Assembly (NCBI GenBank): GCA_037305845.1 | Contig: CP147778.1 | Coordinates: 2,752,001-2,816,000, forward strand | DNA length: 64,000 bases | Direction: 5' to 3' | DNA from: Candidatus Freyarchaeum deiterrae | Lineage (GTDB): Archaea > Asgardarchaeota > Jordiarchaeia > Jordiarchaeales > Jordiarchaeaceae | Shown here: positions 1-64,000 of the stretch, piece by piece | Layout of the letters: every line of letters begins with the position of its first letter | Numbering within the stretch: the first letter of the stretch is position 1 | Program-made: the position numbers and the translations under genes | The notes under the pieces: generated by a model | What the model was told of the DNA's origin: nothing | Databases searched by the model: none | Seen by the model: only the letters and a program-made list of their open reading frames with translations

Positions 1-874
1 TGCAGTTTTCAACTAACTTCTTAAAATCAGAATATCCCTCTTTCTCTGAGCTTTTTTCAAAAATTTTAAATTGTTCCGCCTTGTATTTTTCCGCCTCATC
101 TCTTAATTGTTCCATCTCAATATTTATACTGTTCAGTGTTTCCTCATTTGCTTCCTCAAGATTTAGTTTTTCTGAAGCAGACTCAAGAAGTTTCAAACCC
201 TTTTCCGAGTTTATTCGTATTAGTGTTCTCGTTTTACCATTTGCTTCAATAACTCGGAAAGAAATATCCGAAATGTTAGGTTTTCGTTCGGTACATCTTT
301 TACAACTTTCCTCTAAATCCAGCGTTTCCCCCAAATTATAACTCTTGTTTTCCCCCCCAATAATAATGCTGTATTTGTTACCCTTTATTATTTCATGATC
401 TACATTACTGGCGTCTACTTGCTCTTCATCTAGGGTCTTCTTAACCTTTTTTGGTGAAATTTTTCCAAGGCATTCCTCACCCAAAATTATTAGGTCATCT
501 AAGTTTACTTGTCTCCTTTTCGCTAGCTCCACCAAAGCTCTTACGTCACACGGTTTTGCGACTATAGCTATCTTTCCAGCCCCTTTCAAATTCTGTTGCA
601 GATATTTGGGTATATTACTCGCACCAGAAACATAGTATGCGCTAAATTGAGAAAGAGGCAGAGCGTCTATCTGATCAGGCTGCTCGATAACTACTGGACT
701 GAGATCATATCTGCTCTTTTTTTCTTGAAAAGATAATACCTTATCCACATACTTATTTTCTAGAGCAGCTTTGAGAATCGTTTGGATGGCTCCTCCGCCA
801 TAACTTTTGGATAGATTGCTATCTTTGCTGCTTGCTAGTACAAAGTCACCTGTTCTCAAGATAAATGCTTCCAT
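1..874 (-). CDS. fdhB: F420-dependent formate dehydrogenase beta subunit / FrhB-FdhB family protein (partial, runs off window start)
   Basis: Not in the ORF track. Manual translation from ATG 874 gives MEAFILRTGDFVLASSKD..YGGGAIQTILKAALENKYVD..IAIVAKPCDVRALVELAKRRQVNLDDLIILGEECLG, which has the FdhB/FrhB motifs GGxxT, KPCD and GxxC. Confidence 0.8.
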   Translation of the reverse strand, partial: MEAFILRTGDFVLASSKDSNLSKSYGGGAIQTILKAALENKYVDKVLSFQEKKSRYDLSPVVIEQPDQIDALPLSQFSAYYVSGASNIPKYLQQNLKGAGKIAIVAKPCDVRALVELAKRRQVNLDDLIILGEECLGKISPKKVKKTLDEEQVDASNVDHEIIKGNKYSIIIGGENKSYNLGETLDLEESCKRCTERKPNISDISFRVIEANGKTRTLIRINSEKGLKLLESASEKLNLEEANEETLNSINIEMEQLRDEAEKYKAEQFKIFEKSSEKEGYSDFKKLVENC

Positions 875-977
875 TAAATTTTTTTAACTGCAGTTAAACA
901 TACTTTTAAATTTCTCTCGCCTACCGAGAGTAGTCTCGTCATATTTTAAAGTTTACCTAATGAAGGTTACTCTACTC

Positions 978-1259
978 CTATTCTTGCTTCTCTTCGAGGG
1001 TGGGTTGCAGTTCTGGAATTTTTTTCCATTAATTACCTGGTTGTATCAGTGAATGGTTTACCTTCCGTTGAGGAACAGTAATAACTTTGCTGGTGTTCCT
1101 CGCTTAATCCTGCGGCTCGTAATACCTGTTTTAGATATGTAATCTGTTCAGTTGCAGTCATGTTCCCAATTTCCTAGTTACACTCTTCTAAACATCAACC
1201 TATTAGAAGTACTCCATCTACATCCTTCATAAAACTCTTAGTACATAATCAGTATGAAC
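978..1259 (-). pseudogene. mvhD: Decayed MvhD/VhuD (hydrogenase delta, 2Fe-2S) gene fragment with UGA at a Cys/Sec ligand position
   Basis: Manual translation: VHTDYVLR/(frameshift)FMKDVDGVLLIG[TGA]CLEECN[TAG]EIGNMTATEQITYLKQVLRAAGLSEEHQQSYYCSSTEGKPFTDTTR[TAA]LMEK/(frameshift)IPELQP. This follows the MvhD pattern VLxAFxxGxDGVxxxGCxxxxCHYxxGN..S.xEG..F. The N-terminus is missing. Confidence 0.75.
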
Positions 1260-1425
1260 AAAATTTTTTGAGAAATATAATTTTTTCGCAAGTTTAAGAA
1301 ACGAAAAAATACTATTTAAATTTGGTATAACGCTGAGTATGTGATTATATTTAATATTTTCATAAAACTGCCCTGTTATAATAAATATTTAGTATATTAT
1401 TAGAATAATTCTATGTTCAGTCTCT

Positions 1426-2265
1426 TTATTTTACACAATTTTTACAAATTTCTAATTCAAATATTCCCTCTCGAATATTTTTCCTAACTTTTTTATAATA
1501 AGGCTTTTTCCAAATTTGAATTAAAGATTCGTTATTTAGGTTTCCAAAAATAACTGAACTCAAATAATCATTACAGCACAAGACTACGTTGCCGAGGTGA
1601 TCAACACTCACCACATCTGAGGGATCTCTGCATTTTTCAAATCTTATCTTCACATCTGGTTCCACAAGACCTCCCCTATTGAAAAGGGGGGTTTCAGGCG
1701 TGATTTTAAAAACAGCGATTTTTTGCTTTAATTGAGGTTTATCTTTCACGTAATCCATCAACTGACTCATATTCTTCGACATGTTTTGTCCATGTATAGT
1801 TATCCAAAATAGGTCAACTCCAGAGTCAATCATTTTATAGAATAATTCAGTTGTTAATAGATCTCCATTAGAAAAAATTACAATATTTGATAAAGGTATT
1901 TTTTCTCTAACATACTTTACAAGATCAGGTAATCTTTTATCTAATAAAGGCTCTCCATAAAAGTGGGGGCTAACTCTTCCTACAAAATTTATACTCGCAA
2001 GCTCATCAATGATTTTCTTGAATAGAACTTCATCCATCAAATGTTTGCCTCTTTCATGAGTGAACTGTGGACAATAAACACATCTTCGATTACATTCGGT
2101 AGTTGTTTCTAATTCTATTATGGAAAAAAAATCTGTACTTCCTACAATAAGTAAATTTTTAAGGTAAACATAAAATTTCATAAAAAACGGCATCCAAAAC
2201 AATGGCATTATTCTTAGAGCTGTTCTTTGGGTAATTTCAAGTAGTTGAATTAATTTTTCCTTCAT
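1426..2265 (-). CDS. Radical SAM protein with C-terminal SPASM/twitch domain
   Basis: CNRRCVYC (CxxxCxxC), GEPLL, C-terminal C..CC.D...GN.....CxxC. The DNA is noticeably AT-rich. Confidence 0.88.
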   Translation of the reverse strand: MKEKLIQLLEITQRTALRIMPLFWMPFFMKFYVYLKNLLIVGSTDFFSIIELETTTECNRRCVYCPQFTHERGKHLMDEVLFKKIIDELASINFVGRVSPHFYGEPLLDKRLPDLVKYVREKIPLSNIVIFSNGDLLTTELFYKMIDSGVDLFWITIHGQNMSKNMSQLMDYVKDKPQLKQKIAVFKITPETPLFNRGGLVEPDVKIRFEKCRDPSDVVSVDHLGNVVLCCNDYLSSVIFGNLNNESLIQIWKKPYYKKVRKNIREGIFELEICKNCVK

Positions 2266-2380
2266 CTGAGAATCCCCAGGCTTTTATTGTTATGATACAG
2301 GTTCACCCATTTAATTATTAGAATCTCGCAATGCAAATAATGAAACTTTTTAATGGATGTACCATGAATTTTTTAATGTC

Positions 2381-3052
2381 TTATATTCTTTTTGGTTTCT
2401 TTAATTTTTCCATAATTTCTTCCCAAATTTCTGTGTGCTCTCCAGAAAAACAGAATTTATTTCTTTCTATTTCTATCACATCTTTTGACGGGCAACTGTT
2501 TATGCATGCTCCACAGAAAATACATTTTTCTTTATCAATTTCAATTTTGAATGGTTTCTCCCAGTTTTTTCTCTTCGGGATATTTAAAGCCCTAACCGGA
2601 CATATCTGCACACAGGTCGAACATCCTCCGGGACATTTTTCAGAGTGTATACTAATTTCTCCCTCAAAAAATTTGTATGCTTTCTTCCCTGTTGCCTCAC
2701 AATCAATCTCAGTTTTTTCAATTTTTGGGAGAGCTCCCTTCTCCTGAAGTATCAGTTTATGTTCGCCGTCTATGTTAAGTTCGATACATTCGAAGGGGCA
2801 AAGTATTTCACAGACACCACAGAAGGAACACTTTTCCTGATCTATCGCCATTGTGGGAACATTTGTTAAACTCTTTCGTGAGGCCCCAATGGGTCCACGT
2901 TCAATGGCTCCCGTTGGGCAGGCGGATAAACATATTCCACACCCAACGCACTTGCTTCGGTCAAGTGTCAGTTTAAGGTGTTTTGTCAACATTTTTAATT
3001 CAATTACTACTTTGTCTGGGTCTATGTTTTTTGAAAAAGCTGGAATCGCCAA
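2381..3052 (-). CDS. Polyferredoxin, FwdF-like (four 4Fe-4S motifs)
   Basis: CVGCGICLSACP, CSFCGVCEILCP, CPGGCSTCVQICP and CIFCGACINSCP. The start is more likely TTG 3052 than the ORF-track 3187. Confidence 0.82.
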   Translation of the reverse strand: MAIPAFSKNIDPDKVVIELKMLTKHLKLTLDRSKCVGCGICLSACPTGAIERGPIGASRKSLTNVPTMAIDQEKCSFCGVCEILCPFECIELNIDGEHKLILQEKGALPKIEKTEIDCEATGKKAYKFFEGEISIHSEKCPGGCSTCVQICPVRALNIPKRKNWEKPFKIEIDKEKCIFCGACINSCPSKDVIEIERNKFCFSGEHTEIWEEIMEKLKKPKRI

Positions 3053-3281
3053 ACTAAACACCCTGATTACATTTCTGAAGCTGTGCAATACATAAAAATA
3101 TAATACCTTTAAAACTATCGAACCTAAAACTACCAGAAATTTTTTATAATCAAGCCCTAATCGTAAAATAGCGAATAATAAAATCAATATAATAAAATTA
3201 CCATGAGGTGGATTCTCACCTAAACATAAAATTTGGGGACAAAAAGAGATTAATGAACTTATTCTTAAATGAGGTGTTTAA

Positions 3282-3941
3282 ATGGGTTATGATTCAAATT
3301 CCCCGAAACTAGGAACCCCAACTAAAAGTAAAAAGTTAACAAAGATAACAAAAGAAGAGAGTACTAACTCCAGTTCTGTTTCCGAGCAACTGGAGTACGT
3401 ATTCGGTCAATCTCTAGGGAATATTTTTAATGAACTGGCAACCAAAATCAAGCTGGTTGAAATTAAAGTCAAGTCTCCTATGCGTAAACACTTTATGGGA
3501 GAAGAGGTCAATGGAGTGTGGGTGCCTCGCTTTCCAGTGAAGATGTACAAGCGCGCTGAGCTGGTTTTTCAACTTAATAATTTAAATGAGACCTATGAAT
3601 TCATAAAAACTATTAGAGAAGAGAATAAAAAAATCAAAGATGAACAAAAATCACTTGAACCTTACAATACCTTTGAGGGCGGATACGCAATAACCGCAAT
3701 GGCGGTGCTATTTGACGACCCTTATAAAACATTTCTCTACATCAATTTCAATCCTGAAAAGAAATCTTACTTTGTAACCTACCTGTGCGAAAAGTTTCCA
3801 TCCGAAGGAGTTCCACCCTTGCAAATAGAAATGGAAAAAAGATTCAGAAAAGCGGGTTACACCAAAATAGATGACCGAGACGAAATTGTTAAGCGAGTAA
3901 AAATGTACTTACCCGATGAAACATTCATCTACTTCCAGTAG
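3282..3941 (+). CDS. Hypothetical protein
   Basis: 219-aa ORF with GAGGTG RBS and normal codon usage; no motif recognised. Confidence 0.7.
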   Translation: MGYDSNSPKLGTPTKSKKLTKITKEESTNSSSVSEQLEYVFGQSLGNIFNELATKIKLVEIKVKSPMRKHFMGEEVNGVWVPRFPVKMYKRAELVFQLNNLNETYEFIKTIREENKKIKDEQKSLEPYNTFEGGYAITAMAVLFDDPYKTFLYINFNPEKKSYFVTYLCEKFPSEGVPPLQIEMEKRFRKAGYTKIDDRDEIVKRVKMYLPDETFIYFQ

Positions 3942-4092
3942 CGTCCAAAATAATCATTCGCACAAAACTCAATCCTAAATCAAAAGATTGCAAAAAGATT
4001 ACATCTTTTTATATTAGACCTCGCCTTAGATTATATTTAAATTCTCAATTTAATATTATAAGATATAGTGTGGTTCGGGAGTGTGAGGTTTT

Positions 4093-6066
4093 CTGTCTGA
4101 TTTTAGGACTGAAAGCGATTATTTATCGTTAATTAAGCCTGTAAAGTGGAGTCTGCGTGAAAGAGCAACTCGGGTTTTTACGTATCCTTTTAATCCCCCG
4201 TCTGCTAGGACTTTGGCCCTGACGGGATTATTATTAAGCCTAGTGATGGGCATGCTTTCGTATGCTCCTAGGCGGGAATTGGACTTAATCGATATAATAG
4301 TCTACGGAATCGAAGTTGGTGTTTTAGTGTTCGCCTTTCCGATGCTGGTCTCTTCCTTTTTGCTGTATGCTGTGGGAAAAATTAAGAGCCCAATATTTTC
4401 ATTATCCAGATCCGTGGCCTTTTCTTTAATTTTTGTTGCCGTATGGGAATTTTTCTTTTTCATAGGATCATTTGCTTACGCTTTTTTCGGTATATCCGAA
4501 ATTTTCATAATAGTAACCCTCTTTGGAGCAGCATTCATTTATGCGCTCTGCTTAGTAATCTTAATCACTATTTCCACATTCGGAAATCCACTCAGCATAC
4601 TGCTCTCAAGCATCCTCCCCCTCCTAGGTATAACCAGCTTCTCCCTAATTTTGGGCGGCTTAACAACCACTTATTTATTCCCCTTGTTAAGGGACTTCAT
4701 TATCGCAGCAATAATTCTTTCAGTTCCAAACTTTATCGCATTCCGCATAGTTGAAAAACCCATTAAAAGGAAACTGGGAGTCAGCGGTTATGACTTAATC
4801 CGCGGCTTTTTCTTGGAGTGGATTCTCAAAAACCCACGTAAAATTGAAAGCGTTACCGACCAATTTGGAGAGAAAGCAGACCTACCAGCGCTTCTAGTCG
4901 CTTTCAGATCCAAAAAGGATCAAAAATTGAAGGGAGTAATTTTTTCCTCCTTCATACATTACGGGCCCTTCAAGGAAACCGGTTCATCGGTTCTACCGCG
5001 TTTACTTGCGCAAAAAATCGAAGAAACAAATAGCACTATTCTTTCCGTAACTCACGGAGCATGCACCCATGGTCAGAACCTTTGCAGCATGAGAGAAACT
5101 CAGAAAGCAATTAAACAAACTATTCAAAAACTGAAGCAAATCAAATTCGACAATGCAGCTACACCGTTTATCCGAGTTCAAGAGAAGGAATTTAAAATAC
5201 TCTCCGCAGTTTTGGGAGACACCGTAATTATGATTTCAACCAGATCCCCGGAGATAACTGACGACATCAATTTGGAAGTAGGCTTGTCTGTCTTGGAGAG
5301 GGCGCACGAGGCGATGGAAAAGAATGGTTTCGAAACTAAAAGGGCATTTCTTATAGATTCCCATAACTGCATTCTAGACTCTGAAGTCCTAGTTGAACCG
5401 AACACTCCAGCTGCAGAGAATCTTCTAAAAGCCACCGAGAAATCAATCCAAAAAATGTCTACAACAATTAACACCCCAAAAATAAGATATGGCGTATCAA
5501 GAACAAAATTTTCAGATATTTACCGCGATTACGGATTGGGAGAACTAGGAATAACAGTTAACATTATTGAAACTTCATGGTCGGATGGCACGAAACGCGG
5601 CATTCCCAAAAGACGCGAAGACAAGTGTTGGAAACAGAGAACCGCCCTAGTTGTCATTGATGGAAACAACATGATAATAGGACTCAGAGATAAAATAATT
5701 AATCGTCTCCTAGACGAAAAACTCGTGGACGAAGCTGAGATTCTAACCTCTGACACACACACGGTGAATGCTTCTTCTATCCAACAACCTGACTATTATC
5801 CCGTAGGCAGAGTAATAAATCACGAAGATTTAATCGAAGAAGTAGTAAAAAACACGAAAAGAGCCCTCGAAGATTTGGAAGAAGTAGAAATTGGAACAAA
5901 AGTCTTTAAAATAAACCGCCTGAAAATTTGGACCAATGAAAAGTTATACAAGTTTTTTGAAGGGATTGAAGAAACGATAAACACACTGAAAAAAATTATT
6001 CCACCATTTTTTGTCAGCGGAGTCTCCTTAGCCTTACTCTCACTAGTACTCTCAATAGGAGTTTAA
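4093..6066 (+). CDS. DUF2070 family membrane protein
   Basis: N-terminal TM helices, then HYGPF, HGACTH, DSHN, DGNNM and TSDTH motifs. The frame is open back to CTG 4093, which has a GTGAGGT RBS. Confidence 0.82.
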   Translation: MSDFRTESDYLSLIKPVKWSLRERATRVFTYPFNPPSARTLALTGLLLSLVMGMLSYAPRRELDLIDIIVYGIEVGVLVFAFPMLVSSFLLYAVGKIKSPIFSLSRSVAFSLIFVAVWEFFFFIGSFAYAFFGISEIFIIVTLFGAAFIYALCLVILITISTFGNPLSILLSSILPLLGITSFSLILGGLTTTYLFPLLRDFIIAAIILSVPNFIAFRIVEKPIKRKLGVSGYDLIRGFFLEWILKNPRKIESVTDQFGEKADLPALLVAFRSKKDQKLKGVIFSSFIHYGPFKETGSSVLPRLLAQKIEETNSTILSVTHGACTHGQNLCSMRETQKAIKQTIQKLKQIKFDNAATPFIRVQEKEFKILSAVLGDTVIMISTRSPEITDDINLEVGLSVLERAHEAMEKNGFETKRAFLIDSHNCILDSEVLVEPNTPAAENLLKATEKSIQKMSTTINTPKIRYGVSRTKFSDIYRDYGLGELGITVNIIETSWSDGTKRGIPKRREDKCWKQRTALVVIDGNNMIIGLRDKIINRLLDEKLVDEAEILTSDTHTVNASSIQQPDYYPVGRVINHEDLIEEVVKNTKRALEDLEEVEIGTKVFKINRLKIWTNEKLYKFFEGIEETINTLKKIIPPFFVSGVSLALLSLVLSIGV

Positions 6067-6081
6067 AAAACTTAAATTTAT

Positions 6082-6909
6082 GTGATAATTTTGTCAAACA
6101 CTAGAAATACCGAATTTGAAAAAGATTATAGAAAAGCCTGGCAACTAGCGGTGGAAGCCATCCGCTTAGAGGAGCAAGACCAATTCGAATACGCCAGCAA
6201 GAATTACACTATGTCAGCAGAAATACTCAACAAATTACTGGAAAACCCACTGAAACCAGAATTAAGTAGTCAAATCCGAAATAAATACTTCGAGTACCAA
6301 GAAAGAGCGGAACTGCTGAAGAGCATTTCCGAAAAACTGGGAAAAGAAAAAACCGCTAAAAAACCCGAGACAACATCAATAGTTCTACACGGACCAGAAA
6401 TTGGATTAAAAGTAATCGACATACTGAAACACGCAACTAATGAGATAATAATTATGAGCTACCTCTTATTCGACGTAAAAACCATAAGTGCTGAAAACAA
6501 AACCCACAGAATAGACCTTCTCGACACCATTATTCAGAAATCGAAAAACGGCGTAAAAATCAGAATAATCACCTCTCCCCCAGACGACCAACTAATAGGG
6601 AATAGCGCCGAAAAGCAGGGTAACTCCATAAAAAGGCTACTGACCGAGTCCCATATCCAAATTAAGCTTTGCAACTACGCTCACTCCAAATTCATAATCA
6701 CAGACAATTCAACCATTCTGCGTGGTTCCGCTAATCTCACTAGGAGTGGGTTGTCAGGTCAAGCCGATATAGCTGAAATAACCAACGATGAATACATTAT
6801 CAATTATTACTCCACACTCTTCAACGAACGTTGGAGAAACGTGCACAAAAGTTGCAGAGATTGCAACGAAAATGCATGCATTAAAGAGTACTCGATTTCC
6901 AAACATTAA
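6082..6909 (+). CDS. MIT domain + phospholipase D-like (HKD) domain fusion
   Basis: N-terminal A..LA..AI..E....F..A...Y...E.L......K..EY..RAE.LK is the MIT three-helix pattern. C-terminal HSKFIITD + GSANLT is the HxKxxxxD/GSxN motif. Confidence 0.8.
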   Translation: MIILSNTRNTEFEKDYRKAWQLAVEAIRLEEQDQFEYASKNYTMSAEILNKLLENPLKPELSSQIRNKYFEYQERAELLKSISEKLGKEKTAKKPETTSIVLHGPEIGLKVIDILKHATNEIIIMSYLLFDVKTISAENKTHRIDLLDTIIQKSKNGVKIRIITSPPDDQLIGNSAEKQGNSIKRLLTESHIQIKLCNYAHSKFIITDNSTILRGSANLTRSGLSGQADIAEITNDEYIINYYSTLFNERWRNVHKSCRDCNENACIKEYSISKH

Positions 6910-6963
6910 GAAAAGTCAAAACACCAAGATATTAAAGAAACAGAAAAAGTATACTCCACCAAT

Positions 6964-7722
6964 TTACAGAGCCAGTCGTCCACTTAGAATACTTTTAGCT
7001 ATCGAGAACGTTTCCCTAACCTCTTCAAAGGTGGCCACGCCAACAGCTGCCGAATCTATACCTTCACAGGAAAAAACATAATCCAAAGCCTCTCTGGGTT
7101 CAAGACGCCCGGCGGCTAAAGGCTTCATAGCTATAAATTTTTTCTCTCTTCTCAGAACCGTATCCATAACTTTTTCTTTTTTCCCCATAAGGTATCCGAG
7201 GGCGTTAAAGGGAAGTAAAACAACCTGAAAATCGAGTTTGCTTTCTAATAATTCGGGTAGGGTGCGATCCGGTTTATGGGTAGCCACACCGGGAATAAAC
7301 CCTGTATCTCTAATCTTTCCAAACCACGATTCTAATACCTTAAAGTTTAACCGGTCAGTTTCTTCGCCGTGAAGCAAAACAACTTTTGTGGGCAAGCTGC
7401 TCAGACAATCCAGTCCTTCCTCCGGTTTGTCGAAAGGTAGACCACCCACAATTACTAGTTCAACACCTGTCTCAACCTGAGCCTGTCTAACTGCCTCAGC
7501 AATTTCACGATAGGCAACAAGTTGAATCCCTCTCACTCCAACATTGATGGCTTCAATTACTAAATCTGTTATGTTGCGGGGATTCTCGAAAAATCGCTTA
7601 TAATACTGATAGGCCCGGACGCCGAACTGGCCGGCTCCTAGGAAAGGCGATGTTCCAAGGAGTATTCTGGGGATTCTTTCGCCCTCAACTTCAAAAGCTG
7701 GGAAGATTTCTTCAGTTTTCAC
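6964..7722 (-). CDS. Aldo/keto reductase-like TIM-barrel protein
   Basis: PRILLGTSPF, GVATH, LLPFNALG and IAMKPLAAG motifs. Likely start is GTG 7722. Confidence 0.72.
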   Translation of the reverse strand: MKTEEIFPAFEVEGERIPRILLGTSPFLGAGQFGVRAYQYYKRFFENPRNITDLVIEAINVGVRGIQLVAYREIAEAVRQAQVETGVELVIVGGLPFDKPEEGLDCLSSLPTKVVLLHGEETDRLNFKVLESWFGKIRDTGFIPGVATHKPDRTLPELLESKLDFQVVLLPFNALGYLMGKKEKVMDTVLRREKKFIAMKPLAAGRLEPREALDYVFSCEGIDSAAVGVATFEEVRETFSIAKSILSGRLAL

Positions 7723-7741
7723 TTCAGAACCTCTGAGTTTT

Positions 7742-8344
7742 TCAGGTGTACCTCTTGATTTCCACAATCATGTATTCCGAAACCAGTCTGCGTATCTCCG
7801 GCTTGAAAACATTGGGCACGATTTTCAGCCTGTCAACCAATCTGTCTACTATCGCATCAGTGGCTTCGACCTCGTTGAATATTTCAACTCCGAGAATGGT
7901 TCTTACCGTCAACTCTTCTACTGTTTGACGTACAACTGATGTTATTACGGAGTTTATGACTCCTTCCGGGTCAATATAATACGGGAAATGGCGGTAATCG
8001 TATATCCTTATAAATCCCAGTTTTTCTGACAGGTTCTCGGAGTACCACTCAAGCGAAGCGGGTTTGATTCCAATTTGATCTGCAAATTCCTGTTTGGAGG
8101 TGTGGTTAGCAAAAGAGAAGGGATTCCTACTCACCAGGTATATTGCTGCGGCGAACATGGCGTCTTCTTCTTTGGGTAATTTCGCAACTTTAAGGTACCT
8201 GTTGATCAAAGCGATGGCTCCAAAAGCCAGGGCGTCTCTGAAATCTTTTTTGACATAAAACTTGTAAGCCTCTTTCACGAGCCTTAGTTGTTCTGCTCCC
8301 TGAGCCGCAAGAAACTTTCCCTCCTGTGCGTCCCGGTAAACCAT
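7742..8344 (-). CDS. Cyclin/TFIIB-repeat fold protein
   Basis: AAAIYLVSR...SKQEFADQIGIKPASLEWYSENLSEKLG matches the TFB repeat pattern AAAxYxxxR..TQxEIAxxxGVxxxTxxxxYxxLxxxL. There is no Zn ribbon. Confidence 0.55.
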   Translation of the reverse strand: MVYRDAQEGKFLAAQGAEQLRLVKEAYKFYVKKDFRDALAFGAIALINRYLKVAKLPKEEDAMFAAAIYLVSRNPFSFANHTSKQEFADQIGIKPASLEWYSENLSEKLGFIRIYDYRHFPYYIDPEGVINSVITSVVRQTVEELTVRTILGVEIFNEVEATDAIVDRLVDRLKIVPNVFKPEIRRLVSEYMIVEIKRYT

Positions 8345-8610
8345 ATGGAATACCCCTTTTTTTTAAACCTTTTACATACTTATTATGCTAACTAGACATA
8401 AATCTTTCGAAAAGACACCAAAAACAAGAATGATAAATGTGATGATGGAATGAGTAAATATTGTATTTGTGACAAAAATTAAAGAAATTTTGCACTTTTC
8501 GAGTCTTAAACAGTCTAGGGTTAAACGAAGTAGGACAATTCTTAACCAGTAATAATACGTATTAAGCTGAAAAAGTTGGGTGCGAGTTTTAACCCTCTTC
8601 TGAAGGCTTG

Positions 8611-9135
8611 TTATCCTTGTTGATGGATTTTTTCAAAAGTCCAACGTACAGTGTTTTTTAGTTCATCGATTCTCTTTTGGTCACCGTAATTTTTTATTAC
8701 TATCTCTTGCAGAATATCCTCAGGTGCTTTGACTTTGAACTTGAAAACCTCTTTCTCGGTGAGCTGCTTATTCTTGACCAGTTCCTCGTCGGCTGCCACC
8801 ATTCCCGACAAAATCTTTCCAATTAGAAACGATGTGAAGGCGGGAGCTTTGACACTAAACTCAAAATCTAGATTCGGTTTGATTGAAATCGTATCTTTGG
8901 ATATAAGCATCTCCCCTAGCAACACGCCGTCCTTGGAAACAATTTGAAAAACCTCTTCCTCTCCCTCCTTTTTCTCCGTTTCCTCAACAACTTCAGCCGC
9001 CGTCTTGAAGCTCTCCTGCGCCAAAATTTCATCAATTGCTTTCAGAAACCTCTTTAAACGCTCAAGCTCGTCCTTTCTTCTCTCAATCTTTTCCTCAAGA
9101 TAGGCTTTCAGGTCAGCAAGACTTTCAACATCCAT
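8611..9135 (-). CDS. Conserved archaeal hypothetical protein with N-terminal coiled coil
   Basis: 174 aa, heptad-rich N-terminus, RBS present. Confidence 0.7.
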   Translation of the reverse strand: MDVESLADLKAYLEEKIERRKDELERLKRFLKAIDEILAQESFKTAAEVVEETEKKEGEEEVFQIVSKDGVLLGEMLISKDTISIKPNLDFEFSVKAPAFTSFLIGKILSGMVAADEELVKNKQLTEKEVFKFKVKAPEDILQEIVIKNYGDQKRIDELKNTVRWTFEKIHQQG

Positions 9136-9398
9136 TTCACATAACCTCTATAACAGTCCTAAGGATTATAAGAAATACTTCACTCCTAATAAATAATACT
9201 AATAATTCAAGCAATTACTTATTTATGTTTCCAGCAAAAAATAAAAACCTGTTCTCAAAATTAGAACGGAACTCTGAAAAATCTAATAATTATCCCTACG
9301 CTAAACCGATAAAAACGTTAATTATTAAGTAGACCCTCTAAAATACAGATGTGTAAGTTTGGAATATGGAAAAAACAGAACATTTTGGAGGAAGATAG

Positions 9399-10133
9399 TT
9401 GAAACAGGTGTACGCGATTTTTATGTGCCCTAAATGTGGCAGGTATACTTTCTCGCCAGCAGGGCAGAAAACAAGGCTGTGCGGCAACTGCGGTAGTATA
9501 ATAAAAGTTGACCCAATGAACTCCCAGATTGTTAACGATTCAAAAGAAGCTTCGATGCTGGTACGAAAGTACAACGCTGGAAAAGACTCTAAAAGCTTCC
9601 TCCAAGCCGTGGAAGCATCACGAAAAGAAGTGGAAAAACTCCTCCCAAAAGAATCAGTAAAAATCGATGAGCTAACCGAAGAAGAAGAAACAATTTCCAG
9701 CTCAAGAATCCAGAGACTCACTCTCCTCCTAAGAGAAAACTGCATCAAGGAACCAGTAAGCTTCGACCAAATTGAAGAACTATGCCAAAAATACAAGTTA
9801 GACTTCGAATGGGTAAAAGAAAGACTAACCCAGCTCGGAAAAGAAGGAAACATAATATTCCCAACACCCTGGACAGTGAAGTACATCGGCACCGCAGACT
9901 CGGGATACACAGCCATATCCAAAACCACCAGACCCCAAATGCAGATAAAAGGAGCCAGCAAAGCCCTCACAAAAATACTAACCCAATCAAAAGAACCACT
10001 AGCCGAAAAAGAAATAATGCAAAAAATGGAAATCGCAGGATACAACCCCGAAGAAACCCAAGAAACCCTAAAAAAACTCCACAAGTCCGGCGAAATAATA
10101 GAACCCCGACCAGGATACTACCACACAGTATAA
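9399..10133 (+). CDS. DUF1922-like Zn ribbon + two winged-helix domains
   Basis: CPKCG..CGNCG, followed by two wH-terminal motifs (LGKEGNIIFPTPW and LHKSGEIIEPRPGYY). Confidence 0.65.
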   Translation: MKQVYAIFMCPKCGRYTFSPAGQKTRLCGNCGSIIKVDPMNSQIVNDSKEASMLVRKYNAGKDSKSFLQAVEASRKEVEKLLPKESVKIDELTEEEETISSSRIQRLTLLLRENCIKEPVSFDQIEELCQKYKLDFEWVKERLTQLGKEGNIIFPTPWTVKYIGTADSGYTAISKTTRPQMQIKGASKALTKILTQSKEPLAEKEIMQKMEIAGYNPEETQETLKKLHKSGEIIEPRPGYYHTV

Positions 10134-10242
10134 ACCAAAAACCAGATCATGTTTATGCTAAGATTTGAAAAGAGCAAAATGAAAACAGATCTATAATTAA
10201 ATGCAAACTCCGGCAAATAAAAAAAGGAAGGGAAAGGAGAGT

Positions 10243-10881
10243 TTATGCTTCCGTGCCGTAGAAAACAATTGCCCACAGTAGAAAAGCGGTAAACACCAGC
10301 CCCGAACCAATGATGATAGTGAGTCCTAAAATGTAAAGAATGAATGCGCTACCTCCAATTATGCCCAGAATCCCTCCAGCCTTCGCCGCTCCTGGTTTTG
10401 TCGTGAAGTCACCCATGACAATGCTAGCAGAACCCATTATAATGAAGCTGACACCGAGTATAATAAAGGCTATCCAATTTATGATAAGAGAATTTGAAGC
10501 ATAATTTTGTAAGAAGCCGATACTGGGGTTTGTAAACAAGCCTATGATTATTAGTATTGCAGCAGACACTCCTCCTATTATACCGAATACGAGGCCTACG
10601 ACACCCATCGCTTTTTGGCTAACCGTATACTCACCGTAAAAACCTACACCGGTCAAAATACTGGAAACAGCTAGAAGCGCCACGAAAAGAATAGTAAAGA
10701 CAATTATAATCATAGAAACTCCTGTATAAAAAGGCAGAGCGATCATAATACTGCCTACTATTATAGGAATGAGTTGATAGCTCTGAAAGGCAATAAGGAT
10801 AAACCATATGATTCCTATGCCTGCCGCTATGGTGCCTATTATTCCTCCTGCGGTTCCTGTCAATAATGCTCCTCTACCCAT
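10243..10881 (-). CDS. Multi-pass membrane protein (paralogue of 12137..12769)
   Basis: About 6 Gly-rich TM helices. Confidence 0.75.
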   Translation of the reverse strand: MGRGALLTGTAGGIIGTIAAGIGIIWFILIAFQSYQLIPIIVGSIMIALPFYTGVSMIIIVFTILFVALLAVSSILTGVGFYGEYTVSQKAMGVVGLVFGIIGGVSAAILIIIGLFTNPSIGFLQNYASNSLIINWIAFIILGVSFIIMGSASIVMGDFTTKPGAAKAGGILGIIGGSAFILYILGLTIIIGSGLVFTAFLLWAIVFYGTEA

Positions 10882-11153
10882 TCTAAAACCTCCTGTAGAA
10901 CTTTTCAGTAGATTTTATTCTAACCTTTATCCCTGCAATCATATATAAGTATGCTTTTGAGCAATCACATAACATATAATTGGTTAGTGGTCTATTCACC
11001 TACCGCTTCTTCGCTCCCAACTCCGAACTCCCCAAGTTGTTTATTGTTTTGATTATGTCAATTTCGAAAAAATTAGGTGGCGAACTTTTTTGCATCAAAA
11101 ATTTTGCTTCTTTTCCGAAGGAGTTCTAATCAAGTTTGAAATTAAGAAAAATG

Positions 11154-11876
11154 TTATTCTAGTATTTTGGGTTTCCTTCTCATTGGTTTAAAGTAGTTTC
11201 CAACCCTTTCAACTAATCTGACATGGGTAATGAGCGTTGACTCCTTTGCTCTGCTAGAGAACCATAGGTGGGGAGGGTTATCGGTGATAGTAATTCTCAC
11301 GAAATCGTCGCCCAGCTTGTTCATCATTTTCATGAATTCACCGTCTTGGAATAATCCCTCAACTCTATCCGGTTCAGAAGCCTTCACTATGTATTTTTTA
11401 TTCATTTTTGAGGTTTCGACTTTCTTTAAATCTTTAAGAACCATTTCATCTTCCTTTGTAATCTTCTTACTGGCAGAATTAATGATTTCAAGTTGAAGCT
11501 TAGGCCTAGATATGAAGCTAGCTTTTGTGAGGAGCATATCATAATTAGGTCTGAACCGCGAGATTATGTGGTGGATGAGGTTCTCTCTATTTATCAGGTA
11601 GAGTTCTATTTTCCAGTCCCTAAGCTGAACATCACTCTTGGTGGTTAGAAGATTTATTACAAAACCGCTGGTTCTGAAAATTTGCATTTTGCTTTTTTCA
11701 TACTTTTTACCGAGCTCTGTTTTCAGAATAGCTCCAAACCTATTTATTAGCATCTTGTTGTATCTCCGCCCCCAAACAAATACTCCCACCAAAACTCCAA
11801 AGATACCTATTATGACAAATAATGCAATCGTACTGTAGAAATCTATAGCACTGGCGATATCAGACACGAAAGCCAC
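11154..11876 (-). CDS. Single-TM protein resembling CCDC47/DUF1682 (PAT complex subunit)
   Basis: TM followed by WGRRYNKML, IELYLINRENLIHHIISRFRPNYD and FVRITITD, colinear with CCDC47 motifs as recalled. Confidence 0.6.
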   Translation of the reverse strand: MAFVSDIASAIDFYSTIALFVIIGIFGVLVGVFVWGRRYNKMLINRFGAILKTELGKKYEKSKMQIFRTSGFVINLLTTKSDVQLRDWKIELYLINRENLIHHIISRFRPNYDMLLTKASFISRPKLQLEIINSASKKITKEDEMVLKDLKKVETSKMNKKYIVKASEPDRVEGLFQDGEFMKMMNKLGDDFVRITITDNPPHLWFSSRAKESTLITHVRLVERVGNYFKPMRRKPKILE

Positions 11877-12136
11877 CTCTCAAACATCATAAATCAAACC
11901 CCTTTAAAACTTTTACTAAAAACAAAACCAATTTGCCTGAGTTAACCAATAAACGATTAGGCGGCGGCGTAATTATTAATGAGCTTAGAAACTCTATACA
12001 TTCTGGGAAGTTACAAGCATTTTTCCTGCTGCGATTCTATCATAGACTAGCCAAAAGAAACAAAATCGTTTAATTCCTTCCCAAATATAAATAAATAACA
12101 AAAGGTTTAATAGAACAAATGTAAAAAATTGTTGGA

Positions 12137-12769
12137 GTGATATTTATGAAACCAATTCTAAACGTTATAGGCGTAGTCGGCGGAGCTACAGGAATCGCTG
12201 CTACCGTTGTAGGAATCTTCTGGTTGCAACTATACAACACTTTCAAACCCCTGATAGTAATACCATATGACCCTGGATACGCTCTATTCCCATTTGTTAC
12301 GTTAATCTTTGTAGCTGTTGCATCAGCAACTCTGGTTCTACTGGGAGTTAGCTACATGAACTTAAAGCATTATGCAGGAATCGCTGGCGCGCTATTAGGA
12401 ATTCTAGGAGGATTTACAAACGTAGGCGTATGGCTGTCAAACATGAATCAAATTTCAAGTACGAGCACAATTCAATTCCCGACGCTAATATATGTAGATA
12501 GTCAACCAATAGTATTACTTATAAGCACTTTACAGAACACAACGATCTACCTCATATTGCCCATAACCCTAGCTATACTCGCCGTTTTGGGCGTAATCCT
12601 AGTGATAAAAAATAAAGCAACTATACCGGAATTTGCAATAGTGGGAGGAGTGCTACTTCCAATAGCAGCAGTTTTAACATTCTTATGGAATTACGGGCTT
12701 CTTATCCTAATCGGAGGCTTCCCCATAGTAGCATACAGCCTCTATCAAATAGAACCATTAGTAAAATAG
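12137..12769 (+). CDS. Multi-pass membrane protein
   Basis: About 6 TM helices. The N-terminus GVVGGATGIAATVVGIFW is similar to the 10243..10881 product. Confidence 0.75.
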   Translation: MIFMKPILNVIGVVGGATGIAATVVGIFWLQLYNTFKPLIVIPYDPGYALFPFVTLIFVAVASATLVLLGVSYMNLKHYAGIAGALLGILGGFTNVGVWLSNMNQISSTSTIQFPTLIYVDSQPIVLLISTLQNTTIYLILPITLAILAVLGVILVIKNKATIPEFAIVGGVLLPIAAVLTFLWNYGLLILIGGFPIVAYSLYQIEPLVK

Positions 12770-12972
12770 AAAAAGTAGCAAGCTAAGGAAAACATACCAT
12801 CCATACGCGTGATAAGACGCTGAGAAATTCGCAGATCAACTCTCGGTTAAATGATAATAGTAAAGCCTCTTGAAAATTATAATACGTATAAAATAGCGCC
12901 TTAATAATTAGGTTATACTCAAAATCTCCTTCTTTTATTGTTTTTAAAAACTTGAAATTGTAAACGATGTAA

Positions 12973-13863
12973 TTAATCTTTATATTTGCCGGTTAGCCAG
13001 TTTACCTTCTTTTTACAAACTGGGCATGTGTCCAATCCTGGATCGACATTAACTGTACTTCCGCAGGCTGGGCACACCATTTCAACTTTTTCTCCTATGA
13101 TGAATCCCGCTGGGTTTTTCTTGAATTCTTCTTCCTTTTTTCTTTTTTTAGCATCGTCCCTATCCTTCATCATTTGAGACATCTTTCCCGTAAGTGATGT
13201 GTCTTGTTTCGTTTTGCCCGCTTCTACTTCCTCTTTGGCTACGGCTTTGGAAGTGGTTTTAGTGGAGGTGGCTTTGGATTGGGAGCCTGGTTCTGGTGGA
13301 TTTAGTACGCTCCATATTTTTTTGGATAGTGATTTTTGCTTAACTTTTCCTGTTGTGGTTGTCTCTTCTCCTTGCATTATGATATCGTAGGCGGGGATGT
13401 TTTCATCTTCATCTGCTTGGGCTCTTTCAGCTACCGTTAGAGGTATAGGCTTTAGTTCCATTTGTTTATAGTTTTTGATTAGCCTTATCAGTCTGCTCAT
13501 GTCTTCGGTTTCCATACCCTTAATAGCAATGTGATCCGATTTGAATGACGACCATTTACTCTCCTTTGGGTATTTTATTTCTAGGTGTTTTTCCATTAGT
13601 CCTCCAATTGATACATCCTCTATATTTTCGAAGAAGACGCTGAATCCTCCGAATATATCCTCCTCTGGAGAGGTGCTCATTATCTTAGCTAAGGTTCCCT
13701 TGTCTCCATAAAATATGACGCGCATGTTCGTCAAATACAAGTCGCCTTTATTGGTTTGGAGGTTGAACTCATCGGATTCTCCGACACTTATACCGTGTAC
13801 GACATGTAACAGTTTTTCACCTTTGAGCAGAAATGGGGGAGTTTTTCCATGAATTTTTATCAT
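12973..13863 (-). CDS. PH-like (GRAM/GLUE/bPH) domain protein with C-terminal double Zn ribbon
   Basis: LLKGEKLL..GDLYLTNMRVIFYG PH/GRAM signature, low-complexity linker, then CPACG..CPVC. Confidence 0.7.
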   Translation of the reverse strand: MIKIHGKTPPFLLKGEKLLHVVHGISVGESDEFNLQTNKGDLYLTNMRVIFYGDKGTLAKIMSTSPEEDIFGGFSVFFENIEDVSIGGLMEKHLEIKYPKESKWSSFKSDHIAIKGMETEDMSRLIRLIKNYKQMELKPIPLTVAERAQADEDENIPAYDIIMQGEETTTTGKVKQKSLSKKIWSVLNPPEPGSQSKATSTKTTSKAVAKEEVEAGKTKQDTSLTGKMSQMMKDRDDAKKRKKEEEFKKNPAGFIIGEKVEMVCPACGSTVNVDPGLDTCPVCKKKVNWLTGKYKD

Positions 13864-13944
13864 TTCTCTTTCCCTTCATCCATTATTTAAATAGAAGATT
13901 TTATCCACAATAATTATGAACCTTCCTACATATAAAAATACAGT

Positions 13945-14796
13945 TTACGGCACGGTCAATTCGACTTTGACCCAATCGCTGGTTCTTCCCTGCTCCCCTT
14001 TAAGCACTCTAAGACTTGGAGGGTTATCACGTGTCTCAATAACTAGGGAAAAGGCGTCCATGATAAAGTCTCGAGTTTTATTATCAAGTATCTCTGATTC
14101 AAACATAGCTATTTGCAGCAGACTACGAAGGTTTAATTTATCCATACTTTCTTCTAATTCTAGGACTTTTTTTGGAAGCAAAGCTTCTTCCTTAAAATAC
14201 TTCAGAATCGAGTCTCTAATAATTAGAAGTCCCTCGCGTCCCTCATTCTGCGAGTTTTCTACCATGCCTCTCAGCATATTTACTAGCTGATACTCCTCAC
14301 TAACTTTTTCATAAAAATTGGCAATATCATCAACTACGCATGAGGCCCCCCCGATGTTCTTAATCATTTTTCCAATGGTATTCAGCCGCGCGCCCTTACC
14401 AGTATAATAGACTGATTTAATATTCCTCTTATTAGCTGTAAAAATTACGTTAATGGCTAGATAAGTCATGGTTCTCGGCTCACCAATGACCGCAACATGG
14501 TCTGGGCACTGAAACCCACCACACAAAAGCAAATCTAAATCGGTTACACCACTCGAAATCCTGTTAGGAATTGATCTTGCAACATCTGCGAGCTTATCAC
14601 AGGCTGTAATTACTAGGTCTTCGGTTATCGGCTCACACCATAATCCTTTACAAATAGGTACAGAATAATCCAAGGCGCATCTAGTCAGCCTACCCTCTTC
14701 CGAAATCAAGTAGCGGCAAGGCTTATCATAGGAGAATCCCAAGCAACTGACCAGTATTTCCGCGATGGACTTTAGCAACAATAACTTTCTCCTCAA
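13945..14796 (-). CDS. Cys-cluster domain + degenerate RAD55/KaiC-like ATPase domain
   Basis: RISSGVTDLDLLLCGG...VAVIGEPRT lacks the Walker A GKT. The N-terminus is Cys-rich. The start is uncertain. Confidence 0.55.
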   Translation of the reverse strand: MRRKLLLLKSIAEILVSCLGFSYDKPCRYLISEEGRLTRCALDYSVPICKGLWCEPITEDLVITACDKLADVARSIPNRISSGVTDLDLLLCGGFQCPDHVAVIGEPRTMTYLAINVIFTANKRNIKSVYYTGKGARLNTIGKMIKNIGGASCVVDDIANFYEKVSEEYQLVNMLRGMVENSQNEGREGLLIIRDSILKYFKEEALLPKKVLELEESMDKLNLRSLLQIAMFESEILDNKTRDFIMDAFSLVIETRDNPPSLRVLKGEQGRTSDWVKVELTVP

Positions 14797-15309
14797 TATT
14801 CAATATTATTTTGACTGTGAAAAGCTTTTTCACTTTGAGACACAGAGCTTGTGTACGTTTTTTGGTAATGCGCTCAATATATATTCATCCTTGCTCCTTT
14901 CTCTCTTGTATTAATAACCCCCACCGTTTTTATTATTTGTAACGGCTTAGGTGATTTCTCCATTCCTGACATTGGAATTATTCCTATTTTAATTGTCATA
15001 AGGAAATGTTTTTCCCTTTAAAAATTTATCTCACCACTTTTTCGTTTGACATTTTATTTCTAATAATATTATTTATTGAAAACTTTACAAAAGATATATC
15101 TTCTAAATATTTTTTGGGAATTTATAGCAAAATGCAACATAAATTATACATTCACCATAAATACCAAATTTTGAAAAATCGCTTTAAATAGCAAAGATGA
15201 TTACACACCGCTAAAAGGTATTTATAAATCTGTAAACAGGATGGCTTTTTTCCATACAAAGATGCAGCTTTTTTTTTAACCTTTTTCTTATTCATATTCG
15301 TGTAAAGTT

Positions 15310-15421
15310 AAGCCGCCCCAAATAGAACAGCATGTACATACACGGCATCCTTGAGTGCTAAGAGGCCGGTTTATTACTAGTGATTGTAACGGAAATCTTA
15401 GTATGTGGGCGGGGGTGGTTT
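15310..15421 (+). ncRNA. Candidate structured RNA / palindromic element (~112 nt)
   Basis: Nested stems: AAGCCGCCCC/GGGGTGGTTT, ACATAC/GTATGT, GTGCTAAGA/TCTTAGTAT and CCG/CGG. G-U wobbles favour the + strand. Confidence 0.35.
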
Positions 15422-15429
15422 CTCCATTT

Positions 15430-15918
15430 CTATTCTGGTGCGGGAAAGCCTAGTTCTGCCATGTGATCGAATCCGGTTTTGAAGTTCATCATTAGCTTTC
15501 TTACTTCTTCTTCGATTTCACCAGCCTTCATAATTGGATCGAAGGATTCGCTGTGTTCTCTTATTTCAATTAAGCAATCTGATACTGCATCGATTTCTCT
15601 TCTTATCATTTCTCTGACTTCATCGCAGAGGCGCATCATTCCATCCACGATGACTGCAGTTTCCTCCTGTTTTATGGTGCCTTTCAAATCTTCTAATCTC
15701 AGTGAAAGTTTGTCACACTTGTGCATTCTTTCAGCCAAAAACTCGCTCCTAAAATTCTCACACCATTGCATAAATTCTTTCACACTCATCTTATGGGCTT
15801 CGTATGGTGAAAGGTAAGCGGTTTGAGGACCGAACTCATTGATCTCGTAATCCTTCAATTCTTGAAAAGCTTTAACAACGAACGTCCACATATCCATAGT
15901 TACAGACACAAAATTCAC
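15430..15918 (-). CDS. Hypothetical alpha-helical protein, last gene of the CoA-transferase-like operon
   Basis: 162-aa ORF 27 bp downstream of the beta subunit, with RBS. Confidence 0.7.
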   Translation of the reverse strand: MNFVSVTMDMWTFVVKAFQELKDYEINEFGPQTAYLSPYEAHKMSVKEFMQWCENFRSEFLAERMHKCDKLSLRLEDLKGTIKQEETAVIVDGMMRLCDEVREMIRREIDAVSDCLIEIREHSESFDPIMKAGEIEEEVRKLMMNFKTGFDHMAELGFPAPE

Positions 15919-15944
15919 TCCTAACCCCTTTTAACTAAATTAAA

Positions 15945-16802
15945 CTATCTTGAAGTTTCAATTTCAATTATTTTATCAAAAAGCTCATCCCTTTTTTCTG
16001 CGGGCAAAAACTCTAAAAGCCTAATACCAAGTGGATCGATTTCCTCCCTTATCACTCTTATTTGTTCTTTTGTCGGAGGTTCTGTTATAGGCACATCCTT
16101 TGGGATAATTAGTTCAAAGCCTGTTTTTTCTCGGATTTCTTCCCTAGTTACCCCAGGGTGCAAAGAAACAACTTTCATACGCTTGGTTTTCTCGTCAAAA
16201 CCCAGCACAGCGAGATCTGTGATTATGTGGTAGGGTCCTTTGCCCGGAAATCCCATTTGCTCTCTAGTGGTTTTTCCGTCGAGGAATCCGACCCCGCTGA
16301 CGAAATCAATCTTGGGCACAAAGCATCTCCTATCATGGCGGGGGACATACAGTAGAATTTTCTTGTACGTGATCGAAACCTCAGGTATCCCGGCGTGTCC
16401 TGGAAGGCGAACCTTTGGGGAGTGCCATTCACCTATGCAGGTATTGTTGAAGTTTCCGTACATGTCTATTTGGGCGGGTCTGAAGTACTCTACGTTTACT
16501 CTTCCAGATGGTAAATGTTCCGCGGTGACCTCGCCGCTGTGCTGAAAACGTATAGCCCAAGTATTAACATATTTCTCAAAGTATAGCAGCGAAACGGGAC
16601 GTGTTTCGAGAACATATGTGTTACCCATGTGAAACATTGGTGTACTGTTTGGAGCGTGAGTTTTTTTAGCCAATAGGTAAGCGTTAGTCACAAGAGGGGT
16701 AGCTATACCCTGAGCCAGAACATCGTAGTCCTTAATCTCTCTCGCCATACAAACAACAACCATCTCATCCGCCGTAAAGTCCTCAGAATACATTTTCACC
16801 AC
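15945..16802 (-). CDS. Family I CoA-transferase beta subunit-like (GctB/AibB/IpdB family)
   Basis: AREIKD..QGIATP, AQIDMYGNFN, RLPGHAG, IITDLAVLGFD and SLHPGVT..TGFEL motifs. Confidence 0.85.
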   Translation of the reverse strand: MVKMYSEDFTADEMVVVCMAREIKDYDVLAQGIATPLVTNAYLLAKKTHAPNSTPMFHMGNTYVLETRPVSLLYFEKYVNTWAIRFQHSGEVTAEHLPSGRVNVEYFRPAQIDMYGNFNNTCIGEWHSPKVRLPGHAGIPEVSITYKKILLYVPRHDRRCFVPKIDFVSGVGFLDGKTTREQMGFPGKGPYHIITDLAVLGFDEKTKRMKVVSLHPGVTREEIREKTGFELIIPKDVPITEPPTKEQIRVIREEIDPLGIRLLEFLPAEKRDELFDKIIEIETSR

Positions 16803-16804
16803 TC

Positions 16805-17671
16805 CTAAAGAAGAATGTTGGAAAGTGTTGAGGCTCCAACCTGGTCTAGATACTCTTCATGGGTTTTTGTTTGATAAACGTATTCTTTAAGATATTGGGG
16901 AAAACCGTTATCACTATTTGCAACTTCTAAATATTTCCTGATGTGTTTAATATCATAAGTGTAAAGGGGAAAACACGAGGTTGGGTGGGCTCCAAAAGGA
17001 GCACGAACCACAGCATCCACCATAAAGTGAGGGATGTTCGCTCTGCTCGGGGTTCGTATGATTTCCTCTGTTTCTACTATTTTCTCGGCGGAAACAATCA
17101 CTTTTCTGCTGGCTTTGGCCAAGTCCTCATCCAACCAAACTGCGCCATCTATGTGAGCATTTCCCATCCTGTCCGCCATAGATACGTGGATGATTGAAAC
17201 ATCGGGCTTGATGGGTGGAAGGGCGACAAGCTTCTCACCGGAAAGCGGGCAGGTATACTCCTTGAGGTCTTTTCTCACCTTCATGACATCGGTGCATCTA
17301 ATTCCCCTGGTTGGCAAATGGGGAACCTGAAGCAGGGTCGCCTTTAAACCCAAAACGATGGTAATCTCTGTTTCCTCAATTATCTCAAGGTCTCCATTTG
17401 AGGCAGCCTTACGATAATTAGGAGCTAACCCAAACATTTCAAAACCCACGTAACAGCTCCTAATCCGTGATGCGCAATGTGAACCTATTAGAATGTCTGA
17501 AGGCATTCCCGCTATGAAACTCAAAATTCCTAAATCCTTAGTTCCTTGTCGTATAATCTCTCGAGTCAGAGCCATTGGACGCCGATAAAGGCTCATACCT
17601 CCAATGCCGAGAAGATCGCCGCTTTTAATTAAACTAACTGCTTCACTTAGCGATACCAGTTTATCGGCCAA
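16805..17671 (-). CDS. Family I CoA-transferase alpha subunit-like (GctA family)
   Basis: SLSEAV..GD.LGIGG, PDVSIIHVSMADRMGN and GAHPTSC motifs. Confidence 0.87.
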   Translation of the reverse strand: MADKLVSLSEAVSLIKSGDLLGIGGMSLYRRPMALTREIIRQGTKDLGILSFIAGMPSDILIGSHCASRIRSCYVGFEMFGLAPNYRKAASNGDLEIIEETEITIVLGLKATLLQVPHLPTRGIRCTDVMKVRKDLKEYTCPLSGEKLVALPPIKPDVSIIHVSMADRMGNAHIDGAVWLDEDLAKASRKVIVSAEKIVETEEIIRTPSRANIPHFMVDAVVRAPFGAHPTSCFPLYTYDIKHIRKYLEVANSDNGFPQYLKEYVYQTKTHEEYLDQVGASTLSNILL

Positions 17672-17804
17672 TTCTTATCCTCCTAAACAGAATACAAATA
17701 TGGTTAACAACATCAGAATCCAAATCTTAAAAATTTTTTCAACACGAAACAACGCCTTGTAATTCGTCTCAGAACTTCCCATTATCCTAATTTCTTTATC
17801 TTTA

Positions 17805-18179
17805 TTAGATCCCTGCTTTCAAATCTTCTATTATTCCGACTACCTTTTTTACTCTCTTAAGAGTTTTTTCGATTTCTGACTCTTGGACTCCCGAAGCTAC
17901 GAGAACCAATGAGCGCAAGGGTACTGCTACAATATAACCCCCTTTTCCATGCAATATAAAGTCCTCCACCCCACCCTCCTTAATGCAGCTGGAAATACAC
18001 TTGCAGTTTTCTAGTAGTACAATTGCGTTCTCATTGATTTCCTCCCCTTCTTTTCTCAACTTGCTTACAATTACATCACCGGATTCATTGAGGAGAAAGG
18101 CGTCAAAATTAGAGGATTTAAAATTTTTACGCACCACTTCTTCCAATATATGAATTTTGTTAACATCCAAACAAAGCAA
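17805..18179 (-). CDS. Roadblock/LC7 (MglB-like) domain protein
   Basis: 124 aa with AFLLNESGDVIVS and FILHGKGGYIVAVP..LVLVAS, the roadblock/profilin-like alpha-beta pattern. Confidence 0.65.
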   Translation of the reverse strand: MLCLDVNKIHILEEVVRKNFKSSNFDAFLLNESGDVIVSKLRKEGEEINENAIVLLENCKCISSCIKEGGVEDFILHGKGGYIVAVPLRSLVLVASGVQESEIEKTLKRVKKVVGIIEDLKAGI

Positions 18180-18366
18180 CTCCTAAAAGAATATAAAATA
18201 ACCGCTAATAAATTCTCCAATAAAAATTATTAATCATTTTCGGTTTTCTCTGCGAATAAGGCATCACTAATAATCCTAGGTTCATTGGAAACAGTGGAAA
18301 CATTGGAAATGATGCATACAGAGGTCCTTATATTATAAAAAAATATGGTCATCACAGGTAGCCAAA

Positions 18367-18768
18367 ATGAGCACATCAGCGGAAGAACCGTTTAACCAAA
18401 CTGCAGTTTCAACAGAAACCGAACAGCCGTTAATAAAACCCCATGAGATTATACTCCAAACCATAAAAGAAAACGGCTTATATCGCGTAGAATACTCCTT
18501 CAACGGCAGGCTATCCGAACCAATAAACGTTGGAAAAATCCTCAACACATTTGAGAAGGACTTCAAACTCATAAAAGAGGGCATTAGGGGAGAACCCGAA
18601 CAAGGCGGGATCAGCTTCTCAATCCTCATATACGATCGCGAAACAATGCAGAAGCTTTACCTATTTCTAATTTCTCAAAAAGCAAGAGTAAAAGTAGAAC
18701 GTTTAAATCTCAACGAGAGACAATTCGAAAAAATACAACAAAAAATACTTCGTGAAATATCTAACTAG
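18367..18768 (+). CDS. Hypothetical protein
   Basis: 133-aa ORF with coding-like codon usage. Confidence 0.6.
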   Translation: MSTSAEEPFNQTAVSTETEQPLIKPHEIILQTIKENGLYRVEYSFNGRLSEPINVGKILNTFEKDFKLIKEGIRGEPEQGGISFSILIYDRETMQKLYLFLISQKARVKVERLNLNERQFEKIQQKILREISN

Positions 18769-18905
18769 AACAAAGGTTCCTCCTTTTAAAATATAAAGAA
18801 TTCCTCTTTTTCAAAAATTTTTTGTAGTAAACTTAAATCAGAGGAAGCAATATAGGTGTGGGAAGTTAAGAAAATACTAAATCCCAAATCAAGGAGGGTA
18901 AACCC

Positions 18906-20228
18906 CTGAGATACAAAGTAATAATCATGGGTGCAGCTGGAAGAGATTTTCACAATTTTAACGTATATTTCCGACAAAATAAGCAATACGAAGTTGTAGC
19001 TTTTACCGCAGCGCAGATTCCCCACATAGAGGGCCGCGTATATCCACCAGAACTTGCAGGGCCATTATATCCCAAAGGTATCAAAATTTACTCCGAAGAG
19101 GAACTACCTGAACTCATCAAAAAGTATGACATAGACCAGGTGATTCTAGCGTACACCGACCTCTCCCACCTAACAGTTATGGACAAAGCTTCACTTGTTC
19201 TTGCATGCGGAGCTGATTTCCGACTTATGGGACCCAAAGCTACTATGCTGGAATCCAAACTCCCCGTGATATCAATATGCGCTGTAAGAACCGGTTCGGG
19301 AAAAAGCCAAACAACACGCAAGGTTTGCGACATCCTACGAAAAAATGGTCTGAAACCAGTAGTTATCAGACACCCCATGCCTTACGGTGACCTGAAAAAC
19401 CAAGTATGCGAAAGATTCACAACCTACGAAGACTTGGACCGTTACGACACCACAATAGAGGAAAGAGAAGAGTACGAACCACACATTGACCGAGGAAACA
19501 TAGTCTACGCCGGAGTGGACTATGAAAAAATACTAAGAGAAGCCGAAAAAGAAGCCGACGTAATAGTATGGGACGGAGGCAACAACGACTTCCCCTTCTA
19601 CAAATCCGACCTACAAATAGTACTGGTTGACCCCCACAGACCCGGGCACGAAGTATCCTACTACCCCGGAGAAACAAACGCCCGAATGGCCAACGTAATC
19701 ATCATTAACAAGATTGACAGTGCAAAACCCGACCATGTGGAACAAACACTGAAAAACGTGAAAAGACTTAACCCCAAAGCCATAATAATTAAAGCCGCGT
19801 CCCCGGTCACTGCGGAGAACCCAGAACTAATCCGAGACAAGAGAGTTCTAGTAGTAGAAGACGGACCAACCCTCACACACGGCGGAATGAGCTACGGAGC
19901 AGGAATAGTAGCCGCAAGAAAATACGCCGCAAAAGAAATAGTAGACCCCAGACCCTACGCAATGGGATCCATAAAAAAAGTATTTGAAGCATACCCCCAC
20001 ATAGGTTCCCTCCTACCCGCAATGGGATACAGCCCGGAGCAAATAAACGAACTAAAAGAAACAATTGAAGCAGTAGACTGCGACAGCGTGATTATAGGAA
20101 CCCCCATAGACCTAAGAAAGCTTCTAAAAATCAGCAAACCCACAGTTAGAATAAACTACGAACTCCAAGAAATAGGAAAACCGGACTTGGAAGAAATACT
20201 GAAAAACTTCCCACTTAAGAAAAGGTAG
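18906..20228 (+). CDS. COG2403 P-loop NTPase, cyclic-2,3-diphosphoglycerate synthetase-like / arginine synthetase ArcE-like
   Basis: IIMGAAGRDFHNFN, RTGSGKS, RHPMPYG, DGGNND and EDGPTLTHGGM motifs. Likely CTG start at 18906 with a GGAGGGT RBS. Confidence 0.82.
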   Translation: MRYKVIIMGAAGRDFHNFNVYFRQNKQYEVVAFTAAQIPHIEGRVYPPELAGPLYPKGIKIYSEEELPELIKKYDIDQVILAYTDLSHLTVMDKASLVLACGADFRLMGPKATMLESKLPVISICAVRTGSGKSQTTRKVCDILRKNGLKPVVIRHPMPYGDLKNQVCERFTTYEDLDRYDTTIEEREEYEPHIDRGNIVYAGVDYEKILREAEKEADVIVWDGGNNDFPFYKSDLQIVLVDPHRPGHEVSYYPGETNARMANVIIINKIDSAKPDHVEQTLKNVKRLNPKAIIIKAASPVTAENPELIRDKRVLVVEDGPTLTHGGMSYGAGIVAARKYAAKEIVDPRPYAMGSIKKVFEAYPHIGSLLPAMGYSPEQINELKETIEAVDCDSVIIGTPIDLRKLLKISKPTVRINYELQEIGKPDLEEILKNFPLKKR

Positions 20229-20280
20229 CAAGAGAAGCATAAAAGAAATAAAAAAAGAAAAAAGTTTATGGTGGTTTTTT

Positions 20281-23157
20281 TTATTCTGTCGACTTGTGAA
20301 GTAATGATTGTTTTCTCATATCCTTTCCGCATTTCTTACACTGCCAATTCTTAGCATCGCTAGACTTGAGGTCTATAGTGTTAAGGGTAGAACAATTGGC
20401 ACAAACCTGTTGATTTACAACCGCGGCGGTGCCGTCACCATCAATTTGTCTTTTAATTGGATATAATGGATCACTAATCTTCGGTGGGATATACTTAGCT
20501 TGCCTATACTGATACTTGTCAGTCTTTTCATCAACAGTAGGAACACCAAGAGGATACCTCCAGAAACTCCAAGGCATCTTAGCACACACGTTTGCGGCAA
20601 CCCTTCTAACACCAGGAGCAAGATCCACCAAGTAGTTTTCCACGTATTCCGATTTAGTCTTAACCGCATACTCTGTCTCTGCGCTAGTGATAGTCTTTGA
20701 AATCCTGTCCTCCAAATGCTTGAAAAGCTCGCCAGTTCTCTTACGTAATTTATTAAGCGAGTCTCTACTCATACTAAAGGCAGCTTGGATTGGATCCTCG
20801 ACTTTGTAACCCTCAAGGTCCTTGGGATGAAGTAGAATAAAGTCAGGCGTATGGAAGTTGGTGTTAAAGTCAACAATGATTTTATGATCCTTTCCGTCGT
20901 CAGGCACTCTGTAAAACAGCTCTCTCCAGTGATAGTCTGAGACAATCCATTCCGGTACACCGGTTTCTGCATTGACCCAGACTTCGGCTCGTTCGTAGTC
21001 TTCATGATATAGTTGTCTTGAGGCTACTGTGAATTCTCCCGGCCACACGTATGTGAATCGCATCACCCAGTAGTATTTGCCTTCTACCCACAACGGAGCA
21101 TCTTCACGGTTCTTGTATGGAAACAGTGGTCCTTCACTTGCATAAAAGTATAGATTGATTCTTTCGAATCCCAGCACTTGTACTCCAGCTATCGCTAGTA
21201 TGAAAGCTGCCGCTAGCAAGAATATGATTCCGTAGAGGTTGGCGGTGAAAGCGCTGTTGAAGGGTACTGCGGCCAGCATTGTATACTGGTCTAGTAGCGA
21301 TGGAGTGGTTGTAGCTTGCGTCCAGGTTTCACCCAGAACAAATTGTCTGAAGAATGGAGAGTTGAGAATGTTGACGCCTAGGAAGTCGGCTAGTCGCAGC
21401 AATATGTATTCTGAGAAGATAAAGGCTATGGCTGAGAAGACGCCTATTGCTATTACTGATGGGGCCCCTTCAGGTGATTCCTGCAGTATTCTTCGGGATT
21501 TTAAGCCCCAATAAATTGAGAACAGTATAATGATTGCATAAAGCACCAGTGCAGCTCCAACTAGTAGGCGTACTTCACCTGTGGTGAAGAATCTCCATTG
21601 GGGGTCTGGTGATGTTAAATCCCCGAGGTGTCCTGAAATGTTAACAAAGAAGAAAATAGTCGCTACTGCAATTATTACTGCTACAAGTGGAGTAATTGAT
21701 TTAACTACGTTGACTTGGTGTGCTAGTTCGAAAGGATTCCAGGCGGGTTTATACTTTTTAAGCAGGTAATTAGGGTCGTACAGTGATCCAATTTCTTCTC
21801 CTGTGCTCTTCACTCGAACCTTGCATTTGTTCTCTTCTTGTGAAACGATTTCCAGTTCGGGTTCCGGCATTGGGGTTTTTCCGCCTTTTTCTATTCGATC
21901 CATGTGTTCATAGGTTTCGTATCCTGCATGCCCTCCGAAAATTCCTCGAAGTCCAGCCCCAGCTCCTTTAACTTTCTTAAATTCGGCCACAACATTTTTT
22001 CCGAATAGGAAGTAGTTTGACCAGAGGTCTCTGAATATGTATGCGAGGTCATGTGGCGTTTTCAACTCTGGTGTAGGTTCTGTGTATGAGCTGACTCTGC
22101 CCATGGAAGCCCAGAAACCGCCCCAAAGAGCCGAAATCACAATAAATACTGCCGCCATAGCCGTGTAAGCTACACTTAGGTCTGCTTGCACGATTCCGTT
22201 TACTATGGAGTATGTTACAATGTTTCCTTGAATCGCTATATAATACGGGAGCCATAAGAGATCGTGTATAAGCTGTGGTGCCTGTGTTCTAAGGATTCCT
22301 ACGAATGCGGCGAGACTTATTGATGCTCCTATTAATGCTCCGCTCCAGAAACGCTTGCTGAAAAAGCCCACTAGAGTGATGAAGACGAAAGCATATACGA
22401 AACATAGCATTAGTACCTCGTTAAAGTATATAGTCCAAGGGCCAAATTGTAACTGCGTAGGTGAGATGTATAGAAAAGGTGGGATGTTGGTTATAGAAAC
22501 CACGGACTTTACGTCAACTATGTATCCAATGGCAAAAGGAGCTAATAAGAAGAATAACCAAGTAATAACGACCTTAAGTTTCCTGAAAGAGTATAAGAAA
22601 CTCCTCCACATTAATTGGTAAACTTGGAACTGCGCGAAAAAGCCTCCAATAAGACCAAAAACTCCCATTGTAACCACTATGGCCCACGTCCATCCTCTAA
22701 GAGGTGTGTATTGAAGAGTAGACATCAGAATTACGTCTTGGAAGTGTCTTCCCAAAGCGAAGAAGCCTGCAGTAAAAGCTGTATCAAGTATACCGTCTGG
22801 TAACCCGTTACCAATAGAAGCTACTAGAAACAGTAGAATCGGAGCATAACCCTGAATTGAATCCTGAATATAGAAGGTGGGGTTTTCAGGAATAACAAAA
22901 AAGTTAAATGGAAGAGGAAATACGACTCCTGGGAACAAGGGTGAGAGGTCACTTAGAGAGTAGAGCGCTCCATTATAAATGACAACTCCATTCTTTGAAG
23001 TAAATGTCCACAAAGCAGCTAACGGTCCAGAAAATGTACCATCTAAGAACATTTGCCAGTAGTTAAGCCATGAAACGACACCGATAAGTATAGCGAGAAT
23101 AATCATAACAGTTCTTCTGATTGTGAAAATTTTCTTCAATGTATCGCTCACAGTCAT
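20281..23157 (-). CDS. Large polytopic membrane protein with soluble C-terminal domain and Zn ribbon
   Basis: 958 aa, more than 10 TM segments, soluble domain containing HEDYER, terminal CANC..WQCKKC. Confidence 0.8.
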   Translation of the reverse strand: MTVSDTLKKIFTIRRTVMIILAILIGVVSWLNYWQMFLDGTFSGPLAALWTFTSKNGVVIYNGALYSLSDLSPLFPGVVFPLPFNFFVIPENPTFYIQDSIQGYAPILLFLVASIGNGLPDGILDTAFTAGFFALGRHFQDVILMSTLQYTPLRGWTWAIVVTMGVFGLIGGFFAQFQVYQLMWRSFLYSFRKLKVVITWLFFLLAPFAIGYIVDVKSVVSITNIPPFLYISPTQLQFGPWTIYFNEVLMLCFVYAFVFITLVGFFSKRFWSGALIGASISLAAFVGILRTQAPQLIHDLLWLPYYIAIQGNIVTYSIVNGIVQADLSVAYTAMAAVFIVISALWGGFWASMGRVSSYTEPTPELKTPHDLAYIFRDLWSNYFLFGKNVVAEFKKVKGAGAGLRGIFGGHAGYETYEHMDRIEKGGKTPMPEPELEIVSQEENKCKVRVKSTGEEIGSLYDPNYLLKKYKPAWNPFELAHQVNVVKSITPLVAVIIAVATIFFFVNISGHLGDLTSPDPQWRFFTTGEVRLLVGAALVLYAIIILFSIYWGLKSRRILQESPEGAPSVIAIGVFSAIAFIFSEYILLRLADFLGVNILNSPFFRQFVLGETWTQATTTPSLLDQYTMLAAVPFNSAFTANLYGIIFLLAAAFILAIAGVQVLGFERINLYFYASEGPLFPYKNREDAPLWVEGKYYWVMRFTYVWPGEFTVASRQLYHEDYERAEVWVNAETGVPEWIVSDYHWRELFYRVPDDGKDHKIIVDFNTNFHTPDFILLHPKDLEGYKVEDPIQAAFSMSRDSLNKLRKRTGELFKHLEDRISKTITSAETEYAVKTKSEYVENYLVDLAPGVRRVAANVCAKMPWSFWRYPLGVPTVDEKTDKYQYRQAKYIPPKISDPLYPIKRQIDGDGTAAVVNQQVCANCSTLNTIDLKSSDAKNWQCKKCGKDMRKQSLLHKSTE

Positions 23158-23456
23158 TCATTCTCCTCCTAAATGTATAAGTTGGATATAGTATAATTTA
23201 CAGAGGTAATAAACATTTTTACCCACAAAATTACCAAAAATCTTTAAAAAACTTTTTATATAAAATAAAAAACCATAAGAGGTAATATTTCAAAATTCCT
23301 CCAACTAGAAATCTAAAAATTTTATAAGAAAAACAAAAACTATAGCCCTCTGCAGAATTTTTCCTCAAGAGAAAAAGGACAAGATGTGTAAGATTACAAT
23401 CAGACATTCAGGTCTAAATTAAAAATACACAAAAAACCTTTCGAAGTGCGGGAATA

Positions 23457-24140
23457 GTGTTGAATAATAAAATCGTCAGGATAATAGAGCTTCTGAACAA
23501 GGAGTACGGTGAAAAAAAGTGGAAAAAGAGACAAGAACCTCTTGATCAGTTAATTCAAACCATCCTATCTCAGAACACCTCCGACAGAAACAGCTACACT
23601 GCCTTCCTCAATCTAAAAAGAAAGTATCCCTCCTGGGAAAACCTTATCGAAGCACCAGAAGACGAAATAGCGGAAACCATTAAGGCAGGGGGGCTGGAAA
23701 ACATCAAAGCCCAGAGAATAAAGAATACTCTTATCACAATCAAAGAAAGAAGACAAAGCCTAGACCTATCCTATCTAAAAGAAATTCCCCAAGAAGAGGC
23801 GTTATCCTTCCTAACAACGCTCAAAGGAGTGGGACCAAAAACCGCTGCGGTGGTTCTTCTTTTCTCATTCGGCAAACCAGTACTCCCAGTAGACACCCAC
23901 ATCCACCGAGTATCCAAAAGACTCAGCTTAATCGGGAACGCCGACCGCCTAAAAGCACACAAAATACTCCAGCAGATGGTTCCTCCAGAACAAGTTTACT
24001 CTTTCCACATAAACATGATAGAACACGGAAGAAGAATCTGTAAACCAAAGCCCAAATGTCCTGAGTGTGTTCTAAACAGTCTCTGCGAATCGGCATCTTA
24101 CTTCTTTCCAGAACTAGAAAACCTCAAGACACAAAAATGA
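23457..24140 (+). CDS. nth: Endonuclease III (HhH-GPD, 4Fe-4S)
   Basis: ILSQNTSD, LKGVGPKTA, PVDTHIHRV and CKPKPKCPECVLNSLC motifs. Confidence 0.93.
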   Translation: MLNNKIVRIIELLNKEYGEKKWKKRQEPLDQLIQTILSQNTSDRNSYTAFLNLKRKYPSWENLIEAPEDEIAETIKAGGLENIKAQRIKNTLITIKERRQSLDLSYLKEIPQEEALSFLTTLKGVGPKTAAVVLLFSFGKPVLPVDTHIHRVSKRLSLIGNADRLKAHKILQQMVPPEQVYSFHINMIEHGRRICKPKPKCPECVLNSLCESASYFFPELENLKTQK

Positions 24141-24584
24141 AAGGCGCAACTTCTTTTAACAATTTAAAAAGAGCGACCATTCCTGTTTAAATGATAAAGT
24201 TACCAGTTTCCCAACCAAATTTAACTGAGCAACCTTTCAAGATAACTGCCAGAAACATTAATCCGGGATTAATTTCAACCCGACCAACCACAAAAGCATT
24301 ATTGTACATTTGTTCAATATAATCTCAAAATTTTCGACATACAAAAGATAGAATGCCCACAATAAAGTTTAAAAACACTATCGTACACTACATTATTAAT
24401 CAATGTAAAAATATTGTCATTGATATAAAAAATGTTTACAAATGTAAAATAATTGAAATAATTTAATTGACATAAAAGTGATAAACTGATAAAAATATAA
24501 ATAGAAAATCCAATTTCTTTTGATAATCTCACATAGTTAGAAGGAAAAAATTCGATAGGTAAAGGTTCAAGGGTGTAGTAAAAA

Positions 24585-25775
24585 ATGCAAACTAATGAGG
24601 TACACATCTGTGACACAACTCTAAGAGACGGCAGGCAGATGCCTGATGTATACTTTACACTCTACGAGTGTGTGGAAATAGCCAAAAAACTGGACGAAAT
24701 AGGAATAGACCAAATAGAAGTATTCTGCCCAGCATACGTGCTAAAAGACAACTTTCTCATACGAGAACTAAACAAACTAGAGCTATCAGACAAGCTATTA
24801 GTCTGGCACAGAGGCTTAAAAGTCGACCTAGAGAAATCCATCAACACCAAACTAGATTTTAGTGCTGTAGCCCTCTCGATTGCTACAGAAAAACAGCATC
24901 GTGAAGTGAAGCTGCAGATGACCAAGGAACAAATAATAGAAAACATGTGTGAAGCAGTATCCTTTGCAAAGGAACACGGACTCTACGTATCCGTAAACGC
25001 TGAAAAAAGCGTGGGCACGGAGCCCGAATACTTGGCAGAATTTGCTAACTGTGTTACCGAGGCAGGCGCAGACAGGATAAGATACTGCGATACCTTAGGA
25101 GAACTAATACCCCACGAAACATACAACATTATCTCAAAACTTACAAAGAAAATAAAGGTTGACCTCGAATTTCATGGACACGACGACATGGGTATGGGCG
25201 TAGCAAACTCTATCGAAGCCTACAGAGCAGGAGCTAAATGGATAGACACCAGTGTCTGCAGACTGGGTGAACGAGGTGGCTTCACCTCTCTGGAACGGGT
25301 CGTTTACAACCTCTATAAACACTTCAACATACAAAAGTACAATGTTAGTAAACTCGCCGAACTATCGGCCTTCGTGGAAAATGTATCAGGGATACATTTA
25401 CCTCCGAACACGCCCATCACAGGACAAAACATTTGGAGACATGAGTCTGGAATTCATGCACACGGAGTAATCAAAGATGTTACTCTGTACGAGAAGGTGA
25501 GAGCGGCAGAGGTGGGACTAAAAGAAGGTGCAATGAAAGATAAAATAGTTATAGGCGAGACCACAGGGCGAGAGAGTATAATCTATGTTCTCAAAGAAGC
25601 TGGTATTGACATTGAAAAGCATAATCCTATTGTTAACAAAATCCTGAGTAAGATCCAGGAACAATACCTCTTTGGAAGAAAGTCGAGTGTTAACCACGAA
25701 GAGGTAGTCGAACTGTACCAATTCTTTTCTGTGAAAAACAAGATCAAGCCGATGAACACTGTAGCAGAATTCTAA
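24585..25775 (+). CDS. Homocitrate synthase / LeuA (DRE-TIM) family, lacking the regulatory domain
   Basis: DTTLRDGRQ, HGHDDMG, LGERGG and HESGIH motifs. Confidence 0.88.
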   Translation: MQTNEVHICDTTLRDGRQMPDVYFTLYECVEIAKKLDEIGIDQIEVFCPAYVLKDNFLIRELNKLELSDKLLVWHRGLKVDLEKSINTKLDFSAVALSIATEKQHREVKLQMTKEQIIENMCEAVSFAKEHGLYVSVNAEKSVGTEPEYLAEFANCVTEAGADRIRYCDTLGELIPHETYNIISKLTKKIKVDLEFHGHDDMGMGVANSIEAYRAGAKWIDTSVCRLGERGGFTSLERVVYNLYKHFNIQKYNVSKLAELSAFVENVSGIHLPPNTPITGQNIWRHESGIHAHGVIKDVTLYEKVRAAEVGLKEGAMKDKIVIGETTGRESIIYVLKEAGIDIEKHNPIVNKILSKIQEQYLFGRKSSVNHEEVVELYQFFSVKNKIKPMNTVAEF

Positions 25776-25912
25776 AACGCTGCTCCTTAGCTTCATTTTT
25801 TAAAATTTTACCTTCTATATTTAATCTTAATTTTTTAGATTGTATCTGCTATTTTTTCTAGAAACTATTTAAATCCCTTTTAACCTTAAATAATTCTTAA
25901 GGAGGAAAAATA

Positions 25913-27025
25913 GTGCACCGGACAGGGGTCACAGAACTTTCTCTTCACGGAGGAAAGGCACCAAGATGGCTATTCAGCCGCATGGTGAAACTAGCAGATG
26001 TCATGCTCGAAATAATCGTTGATGAATATGGAACTAAAGAATTAATTCAGAGACTATCCGATCCCTACTTTTTTCAAGCTCTATCCTGCGTACTAGGATT
26101 TGACTGGCATAGTTCTGGAACCACAACGGTAACCTGCTCAGCTCTAAAGCTAGCAATGAAACCACTAGAACACGGAATAGCAGTAGCTGGGGGTAAGGGC
26201 TCTACCTCAAGAAAAACACCAGCCGAAATACTACGAATAGGAGATATTTTCAATCTTTCGGACTCCAAGATAGATAATATAAAATACGCTAGTCGAATGT
26301 CTGCAAAAGTCGACAACACCGCTATACAGGCTGGCTATCAAATTTACCATCATTGCATTTTTATCACCGATGATAGCAACTGGTGCGTTGTACAGCAGGG
26401 GATGAACCCACAACTAGGAACAGCAAGAAGATACCACTGGCTATCCGGAACTTTCAAAACATTTGTGGAGGAGCCGCACACTGCAATAGTTGGAGAAATC
26501 ATTCACAAACAGGTTTTGGACATGACCTCCAAGGAGAGCGAAGATTGCAGAAAAATCTCCACAGATTTAGTGAAAGACAACCCTCAGCACCTCAAATCCC
26601 TATTATCAGATAAACCCCTGAACCAGGAAACCCTTCTCAAATGGCTTCCCGAAAGTAAAACACCATCACCCCAACACCTAAACTTACTAAGATCTGTAAA
26701 CTGGAAAACGCTAATGAACGCTTATCAGTCTCAGCCCAAAAACTATGAAGAACTATTGTCACTCAAAGGAATAGGTCCGTCAACAGTAAAAGCTCTGGCT
26801 ATGATATCTGGACTGATATACGGTAAACCGCCAAGCTGGAATGACCCCGTGAAATACTCCTTCACATTCGGGGGAAAAGACGGAATACCCTACCCAGTAA
26901 ACAGAAAATCAATGGATGAAGCAACAAACTTCCTAAGAAAAGTGGTGGATGAAACAAAAACCGAAACAAAAGAAAAAACCCAAGCTCTCCAAAGACTACA
27001 AAAATACAATCCTTTCACTGAATAA
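25913..27025 (+). CDS. DUF763 family protein
   Basis: LHGGKAPRWLF, GFDWHSSGTTT, VVQQGMN and FGGKDGIPYPV motifs, plus HhH-like KGIGPST. Confidence 0.9.
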   Translation: MHRTGVTELSLHGGKAPRWLFSRMVKLADVMLEIIVDEYGTKELIQRLSDPYFFQALSCVLGFDWHSSGTTTVTCSALKLAMKPLEHGIAVAGGKGSTSRKTPAEILRIGDIFNLSDSKIDNIKYASRMSAKVDNTAIQAGYQIYHHCIFITDDSNWCVVQQGMNPQLGTARRYHWLSGTFKTFVEEPHTAIVGEIIHKQVLDMTSKESEDCRKISTDLVKDNPQHLKSLLSDKPLNQETLLKWLPESKTPSPQHLNLLRSVNWKTLMNAYQSQPKNYEELLSLKGIGPSTVKALAMISGLIYGKPPSWNDPVKYSFTFGGKDGIPYPVNRKSMDEATNFLRKVVDETKTETKEKTQALQRLQKYNPFTE

Positions 27026-27520
27026 TAAAACCAGAAATACTTCTCTAAATTCAAATTTAAAGACGCAAAAGTGCCAGCCTTGGCTTATCAACCTATGATT
27101 ATTCCTGCACTAGCATTAACGAATGATTAAAATTATTGCAGCCGCTATACTTCCAAGAAATAGAAGAATAATAAGAATAGCAAAAATTTTTTTTCTCCAC
27201 AAATTAACACTCTCCTGCGAAAAATTGAACATGAATTCTAACTGATAATTCTTGTATATCTCTCTTAATTTTTATTTCTTTTTTAAAATTATGGTCTTGG
27301 ATTTTTCCCAATTTTAAAAAATATGCTAATTGGCTTGTTTTATACTTAAATTATTCTTTAACATTTTTTATCTAATTAACTTGATTATTTTTGTACATAT
27401 TCCCAAGAATCTTTTTGAAAACTTTTATATTAGGTTTTAACCTACTGATAACCAGCTTATAGTAAAATTTTATTATTTAATATGGTAACAAAAAACTAGT
27501 GAGTTAGGGAAGGGAAATAA

Positions 27521-28108
27521 ACGTCAGCAAAAAAGTTCATCTTCAAAGTCGTAGTGGTCGGCGACGGAGCGGTCGGAAAAACCAGCTTGGTCAAAAAATA
27601 CTCAGAAAACACTTTCAGGGACGACTATCTTCCCACCATAGGCTCAGGCTTCGCTACTAAACGATTAACCCTAGATGGAATAGAGGTCACATATCAGATC
27701 TGGGATATGGGCGGTCAGCCTCAGTTCAAGGTTGTGCGTCAGAACTTCTATCGTGGTGCTAGGGGGGTCGTTTATGTTTTTGATATCTCTAGGCGTGAGA
27801 CCTTAGATAACCTTGAGAAATGGCGAGAAGAAGTAAGCGAAACCTGTGGAGAAGTTCCCAATATATTAATAGGTAACAAAATTGACCTTCCCCGAAAAGT
27901 GGAAGCGCAAGAGGGTAAGCAGTATGGTCAGTGTTTTAATGCGCCTTATTTTGAAGCTAGTTTACCTCTGAATACGAATATTGACGAATGTTTTGAGTCG
28001 ATTGGCAAGTTAATTCTCAGAAGAGCCGAAAGTTTGCAGGGTCCTCCTATTAAGAAGCCGATAACCGCTTGCCCTGATAACACGACTACATCCAAAGAAA
28101 TAATCTAA
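27521..28108 (+). CDS. Rab/Ras-like small GTPase 1
   Basis: GDGAVGKT, PTIG, WDMGGQ, NKID and EAS motifs. Beta-strand 1 (FIFKVVVV) lies upstream of the ORF-track start, implying an ACG start at 27521. Confidence 0.92.
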   Translation, partial: TSAKKFIFKVVVVGDGAVGKTSLVKKYSENTFRDDYLPTIGSGFATKRLTLDGIEVTYQIWDMGGQPQFKVVRQNFYRGARGVVYVFDISRRETLDNLEKWREEVSETCGEVPNILIGNKIDLPRKVEAQEGKQYGQCFNAPYFEASLPLNTNIDECFESIGKLILRRAESLQGPPIKKPITACPDNTTTSKEII

Positions 28109-28563
28109 ACTCTTTGTGATGCTTCTTCTCTGTGAAGCTAGATGCTTTTTATTAAAAGTTTTTTTTGATATAAATGTGTTATATTCTACTTTTAGAGGAC
28201 GCATTTTTTATTTTTGTAAATGGCAAAACTTAAATATTCTGTAGCACTACTACAACTTAAGGAAAAAGAATGAAGTGAGGGAAAAAGGATGTCTTTAACA
28301 ACCTACATCCACAAAATCATTGTTTGTGGCGATGGAGCTGTAGGCAAAACTAGTATAATAAAAAAATATTCAGAAAATACTTTCAACGAAAATTACCTAG
28401 CCACTGTGGGTTGCAACTTTGCGACCAAAAAAATTCATATAAACGGTTTAGAAATAACCTGCCAGATCTGGGATATGGGCGGTCAGCCTCAGTTCAAGGT
28501 TGTGCGTCAGAACCTCTATCGTGGTGCTAGGGGGGTCGTTTATGTTTTTGATATCTCTAGGCG
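27695..28563 (+). repeat. 101-bp direct repeat (27695-27795 and 28463-28563), 100/101 identical
   Basis: CAGATCTGGGATATGGGCGG...GATATCTCTAGGCG occurs in both GTPase genes with a single T/C difference. Confidence 0.95.
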
Positions 28564-28930
28564 GGAAACCTTTGAAAACATCCAGAAATGGCGAGAAGAG
28601 ATAGGAAGCGTTCTTACAGATCCCCCTTGTATACTCATCGGCAACAAAGTCGATCTTCCTAGAAAGGTAAGCGAAGAAGAAGCGAAAGAATATAGTTTAA
28701 AAAATAATACCCAGTACTTCGAAGCCAGCGTAGCCGAAAATTTAAACATTCAGGAGAGCATGGACCGAATCAACCAAATAATACTCGAAAAACAAGAAAA
28801 TGAAAGAAAAACAATATCCCCCATAAAAATATCAGCCCATTATCAAGATTTAATTAAACCCTCGATTCAATCTCCCGCAACTATTCCTGAGCGTCCTCTT
28901 AATCAAACAAAATTTCCTCTTACTATATAA
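28289..28930 (+). CDS. Rab/Ras-like small GTPase 2
   Basis: GDGAVGKT, ATVG, WDMGGQ, NKVD and EASV motifs. Confidence 0.93.
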   Translation: MSLTTYIHKIIVCGDGAVGKTSIIKKYSENTFNENYLATVGCNFATKKIHINGLEITCQIWDMGGQPQFKVVRQNLYRGARGVVYVFDISRRETFENIQKWREEIGSVLTDPPCILIGNKVDLPRKVSEEEAKEYSLKNNTQYFEASVAENLNIQESMDRINQIILEKQENERKTISPIKISAHYQDLIKPSIQSPATIPERPLNQTKFPLTI

Positions 28931-29227
28931 TTACTCTAAAAAAGCGATTCTAACTCTGACAATAGAAACCTCCAAGGTTTAAACGCAAAATGTGTGAATA
29001 CTTCCCTCACCGACCTTTTCCTCTCCCTCCTCCCCTACTTAATACGTTTTTCATAATTATTTGGACTCATTTTTTATATTTAACACCGTCTCAATGGGGA
29101 AACGATTTTTTAGTATTTGCTTATGACAAATAAATTCTAAAAGTAACGTTTTATAAACCGGCTTTGAGAAAGTTAAAAGTTTAAAATTTAAATTCCATTA
29201 TAGTTATTGTTATTCAAGGTGTATGGA

Positions 29228-29758
29228 ATGGTTGAAGTTAAAATAAACAAAACAATACTAGAGTTGGTTCAAGGAGATATAACGGAGCAGGATACCGACG
29301 CCATAGTGAATGCTGCCAACGCGGCTCTTCAAATGGGCGGGGGAGTTGCAGGTGCTATAAGAAGGAAGGGCGGTCCCAAAATTCAGGAGGAGTGCAATAA
29401 GATAGGAGGAACTTCAGTCGGAGGCGCAGTAATCACCAATGGAGGTAACCTTAAAGCCAGATACGTAATCCATGCTGTAGGGCCCCGCTGGGGAGAAGGT
29501 GACGAGGATCAAAAGCTCAAAAACGCCACACTTAACAGTTTGAAGGTCGCCGAACAAAATAATCTAAAGAGCATATCATTCCCTGCGATAAGTACCGGCA
29601 TCTTCGGGTTCCCTATGAAAAGAGCTTCAGAAATAATGCTTAAAACAACTTTCGAGTACCTAAAGGGTAAAACCGGTCTAAAAAAAGTGGCGTTCGTTCT
29701 CTATGACACAGACTCCTTTAAAACGTTTAGTGACACATTGAAAAGCATGAAAATATAA
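29228..29758 (+). CDS. Macrodomain (MacroD-type ADP-ribosylhydrolase)
   Basis: GDIT, DAIVNAAN, GGGVAGAI, VIHAVGP and FPAISTGIFGFP motifs. Confidence 0.94.
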   Translation: MVEVKINKTILELVQGDITEQDTDAIVNAANAALQMGGGVAGAIRRKGGPKIQEECNKIGGTSVGGAVITNGGNLKARYVIHAVGPRWGEGDEDQKLKNATLNSLKVAEQNNLKSISFPAISTGIFGFPMKRASEIMLKTTFEYLKGKTGLKKVAFVLYDTDSFKTFSDTLKSMKI

Positions 29759-29863
29759 CAGATTCAGGACAAACTATTTTTTTTAAGGCAAACCTGTTTT
29801 CCAATAAAACCTTAAAGCGGGCAAGTCTTAAAACAGACCAGAAAAGTAAAGAAGCGAATAACA

Positions 29864-30574
29864 ATGGTAGGAAGGAAACTTAAACCTAGGGATAAGGCAA
29901 AGAATGATGAAGTTAAGAGCTATTATGTTTCAGCTCCCGACAAAGAGATAAGTTCAGATATCTCGGCGAAAACTTTTGACATTTGGAGTATAATAGAAAG
30001 TTGGAGAAAAAAACTGGGCATTGGTAATAGATTATTAGACGTCGGGGTGGGCACTGGGAGTTTCGTCTATCAAGGCTTTAAAAAGGGTTACAATGTGATG
30101 GGAGTCGATCTTTTAGAGGAAATATTGCAAAAAGTCTCAACCAAATTTCCCGAACTTAAAGACAAGTTGCAGATAGTGAACATCCTCGACGAAAAATCGG
30201 TATCCGCATTTGTAAGAAAATTTAACCAGTTCGACATAGTAACCATTTTAGGATTAGTTCCGAATCATGCGGAGAACAAGCAACAATTGATGACCACGCT
30301 TTACAACATCACGAAGTTTGCAGGCGTAAACTCATTGATTGTGGAGGATCTTATACTCGAAGAAATGTATCCCGGCAAACCGGAAGTTTATTGGAGCGAA
30401 TTCACGCACACCCTAACCTCCATCTCAGAAATAGGCGAGTTGTTCAGGAAGTATGGTCTCCGACTTCTCGATGCTTATACCATACATGAAATCTATCCCT
30501 CTGAAGGCGAATTTGACCAAGAGCTCGACGAACACTACATAAGAGTCTTTATTAATAAACCACCTAGAAAGTAG
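29864..30574 (+). CDS. Class I SAM-dependent methyltransferase
   Basis: LLDVGVGTG, GVD and FDIV motifs. Confidence 0.82.
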   Translation: MVGRKLKPRDKAKNDEVKSYYVSAPDKEISSDISAKTFDIWSIIESWRKKLGIGNRLLDVGVGTGSFVYQGFKKGYNVMGVDLLEEILQKVSTKFPELKDKLQIVNILDEKSVSAFVRKFNQFDIVTILGLVPNHAENKQQLMTTLYNITKFAGVNSLIVEDLILEEMYPGKPEVYWSEFTHTLTSISEIGELFRKYGLRLLDAYTIHEIYPSEGEFDQELDEHYIRVFINKPPRK

Positions 30575-30655
30575 AACGAAAAAGTTGTCTAAAAACATTA
30601 ATAACTAACTTTCTAAATTCCCTTAAACCCCCAACCTAAATCATAGTTTGAACAT

Positions 30656-31246
30656 CTATTTTCTCGAAACGAACCTGTTTCCATTTATATAAAATCTCAA
30701 TGGCATATCCTTACCCTGTTTTATTCCTATCCTGCTTGAGGCAACAATCTCTGGCTTCTCTTCTATGTCCTCGAAATAAATGTCCTCCTCCTCCGTAATG
30801 TCCTTACCGTTAAAGGAACCGTTTATGTTAAAGGCTTTGGTCAGTTTAGCAGGACCGTTTGTGAGGTCTACTTCCTTGTTCACTTTTCGATGCTTTTTCA
30901 TTATTTCTATCCCGTCCACTGGTTCTAAGGCTCTAATTAGAACCCCTCCACTTTTGTCCTCCCCTTTTGTCAGGACATTAAACATCCAATGATTTCCGTA
31001 AGTGAAATAGACGTAAATCGTTCCTGACGGTTTTTCCCTGAAAAATTCTCGGGTGCTCGGCCTTATTTGAAAGTGGCTTGCAGGGTCATTAATAGAATAG
31101 TACGCCTCAGTTTCCACCACTTTCCCTTTCAATATTCCCTTAGACACCTTTTTAACCAAAATTTTTCCCAGAAGCTGCTGTGCCACTTGGGAAGGATCGT
31201 TTGAGAAAAAACTTCTATCGAGTTTCATGAATCTAATTTTCCGCAT
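30656..31246 (-). CDS. mpg: DNA-3-methyladenine glycosylase (AAG/MPG family)
   Basis: LLGK, VETEAY, YVYFTYG, VLIRALEP, GPAKL and RIGI motifs. Confidence 0.93.
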   Translation of the reverse strand: MRKIRFMKLDRSFFSNDPSQVAQQLLGKILVKKVSKGILKGKVVETEAYYSINDPASHFQIRPSTREFFREKPSGTIYVYFTYGNHWMFNVLTKGEDKSGGVLIRALEPVDGIEIMKKHRKVNKEVDLTNGPAKLTKAFNINGSFNGKDITEEEDIYFEDIEEKPEIVASSRIGIKQGKDMPLRFYINGNRFVSRK

Positions 31247-31439
31247 ATCAAAAAATTAATTTTTCGGGATACACGTTAAAGCAAACCATAAAAAAAGAAT
31301 AAAGAGAGGTTGGAGAACGGTTTCCATCCATTTTTAGGCGAATTTTAAGGGTAAAAATTTTGGTATTTTAGGGTTTGAAAATGTTTGTGTTTATAATTTA
31401 GTTTTAGGCAGATTACGTGGAGTAAATTTTGGGACGAGT

Positions 31440-33479
31440 TCAACGTTTTAATTTAGCTTCCTGTTTTTCGGCGTACTCATTTATTATTGTATCCATCTCC
31501 AGTTTTATCTCGTCTCTCTTTTTCTCGAGTTCTTTTAACCGGGTTTCTATCTCTAGTATTCTGTCTTCCTGGGCAGAGAGGGCGGAAATGTATCTCTCCT
31601 TGAGTTCAACTTCCTGTCTGCTGTTTCCCAGAACCTTAAGGTTCTCCCTAAGTCTCGCCTGGGTTTCGAATATGCCCTGTTTCTCTCTTTGAAGGTTGTT
31701 CATTTCTAGTTCTATCTCGTTGACTTGGCTTTGTAGTTCTGCGACTCTCTTTAGGAAGCTGTTTTCTTCATTGGTGATCAGTCCTCTCTTAAAGTAGTCT
31801 TCGATAAGGGCTGTGTTTAACCCTATCACGCCAAATTGTGAGCTGAGGAGTCTGCGTAGTTTTACGGTGAATTCTTGACTTTTTCTCGGTTCTAGGGCTA
31901 CTTTCCACCGGTAGTAGTTTGGGGTTTCTTCCTCGAATTTCTCTGTTTTCCACGGTTCGAATCCGTACTCCTTGGGATGTTCAATTATTACCTCCTTGTC
32001 TTCGGCACCTTTGTTCTTAAGATTATACTTGTACTCGTTTATCTGATAGTAATACGTTTCAATGACCGATCCTCTTACAATGACTTCGTGCACCGACTCG
32101 TACAGACTTTTAACTTCTTTATTGACTGCAACGTCCTGATCTACTGCGTAGGCTAAGAGACGCTTCTCTCCATCGACCATGAATGGCAGCATGCACTCCC
32201 CGACATAGGAGTTCTCCTCATAAACCGTAACCGGTCCTTCCTCTAAGGTTAAACCACTGGTATTCTTCACTTCTATGCAGGATACCGGATTTCCCACACG
32301 AGCACTCTCATTATAAACAAGTATCTTTTTACCCTCAATCTCAGTGTAAATAAAGGGCACCAGAGCAGAGTGGTTCCTCCTGATGGTTACAGGAGTTGAA
32401 ATACTGTAGAAGAAGAACTCACCCGCCTTAGCTGCTTCAGCCGAAACCGAAGCCGCTGCCGTAGTGGCCGCAGCGAAAGAAGCGTGCTCCCCGTACATTC
32501 CAGGGGCTGCTTCAGCAACGGGCTTGGGTGAGGGAGGCATTGCCATTGGGCGAGCGGCTCGTTTATGTTCAGCTTTCTCTTTCTTGGCGTATTCGTTTTT
32601 ATCATAATCATCGAAGGCTTCTTTTTGTTTGAGGTCTAGTTCCATTCCCTCTTCTAGGCTGACTGGCGTCACTCCTGCGGTTTCCTTCACACTAATCTCG
32701 GGTCTCCACATGTATCTTGCAGAATATAGATTGTGTCTGAACGATATTGGTAATCCTGCCATTAGAGTAAGGTTGATATCCACCCAATCTTCATCAGACA
32801 TATTGTCAACAAGCGCCCAACCCTGTATCCATAGGTTCTCAGCGGAATAGTTGAGTCGGTAGCTGGTTTTCCAAACCGAAACTTCCACGGTGTAACTTAT
32901 TGCTACTTCTCTTTCTCCTTCTCCCCTAAATTGTAGGTTTAGGGTTTTCTTATTTTTTCTTCTTGAGTCATAAACTGTGTCGATGAAGTAGTTTATGTCT
33001 TTTTTAACGTCTTCGTCTAGGGTTTGAAGCTTCTTAATGTCTGTGAGGTTAACGCTTTTAATTATAGCGTCTTCCTGTAATAGAACTAGGAACTTTTTTT
33101 CTCTTTCCACGTCGTTCTCTTTTTCTATTACATGTTCGACCCCAAGGATTCTTCCTGTTAGTTGCTCTGTTCCTGCGACCAGGCCTATTTTGACGCCCAT
33201 CATCTGTTTAAGCAGGCTGGTTAAAGAATCTTCCACGGGGATTTGGATTCCCACTTTTTCGAGCAGTCTGCTTGTTTCCTGCGCTGCTTCATAGTCTACC
33301 GCGGAAATTTTTCCACCGCCGTAATCTATTGCTGAGAGGCTCTTCAGTACATCGTTGATTTCTTTTTCATCAAAAGAAATCTTGAACTCGTCGTCGCCGT
33401 TCACTTTCCCTATACGTTCAAAGTATCCTAAGCCATGCTTGAAAAGCACTACCCTTTTTAAAGGAATAGAAGTTGTCAT
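31440..33479 (-). CDS. DUF4139 family protein with C-terminal coiled coil
   Basis: KRVVLFKHGLGYF, DVLKSL, WKTSYRL, QGWALVDN..EDW and LEEGPVTVY motifs. Likely start is ATG 33479. Confidence 0.8.
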   Translation of the reverse strand: MTTSIPLKRVVLFKHGLGYFERIGKVNGDDEFKISFDEKEINDVLKSLSAIDYGGGKISAVDYEAAQETSRLLEKVGIQIPVEDSLTSLLKQMMGVKIGLVAGTEQLTGRILGVEHVIEKENDVEREKKFLVLLQEDAIIKSVNLTDIKKLQTLDEDVKKDINYFIDTVYDSRRKNKKTLNLQFRGEGEREVAISYTVEVSVWKTSYRLNYSAENLWIQGWALVDNMSDEDWVDINLTLMAGLPISFRHNLYSARYMWRPEISVKETAGVTPVSLEEGMELDLKQKEAFDDYDKNEYAKKEKAEHKRAARPMAMPPSPKPVAEAAPGMYGEHASFAAATTAAASVSAEAAKAGEFFFYSISTPVTIRRNHSALVPFIYTEIEGKKILVYNESARVGNPVSCIEVKNTSGLTLEEGPVTVYEENSYVGECMLPFMVDGEKRLLAYAVDQDVAVNKEVKSLYESVHEVIVRGSVIETYYYQINEYKYNLKNKGAEDKEVIIEHPKEYGFEPWKTEKFEEETPNYYRWKVALEPRKSQEFTVKLRRLLSSQFGVIGLNTALIEDYFKRGLITNEENSFLKRVAELQSQVNEIELEMNNLQREKQGIFETQARLRENLKVLGNSRQEVELKERYISALSAQEDRILEIETRLKELEKKRDEIKLEMDTIINEYAEKQEAKLKR

Positions 33480-33648
33480 AAGTAGAAACTTGTTCGCTAA
33501 AAATATTAATCTACCCCTATAGAGGTACACAGATGGTTGTTCATCCCTTCCCTCCTCTCCTAAAAATTGGAGATTCTCCCTGACCCCACTAAAGAAGTGG
33601 AACCAGAAAAACCAGAAAACTAGGCAAAACCCTATGATAAAAATACTT

Positions 33649-34371
33649 CTACTGATAAAATGAAGCAGAATAGAGGTCATTGGAAAATTCTAAGGGCAAT
33701 CCCACTCTTTTTATTGCCAGAGCGGTTTCGTCTATGTTATAGGGAACCCTTTTGAAAGTTACTTTAAGGTCATTTTCTACTTCCAGTAGCGCGTAGCATG
33801 CCCGGCGATCACCATCCTTCGGTTTACCCACGCTACCAGTGTTCACTATGTGAATTCCATCTACTATCCTATGATATGGTACATGAGTGTGACCGCATAT
33901 TAGTAAGTCTATATCTAGTGGTTTAAGCATTCGTATTAAATTTTTTTCTGGTCTGTCCTCGTAGAGGTATTCATTTATTCTTCGTGGGCTTCCGTGGACG
34001 TGCAGTACTCTGAACCTCTCCCAGGTGTAATTAGTATTTCCTAGAAGATTTTTTAGGAAAGACTTGTTTTCTTCACTAACATTTTCTATAGTCCATTCTA
34101 GTGAAATTTTTCCCAAGTCGACTTCCTTTTGGCTGCGGTAAGCACAGCCGCAATCATCTCTGTTAAATCCCACCCCGTCGTCATAGTTGCCCATGATTGT
34201 AGGTATTTTCCTATCCCTTAGAATCTTAATAACTTGGTTTGGAAAAGGACCATAGCCAACCAAATCCCCTCCACACAGTACCAAATCCACGTTCTCATTG
34301 GATATGCTTTTTAAGACTTCTTCGAGGGCGGATAGATTTGAATGAATATCTGAAAAAATCGCAACACGCAT
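33649..34371 (-). CDS. Metallophosphoesterase (YfcE/MJ0936-like)
   Basis: SDIHSN, GDLVGYG, GNYD, HGSP, GHTH and NTGSVG motifs, plus a CGC motif. Confidence 0.92.
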   Translation of the reverse strand: MRVAIFSDIHSNLSALEEVLKSISNENVDLVLCGGDLVGYGPFPNQVIKILRDRKIPTIMGNYDDGVGFNRDDCGCAYRSQKEVDLGKISLEWTIENVSEENKSFLKNLLGNTNYTWERFRVLHVHGSPRRINEYLYEDRPEKNLIRMLKPLDIDLLICGHTHVPYHRIVDGIHIVNTGSVGKPKDGDRRACYALLEVENDLKVTFKRVPYNIDETALAIKRVGLPLEFSNDLYSASFYQ

Positions 34372-34681
34372 AAGAAACACCTCTAGTAAGAAATAAAAGT
34401 TAAACATATATTAATTTTAAGAACCAATTCGGTACATTTCTTCTTAGCTGTTTATTTCTTCTGGGGGATCACTCGAATTGTTTTCTATCCTTTTTGGTAA
34501 TTTTTCAGAATAACAACCATTTTACTCTTTTGAATTTAATTATTCTCAAATTCGTTCTATAAATTCATTTTATTAAGGAGTTTAAGATATCCCCAATTAA
34601 CACATATTCGAAATAGTTATAAAAATAAGCGTACAAAATTGATTCGATAAATAACACAGTTAGGATTATGGGGACAATACA

Positions 34682-37477
34682 ATGTCAGAGTGGATTTCTA
34701 AAGATGTAGATACTACTGAGGAGACGCTAAAGACTAGTCTTGAAAGGGGATTGTCCTCCAAAGAGGCTGAGAAGCGGCTGGAAAAGTATGGACCAAATAT
34801 ACTGGTAAAAGAGTTTAAAGTCCGCTTTTGGGCAATCTTTAAGGAAGAGGTCACAGAACCCCTTATACTTCTACTTATAGGCGTTGGCATTCTCTATAGC
34901 TTCTGGGGAGAACTGAGAGACGCTATAACCATTATTGTAATCGTATCAGTCTTGGTTATTGTTGAAGTGTGGAATGAGTATCGAGCCAAGCTTTCAATAA
35001 ATTCACTGCAAAGACTAGCGTCGCCCACAGTACTGGTGCTGAGAGACGGAAAATTAACTGAAATCCGAACAACCGAAGTAGTTCCCGGTGATGTCCTACC
35101 AATCGTGGCGGGGCAGCGTATTCCAGCAGACCTCAGACTGGTTGAAGCTTATGGAGTATCCGCAGACGAATCATCACTCACCGGAGAATCGGTTCCCGTC
35201 TACAAAGACTCAAGCCAAGTACTACCCAAAGAAACAGAACTAGCGGAAAGAACTAACATGGTTTACGCTGGAACAATCATTACCAGTGGTGAGGGTAAAG
35301 GCGTTGTTGTCGCCACAAGTGTGAACACTGAAATAGGTAAAATCGCTGGAATCTTGGCGTCGGTGAAACCGCCTAAGACACCCCTCCAGCTTGCCATGAA
35401 GAGCCTTAGTAAATGGTTGATTTGGATCGCTATATTCTTTAGCGCGTTAATACCCCTTCTACTATATCTGAGGGGTCAACCATTACAAAACATCTTAATC
35501 AACTTTATACTATTTGGGGCTTTTCAGGGATGGGTTCCCTACTGGTTTGTACAATTTTTGTACTCTCCGTTAGGATATATTGACCTAACCACGATTCAAA
35601 CATCGATTAGTTCATTTTTCGGCTTTAATCCTATACAACGAATAGAACAGCTTATTTTGACTGGCTTATCGTTGGCTTTCGTCACTGTGCCAGAGGAGCT
35701 ACCCATAATAATTACCATGGTTTTGGGTTTAGGGGCCTACGCTCTTTCCCGAAAAAATACTATTGTGAAGAGACTGAAGGCAGCTGAAACTTTGGGAAGC
35801 GTTACTGTGATTTGTACAGACAAAACCGGCACAATTACACAAAACAGAATGACTCTGAAGAGTATCTATTCTGATAGTCATCTGACAGAGGAACTTTCCA
35901 AGAAAAATTCTCACCAACAAATCTTGGAAGCAGGGTTACTGTCAAGCGAGGCGTTCAGCGCAGTAAAAAGCACAAAAGCAATGTACCGAAACCCAATGAG
36001 CATAGCGATTCTTGAAGTCGCCAAGAAAAATAAAATAAACACAGATAAATTACAGAAAAAATACATGATAAAAGAGAAGTTCGTTTTTGACAGAGACCGT
36101 AAGATGGAATCCTTCATCTATCAAAACCAGCAAGACAAAGAACTGTACGTTTTCTCAGCCGGAGCACCGGAATCAATCATCGACAGATCCTCAAAGAAAG
36201 TAGAAAATGGAAAAGAAACTGATTTCATAACCGCAGATAGAATGAATCTCAAAGAAGTCGCCTCCGAGATGGCAGGCAATGGAGAGAGATTAATCGCAGT
36301 TGCCTACAGGAAACTCCCCCGCCAAGAAAAGCTGAGTATGGAACAAGTGGAGAGGAACCTAGTATTCGTAGGCATAATAGGCTTCTACGATCCACCAAGA
36401 CCAGAGGTCAAGGATGCCATACTCCTATGCCAAAGAGCGGGCATAAGAATCATAATGATAACTGGTGACCACCCTCAGACGGCGAAGGCAATAGCCTCAA
36501 GTGTTGGAATTAACACCGATGCAGGTGTCCTCTCTGGGGCTGAGATTAACGCAATGAGCGATAAAGAACTAGGAAAGGCGGTAAAGATGATTTCTGTTTT
36601 TGCGAGAGCCACTCCCGAACACAAACTAAGAATCGTAAAGCTTCTAAGAAAACAGGGTGAGGTCGTCGCAGTAACAGGAGACGGAATCAACGACGCTCCC
36701 GCTCTAAAAGAGGCGGAAATCGGAATCGCCATGGGCGTCAGAGGCACCGATGTGGCTAAGGAAACAGCAGACATGGTTCTCGCGGATGATAACTTCGCAA
36801 CAGTTGAGACCGCGGTCAGAGAAGGGCGAAAAATGTACGACAACCTCAGAAAAGGCGTACGCTACTACCTAGGTGTAAAAATTGCATTATTGGCAATATT
36901 CGTATTACCTATTCTCCTAGGTATACCTCAACCATTCGCCCCCATTCAAATCATAGTACTCGAACTGTTCATGGATCTCGCGGCATCAGCCACATTTGTA
37001 GCAGAACCCGCAGAATCCGATATAATGACACGACCCCCACGTGACCCCAAAGAGCGATTCATAAAAAGAAGCCTACAGTTTAGTATTTTCTTAAACGCCG
37101 CATCACTATTCGCAGCGGTTTCTATATGCTATCTCTTCATCTACTATAGAACATTAAATATAACCGTAGCTCAGACGGTAGCATTCGCGGCCTGGATGGT
37201 TGGGCACATTTTCCTAGCGTTTAATTCGCGTTCCGAGAGAGAATCGCTACGCAGCCTAGGATTCTTCTCCAACAAGGTTATGGTAGCCTGGGCGGTTCTG
37301 GCAATAGGAACACTGATCGCGGCAACAATGGTGCCACTAGTACAGGGCCTTCTAAAGGTAACCTACTTAGATCCAATGAACTGGGCCATTGTATTCATTG
37401 TAACTTTTGTCTGCACGTTCTGGCTAGAAGTCAAAAAATACATACAATCCAGAAGGCGGAAGAGGAAAAGCAAATAA
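34682..37477 (+). CDS. P-type ATPase, type IIA-like cation transporter
   Basis: LTGES, PEELP, DKTGT, TGD and GDGINDAP motifs. Confidence 0.95.
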   Translation: MSEWISKDVDTTEETLKTSLERGLSSKEAEKRLEKYGPNILVKEFKVRFWAIFKEEVTEPLILLLIGVGILYSFWGELRDAITIIVIVSVLVIVEVWNEYRAKLSINSLQRLASPTVLVLRDGKLTEIRTTEVVPGDVLPIVAGQRIPADLRLVEAYGVSADESSLTGESVPVYKDSSQVLPKETELAERTNMVYAGTIITSGEGKGVVVATSVNTEIGKIAGILASVKPPKTPLQLAMKSLSKWLIWIAIFFSALIPLLLYLRGQPLQNILINFILFGAFQGWVPYWFVQFLYSPLGYIDLTTIQTSISSFFGFNPIQRIEQLILTGLSLAFVTVPEELPIIITMVLGLGAYALSRKNTIVKRLKAAETLGSVTVICTDKTGTITQNRMTLKSIYSDSHLTEELSKKNSHQQILEAGLLSSEAFSAVKSTKAMYRNPMSIAILEVAKKNKINTDKLQKKYMIKEKFVFDRDRKMESFIYQNQQDKELYVFSAGAPESIIDRSSKKVENGKETDFITADRMNLKEVASEMAGNGERLIAVAYRKLPRQEKLSMEQVERNLVFVGIIGFYDPPRPEVKDAILLCQRAGIRIIMITGDHPQTAKAIASSVGINTDAGVLSGAEINAMSDKELGKAVKMISVFARATPEHKLRIVKLLRKQGEVVAVTGDGINDAPALKEAEIGIAMGVRGTDVAKETADMVLADDNFATVETAVREGRKMYDNLRKGVRYYLGVKIALLAIFVLPILLGIPQPFAPIQIIVLELFMDLAASATFVAEPAESDIMTRPPRDPKERFIKRSLQFSIFLNAASLFAAVSICYLFIYYRTLNITVAQTVAFAAWMVGHIFLAFNSRSERESLRSLGFFSNKVMVAWAVLAIGTLIAATMVPLVQGLLKVTYLDPMNWAIVFIVTFVCTFWLEVKKYIQSRRRKRKSK

Positions 37478-37575
37478 AACAAAAAAGGGCATCAATCTAT
37501 AACCCTCTTTTCTTTTTAAATTGATTCTCGGATAAACTAAAACGGGTCATAAAATAGTACTCCTTGGTGTTCGCA

Positions 37576-38427
37576 ATGAATCTTAACGAAGAACAGCTCA
37601 TAAATACCCCTGTAAAAATTAGTGAATTGAGCGAGGAAGACATCCGAAAGCTTATCTCCGATGCGCAAACAGTTCTGGATAAGGATACCCCCCTAGTTCG
37701 TTTCTATGGGAGTAAATTTTTGTTTGTTGGAGATACCCATGGAGACCTAGAATCAACAATCTCGATTGTACGTCTATTCCTCAGAGAAAAATACGATGGC
37801 ATAATTTTTCTGGGGGATTACGTTGACCGAGGGTTAATGCAGATTGAAAACATTAATTACTTACTGACACTCAAGCTACTGCACCCCGAAAAAGTGATAC
37901 TTCTCAGAGGAAACCACGAGACTCCCCTGGCTAACAGTTACTTTGGTTTCATGGATGAAGTTTCAAGAACCTTTTCAAATGAATTTTATAGTCTTTACGC
38001 AGAACTATTCTCCCATCTTCCAAACTCTACCCTAGTCAATGGAGAAATTCTCTGCCTGCACGGCGGCCTTGCTAAAGGTCTCGACACAATTAAACAGATG
38101 GAAGACTTACCAAAAGAGATCAATGTTTCAAACCCGATCCTTTTTCAAATACTGTGGAATGATCCCCAGGATGATATAGATGGCTTCATTCCTAGTGATA
38201 GAGGCCCGGGTACATTTTATTTCGGGAAAGATGTTTTCGAAAACTTCGCAGAAAATAATAATTTAACCCATTTAATAAGAGCTCACGAAGTTTTCATAAA
38301 CGGCTACCACTGGTATTTCGGCGGCAGCGTACTAAGCCTATTCTCCTCAAGCAACTACGGTATACCACTAGACGCAAAAATAGCCGAACTAAACCCCGAG
38401 GGAGAATTAACCGTAATCCGTTTCTAA
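37576..38427 (+). CDS. PPP-family Ser/Thr protein phosphatase
   Basis: GDTHG, GDYVDRG, LRGNHE, HGG, LWNDP, RAHE and FSSSNY motifs. Confidence 0.92.
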   Translation: MNLNEEQLINTPVKISELSEEDIRKLISDAQTVLDKDTPLVRFYGSKFLFVGDTHGDLESTISIVRLFLREKYDGIIFLGDYVDRGLMQIENINYLLTLKLLHPEKVILLRGNHETPLANSYFGFMDEVSRTFSNEFYSLYAELFSHLPNSTLVNGEILCLHGGLAKGLDTIKQMEDLPKEINVSNPILFQILWNDPQDDIDGFIPSDRGPGTFYFGKDVFENFAENNNLTHLIRAHEVFINGYHWYFGGSVLSLFSSSNYGIPLDAKIAELNPEGELTVIRF

Positions 38428-38518
38428 GAATGTATATTTTTCCAAAATTTTGGAAAATGATTAGGAGAATAAAAAGAAGAATTGTTTTGTGCTTTTTAGA
38501 AAGCCTTTCGATTTTCTT

Positions 38519-40507
38519 TTATTCGCTTTTGGAAGAAACTTTGGTCGATGACTCTTCCTCTTTCTTCTCGTCCATTGTTCGCAGACCTATTCGCTGTTCA
38601 GCCGTTTGCAGAATTGCTTCCAGCATTTGGGCGTACGACATCCCCGCATACCTCGACATCTTTGCTAGGTGTCCGTCCCAGCACCATCCCGGGTTCGGGT
38701 TTATCTCAAGGAGTTTCGGTTGCCCCTCACCGTTAAGCCTCCAGTCGAATCGCCCGTAATCTCGAACCTCTAAACGTTCAAAAAGCATTAAACACGCCTT
38801 TATTACGAAGTTCTTTGTATTTTCCGGGAGTTCAGCTGGTACGGATTTAATGTTCCAGTAAGGGGATTCAGAAAGCCACTTAGCCTCGTATCCACAGATT
38901 TTGGGAAGATCTGTTGGTAGTGCCGAATAATCCTCCTCCGTTATAGGCAGCACCGTGTAAGACTCTGGTGGATTTCCAATTATACCGACACTGAGATCCT
39001 TCCCCGTGAGATACTCCTCTATAAGGATGGGCTTGTTATAGCCGAACGTCTCGCGTACATATGCTATCGCGTTTAGAGCCTCTTCAGAATTATGTACCAC
39101 ACATTTTTGCGTGATTCCAAAGCTGGAATCGCCAAAATTCGGTTTAACAATTCCAGGAAATCTGAAGGGTAGCTCAAAGGCTTTGTCTTCAGGTTTTATG
39201 AAGATGGCGTCGGGAACGGGGATTCCCATCTCTTTCGCAACACCACGCACCAAGGATTTGTCGTAGCAGTGGGCGAGAGCCTGAGGTCCGGAGCCTGTGT
39301 AGTTTATGTTGAGCTCCTCTAGTAGGGCTGCGATGTGCAGCTCCTTTTCCGGATCGTTTTGGTAACCCTCGTCGCACAGGTTAAAGACGTAGTCTATTTT
39401 GCCCCTCAGCTTCATTAAGTCTTGAATGAGAGTGTCGTGGCTGTTCAGGTATGAAAACTGATAGCCTTTAAGCTCCCTTAAGGCGTCCTTCAACTGGTCA
39501 ATAGTGTAAAGGTCATCTTCGTCAAACATCTTGCCCGGCTTCAGAGCGTCTGCTTTGGTAGGATCGCCCATAACCACTACTACGTGTTTCAATTCTTCTT
39601 TCGGCTTCTTTCTGACAGGAGTCCACTCCTTTTTGATCACGGATGTTACTATAATTCGTCTTTCCATCATACCCAGATCCTGATGGCGCTGAGAATCTGT
39701 AGCAATGCCACCATGGAAGGCGACGTCGCTTAAGCCCGCCTGCTGCAAAAGATTGGTTAGACTTTCTTTCGTATAAAGTCTCTCCGCGTAGAACTGATCA
39801 GCAATTGATCCCTTCTCTATGTTCGTGATTATTTCCCTAGATATGAGGCGCTGCTCATCAGCGGAGAGAGAGCGTTCCCTGACAACAAAGTGTTTTTTGT
39901 CTATCCATTCCCACGATCGAGGCTGGAAATTTTTTTTCAAGTACTCACCGTCAGCAACATCTATAAGCACTTTGCCCCATGGTTTGAGAACTCTAGACAT
40001 TTCTTTTAGCACTCTCAAGTCGTCGTGGATGGTTTCAAAGTAGCCGAAACTGTTTCCCAGAATCATGACCACATCAAAGGTATCTGGTGGGTAGGGGAGT
40101 TTTCGAGCGTCACCCTCTCTAAACCGAATGCTTAGTCCTTCTTTTTTGGCCTGCGTTTTAGCCTTCTGAATCAAATAGTTAGAGCGGTCGAGTCCCTCGA
40201 TGTACTTGAATCCTCTTCTGGACAGTTCCAGAGAGTGTCGTCCCTGTCCACAGCAGAGATCCAGAATTCTGTCGTCCTGCGAGAGTTTCAGGATCGATGA
40301 GAAGAGGTCTACTTCGTAGCGTGTTATGTTTTGGTCGTCTACCACATCTCCATCAGTCTTAAGATATAGATAATTGAAAATCCGCCTCCACCAATCGGGG
40401 GGAACATGCTCCTCAAGATCTTTAACGGGTCCCAATAGTTTTACTTGCTGCTTTTCGCTTTTACTCGGTTGTGGTGATTTAGGTGTAGATGGTTCTTTCT
40501 CATTCAT
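38519..40507 (-). CDS. SAM methyltransferase + D-Ala-D-Ala ligase-like ATP-grasp fusion
   Basis: N-terminal LDLCCGQGRH and GNSFGYF; C-terminal YTGSG, VKP..DSSFGI, EEYL.G, RFDWR and LEINPNPG. Confidence 0.88.
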   Translation of the reverse strand: MNEKEPSTPKSPQPSKSEKQQVKLLGPVKDLEEHVPPDWWRRIFNYLYLKTDGDVVDDQNITRYEVDLFSSILKLSQDDRILDLCCGQGRHSLELSRRGFKYIEGLDRSNYLIQKAKTQAKKEGLSIRFREGDARKLPYPPDTFDVVMILGNSFGYFETIHDDLRVLKEMSRVLKPWGKVLIDVADGEYLKKNFQPRSWEWIDKKHFVVRERSLSADEQRLISREIITNIEKGSIADQFYAERLYTKESLTNLLQQAGLSDVAFHGGIATDSQRHQDLGMMERRIIVTSVIKKEWTPVRKKPKEELKHVVVVMGDPTKADALKPGKMFDEDDLYTIDQLKDALRELKGYQFSYLNSHDTLIQDLMKLRGKIDYVFNLCDEGYQNDPEKELHIAALLEELNINYTGSGPQALAHCYDKSLVRGVAKEMGIPVPDAIFIKPEDKAFELPFRFPGIVKPNFGDSSFGITQKCVVHNSEEALNAIAYVRETFGYNKPILIEEYLTGKDLSVGIIGNPPESYTVLPITEEDYSALPTDLPKICGYEAKWLSESPYWNIKSVPAELPENTKNFVIKACLMLFERLEVRDYGRFDWRLNGEGQPKLLEINPNPGWCWDGHLAKMSRYAGMSYAQMLEAILQTAEQRIGLRTMDEKKEEESSTKVSSKSE

Positions 40508-40952
40508 CGTTTTTCATCCTCTATTCCATCAAAACCTGCCTAAAATTAATACTCCTATGTAAAGTTTCAATAAAAAAGTAATTCAAAAAAGCAGAGATAC
40601 TGGAGAAAGATACTATCGTATTATCCAACCCGATGGGCAAGCAAAAGGAGAGAACACCGAACTGATAGAAGTGATTCATGCACTCGTATTCTTCACTTTT
40701 TTCCAGTAGCTGGACAGCTATGATGTGCGCAAAACTAGCTTTTTTCCCCGTTTTCGGATATGTACATTTCGTGTTATACCCTGCGTCTTTTTTCGTATAT
40801 ACTACAACCCTTTTCAGCCGTTCTGCTCAAATCAAATCAGGTGGATCTTCACTCTTTCTCAGTTCCCTATTTCAACACAAAAAAGAAATTAATTTCTATG
40901 GTTTTAAATCTTGCCCCTCACTATTTCCTCCGTGTTTTTCTTTGCTTCTTCT

Positions 40953-43385
40953 CTAGCTTGATTCTTCCCCAAAAATTAATTCAATATGTTCATGTTTTCC
41001 TCCGTCTGGAATTCTAACCGATACTACTTGCTCATCTTTGAGATAAATCCATCCACTGGTTTTGTCCCTTAATTCACTCTCTGAGGAGACCGCTCTCATA
41101 GTTTCGCTTTTCCATAAAACTCTGCTCGGCTTTTTTACACCATTGAACTGCATTTCGCACGACCTAGGCTCAGGTTTGTAGTTTCCTTCCTCTTTGCTTA
41201 TTTCGAATTTTATGCTCTTATCGGTTTTGGAGCAGGTGTAATTAACTAAGAGGAAATCACCCCTAGTATAGTCAAAGCTCACACCATCGTCTTCATAGTA
41301 TTGAGCTTTGGATGTTCCTGATGGATAAATGTTGAGAATTAGGGGGTCGATGGGTTTCTCATCGGAATACTGAACTACATCCCGCATTGGAATTATGGCA
41401 CCACCCCGGACAAATATTGGGCAGACATCTAATGGCACATCAACTATTATGGGAAACGCTCCATCATGCTTCTCATTTGTCCAGAAGTTAAACCATTCTC
41501 CTTTGGGTAGATAGACTGTTCGGGTCTTAGCATTCTCATAAACCACGGGCGCGATAAGCAACCAGTCCCCAAACATAAACTGCCGCTCAGCCACATTCCC
41601 CTCAACAGAGCCGCTCAACACAAATTGATCATCTGGGAACTCAATGAACATCGCCCGCATAACTGGAACCCCGGTTCGTGATGCTTGATAGAAGCAGTTG
41701 TAGATGTAGAGAAGCAGACAGTATCGCAGTTCAATGTACTTGCGGCTGATATTCTCCACCTCTTCTCCATAAGACCAGGGCTCCTGGTCGGCTGTGCCAA
41801 TCATGGTGTGGGTTCTGCAGAAAGGGTAGAACACGCCCAGTTGGATCCAGCGAGCGTAAAGCTCTGGTGAAGGTTCTCTTTTGAATCCCCCGATGTCTGC
41901 GCCTACGAAGGGTTCCCCGGAAACACCTAAGTTTAGGCACATTGGTATGCTTAGACGGAGGTGCTCCCAGCTACTCTCGTTGTCACCTGTCCATACTGCG
42001 GCGTATCGCTGAATTCCCGAAAAGGCGGACCTAGTTAAAACAAACGGACGGGTATTTGGTCTCAGGCGGCGTAATCCCTCATGAGCCGCTCGAGCCATCT
42101 CCAAGCCATAAACATTATGAATCTCACGGTGATCAGTCCCCCTGCCATCAACGTCGTGAACCGCATCCAGCGCCATAGTGTTCGTGGCGGTTATTACCGA
42201 GGGCTCATTCATATCCACCCAAAAACCTGCAACCCCCACGTCCAAGAGTTCTTTGTAAAGGGTCCCCCACCATTCTCGGGTTTTGAAGTTGGCGAAATCT
42301 GGAAAGTGGCAATCTCCAGGCCAGACCGCACCAATAAACAATTTTTCGTTTGGTAGCTGAACAAAGTGGTTCCCTGATATGCCCTGCTTATAAACAGGGT
42401 ATTCCCTGTCGACTTTGATTCCGGGGTCGGTAATCACCGTGAGTTTGAATCCTTGCTTCCTGAGGTCAGAAATCATCTTCTTGGGGTTGGGAAACCGGTT
42501 CTTATCCCAGGTGAAGCAGCGGTAACCGTCCATGTAGTCTATGTCCAACCAGAGCACATCACAGGGTATTCTCCGTTTTCTGAACTCATCGGCTATTTGC
42601 CGGACCTTGCTTTCCGGGTAGTAACTCCAGCGGCACTGATGATAAGCTATAGACCACAGGGGCGGAAGGGGCATCCTACCCGTCAACTCAGTGTAACTTG
42701 AAATGACCTGCTTCGGTTCAGGTCCGTAAATAAAATAGTAGTCCAGAGGTTCACTAGAGGCTCCAAAGGAGTAGTAATCCACAGACTCTTTACCCATGTC
42801 AAACGAGGAGCGATAGGTGTTGTCAAAAAAGATGCCGTAACTTCTTCCCTCTCTAAAACCCAGAAAAAAGGGAAAGGATTCATAGAGTGGATCTGTTGGT
42901 GTGTAGTGACTAACGTTATCGGTGTTCCACATGGTGAGTGCCTGGTCACGCTTGTCGAGGGGACCAGCTTTTTCCCCGAAGCCAAAGTAATGCTCTCCCT
43001 CAGGCATCTCCTTCCAGCAGCGCACCTGCTTACCATCCCAACCCATACCCTTAGCGGCATCATCACGGTTGATCAGCCATCCATCAGATGAGCGGAACTC
43101 CAATCTGCAGGAATTCTTTCCAATCCGTAAAATCAAATCACTTGTAGAAATCTCTAGGAATTCCGACTGCTCAATAAATTCGAACTTGGGGATAGGATAT
43201 TCTTGCCCAACAATGGCCCAAGACTTTCTGGCAATCTGATCAGGTGTTATGAGGTGTACGCGGATAATATTTGGGCTTAGAACCTTGATTTCAACTCCCA
43301 GCTCCTCACACTCAATCTCTAAAACATTCTCTTTCAGATTATAATTCTTCATTGATCCAACTGAAATCCATTGTTTTCTCACCAT
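40953..43385 (-). CDS. GH31 alpha-glucosidase
   Basis: WLDIDYM, FWVDMNEP, WTGDN and GADIGGF motifs, plus a DUF5110-type C-terminus. Confidence 0.95.
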   Translation of the reverse strand: MVRKQWISVGSMKNYNLKENVLEIECEELGVEIKVLSPNIIRVHLITPDQIARKSWAIVGQEYPIPKFEFIEQSEFLEISTSDLILRIGKNSCRLEFRSSDGWLINRDDAAKGMGWDGKQVRCWKEMPEGEHYFGFGEKAGPLDKRDQALTMWNTDNVSHYTPTDPLYESFPFFLGFREGRSYGIFFDNTYRSSFDMGKESVDYYSFGASSEPLDYYFIYGPEPKQVISSYTELTGRMPLPPLWSIAYHQCRWSYYPESKVRQIADEFRKRRIPCDVLWLDIDYMDGYRCFTWDKNRFPNPKKMISDLRKQGFKLTVITDPGIKVDREYPVYKQGISGNHFVQLPNEKLFIGAVWPGDCHFPDFANFKTREWWGTLYKELLDVGVAGFWVDMNEPSVITATNTMALDAVHDVDGRGTDHREIHNVYGLEMARAAHEGLRRLRPNTRPFVLTRSAFSGIQRYAAVWTGDNESSWEHLRLSIPMCLNLGVSGEPFVGADIGGFKREPSPELYARWIQLGVFYPFCRTHTMIGTADQEPWSYGEEVENISRKYIELRYCLLLYIYNCFYQASRTGVPVMRAMFIEFPDDQFVLSGSVEGNVAERQFMFGDWLLIAPVVYENAKTRTVYLPKGEWFNFWTNEKHDGAFPIIVDVPLDVCPIFVRGGAIIPMRDVVQYSDEKPIDPLILNIYPSGTSKAQYYEDDGVSFDYTRGDFLLVNYTCSKTDKSIKFEISKEEGNYKPEPRSCEMQFNGVKKPSRVLWKSETMRAVSSESELRDKTSGWIYLKDEQVVSVRIPDGGKHEHIELIFGEESS

Positions 43386-43594
43386 ATTTCCACACCTCCA
43401 GCAAAAAAACCTGAAGTGACCTTTGAATAAAGTGCTTCCTCAGAACTTAGGTTTAAAATATACAGTTGCGCTACTAAAAAATATTCTATTCGGTATAAAA
43501 AATATCAATTACTAAATAAATAAATTTTGGAAAAGATTATAGCGCTAAAAATTTTAGGAAAAAATGAAAAAAATAATTGGAGGCGAGTGGAAGA

Positions 43595-45301
43595 TTACAT
43601 CGCTTGTTGAAAGAGTCGCATTTCTTCAACTAGTTTTTGTCTGTGAGGCAATTGCTCAAGATTGAATTGTTCTCCGACTAGTCCTGACTTCTTTTGTCCT
43701 AGAACGTAGGGTAGGTATATGAGATCTTCTGTTTTTGGAACTATTGCTTTAACCTTGCCTGGGTCGAATCCTTTACTTCCATAGGAGCTTGGTAATCTGA
43801 GTCTTGCCCCAGTTTCTTTTACTAGGAGTTCTCTCTCCTCTCTGAATCTGAAGGCTTGTAGGTAAAGGTTTTGAGCGTCGCTGGGAGTAACTGTGGGGGG
43901 CAGTACTACTACAGATTTTTTAGCGGCTGATGCTCCGATGCTCGTTAGTTCCTCCATTTGACTCCCTAGATTTGTGCCTATTACTTTGCTGAAACCAGGG
44001 GTTAGGACTGAGGGGTAGTCCGCTTCCAAGAATAGTTGATCGCTGATGTTATAAGCTGCATCGCAGAGACCGTAGAAGGCGTTTTCCTCACCCTTCTTCC
44101 AGAGGAGCATTCCCCTCTTTAGTATTGTCGCCACTTTTACTAGGTAGAAGGGATAGAGGTAGAGTTCGTAGGATCCCTTAACATTTTTTTCAGCCCAATT
44201 TTCAGCTTCTGAAATACCATAGGTCTTAAAGCTTCGCTTCGTGAGTACTGTCTTGAGATTCTCCATGAACCAGCTCACCTTATCCAGCTCTAGGGTTCCT
44301 GTGAACCAACTCATATCAATGACATCGGGCACCATGTCTAGTACTTTCTGGCTGGGTCTTATGACAGTGCTTTCAACAATTCTCTTGAAGGCCTGCATGA
44401 AGTTGTTGAAGGGCTTCTTTGAAAGAGTATAAAGGGATAGAATCGAGGAGAATGTGGTGTAAGACTCCCCATCTCTTTTAAGTCCTTCCTCAACCAATAT
44501 TCTGTCAACTCTGGGCGCTTCCTTAAGCTCCCTTAGGCGGTTAGTTAGGCTGCCTATAGTTTCATACGATTTCTGGAGGAAGTCTTCTGTGATATTGTCT
44601 TTCTCAGCGATTTTGTTGGCAAGCTCACTTATATATTGGGAGCTTAGCCTGAATCTTTCAGCTAGAATATCGTAGTAAGCTTTCTTGTCTCCCTCAACAA
44701 AGTTCATGCTTTCCTGAATTTTTTCCACGATTCTATCGCAGCTTTTTGTTGCCATCATATAGTTTTCGACGATGTCACTCTCTGCAAGACCCATTATGTT
44801 CAGTAGAAGAGGAATAGTCCAAGATCGTAACTCAAGTGACATGAGTTTCTCCTTTGCTTCGGGTGTTGTGGCGAAGCCTGTAACGTTTGGTAGTGAGAGC
44901 TTATAGGCCAGTTCTTGTAGGGGTTTTCCCATACTGGTTCTCCACTCAAAGTCTAGTCGCAAGTTGGGTAGAGTGTCGTAGAATGAGGCGTAGAGAATTG
45001 GGAATTCAAGAGGCTCAACGAAGTCGCCCACAACGTTTGTGAACTCAACTGCAAGGCTTGGAAATATCCGGTCAGCAAAATATCTTGCTCTCATCGCCGC
45101 GTCAGTTCCTTCGCCTCCGACAGCTCCCACACTGCTCAGCCATTTCGCTATATCATTCATGAACTTACTCATTTCATCCTCAATATTTGAGATCTGATTA
45201 ACGCCACCGCAGTAAATGCAATTTAATATTTCATCCTTCTTGGTAACACTAAGCGGAGCACCACAATTCTTACACATATAATACTTTATTGACATTTTCA
45301 C
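43595..45301 (-). CDS. Zn-ribbon + helical hypothetical protein
   Basis: N-terminal CKNCGAP..CIYCG; 7 bp downstream of the preceding gene in the operon. Confidence 0.75.
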   Translation of the reverse strand: MKMSIKYYMCKNCGAPLSVTKKDEILNCIYCGGVNQISNIEDEMSKFMNDIAKWLSSVGAVGGEGTDAAMRARYFADRIFPSLAVEFTNVVGDFVEPLEFPILYASFYDTLPNLRLDFEWRTSMGKPLQELAYKLSLPNVTGFATTPEAKEKLMSLELRSWTIPLLLNIMGLAESDIVENYMMATKSCDRIVEKIQESMNFVEGDKKAYYDILAERFRLSSQYISELANKIAEKDNITEDFLQKSYETIGSLTNRLRELKEAPRVDRILVEEGLKRDGESYTTFSSILSLYTLSKKPFNNFMQAFKRIVESTVIRPSQKVLDMVPDVIDMSWFTGTLELDKVSWFMENLKTVLTKRSFKTYGISEAENWAEKNVKGSYELYLYPFYLVKVATILKRGMLLWKKGEENAFYGLCDAAYNISDQLFLEADYPSVLTPGFSKVIGTNLGSQMEELTSIGASAAKKSVVVLPPTVTPSDAQNLYLQAFRFREERELLVKETGARLRLPSSYGSKGFDPGKVKAIVPKTEDLIYLPYVLGQKKSGLVGEQFNLEQLPHRQKLVEEMRLFQQAM

Positions 45302-45308
45302 TCCTCCT

Positions 45309-46277
45309 TTAAATTCTATTCACTGCTGCTTCAAGTTGTCTAACTCTCGCCTCAAGCGCTGCTATGGCTTGCATCGCAAGACTATGGTATCCTCTAGCAA
45401 TCCTGTCAGCCTCGTAGAATACTGCGGTGTAACAGGGACTGCAAAGAGCTATTCCAGAAGTTCCATTTATAACTCTCATGTCTTCGTTTCTTTCCCTTAG
45501 GAGGTTCTCAAAGTAGGCTCCGACATCAGCCTTCACGATTTTGAAGTGGTCTGCGCTTTGAATTTCTCTGCCGCACATCCAGCACTTTCTCGTCGCCCTT
45601 AGTTCCTGAATCCGAGCTCTAACACTCTTTCCGACATCATATAGCCTAGCTGCTCTATAGGCTTTAGCAGCTATAATAAGGTACTCGGTGGCCTTCGGTG
45701 GTGCAATTTCTATGTATTGCCTTCCCTTAATAAATTCAATATGGCCCTCACATTCTAGGGCGGCATTGTTTCCCGTGGTTCTCCTCTTAAGGCAGGAAAC
45801 ATACCTTGAGAATATGAGAGGAGAATCGCCTATTTCTAAAAAGAGGTCATAAGCCCTTTCCAGAAGCTTCACAGCATCTACAACATTTGGAGCTTGTAGA
45901 CCAAGGCTCATATAGGATGTCCCCTTGGCCTCCGTGAGAAGCTTCGCAGTGTCAAACTCGCCGTAAAGTCCACCAGGCATATACGCCGTGACCTTTATAG
46001 ATGGAAGCTTGCTAGCGTTCTCCAGAAATTTTCTAAGAGAACCTGTTTCAAGCAAATCCTTTTTGTCCTTCACGTCTTGATTGCAGGGGTAAAGGTAGGA
46101 TAATAACAAAGCCTGCTCAGCCTCTTGATCCCACCCGAGACTCCTACACGCGTCTACCGAATCAGAATACTTTTTAGCAGCCTTACCAAAATCACCTATA
46201 CGCGCCGTGTTTTCAGCATCCTCAAGCTTACTCTCACAACGCTCTGTATCCTTGTCTTTGGAACTCATTTTGTTCAC
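45309..46277 (-). CDS. TPR/SNAP-like helical protein + Zn finger + C-terminal coiled coil
   Basis: Helical repeats (GDFGKAAKKY, LERAYDLFLEIG, AAKAYRAA), CWMC..CSPC, and terminal heptads IAALEARVRQLEAAV. Confidence 0.7.
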   Translation of the reverse strand: MNKMSSKDKDTERCESKLEDAENTARIGDFGKAAKKYSDSVDACRSLGWDQEAEQALLLSYLYPCNQDVKDKKDLLETGSLRKFLENASKLPSIKVTAYMPGGLYGEFDTAKLLTEAKGTSYMSLGLQAPNVVDAVKLLERAYDLFLEIGDSPLIFSRYVSCLKRRTTGNNAALECEGHIEFIKGRQYIEIAPPKATEYLIIAAKAYRAARLYDVGKSVRARIQELRATRKCWMCGREIQSADHFKIVKADVGAYFENLLRERNEDMRVINGTSGIALCSPCYTAVFYEADRIARGYHSLAMQAIAALEARVRQLEAAVNRI

Positions 46278-46742
46278 CTTTTAACCCTTTATCAAAATAA
46301 TAGTCTGAATACCACGACATATTAAATCAAAGAGAACATGTTTGTAACTGTTGCTTTTCCCTCACTATTATATCTACAACGTGGTTTACTTCTTTTTTCT
46401 TCCTTATAACTTTTACTTAAACGCAAGCTTATAGTTCCCACAACATGTTTGGACGCTCTACGGCATTAGTCTCCGTCCATGGTTCCTCTTGGAACCAGTA
46501 CTCGATTTCATACCTTCCACCACGCAGAAAATACACCGCTCAGCAAATAAACAAAAACATACTTATTTCATTGTACCAATCAAAATGGCATAGTTGACCT
46601 GTTGTTTCCTTTCGTGAGTTAAGTCAAAAAACGCCATAGGAAACGAAGTTAACTGTTGTCATTAAAATTACCAAAACTTTTATATAAATCCCAAAGGCTT
46701 CATGCAACATATACAACAACCAATGCATCTGGAGAAATTCAA

Positions 46743-47180
46743 ATGCTAAAAAGTAAAATGCTACTATACCTCTCGCTATTCGCACTATTACTCCCCCCCT
46801 TAGTTCTATCATTATCTAGTTTAACTAGTGCCTACGTCCCATTGCAGACTTCAAACGATATATTTAGTTACATCGTTTCCGCCTTAGACGAACAAGCTTC
46901 CAATACTCTGATATTTCAAATAGTCGCTATCGTCACCATTGTCATCGTCGCTTGTGTGTTCGTAGGAGTGTATGTCCAAAAGCGAAGACAAAGTTACGCT
47001 TCAACTACCAGTGTTCCTGTAAGTAGAGCTCGTGTTAAAGCTCGTCCAGGACCTCAAGCTCAAGTTTCCACGGCTCCAGCATCAGCAGCTCCGGCTCAAG
47101 GTGGTGTTCTGTGTCCTTATTGTGGATTCGACAATGTACGCGGTGCAAAGCTTTGCGTAAAATGCGGTAAAACACTATAG
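46743..47180 (+). CDS. Signal/TM protein with cytoplasmic C-terminal Zn ribbon
   Basis: Signal-like N-terminus, TM, KRR stop-transfer, Ala/Pro linker, then CPYCG..CVKCG. Confidence 0.75.
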   Translation: MLKSKMLLYLSLFALLLPPLVLSLSSLTSAYVPLQTSNDIFSYIVSALDEQASNTLIFQIVAIVTIVIVACVFVGVYVQKRRQSYASTTSVPVSRARVKARPGPQAQVSTAPASAAPAQGGVLCPYCGFDNVRGAKLCVKCGKTL

Positions 47181-47374
47181 GCAACACTCAGAAAAACTCT
47201 TAGCAGAATCAAAACTCGACCCAAAATCAGTTGAAGCCTACTCTTTTTTTCTTTCTTTATAGTAATTAGCTCCATTTTTCTTTTAATTTTCTAGGATCCA
47301 AAGACTATTTTCTCACTTTATATTGTTTGATACTAAAGTTATAAATTTGAAGAGTAAGGGGAGTTTAACGTTTG

Positions 47375-49135
47375 TTACTCGTGTCTCACTAGTTTAAATA
47401 TTCCTATTCGAATTGAGAGGTACGCTGCCACAACGCCTATTATGATGGCCACTATAATCCCTAATTCATTTGGTATAATGGGATATAGAGAATAGATTGC
47501 TGTAATCAGGTTTGAAATGTACGGGAATACTTGGAGTAGACCCCCCAGAATGGGGTAGGAGAGAATTACGTTCAACACCCATGGAAACACGGCGAATAAT
47601 ATCATTAAACCCCCCACCACCGCAACTATGATAGCTATCGCGGTGGAGTTCACTAGGTGTCCGCCGCTCTCCTCCTGCAGAACGGGTCGCGCGCTATAAA
47701 CCCCTAACGCTATAGCACAACTAATTATAACCATAAACAGCATAACTGGGATTAGTATTTGTATGCCCGGGCTCTGATTGCCTAAAACTATCTGAAAGAC
47801 TATTCCCGAAACCAGTCCTAGCGGCAGTCCGACTATGAGCATTTCTGTAAACTTTGAGTGAACCAGTATTTCAATCCCGTGAGGAGCTTTTTTGTAAGTC
47901 ATGAGGACGAGTTTCCCCTTGACGGTCATCTGCGTAGCCTCGATCTGACCAATCATGGTACTAATCATAATGATAAAAAGAAAAGCTATAGCTGGGGAGA
48001 TTAGAAGACTTAGAGGATTTGTGTTTGAGTAGAAGCTGTTTACAAGTTTTGTTACTGCGAAGAAATACAGTATTATGGGGAAGAGAAAAACTGTTACAAC
48101 TCTCGCCAGGCTTTCGGGGTCTCTGAAAAACTCCTTCAACTGAATAACCGTCAATTTGCCCAGTTTTGTGGGAATAATTCTACGTAGAAAACGGTATGAT
48201 CTCTCCTCCTTTTTTAGAGTCACTAAGCCTTCACCAATAAGGTCTAGCTGTCTGATTCTACGAATAAGAAATACACCCAACAAAAAGATCACGCAGAAAA
48301 ACGTTACTAGTAGAACTAGACTGATCAAGGGATCAGGTTCAAGAAGAACAGGATAAGAAAACAATCCTGGATACTTAATAAGAGTAATATTCGTCCCCGC
48401 TAGTGCGTAGTAGATGATGTTTGAGGTCCAGGTTGTGGGTGAATACCAAATGTTGAGGGAGGAGGTTTGAGAGCTGGAAAGAATAAAGAAAGTCAATCCG
48501 ATTATAACCGCAACAACAATAATCACTACCTTTGCTAAATCTTTGTATTTCGGAGAACTCATGCCTTTCAACTTCAAATAAGCCGATAAGAGTGCTCCTA
48601 TCCAGAGCCCCGTGACGTAGAGCAAAACTACTGCTAAAGCCACAAAAATCGGAAACAAGGGGCCGGAATATCCATACTGCATTATGGGGGGCATTAGAGC
48701 CACACTGAAAAGTGAGAGTAAGAAAGGCAGGGGAAACAGATTAACTACCAGTCCTCCGAAAAATATATGCCTAGGTTGAACAGGGCTGGAATAAAGAATG
48801 TCCATGTTCTCCGACCCTACTTCCCTCAGAGTATTAGCTAAACCCGCTATAATGGGAAAGAATAAGCTAAGAAGCGAAACAAACTGACCAACAACCAGCG
48901 TAACGTCGACCTGCGGATACAATGAGGGAGCAACAATAATAGGAACTCCCAAAAAATTCCTAATTAGTTGCATGGAACTATTATTTATGAAAATATTATT
49001 CGAAACAGTTATCACAATGAAGAACACAGCCACTGGAATGACAAATAAAAGCGGGAGGATGACCTTTCGGAATCTACGCACTCCAGAAGTAATAAGCCGA
49101 TACTCGTTTTTCGCGATGGTATACCAAGAAGGCAT
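47375..49135 (-). CDS. ABC-2-type permease-like membrane protein (duplicated halves), no adjacent ATPase
   Basis: TIAKNEYR, LYSSPV.PRHIF, KEFFRD and APH..ILVHSK motifs; about 12-14 TMs. Confidence 0.7.
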   Translation of the reverse strand: MPSWYTIAKNEYRLITSGVRRFRKVILPLLFVIPVAVFFIVITVSNNIFINNSSMQLIRNFLGVPIIVAPSLYPQVDVTLVVGQFVSLLSLFFPIIAGLANTLREVGSENMDILYSSPVQPRHIFFGGLVVNLFPLPFLLSLFSVALMPPIMQYGYSGPLFPIFVALAVVLLYVTGLWIGALLSAYLKLKGMSSPKYKDLAKVVIIVVAVIIGLTFFILSSSQTSSLNIWYSPTTWTSNIIYYALAGTNITLIKYPGLFSYPVLLEPDPLISLVLLVTFFCVIFLLGVFLIRRIRQLDLIGEGLVTLKKEERSYRFLRRIIPTKLGKLTVIQLKEFFRDPESLARVVTVFLFPIILYFFAVTKLVNSFYSNTNPLSLLISPAIAFLFIIMISTMIGQIEATQMTVKGKLVLMTYKKAPHGIEILVHSKFTEMLIVGLPLGLVSGIVFQIVLGNQSPGIQILIPVMLFMVIISCAIALGVYSARPVLQEESGGHLVNSTAIAIIVAVVGGLMILFAVFPWVLNVILSYPILGGLLQVFPYISNLITAIYSLYPIIPNELGIIVAIIIGVVAAYLSIRIGIFKLVRHE

Positions 49136-49497
49136 GTTACCTTTGAAGCGCTACTAGTTTTTAAATCTTCTCAATTAATCAATTAAAAAAATCAAACACT
49201 AACGAAGCCCCAGCAAAACTATATCTCTACTAGAGAACTTTGTAAAATTAAGTATCGGATATATTCTTTATCTATTTCATTTATTCTTGTTGATACTTTT
49301 TTATGAATTTTAGAGAGTGCGTTTTATACACTTTAGAAATTGGTTAAAAAAACCATATATAGACGGACACCTAGGCGGATTCATAGTATCGTCGACAAAC
49401 ATTCAACACACAATAAAACTAGAAAACTTGCGGTAGGTAATTAAAACCGACAAAAAGTGCCTAACTTCTCCCCCAAAACGAAGAGGATGAAATAAAC

Positions 49498-50136
49498 ATG
49501 GCAGACCAGTTTGAATTAATCAAAAATAGCATAATCAGATTCGAAACCGAGAAAATAGAGAACTACATCAAAAAAGCACTAAAATCAGGAGCCACCCCCA
49601 CAGAAATCATAGAAAGGGGAATAAGACCTGGAGCCGAACTTACCGGAAAAAAGTTTGACAAATGTGAATTCTACCTCCCAGAACTTATAATGGCGGGTGA
49701 AGTAATCAAGAAGGGAATCTCAGCTCTTGAACCCCTACTGATAAAAGAAAAAAGCGCATACAAAGGCACCGTGATCGCAGCAACCGTACAGGGCGACCTC
49801 CACGAGATTGGAAAAGACTTGGTTTCAGTAATGCTCAAAGGAAACGGATTCAAAGTAATCGACCTAGGTGTCGACGTACCCCCAGAAAAAGTGGTCAAAG
49901 CAGTAAAAGAAAACGAAGCAAGAATTATCTGCTTATCCCTCCTTCTAACCCCAGCGTATGATGGGTTATCCGCAACCATAAAAGCCCTGGAAGAAAACAG
50001 TCTAAGAAAAAGGGTAAAAATAGTCTTAGGAGGAGCAGCGGTCTCCCAAGAAACGGTAAAAAGATATGGAGCAGACTACTACGGACGCGACGCCAACGAA
50101 GCGGTAGAAATCTGCAAACGAATACTGAGCATTTAG
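49498..50136 (+). CDS. Corrinoid (B12-binding) methyltransferase cognate protein
   Basis: FYLPELIMAGE cap domain, GDLHEIGK, DLGVDV, SLL and GGA motifs. Confidence 0.92.
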   Translation: MADQFELIKNSIIRFETEKIENYIKKALKSGATPTEIIERGIRPGAELTGKKFDKCEFYLPELIMAGEVIKKGISALEPLLIKEKSAYKGTVIAATVQGDLHEIGKDLVSVMLKGNGFKVIDLGVDVPPEKVVKAVKENEARIICLSLLLTPAYDGLSATIKALEENSLRKRVKIVLGGAAVSQETVKRYGADYYGRDANEAVEICKRILSI

Positions 50137-50225
50137 AGCAAATAAAAGGAAACCAAAAAAGTAAAATTTAAACGCAGACCATTTTTTTAAAATTTCATAG
50201 CCTAAAAGAGAAACCATTGAACACA

Positions 50226-50915
50226 TCAAGTTTTCCGGATTTTTGTTACGTTCCTTTCACGTAGCATCTGTATGCCCACCACGTAGACCCAGATAACGAA
50301 CAGGGTTGTTGTACTCCACTCTGCCGCTGGAATCCCTAGAATTGCGAGAATTATGTCCACTACAATCACGATGACTCCGAACCATGAGATCGCCTTTGGG
50401 AAAATCTCACTTGAGTACATAGCGTAGCTTGCAAGAATTATAGCCAAACCTATAAGTGCAAAGAAGGCAAATGAGAAAAGTCCATGTTCCGGTTCAAGTG
50501 CCGGAAAGACACCCACATACATCGGAAAGATACCTACACCGATAAGAGCGATAGAACCAGCAACACCAACTACCGTGGCTCCAATTGCGACTCGTTTTCT
50601 CTCCAGAAGTCGACGTAGTATCGGAAATACTGGAATGGATAATATACCGGTGATCATCAAACCGTAGTTATAAATAGGTCCAGAGGTGGGGCCAGCTCCC
50701 AGCTCACTGAGATACCGATCCAATATGCTGAAACCAAAGTTGGGACTAGGAAATACAAAAATCGAGAAAAACCAGGGTCTCAGAGGAGATGTCGCATTAA
50801 ATAGCACTGCGGTCGATATGAAAATAACGGTAAAGGTCATAGCCACAATAGCGAGTACGCCTCCAAGCAATGTCACTCTCGGATTTAACTCCATTACTAT
50901 CTTCTTCGCCGTCAA
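50226..50915 (-). CDS. DUF998 family membrane protein
   Basis: YLSELG..YNYGL, VGIFP, HGLFS..FF and EW motifs. Confidence 0.78.
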   Translation of the reverse strand: MTAKKIVMELNPRVTLLGGVLAIVAMTFTVIFISTAVLFNATSPLRPWFFSIFVFPSPNFGFSILDRYLSELGAGPTSGPIYNYGLMITGILSIPVFPILRRLLERKRVAIGATVVGVAGSIALIGVGIFPMYVGVFPALEPEHGLFSFAFFALIGLAIILASYAMYSSEIFPKAISWFGVIVIVVDIILAILGIPAAEWSTTTLFVIWVYVVGIQMLRERNVTKIRKT

Positions 50916-51115
50916 AATCACCTCTTATTCAATTATGAAAAATTGGTTCCACTTCCTATTAACAATTATTGTTATAGAAGGAAGCATTATGAAAAAAAAA
51001 TAATTCAAAAAATGAGAGAAAGAAAATCGCTACCGTATGAAGAATAAAAAAGGATAATTGATAATTTGATTTAGGGATTTCTAATTGAAGGATTGCTACT
51101 ATCTTTTCTCAGTAT

Positions 51116-51781
51116 CTAAACTTCTGTCGCGTTGCGTCTTATGAGCATGTGTATTCCCACTGCTAAGATCCACACCACTACGGCAAAGAAAACTGCCCAC
51201 TCTTCAACTGATTTTTGAAGAATTAGGAAGCTTAGGTCAATTGCAGCAAAGATAATTCCCAGTGCCACATTTACTTTAGAGAAAAACTTACCTCGAAACA
51301 TCGCGTAACTCAGAAGAACAATTGAAATACCTACAGCTATGAAGAAAGTAAAAGCAAAGATGAGATGCTCCGCGGTGTGAATATACAAAGGGAAAACACT
51401 ACTCATGCTCATGCCTATTGAAGCAACTACTCCTGCTACGATTCCAATCTTAGCTATAATAGTACTTCTCAAGAGTCTCAACATAGCGGGATATGCGGGA
51501 ATCACTAGAATACCAGAAATAATTATGCCCACATTGTACAAGAACGCGGAAGGTCCAGCACTCATTTCACTCACGAACTGATACCAAAAATCGTACCCTA
51601 CGTTAAGCACTGGTATGGGATAAAGAAGCCCCATAACACTCAGGGGTCTAAAAGGAAACACGGTGTAAGTAACCACAGCACCAAGTACAGAAACAGTACC
51701 TACAACTGCGGAAATAACAGCAAACAATCCACCAATAATAGCAGCCCTCGGACTCACCGCCGACTTCTTAGACTTCGCCAC
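51116..51781 (-). CDS. DUF998 family membrane protein
   Basis: FVSEMS..YNVG, VFP..H..AFTFF and EEW motifs; GTG start with RBS. Confidence 0.75.
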   Translation of the reverse strand: MAKSKKSAVSPRAAIIGGLFAVISAVVGTVSVLGAVVTYTVFPFRPLSVMGLLYPIPVLNVGYDFWYQFVSEMSAGPSAFLYNVGIIISGILVIPAYPAMLRLLRSTIIAKIGIVAGVVASIGMSMSSVFPLYIHTAEHLIFAFTFFIAVGISIVLLSYAMFRGKFFSKVNVALGIIFAAIDLSFLILQKSVEEWAVFFAVVVWILAVGIHMLIRRNATEV

Positions 51782-51983
51782 TACATTACCTCTCATTAAA
51801 TCATACACCAAAATTGTATCCACTATCAGACCACTCAATAATTAAACTTTACTCAAATTTGTGAAAATTCAGTACTAATAATATGAAATAAAGAATTAAA
51901 ACAATCCCTATTGTTAGAAAAGAAAAAAATGAGTTGGATAATTCGGTTAGTGACGCTTTTAAGCTTCCATGTTTTTGGGTTTT

Positions 51984-52661
51984 TTAAACCTCTATTGCGT
52001 TACGTTTTACAAGCACCCATATTCCCGCTGCTAAAATCCAAGTAGATATTAAGAAGTAGACTGCCCACTCTGCTATTACAGATAACAAAAGTATGAAGAT
52101 TACGTCAACCACCACAAAGATGAACCCGTATATCGCAAGCGCTTTAGGGACAGTTGTGCTCCGGAATATCTTTATGCTTAGTAGAACAATTGCAACCCCT
52201 GAGCATATGAAGAACGTAAAAGCAAAGAGACCGTGATACGGGGTCAAAATCATGGGGAAGAGCCCAACACCGATCGCACCTACAGCACCAATCGCACCAA
52301 ATACTGCTGCAATTTTTGCAATGATAGAGCCTCTAAAGAGTCCTTGCAAACCAGGGAACACGGGAATCCCAAGAATACCTGCAATAATCAAACCCACATT
52401 AAACATGAAAGCACTAGGGCCGATCCCAAGCTCACTTATAGCCTGACTCGTCATAGAATATCCAGTGTTAAAAGTCCAATAGGGATAAGGAAGTCCACTG
52501 AGAATCCCACTAAAAGGTATAGGCCTAAGAGGGAATATAGTATAAGTGAACACTGCACCAAGCACAAAAACAAGGCTAACAACCATTGAAGCAACCGCGA
52601 ATATTCCGCCAATCAGAACAATTCTCGGAGCTCCATCTTTCTTTTCAGTACGCTTAGCCAC
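51984..52661 (-). CDS. DUF998 family membrane protein
   Basis: AISELG..FNVGL, VGLFP..HGLFAFTFF and AEW motifs. Confidence 0.78.
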   Translation of the reverse strand: MAKRTEKKDGAPRIVLIGGIFAVASMVVSLVFVLGAVFTYTIFPLRPIPFSGILSGLPYPYWTFNTGYSMTSQAISELGIGPSAFMFNVGLIIAGILGIPVFPGLQGLFRGSIIAKIAAVFGAIGAVGAIGVGLFPMILTPYHGLFAFTFFICSGVAIVLLSIKIFRSTTVPKALAIYGFIFVVVDVIFILLLSVIAEWAVYFLISTWILAAGIWVLVKRNAIEV

Positions 52662-53050
52662 TATTTGTCGCCTCTGACTGCTACAGATTAAGTTATTTAC
52701 TATGTAATATGTTAAAGAAAACACATATTTAAATCATGGGGTTAGTCGGCAGAAGTGAACAAAATGAAGTAAACAAATCTAATTAAGCTATATATATAAT
52801 ACAATCAAAGTTTTCAAGTCCGGAATAACTTTATTTATGTCTCATCCATTAGCTAGCAATCGCACATCTATCTCTCATAATAGTCCACTTTCCCCGTTAC
52901 AGAACCCAAGGCGCCTCCCCTACTATTTATATAGCAAGATAAAGCTCCTACCAATCGTCTACTAAGCAGAAGCGAGTATATTCCGATTCGAGTCAAATGG
53001 AGGGCATTTTTACCGAAAGATATATATAATAAATACTATAACACTATTAT

Positions 53051-53135
53051 CCGTGGGTGACGTGGGAAATTGATTTTTTATCCTCTTTTCATCCTAATCC
53101 CCCCTCCCCCTCGCATGGCATCCACGCCACCCACA
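53051..53135 (+). ncRNA. Candidate small RNA: GC-rich terminal stem with pyrimidine-rich loop, downstream of a TATA-like box
   Basis: GTGGGTGACGTGG (53053-65) pairs with CCACGCCACCCAC (53122-34). GAAAGATATATATAA lies about 25-30 nt upstream. Confidence 0.3.
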
Positions 53136-53377
53136 CTTATTATAACCAAATAATTCTCAACAACGAGTGAATATATTCTCTCGATAATTGAAACTTGTTT
53201 TTCTTTAAGAAGAGTAACTATAATGTATAAACCGCGTCTAGAATCACTTATTTCTTATGTCAAAAATATAATAATTCTTGATTTTAATGTATTATTCTTG
53301 GAATTTTGGGTTTGCTGAATTTGGAAGTATGCCTTTTCGACAACAGTTTTATCTATAATTTTTCACTATTTACTAAT

Positions 53378-53923
53378 ATGCCACCAAAAGCAGTTAGAAC
53401 TGTAAAAGATTTAATTTACTGGCAGTATGCAAAGCTTATTGCCGAGTCGGCGGGGTATGGAAAAACCAAGAACTACGGCTTTATTATGGACAGATTCAAG
53501 CAGCTTAAAAATGGAGAGATTCAATGGTCAGGGTCGATAAGAGAGTACATAAAAGAGCGGGAAAGACTGAATGAGTGTATTTATTGTGGGAGTAAAGAGT
53601 CTTTAAGTACCGATCACCTTATACCTAAAAGCCGGGGAGGACCCGATACTGGGGACAATGCAGTTACCGCATGCAAAAAATGTAACTCCTCTAAGGGAGA
53701 TAAAGGTGTATACGAATGGTATGGACTCGAAGGAAGGAATGAACTTCCCAGAATAGTGGAAGGAAAATATTTGAAGTTGCTTTACACACTCCACGAAAAA
53801 GAAGGAACACTGGACTTGGATGTCGAAAATCTAGGTAAACTATGCAAGATATGCGGTATAGGGAATCTATGCGAAGAAACCGCACTCACCGTGTATTGCT
53901 TGGAAAGCATTTTACCAAAGTAG
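53378..53923 (+). CDS. HNH endonuclease
   Basis: CIYCG..STDHLIPKSRGG..NAVTACKKCNSSKG. Probably leaderless from ATG 53378. Confidence 0.9.
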   Translation: MPPKAVRTVKDLIYWQYAKLIAESAGYGKTKNYGFIMDRFKQLKNGEIQWSGSIREYIKERERLNECIYCGSKESLSTDHLIPKSRGGPDTGDNAVTACKKCNSSKGDKGVYEWYGLEGRNELPRIVEGKYLKLLYTLHEKEGTLDLDVENLGKLCKICGIGNLCEETALTVYCLESILPK

Positions 53924-54200
53924 ATTCACGGATTCAAATTCCAAAAGAATAGGTTCATAGTTCCGTAAACATGTACTTTTTAAGGGCATATATTAGGCAG
54001 CTACAGGTTTTAGCTATGCTGTTAATTTTTGGTAGAGCTAACCGGTGATTTTAACAATACCGCGTCTTTCTATGAGGTTCGATTTGATTTCCGTAATCCT
54101 TATTTATTATATCTTTATTGTTTTTTGTAATCTCATCGTGAATTACTCACATTGTTAATAATTTGTTAGAGTATATTTGTTGCGTGGGAGTGATTTTGAT

Positions 54201-55046
54201 ATGTGTGATTTTTGTGCCAAGCACAGTACTGGAAAGTACTGGTATAAGTGGGCCAGCCGCTACGCTCGTCAGATGTACCACAGGAATAGAGTTGGTCAAC
54301 AACCTGAGGGAGCAGGAACAAATCTTGAAGCGCAGTTCGGCATCCTCGCATTGCAGGCAATGCAAGCAAAGAATCTGGAACCGGAGAAATTTCCAGAACT
54401 CGTCGCCACTGTTAACAGGATGGCTAGAGACATTCACTGCGGTCAGGTAATAACCCTAGAAGACGCGCAAAACATGATTGACCTTGCGAGTCCCATTGCG
54501 TTCATAGCCTGTGACTGTCGCAGGCAGATCCACGGTTACATTGAACGCGACCGCTCAAGAATGACCTGCCTCGGACTGGGAGTGGGAATGTTTAGATGGG
54601 AAAGAATCCCTTCAAGGTACGCTGCGGGAGCTGATTTTGTAAGCGACAAGGAAGCCAAAGAATGGTTAAAGACCTGGAATAAGAAGGGTATGGTTCATAC
54701 TTTGATGACATTCGGGTTGAGAGATGGAGCTCCCTACATTGGCGGACTGTGCAATTGCTCTTACGGTGATTGTCTCAGTATCCGTTGGAGACTGGACTAT
54801 GGAATAGAACAACTGTTAAAGGGAGAGAGGGTTGCGGTTCTCAACCATCCCGAGGAGTGCACCGGCTGTTTTCAATGTGTCACCCGTTGCCAGTTTGGTG
54901 CTATAACAGCCAACATACGGGATGAGAAGCCCTACATAGACTTAACCAAGTGTTTCGGCTGCGGATTATGCCAAACCGGATGCAAAAAGGGCGCAATTGG
55001 TCTAGTAGACCGACGCAACTTCGAGGTACTCAAAAACTCTTGGTGA
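54201..55046 (+). CDS. 4Fe-4S dicluster protein with additional Cys-rich N-terminal domain
   Basis: CDFC, CDCR, CNC...C, CTGCFQCVTRC and CFGCGLCQTGC motifs. Confidence 0.85.
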   Translation: MCDFCAKHSTGKYWYKWASRYARQMYHRNRVGQQPEGAGTNLEAQFGILALQAMQAKNLEPEKFPELVATVNRMARDIHCGQVITLEDAQNMIDLASPIAFIACDCRRQIHGYIERDRSRMTCLGLGVGMFRWERIPSRYAAGADFVSDKEAKEWLKTWNKKGMVHTLMTFGLRDGAPYIGGLCNCSYGDCLSIRWRLDYGIEQLLKGERVAVLNHPEECTGCFQCVTRCQFGAITANIRDEKPYIDLTKCFGCGLCQTGCKKGAIGLVDRRNFEVLKNSW

Positions 55047-55051
55047 TATGT

Positions 55052-55342
55052 ATGGGTTCAAAAGTAAGAATAACAGTGGATTACCAGAAATGTAATAAAC
55101 CCTTCACCTGCAAGAAATGTATGGACATCTGCCCCGGACAAGTATTCCTGCTCGCCGTCAATCCCATGATGGTCAGAAAGTACCAACCCGTAGACGAAAA
55201 TCAACCGGGATCCTACATACTTCTGACACCAATGATTCTCAAGTGTGTAGGATGCATGGAGTGCGTAAAGTCATGCCCCAATGACGCCCTGAGAGTGAAT
55301 ATCGAACAAACGAAACCAGAAATCCAAGCTCCACAAAGCTGA
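55052..55342 (+). CDS. Ferredoxin (2x4Fe-4S)
   Basis: CNKPFTCKKCMDICP and CVGCMECVKSCP; ATG 55052 follows a GGTGA RBS. Confidence 0.85.
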   Translation: MGSKVRITVDYQKCNKPFTCKKCMDICPGQVFLLAVNPMMVRKYQPVDENQPGSYILLTPMILKCVGCMECVKSCPNDALRVNIEQTKPEIQAPQS

Positions 55343-55360
55343 AAAGTGAGGATGAACTAA

Positions 55361-55900
55361 ATGGGTGAAAAATATCAATACTACATCACCGATGAATTAT
55401 TCAATACCATAGAAAAGGAATTCGACGCCGAAGCCATAGCGAAAAAATACGCTAAAACCAAGTCCATAAAAGACTTTGAGGAGTACGGAAAACAACTCAT
55501 GAAGAGAACCATGGAACTAAGCAACCAGGAAAAGTACCGCGACCACACATACGAAATCCTTATCGAAGCCGCCAAAAAAACAGGCGAACTCGTCTTCCCC
55601 CACGTAGCCCAGAGATACATCGAAATAGCATACCTATCAGTCCAGCTCATGCCCCTTCTCCAGGTGGAGGCAAACAACTCTCAGGAATTCAGCTTCAGGG
55701 TATTTGAGAACGATTGCAAAATCTATCAATCCCTCAAAAACCTAATAAGCGAAAAGGAGCTAAAAGAACTCCCCTGCCAAGCAGCGTGCCTCTCCTGCCT
55801 GAAAACAGTGTTCGACGAAATGGAATTTAAAGTCGAATTAACCATGCCTGAAAAGATGCCCGAGAGCGGAGACTGTTATTTCCAAGCAGTAAAAAAATAG
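55361..55900 (+). CDS. Hypothetical protein (V4R/ATC-hydrolase-like Cys pattern)
   Basis: Third gene of the Fe-S operon; C....C...C..C and a terminal C.F. Confidence 0.65.
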   Translation: MGEKYQYYITDELFNTIEKEFDAEAIAKKYAKTKSIKDFEEYGKQLMKRTMELSNQEKYRDHTYEILIEAAKKTGELVFPHVAQRYIEIAYLSVQLMPLLQVEANNSQEFSFRVFENDCKIYQSLKNLISEKELKELPCQAACLSCLKTVFDEMEFKVELTMPEKMPESGDCYFQAVKK

Positions 55901-56149
55901 GATAAAAACTCAAACCTCCTTCTTTTTTCATATACTCTTTTTAATCCAAGAAGATTGGCAAAAGGTTACCAATCAGATACCTTTTTTGAAGCTCATTAGA
56001 CCTAACAGAGCATTCCTTATTCTAGGATTATCGGAAAATTTTAATTAAAATACAGTTCTTATCTTCAAACAAGAACAAAGCGAAAACTTTTAAACTCACC
56101 ACTCATTCCAACAAAACAGCTAAACACAAAACAAAAAGCTGGTGAAAAA

Positions 56150-56371
56150 ACGCAAGAAACCCCAAAAGAGAAAAATAAAGAAAACACAAGCCAGACAAAT
56201 CCACTAGATTTCAAAATAGACACCAGCGGCATAGGATCAGATATGCTCTACCCCTGCTGCATCGGCGGAAACTGCGCGCTGTACTTCTACTATGAAGACC
56301 TATGGAGAGAGGAGCAAGAAAAGGAAAACAAAACAGCAAAACAGCAAGGCAAAACCGAGGGAGAGAAATGA
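56150..56371 (+). CDS. Small Lys/Glu-rich peptide with Cys/aromatic core (copy 1)
   Basis: ACG start after a GGTGA RBS: (M)QETPKEKNK...DMLYPCCIGGNCALYFYYEDLWREEQEK. Not in the ORF track. Confidence 0.45.
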   Translation, partial: TQETPKEKNKENTSQTNPLDFKIDTSGIGSDMLYPCCIGGNCALYFYYEDLWREEQEKENKTAKQQGKTEGEK

Positions 56372-56587
56372 AGACACCCCCCGCAGAAAAAAAATAAACA
56401 AAAACCAAAAACACAAATACAAACAGAAACCGAAAAAGAAAAAGCGGAAGGACTCGAAAACCTCTACACTTTCCGAGCGGGCGCAAGCTGCGGACTCTAC
56501 TCCATGGAAGAAGAATTCTGGGAAAACCTAGGAGAAAAAATAAACCTCACACCCAAAAAAGAAAAAGAAAAGAAACAAAACCCATAA
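56368..56587 (+). pseudogene. Small peptide copy 2, frameshifted in an A8 run
   Basis: ATGA overlap with copy 1: MKTPPAEK/(frameshift)NKQK...ENLYTFRAGASCGLYSMEEEFWENLGEK. Confidence 0.42.
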
Positions 56588-56801
56588 ACCAACCACAAAA
56601 AACAAAAACAAAAATAATAACAAAAACCTACAAAAGGTCAAGTTAAGACCATTAGAACCAACTACTTTTTATAAAGTTTCTTTTAGGGGTCAAATGCAAT
56701 CGCAAATCTCTAACCATTAGAAGACGGCAACGACAATATTATTTATAAATGTTGCTTGCGAAATTATTTTGTGTTAATCGAAATTTTAATGCGAAGGGTG
56801 C

Positions 56802-57494
56802 TTGAAATTGGAAGGCGTCACTTCGAATGTTGAGGAATTTGTCGCTTACTATAAAGGTAAACCTGTGATTAAGAACATGTTTATTAATGAACTTCTCAAA
56901 ATTCCTAAAAAAGTTATAATACTTGACATTGGCTGTGGTATTGGGAATTTAATTTCCTATCTGAGATTAGAGGGATACGAAAAAGTACTGGGCTTTGATA
57001 TTGATGAGCGAATAATAAAAGTTGCGAAAGCTGAGGGTGTAAAAGATGTTTTCATCGGTGATGCGCACAATATTCCAATCAGACCCAACATGATTAACTA
57101 TGCCCTCTGTTATAGTTTGATTGAGCATACAAATAATCCCAGAGCTGTGGTAAGGGAGATCCTAAGACTTTTGAAGGATGAGGGATTTTTGTACATTTCG
57201 GTACCTAATGGATATTCAATCAATGATATTCTACTCAGATTGGGTGGAAAAATTCTTAGAGGAAGAACCCCACACTTACAGAAATTTAAGAAAAGGGACA
57301 TAATGAAACTATTAGAAACTACTGGTTTTGAGATAATTGAAATTAAAGATCGCAAAGGATTCATCTTGTTTAATCTACCTGTGTGGTCTTCTTTATTGCC
57401 TTCAAAAATACACAGTATATTTAAAAAAATTGGTAATATATTAGGGCAGTCTATAAAACTCGGGTGGGAGCTTAAAGCGAAAAAACATGATTAA
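56802..57494 (+). CDS. Class I SAM-dependent methyltransferase (glycan-locus type)
   Basis: ILDIGCGIG, GFD, IEH..NP and LYISVPN motifs. Confidence 0.87.
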   Translation: MKLEGVTSNVEEFVAYYKGKPVIKNMFINELLKIPKKVIILDIGCGIGNLISYLRLEGYEKVLGFDIDERIIKVAKAEGVKDVFIGDAHNIPIRPNMINYALCYSLIEHTNNPRAVVREILRLLKDEGFLYISVPNGYSINDILLRLGGKILRGRTPHLQKFKKRDIMKLLETTGFEIIEIKDRKGFILFNLPVWSSLLPSKIHSIFKKIGNILGQSIKLGWELKAKKHD

Positions 57495-57590
57495 AACTTT
57501 TATAGCTCAGATTGTTTCATGATTGTAAGGAGAAAGAAGTTATTTTTGTTCAAGCTGTAAGGAGAAGTAATGATTGCTATTAGATGTCCA

Positions 57591-58547
57591 TTAGCGTGCA
57601 GTTTTATTCCTAACAGAAATCCACCATTTCTTGTTTTCACTTAGACGAATTTTGACTGCATATGGTAGCATGTCCACGTTCCTACCAAATATAATTCCTG
57701 CTAACTTGAAAGATTCATATATGAGAGTATATGGTATCCACATAAAATGCCCACTTTTCACTAGGTATTTAAACTCATTAATTAAGTATACAATAATTGT
57801 TCTTGGTCCGTATTTTCCCTTATCTCCCTTGCATATTAGTTGCATTGCGGCGCCGTCGTCAAAACGTCTTTTAAAAGCAGATATTAACGAATAATTATGT
57901 GAATGATAAACACAAGAGTCGGGCATATATAATATATTATATCCTGCTTTTAGAACATCTAGAGCCCATTTTTTGTCTAGTGAAAAGATTATTGACTCAT
58001 CAAACTTGATTTTCGTCCAGATGCTTTTCTTCATGGCTGCATTTACATTAGAGATAAACGCGTTAGATACGTAAAAATCTTCTAAATTCTGCTCAATACT
58101 TTTACTAGTAATAGTTTTTGGTACTTTGGGATAAAAAAAATGGTAAAAGAATTTTTCCATAAGGTTCGCGTTTTTATGAGCCGTTTGACGCCCATACACT
58201 GCAGCAATTTTGCTATCTTTCAAGGGCGTTACCAATTTTTCAAGCCACTGCCCATCTATAGGTATAGCGTCTTGCGATATATAGACAAGAATATTGTTTT
58301 TAGCAAGATTCCCACCCAGATTTCTTGTTCTGCTAAACTGAAACTCTTCAGGTTTTATAGTGTATATTCTTACCGGATAATTTTTAGCAATGGTTAGCGT
58401 ATTGTCACTAGACCCAGAGTCTATGATAAGTACTTCGAATTCTCCACTAAATTTTTGTTTGAAAACTTTATTTAATAAGGCAGCAAAAGCATCTCCAGCA
58501 TTTTTAGTTAATATTATCAAACTTACCGAATGTGTATTTTTCATCAA
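57591..58547 (-). CDS. GT2 glycosyltransferase, rhamnosyltransferase-like
   Basis: IIDSGSSDNT, F....TRN, SQDA, AVYGRQ and VYHSHNY motifs. Confidence 0.9.
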   Translation of the reverse strand: MMKNTHSVSLIILTKNAGDAFAALLNKVFKQKFSGEFEVLIIDSGSSDNTLTIAKNYPVRIYTIKPEEFQFSRTRNLGGNLAKNNILVYISQDAIPIDGQWLEKLVTPLKDSKIAAVYGRQTAHKNANLMEKFFYHFFYPKVPKTITSKSIEQNLEDFYVSNAFISNVNAAMKKSIWTKIKFDESIIFSLDKKWALDVLKAGYNILYMPDSCVYHSHNYSLISAFKRRFDDGAAMQLICKGDKGKYGPRTIIVYLINEFKYLVKSGHFMWIPYTLIYESFKLAGIIFGRNVDMLPYAVKIRLSENKKWWISVRNKTAR

Positions 58548-58557
58548 ACCACCTCGA

Positions 58558-58593
58558 GGAGCCCCCGTCTGAAAAGGGTGGGAAGGAATTTAG
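58558..58593 (+). mobile_element. Possible degenerate IS200/IS605 (TnpB) right-end hairpin remnant
   Basis: GGAGCCCCCGTCTGAAAAGGGTGGGAAGGAATTTAG resembles the archaeal TnpB-element end GGAAxCCxCGCCCTTxAGGGCGGGGAGGAAGTCAG as recalled. Confidence 0.3.
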
Positions 58594-58635
58594 CTGCCTT
58601 TAAATATTCTTTGGATAAATTTTTATTTCGAAACC

Positions 58636-59148
58636 TCATTTATGCGGCGGCTTATTCCAATCGAAGGGCTTGCCTGTTTTCGGGTCTATTATGGTTGGGT
58701 CGTTCCAAGGTCTGCGGCCCTCATCTGGATTCTTATAATCATACAACCTATTGGAAAGGTAAACTGTTAAAGACGGCTCGTTGCTAACCGTTTTGGTACC
58801 ATGCCAGCAGAAGCCGGGAATTCTAACCACTTGTAATTTCTTTTCACTGGATACTATCTCCACGAGCTTACCCTTGCTTGGAGAACCATCCCTATCATCA
58901 TAAGCACAAATTTTCTGTGCTCCCTTCAAAACCAAGTAATAATCTATCTGACCCCTTAAATGGCGATGCCACGCTCTAATTATTCCGGGATAGCTAGAAC
59001 TAATATTTACTTGTATTATCTCATCCTCATCCAGAAGCTCTTTCCAGTCTCTCCTCAACACCTCTGAAAAGAAGCCTCTCTCATCGGGAAGTATCCCCAA
59101 GTTGTAAGTTTTCACACCAGGAAGATCATACTCTTTAACTTCAACCAT
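58636..59148 (-). CDS. rmlC: dTDP-4-dehydrorhamnose 3,5-epimerase family
   Basis: DERGFFSE, Q.NIS.S.PG..RAWH.H, D.R.GSP and IPGFCWHG motifs. Confidence 0.9.
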   Translation of the reverse strand: MVEVKEYDLPGVKTYNLGILPDERGFFSEVLRRDWKELLDEDEIIQVNISSSYPGIIRAWHRHLRGQIDYYLVLKGAQKICAYDDRDGSPSKGKLVEIVSSEKKLQVVRIPGFCWHGTKTVSNEPSLTVYLSNRLYDYKNPDEGRRPWNDPTIIDPKTGKPFDWNKPPHK

Positions 59149-59419
59149 CTATTCACCACCTTTACGTCCAGAGTTATTCTTGACCAGCTTAACATAGGAG
59201 TTTCATGACTGTTTATATTTTCTCCGCTCTTACCTTTAAAAGGTAAAAACACATTCCTATTTCCACTATTAATTCTTTTCGCAAACATTAGCATATTAAA
59301 ACCCCGAAAAATATTCATCTTTTCATTGAGAACACCCTACCAAGTTTCACCAAACAAATTCTAACAAGTTACTGTCCAACAAAAACCATTAAAAACAGCT
59401 CTCGATTATTTTAATTGAT

Positions 59420-60190
59420 ATGAATGGGCGTGGGAAAAACATGAAGCGCGAAGTCTCCGAATCTCAATGTTACGTGGCCCTAGGAGACAGCATGCTAATT
59501 GACTACTACGCCGGCGGACTAGGATGGGGTACAGCGTCGCTGCTTTACAAGAATCTGGACGACGTTTATTCCGACTGGAAGGGGAAAGATTTGGCTACCC
59601 TCTATCCGGGAATAAGGCATTACGACCTAACGTCTGATGGAGCCACCACCGACACGGTGCTTAACTGGCAGCTTCCCAAAGTCCCCACCGGAGAAAACCA
59701 ACCTACAATAATCGTCATGACGGTCGGAGGAAATGACCTCCTACATCACTACGGAGTGCAAGAAGAAAAAGGATTAAAACTAAGCCAAGAAATGCAGAAA
59801 AACCTTCGAAAAATCATAACCCTCCTGCAAGACCCAGCAAAATTTCCCAAGCCTGCCCGAATATACATAGGAAACATTTACGACCCCTCAGACGGAATCG
59901 GCGAAGGCTTAGAAAAAGAAGGGTACTCACCCTGGCCAGACGGATTAAAGGTCCTAGACCACTGGAACAAAAGAATCCAAGAAGTAGCCCAAGAAAAAAA
60001 CCTAACACTGGTAGACATTCATGAACACTTTCTAGGCCACGGGGTAAACCACGACGAACCAAAAGGCAAATACTACAATCAAAAAGACAACACTACATGG
60101 TTGAGACTCGTCATTGAACCCAATTCACTAGGCGCACACGAAATAAGAAAACTGTTCTGGGAAAAAATCTACAAGGATTCCGTGGAATAA
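59420..60190 (+). CDS. SGNH/GDSL hydrolase family protein
   Basis: YVALGDS, GATT and TVGGND motifs. Block V is IEPN rather than DxxHPN. Confidence 0.8.
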   Translation: MNGRGKNMKREVSESQCYVALGDSMLIDYYAGGLGWGTASLLYKNLDDVYSDWKGKDLATLYPGIRHYDLTSDGATTDTVLNWQLPKVPTGENQPTIIVMTVGGNDLLHHYGVQEEKGLKLSQEMQKNLRKIITLLQDPAKFPKPARIYIGNIYDPSDGIGEGLEKEGYSPWPDGLKVLDHWNKRIQEVAQEKNLTLVDIHEHFLGHGVNHDEPKGKYYNQKDNTTWLRLVIEPNSLGAHEIRKLFWEKIYKDSVE

Positions 60191-60631
60191 GCCTCTTCTA
60201 AAACAGAGTACTTTTACTTTTATATCTAGGAGAGCTAAACCTTTCCCTATTAAAAGGAAAACTTTTTGAGCTTACAGTATTGCTGCAAAAAATTTCTGAA
60301 TGTATAAAAATGATTTACAATTATTAAACCATTATTAGTGATTTATTTTCAAATTACAAAACAGTAAATTTAAATATTAAAACGATTAGATGTAATTTGG
60401 CGCCAAATGCGCTTCTATACTCTAAAATATAGGTTTTCGGTTCTTGTTTGAGGGATTAGCGTAGCATATTACAGTATTTTTGCTAATTTTTTGGTCTGTG
60501 AATATCTGCCGTAAAGTTAAGACGTTTTCCCGAAAAATTTAAATAGAAAGCCAAAGCAATTTCTTGAATCATAAGGAGGTCATATTATAAAAAATTGGGA
60601 GATAAAATATCTGGTTTTCGGAGGAGATTAG

Positions 60632-63600
60632 TTGAAGCACAAAAAGATATTACTAAGCCTCATAATAATCGCCTCACTACTAACAGGAATACTAGTAACA
60701 ACACTTCTACAACCACAGCAAACCTCACCACTCATACCACCAACAGGAACAACACCAATACAGATGGCGAAAACACCAACTATATCTAGCCTCACACAAG
60801 AAAATTTAACATTATATCCTTCAGCCCTACATAACTCGACTAACGCAATAGCAATAGATTCTTTTAGCCAACAATTCTTCAGCCTGTCCACTCCAAGTAA
60901 CTCATACATCGCCGCGACAGCTGCTTTAATACAATCACACGTTGCTCAACAGGCTCCAAACACCCAAACAAACATATCCGACACAACGATTTCCACAATA
61001 CTAAAAGTTCCATTTTCCCAAATGTGGAACCAAACCATAGGCGGTACAATTGTTCTCATAGCGATTAACGATCCGAGGGCACAAATTGATGCTATCAACT
61101 ATGCAACCCAGCTTTTCAACTCATTCCAATCAGCACTAAAGACTTTTGGAATAAGTGTCCAAGCAAATGGCAGCGCCTACATAATCTACCCCCCAGATTC
61201 GCCCACAGACACCATAGGGGGCGTTGTGAAGTTTACCACACTTAACAGTTCAACCACAGTTTATAATATTTTGAACGGAATCATCCCAGCTGGCACCTTC
61301 GCAAAGACCCTAGCCAATGAGAGCTCACCAAGCCACCTCATTCAAATCATAGACGGAAAAAGCCCCCCAGTGAAAATCACTTCAGCTGTTTTAAGTGTTG
61401 GAGCTACTATTGAAGGCAAAATAGGACAGAGCGGAAGCAACTACACCTTTAGCACAAGAAACCTGCTCAACATATCACAAGGCAAAAACATAACATTACA
61501 AGCATCTCCTTGTGGGATCAATATCACGCTTCCAACCGGCAGCAACATCACAAACAAATACCCCTCAACAGCAAATATTACAACAACGCCACCCTCCATA
61601 TCTTACGGTATAAGTACGGGGACTCTTAATATCACGGATCTTAACGTTACATACAAAGTTCTTACACAAGAAAGTTTAACAGAATGGCCTTCAGCCCTAC
61701 CGACTGACGCAGTAGCGATGGACAATTTTAACGAAACCTTCTTCAACCTGCCCACCCTAAGTGGCCAATACATCACCAAGACATTTGCTTTTATACAACC
61801 ACACTTTGCTCAACAGACTCAAAATAACCAAACAAACATATTCAACACAATGATTCCCCTAAAACAACTAAATGTTTCAATTTCCCAAATGTGGAACCAA
61901 ACCATAGGCGGCGCAATTGTTTTTATAAATAGTTCCGATCCTAACGCAAGTATTGATGCCATCAGCAATGCAACCCAGCTTTTCAACGAATTCCAAGCAG
62001 AACTAAGCACTTTTGGAATAATTGCCCAAGCAAATGGCAACGCCTACTCAGCAAATAGCTCGCTCTTCCCAGGCACCATACTGGGCATTCAGTGGTTTGC
62101 CACACTTAACAGCTCAGCCACGGTTTATAGTATTTTGAACGGAATCATCCCAGCTAACACCTTCGCAAAGACCATAGCCGGCGAGAGTTCACCAAGCCAC
62201 CTCATTCAAATCGCAGATGAAATGAATAACATGACGGGAAACGTTTCACAAAATTCTTGGTTAAGTGTTGGAGCTACTATTGCTGGCCAAATAGGACAGA
62301 GCGGAATCAACTCCACCTTCAGCACAAGAACCCTGCTCAACATATCACCAGGCAGCAACATAACATCACAAGCACCTTCTAGTTACATCAATATCACGCT
62401 TCCAACCGGCAGCAACATCACAAACAAATACCCCCCAACAGCAAGTAATACAACAACGCCACCCTCCATATCTTACGGTAGTAGTACGGGGACTCTTAAT
62501 ATCACGGATGTTAACGTTACATACACCCTGCCCCCCCCACCTTCTGTTACTATTACTTATCCTAATACAACTATTGTTAATGCCGGTACTTTCAATGTCA
62601 CCTGGTCCAGCAGCTCGCCGAACTTAGCCTACTACCTGTTTTCCATCGACGGCGTAACTCCAGTCAACGTGGGTCTAGCCACCAGCTACCCCGTTAGTGG
62701 TCTGTCTGACAGTTCTCACAGTGTGAACGTTACCGTGGTTAACCTAGCTGGTCTCTCCGGCTACAGCGTTTACTCGTTCAACGTGACGTATCCTTCTGTT
62801 ACTATTACTTACCCTAGCGATGGTTCTTGGCTTCCTTCCGGTACTTTCAACGTCACCTGGTCCAGCAGCTCGCAGGACTTAGCCTACTACCTGATTTCTG
62901 TCGACGGCAAAACTCCATTCAACGTGGGTTTAGCCACCAGCTACTCTGTTAGTGGTCTGTCTGACGGTCCTCACAATGTAAGCGTTACCGTGGTTAACCA
63001 GCATGGTCTCAACGGTTCCAGCGTTAACTCATTCCATGTGTTCTCCACTGCGCCTTCTGTTACCATTACTTACCCTAGCAGTGGTTCTTGGCTTTCTTAC
63101 GGTACTTTCACCGTCACTTGGTCCAGCAGCTCGCCGTACTTAACCTACTACCTGGTTTCTGTCGACACCAATGCTCCAGTCAACGTGAGTTCAACCACCA
63201 CCAGCCTCCTCGTTAATGGTCTGCTTGACGGTTCTCACAGTGTGAACGTTACCGCGGTTAACCTGGCCGGTCTCTCCGGCTCCAGCGTTAAATCGTTCAA
63301 CGTGTTCTCCATTACGCCTTCTGTTACTATTACTTATCCTAGCGATGGTTCTTGGCTTTCTTACGGTACTTTCACCGTCACCTGGTCCAGCAGCTCTGCG
63401 AACTTAGCCTACTACAATGTCTCTGTCGACGGCGCAGCTCCATTCAACGTGGGTTTAGCCACCAGCTACTCTGTTAGTGGTCTGTCTGACGGTCCTCACA
63501 ATGTAAGCGTTACCGCGGTTAACCTGGCTGGTCTCTCCGACTCCAGCGTTAACTACTTAGGTGTGGACACTGCTCCACCCACGGTGAGTATCACCTCGCC

Positions 63601-64000
63601 CGGCAGTGGTGTGTTTCTTAAGGATACCAGCAGTGTTACTGTGAACTGGACCGGAAGCGACGCCACCTCAGACATAGCCTACTTTGAGGTCAGTATTAAT
63701 AGCGGTGCTTGGATCAATGTGTCTGAAGATAATTTCACCTATACTTTCACCAATATCACAAACGGCAATAATACCGTGAACGTAACGGCCTTCGACCTTG
63801 CGGGTAACAGCGCCACCGCCTCAGTAACCTTCTCAGTGAGCTTACCCCAAACAGCCCTAGCATCTTCACTGATTTTAATGAGTTTGACGCCGAAGCAGAA
63901 TGTTCCACTGACTTATCTTGCTGGTGTCGCAGTGGCTATTATGGTCGCCTCTGCGGTTCTGGTGTTGAGGAGAAAATATACCGTTGTTCCCAGAGATAGA
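60632..64000 (+). CDS. Large secreted, C-terminally TM-anchored surface glycoprotein with duplicated N-domains and tandem Ig/FN3-like repeats (partial at window end)
   Basis: Not in the ORF track. TTG 60632 follows GGAGG; signal peptide (M)KHKKILLSLIIIASLL; many N-x-S/T sequons; ends ...LAGVAVAIMVASAVLVLRRKYTVVPRDR, in frame at the window end. Confidence 0.85.
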   Translation, partial: MKHKKILLSLIIIASLLTGILVTTLLQPQQTSPLIPPTGTTPIQMAKTPTISSLTQENLTLYPSALHNSTNAIAIDSFSQQFFSLSTPSNSYIAATAALIQSHVAQQAPNTQTNISDTTISTILKVPFSQMWNQTIGGTIVLIAINDPRAQIDAINYATQLFNSFQSALKTFGISVQANGSAYIIYPPDSPTDTIGGVVKFTTLNSSTTVYNILNGIIPAGTFAKTLANESSPSHLIQIIDGKSPPVKITSAVLSVGATIEGKIGQSGSNYTFSTRNLLNISQGKNITLQASPCGINITLPTGSNITNKYPSTANITTTPPSISYGISTGTLNITDLNVTYKVLTQESLTEWPSALPTDAVAMDNFNETFFNLPTLSGQYITKTFAFIQPHFAQQTQNNQTNIFNTMIPLKQLNVSISQMWNQTIGGAIVFINSSDPNASIDAISNATQLFNEFQAELSTFGIIAQANGNAYSANSSLFPGTILGIQWFATLNSSATVYSILNGIIPANTFAKTIAGESSPSHLIQIADEMNNMTGNVSQNSWLSVGATIAGQIGQSGINSTFSTRTLLNISPGSNITSQAPSSYINITLPTGSNITNKYPPTASNTTTPPSISYGSSTGTLNITDVNVTYTLPPPPSVTITYPNTTIVNAGTFNVTWSSSSPNLAYYLFSIDGVTPVNVGLATSYPVSGLSDSSHSVNVTVVNLAGLSGYSVYSFNVTYPSVTITYPSDGSWLPSGTFNVTWSSSSQDLAYYLISVDGKTPFNVGLATSYSVSGLSDGPHNVSVTVVNQHGLNGSSVNSFHVFSTAPSVTITYPSSGSWLSYGTFTVTWSSSSPYLTYYLVSVDTNAPVNVSSTTTSLLVNGLLDGSHSVNVTAVNLAGLSGSSVKSFNVFSITPSVTITYPSDGSWLSYGTFTVTWSSSSANLAYYNVSVDGAAPFNVGLATSYSVSGLSDGPHNVSVTAVNLAGLSDSSVNYLGVDTAPPTVSITSPGSGVFLKDTSSVTVNWTGSDATSDIAYFEVSINSGAWINVSEDNFTYTFTNITNGNNTVNVTAFDLAGNSATASVTFSVSLPQTALASSLILMSLTPKQNVPLTYLAGVAVAIMVASAVLVLRRKYTVVPRDR
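60791..62530 (+). repeat. Two ~870-bp intragenic domain repeats (starts 60791, 61661)
   Basis: Shared blocks such as CAAATGTGGAACCAAACCATAGGCGG and AATATCACGCTTCCAACCGGCAGCAACATCACAAACAAATACCCC. Confidence 0.9.
62540..63840 (+). repeat. Four near-identical plus one divergent Ig/FN3-like repeats (starts 62540, 62792, 63053, 63317, 63578)
   Basis: Each of the first four begins CCTTCTGTTAC (PSVTITYP). Unit lengths are 252, 261, 264 and 261 bp. Confidence 0.92.

Follow-up and report, generated by a model that had tools for sequence, protein, structure and literature searches.

The stretch of DNA analysed here (the window, 64,000 nucleotides) belongs to a closed Asgard genome of the Jord/Freyarchaeia lineage, a single contig of 3,576,204 bp. 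At 6082..6909 on the plus strand it carries a coding sequence with a GTG start and a TAA stop (6907-6909), whose 275 amino acids combine an MIT three-helix bundle (6094..6348, +, protein residues ~5-89) with a single, Nuc/NucT-like PLD-superfamily (HKD) domain (6367..6897, +, residues ~96-272). Gene and product are denoted MIT-PLD throughout. Directly upstream, the gene for a DUF2070 membrane protein (4213-6066, +, 346.8 bits) ends 16 nt before the start codon. Rfam and tRNA scans revealed no RNA genes in the window.

A second possible start, TTG at 6091, lies three codons downstream of GTG 6082 and would yield 272 amino acids; the database entry begins there. We take GTG 6082 as the start because several homologues start with ATG (MINLSNN...) at the same aligned position. 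An earlier note on this DNA had proposed an open reading frame with MIT and PLD domains at 6082-6909. It is confirmed by a frame free of interruptions, by Pfam matches to both domains (see below), by the occurrence of the gene in every genome of the genus (6 of 6) in a scan of 400 Asgard genomes, and by a dN/dS of 0.10-0.17 for unsaturated orthologue pairs within the genus. MIT-PLD is a constrained coding gene under purifying selection and not a chance frame. In one congener genome, the copy (G119:C88:32578-33399) carries an in-frame TAA close to its start, part of its PLD domain is scrambled, and one Cys of the cysteine cluster described below is replaced by Tyr. This copy is probably a decaying gene, so the gene appears to be dispensable.

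No signal peptide or membrane helix is visible in the protein sequence, and the product is best explained as a cytoplasmic two-domain enzyme. NCBI and JGI names for MIT-PLD proteins are limited to phospholipase D-like or cardiolipin-synthase-like, and close homologues are labelled as Jordarchaeaceae, Freyarchaeota, Freyrarchaeum or Lokiarchaeia MAGs. All runs listed as containing window positions 5500-7500 are DNA runs from wetland and freshwater sediment; no RNA run is among them.

The genomic neighbourhood of MIT-PLD differs between families, and no conserved operon partner was found. Three genomes of the genus (this one, G118 and G119) are the only ones with the DUF2070 gene immediately before MIT-PLD; it is not so placed in the more distant L007 and L008. 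Flanking proteins of 219, 267, 200 and 174 aa belong to no Pfam or NCBIfam family. Further genes in the vicinity were recorded as side observations. At 9399-10133 (+), a 244-aa protein combines a DUF1922/TFIIB-type zinc ribbon with a weak archaeal MCM winged-helix match at its C-terminus; its place near MIT-PLD is kept in relatives. The 240-aa product of 11154-11876 (-) scores just under the Pfam cut-off for CCDC47, a PAT-complex subunit (27.2 vs 27.7 bits). At 12973-13863 (-), a 296-aa protein reaches 23.2 bits for the Vps36 GLUE domain, against a cut-off of 24.1 bits; it also matches GRAM and has a zinc ribbon at its C-terminus.

The MIT domain and the ESCRT machinery of the genome

The N-terminal part of MIT-PLD matches Pfam MIT (PF04212) with 35.9 bits against a cut-off of 30, residues 17-81 covering profile positions 2-66 of 66; in the whole-genome scan, the match at this gene amounts to 38.6 bits. 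An AF2 model built on 15 homologues (mean pLDDT 76.5) reveals an N-terminal three-helix bundle, composed of helices 2-28, 32-49 and 56-86 (pLDDT 80-94), which a short linker connects to an alpha/beta domain. We compared this model with 48,161 PDB representatives by a method independent of Foldseek, the best 50 rows being listed by Z; a second list agrees. Among the matches listed for the bundle are the MIT domains of Calpain-7 (12.4), Sulfolobus Vps4 (11.5), yeast Vps4 (11.4) and MITD1 (10.7, rmsd 1.4), accompanied by those of SKD1, LIP5, VPS4A, katanin, USP8, NRBF2, spartin and ULK3. The MIT assignment made beforehand from the letters is thus upheld by a Pfam score above cut-off and by the superposition of an asymmetric three-helix bundle on solved MIT domains. 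The helix-3 signature EYxxRAExLK is kept across homologues.

By sequence, the closest MIT domain is that of Vps4/CdvC, where it is joined to an AAA+ ATPase and not, as here, to a PLD domain. The MIT domain of the genome's own Vps4 shares 28% identity with that of MIT-PLD (hhalign E 7.8e-6), and the MIT part of our family profile finds yeast Vps4 MIT with E 1e-6 vs 1.8e-3 for MITD1 MIT. One difference concerns the binding groove. Leu64 of Vps4 is the hallmark contact to type-1 (MIM1) motifs. The equivalent residue is Gln in MIT-PLD (EYQERAE) and Gln, Lys or Arg in its family, while the genome's own Vps4 has Val. Since the position is polar, canonical type-1 binding by MIT-PLD is uncertain, and its mode of binding to tails, if any, may not be of this type.

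Eukaryotic ESCRT-III tails act as a binding code by which many MIT-tagged enzymes, among them Vps4, spastin, AMSH, USP8, calpain-7, ULK3 and MITD1, are drawn to scission sites. In archaea, to our knowledge, Vps4/CdvC is the sole established MIT client. Most of the Asgard genomes scanned hold the Vps4 MIT only. The present genome encodes one Vps4 (388 aa, MIT and AAA) and two ESCRT-III proteins past the Pfam Snf7 cut-off, one Vps20/32/60-like (212 aa) and one Vps2/24/46-like (208 aa). A weak third MIT-like match (24 bits, under the cut-off) is located at the N-terminus of a protein of >560 aa. In the tail of the Vps2-like protein, the LP element is invariant and the terminal ELEKxIKKLKEE helix is strongly conserved across Asgard families; MIM-like motifs of this kind were described in Asgard ESCRT-III (PMC7240154). 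The genome therefore offers the ESCRT-III partners that the earlier note had presupposed, namely two proteins with conserved MIM-like tails.

By analogy to all MIT domains studied, the MIT domain of MIT-PLD would most likely dock on the C-terminal MIM-like tails of both ESCRT-III proteins, and docking would bring the enzyme to membrane-scission sites. A complex prediction for the MIT domain (A1 residues 1-92) and the tail of the Vps2-like protein (A3 residues 150-208), run without controls, returned a score of 0.18 and a mark of 0.32, values that speak neither for nor against binding. On the chromosome, MIT-PLD (2.76 Mb) shows no linkage to the ESCRT genes, Vps4 being located at 1.52 Mb and ESCRT-III at 2.27 Mb. 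With an MIT domain of 85 residues on one side and two ESCRT-III tails on the other, the system offers a small, testable pair; if the two interact, the ESCRT-III/MIT recruitment code would hold in archaea as well.

The PLD domain, its active site and a four-cysteine subfamily

The C-terminal part matches Pfam PLDc_2 (PF13091) over residues 112-251 with 72.7 bits vs a cut-off of 27. The HKD motif, H201-x-K203-x4-D208-x6-G215-S216-x-N218, was read from the sequence at 6682..6735 (+), with residues numbered from GTG 6082; the stretch runs AHSKFIITD and continues, from D208, through NSTILR to GSANLT. The protein holds one HKD motif only. In the 15-sequence alignment A1, the Lys, Asp, Gly, Ser and Asn residues of the motif and a downstream Glu are invariant, while the His is nearly invariant. 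The earlier note was right in this respect: a single PLD domain with an intact HKD site is present, and the motifs HSKFIITD and GSANLT read exactly as it had quoted them.

In the structure comparison, the alpha/beta domain (residues 93-269) finds NucT (17.0, rmsd 2.1, 142 residues aligned) and Nuc (16.8) as its best listed matches. These are followed by the sugar-binding domain of TrmB (15.1), Zucchini/PLD6 (14.6), FAM83 (14.6) and PS synthase (12.6), whereas the two-HKD phospholipases D among the matches listed score 9.5-12.3, below the single-HKD nucleases. The best sequence match for the PLD part of the family profile is MitoPLD/Zucchini. MIT-PLD stays far under the NCBIfam cut-offs for NucT (29.9 vs 211), DpdK (31.8 vs 100) and DrmC (29.4 vs 133), and for this reason we place it outside these named families, with which it shares only shape and chemistry class.

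Differences from the nearest enzymes are evident. Identity to the single-HKD nucleases Nuc (Salmonella pKM101) and NucT (Helicobacter pylori) amounts to 16-17%; in alignments neither shows an N-terminal MIT domain or a four-cysteine cluster, and MIT-PLD has no secretion signal. Zucchini/MitoPLD (PLD6) is targeted by a mitochondrial membrane helix, whereas MIT-PLD would be targeted by its MIT domain. The zinc site of Zucchini/MitoPLD lies elsewhere in the fold than the four-cysteine cluster of MIT-PLD.

Single-HKD enzymes of Nuc/NucT/Zucchini shape pair as homodimers, such that two HKD motifs make one active site, and in Nuc it is established that one His attacks the phosphodiester, giving a phospho-histidine intermediate. 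By analogy to Nuc, NucT and Zucchini, MIT-PLD would homodimerise and form one active site from two HKD motifs, and its His would attack a phosphodiester via phospho-histidine, as in Nuc.

The substrate is probably nucleic acid, a lipid being a good deal less probable. A nucleic-acid substrate is favoured because nucleases are the nearest neighbours in structure as well as in sequence, because the lipid-acting PLDs listed are two-HKD chains with lower scores, because relatives adjoin DNA-handling genes (see below), and because another Asgard genome fuses MIT to a nuclease domain of NucS_C type. In this latter protein (G307:C6:565390-566073, L059:591-1274:-, 228 aa), MIT scores 37.6 bits, above the cut-off, and the NucS_C PD-(D/E)xK domain 35 bits vs 24; it is found at full length in this genome only, with an N-terminal fragment in one congener. 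Lipid modification is the less likely chemistry since single-HKD enzymes of such shape are mostly nucleases. The PLD domain of the MIT-PLD clade is basic (pI ~8-9), which would suit an anionic membrane no less than nucleic acid.

An ESCRT-III-recruited phospholipase or lipid transphosphatidylase, which alters head groups at scission necks (e.g., towards phosphatidic-acid-like cone lipids), was considered as an alternative, in line with the lipid modification favoured in the earlier note. We regard it as unlikely: the lipid-acting enzymes in our comparison carry two HKD halves per chain and score under the single-HKD nucleases, MIT-PLD has neither a membrane anchor nor a lipid-binding module, the genes beside its relatives handle DNA and not lipids, and the second Asgard MIT fusion has an unambiguous nuclease fold. 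Our preferred reading is a homodimeric, MIT-targeted phosphodiesterase, probably a nuclease, that would dock on ESCRT-III tails and whose layout is a fusion parallel to that of MITD1; we give it a probability slightly above one half (about 0.55).

Four cysteines mark the PLD domain. Cys197 (6670..6672, +), positioned four residues before the catalytic His, never varies in alignments A1 and A2, and all Asgard relatives have it; a C-terminal CxxCx4C (Cys258, Cys261 and Cys266; 6853..6879, +) is likewise invariant in A1 and A2. In 12 representative clusters, the motif CxxCx3-4C is located 60-61 residues after the first Cys. Carriers of the signature (P0019-P0028, P0030 and P0035) comprise Loki-, Thor-, Heimdall-, Hel- and Jord/Freyarchaeial records, and MIT-PLD shows both elements, the Cys ahead of the His by four residues and, some 60 residues further on, CxxCx3-4C. 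When 1.84 billion representative proteins were searched exhaustively with the profile, only 16 matches fell <1e-10, and all named ones are from Asgard MAGs (Loki-, Thor-, Heimdall- and Helarchaeota). The signature is missing from more distant matches. On these conserved residues, we assign MIT-PLD to a small, Asgard-only PLD subfamily defined by four cysteines. Cys197, Cys258, Cys261 and Cys266 probably constitute a zinc-binding cluster, in a region where the AF2 pLDDT is <50; zinc on the four residues would pin the C-terminal tail beside the catalytic strand.

The N-termini within this subfamily differ and include MIT, other helical domains, the double zinc ribbons of a 700-aa Heimdall protein, and that of one 1331-aa Loki protein. 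This diversity bears on a further alternative, in which the MIT domain does not bind ESCRT-III and the protein is a conflict/defence-type or DNA-repair PLD nuclease, the helical N-terminus being an adaptor to some other protein or an autoinhibitor. Such a function would fit the resemblance of the PLD domain to the defence nucleases DrmC, DpdK and MkoC, and other four-cysteine members with unrelated N-termini adjoin nSTAND NTPases or a CHAT protease. It would also fit P0020, a high-GC homologue (L043:5086-6771) with an intact HKD and a weak MIT score of 17.9 bits. Its immediate upstream neighbour is an RPA-like OB-fold gene, PCNA and Hjc are encoded nearby, and the region, which also holds HTH regulators and many small ORFs, is possibly a mobile element or virus. 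The polar Leu64-equivalent and the missing linkage to ESCRT genes point in the same direction. However, the MIT domain exceeds the curated Pfam cut-off and conserves its helix-3 signature, binding to ESCRT-III-type tails is common to all characterised MIT domains (PMC9477494), the scores of the defence models amount to generic PLD similarity, and no defence partner gene is conserved beside MIT-PLD. We therefore consider a function apart from ESCRT-III distinctly unlikely. If tails were not bound, MIT-PLD would be a lineage-specific nuclease with a borrowed helical domain.

A sister clade with an altered HKD motif and the relation to MITD1

The distribution of MIT-PLD is patchy. Among the 400 Asgard genomes, which comprise ~33 families, it is concentrated in two main ones. 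Besides the genus of the window, full-length MIT-PLD occurs in 18 of 19 genomes of a second family, f14, which is probably Thorarchaeia, while it is absent at full length from the five genomes of the sister family of the same order. Homology between the f14 proteins and those of the window clade extends across both domains (hhalign probability 99.9, E 3.9e-31, 247 columns). The f14 orthologues (e.g., L015:1450-2274:+) keep the His, the Asp, the four cysteines, MIT and the PLD fold. In 14 of 14 genomes examined, their motif reads H-F-N...D...G-T-A-P/A/S-L-T, and the Lys and Asn of the HKD site are lost. On this motif, the f14 form is predicted to be catalytically dead. As f14 lost these residues while the window clade keeps its HKD, the family represents a natural active/inactive pair and an example of a catalytic PLD fold becoming a scaffold.

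Further features set the two clades apart. The domains of the f14 proteins are acidic to neutral vs basic in the window clade, and the f14 stem branch in the PLD-domain tree is long (1.04). The f14 N-terminal bundle is modelled confidently and matches MIT domains among other bundles. All f14 genes (L015-L028) start with GTG or TTG. They are divergent from an XPB-type helicase gene, beyond which a DUF790 gene is located; DUF790 is presumably Bax1-type. The f14 genomes also hold a second paralogue with an intact HIK...GSANFT; the N-terminus of this paralogue, P0025, does not resemble the MIT profile (hhalign probability 0.2%). In the PLD-domain tree of 43 rows, calculated without MITD1, deep branches are unresolved, and a single origin of the MIT fusion is neither shown nor rejected.

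The order and size of the two domains are those of MITD1, and in this respect the MITD1-like layout postulated in the earlier note is borne out. Foldseek aligns both domains to the MITD1 structure 2ymb (E 2.5e-7, TM 0.31-0.36, rank 17). The MITD1 C-terminal domain is missing from the best 50 matches listed by Z in either of two structure lists, which is no sign of difference, as an unlisted family may still match. The nearest large language-model clusters of the whole protein are MITD1 (0.86, 151 shared features), which by the tool's calibration is a lead only. These likenesses would be accounted for if an MIT and PLD fusion arose once in Asgard archaea, was inherited by eukaryotes and lost its HKD there, and the f14 clade, already without catalytic residues, would suit such a history.

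Several results argue against common descent, which the earlier note had suggested and which is not upheld. MITD1 ends in a domain of the Pfam family MIT_C, which has no HKD motif, whereas MIT-PLD carries PLDc_2 with an intact one. MIT_C (PF16565) does not match the MIT-PLD protein at E<=1; scanning the whole genome at E<=10 gave no match to the gene either, and the model is above cut-off in none of the 400 Asgard genomes. Residues 96-275 alone, with MIT removed, find short bacterial PLDc_2 proteins in all of the best 30 clusters by language-model features (0.92-0.93). The MIT domain is nearer to that of Vps4, as detailed above, and the patchy spread with its empty sister family (0 of 5) adds to the contrary evidence. 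In a recent analysis (PMC12065111), the domains that MIT_C resembled most were ParB-associated and BrxL PLD-like ones, with a site of another kind, D/E...HDR. One condition that the earlier note gave for refuting its reading was a PLD domain grouping with Nuc-type enzymes as an independent fusion together with a lack of ESCRT-III binding; as for the first of these, the PLD domain does group with Nuc-type enzymes, NucT and Nuc being nearest.

A true relative of MITD1 is thus distinctly improbable in our assessment, and the MITD1-like layout is most likely an independent, parallel fusion. In the simplest history, the fusion of a Vps4-type MIT with a Nuc-type PLD would have taken place within Asgard archaea and run parallel to that of MITD1. 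By analogy, the inactive f14 form may have followed the same path from active to inactive as MITD1.

MIT fusions in Asgard archaea

Full-text searches on MIT and PLD in Asgard and other archaea found no description of an archaeal MIT-PLD protein, and neither the text nor the supplements consulted of a comprehensive ESCRT survey (PMC10936438) mention MIT-PLD. While the kinds of MIT and PLD domains are themselves known, their architecture in MIT-PLD and the Cys-marked PLD subfamily are new.

If MIT and an intact phosphodiesterase are indeed joined for this purpose in Asgard archaea, the enzyme-recruiting logic of ESCRT-III would be older than the eukaryotes, and ESCRT scission would be linked to nucleic-acid or lipid processing in their closest prokaryotic kin. 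The case for pre-eukaryotic recruitment gains from both the inactive sister clade and the second fusion of MIT with a nuclease. On a wider scale, and as a tentative extension that we consider doubtful, Asgard ESCRT-III tails could be a hub at which MIT-tagged nucleases (PLD/Nuc-like here, NucS-type elsewhere) gather in addition to Vps4, and these nucleases would cleave nucleic acid caught in division or vesicle necks. Such a hub would be the archaeal counterpart of midbody-tethered nucleases, and the dead Thorarchaeial form would then show how an MITD1-like scaffold can arise from an enzyme.

Two other kinds of MIT-containing proteins were observed in the scan. In the Asgard family f13 (L056:577-1428:-, L057:594-1421:-, L058:636-1427:-), proteins of 264-284 aa begin with MIT (36-39 bits), continue with a long linker rich in proline and end in a conserved helical domain of ~100 aa for which Pfam and PDB gave no match. 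Two proteins of 575-600 aa (L060:372-2171:-, L061:328-2052:-) are composed of an MIT-scoring N-terminus followed by ~15 TPR repeats.
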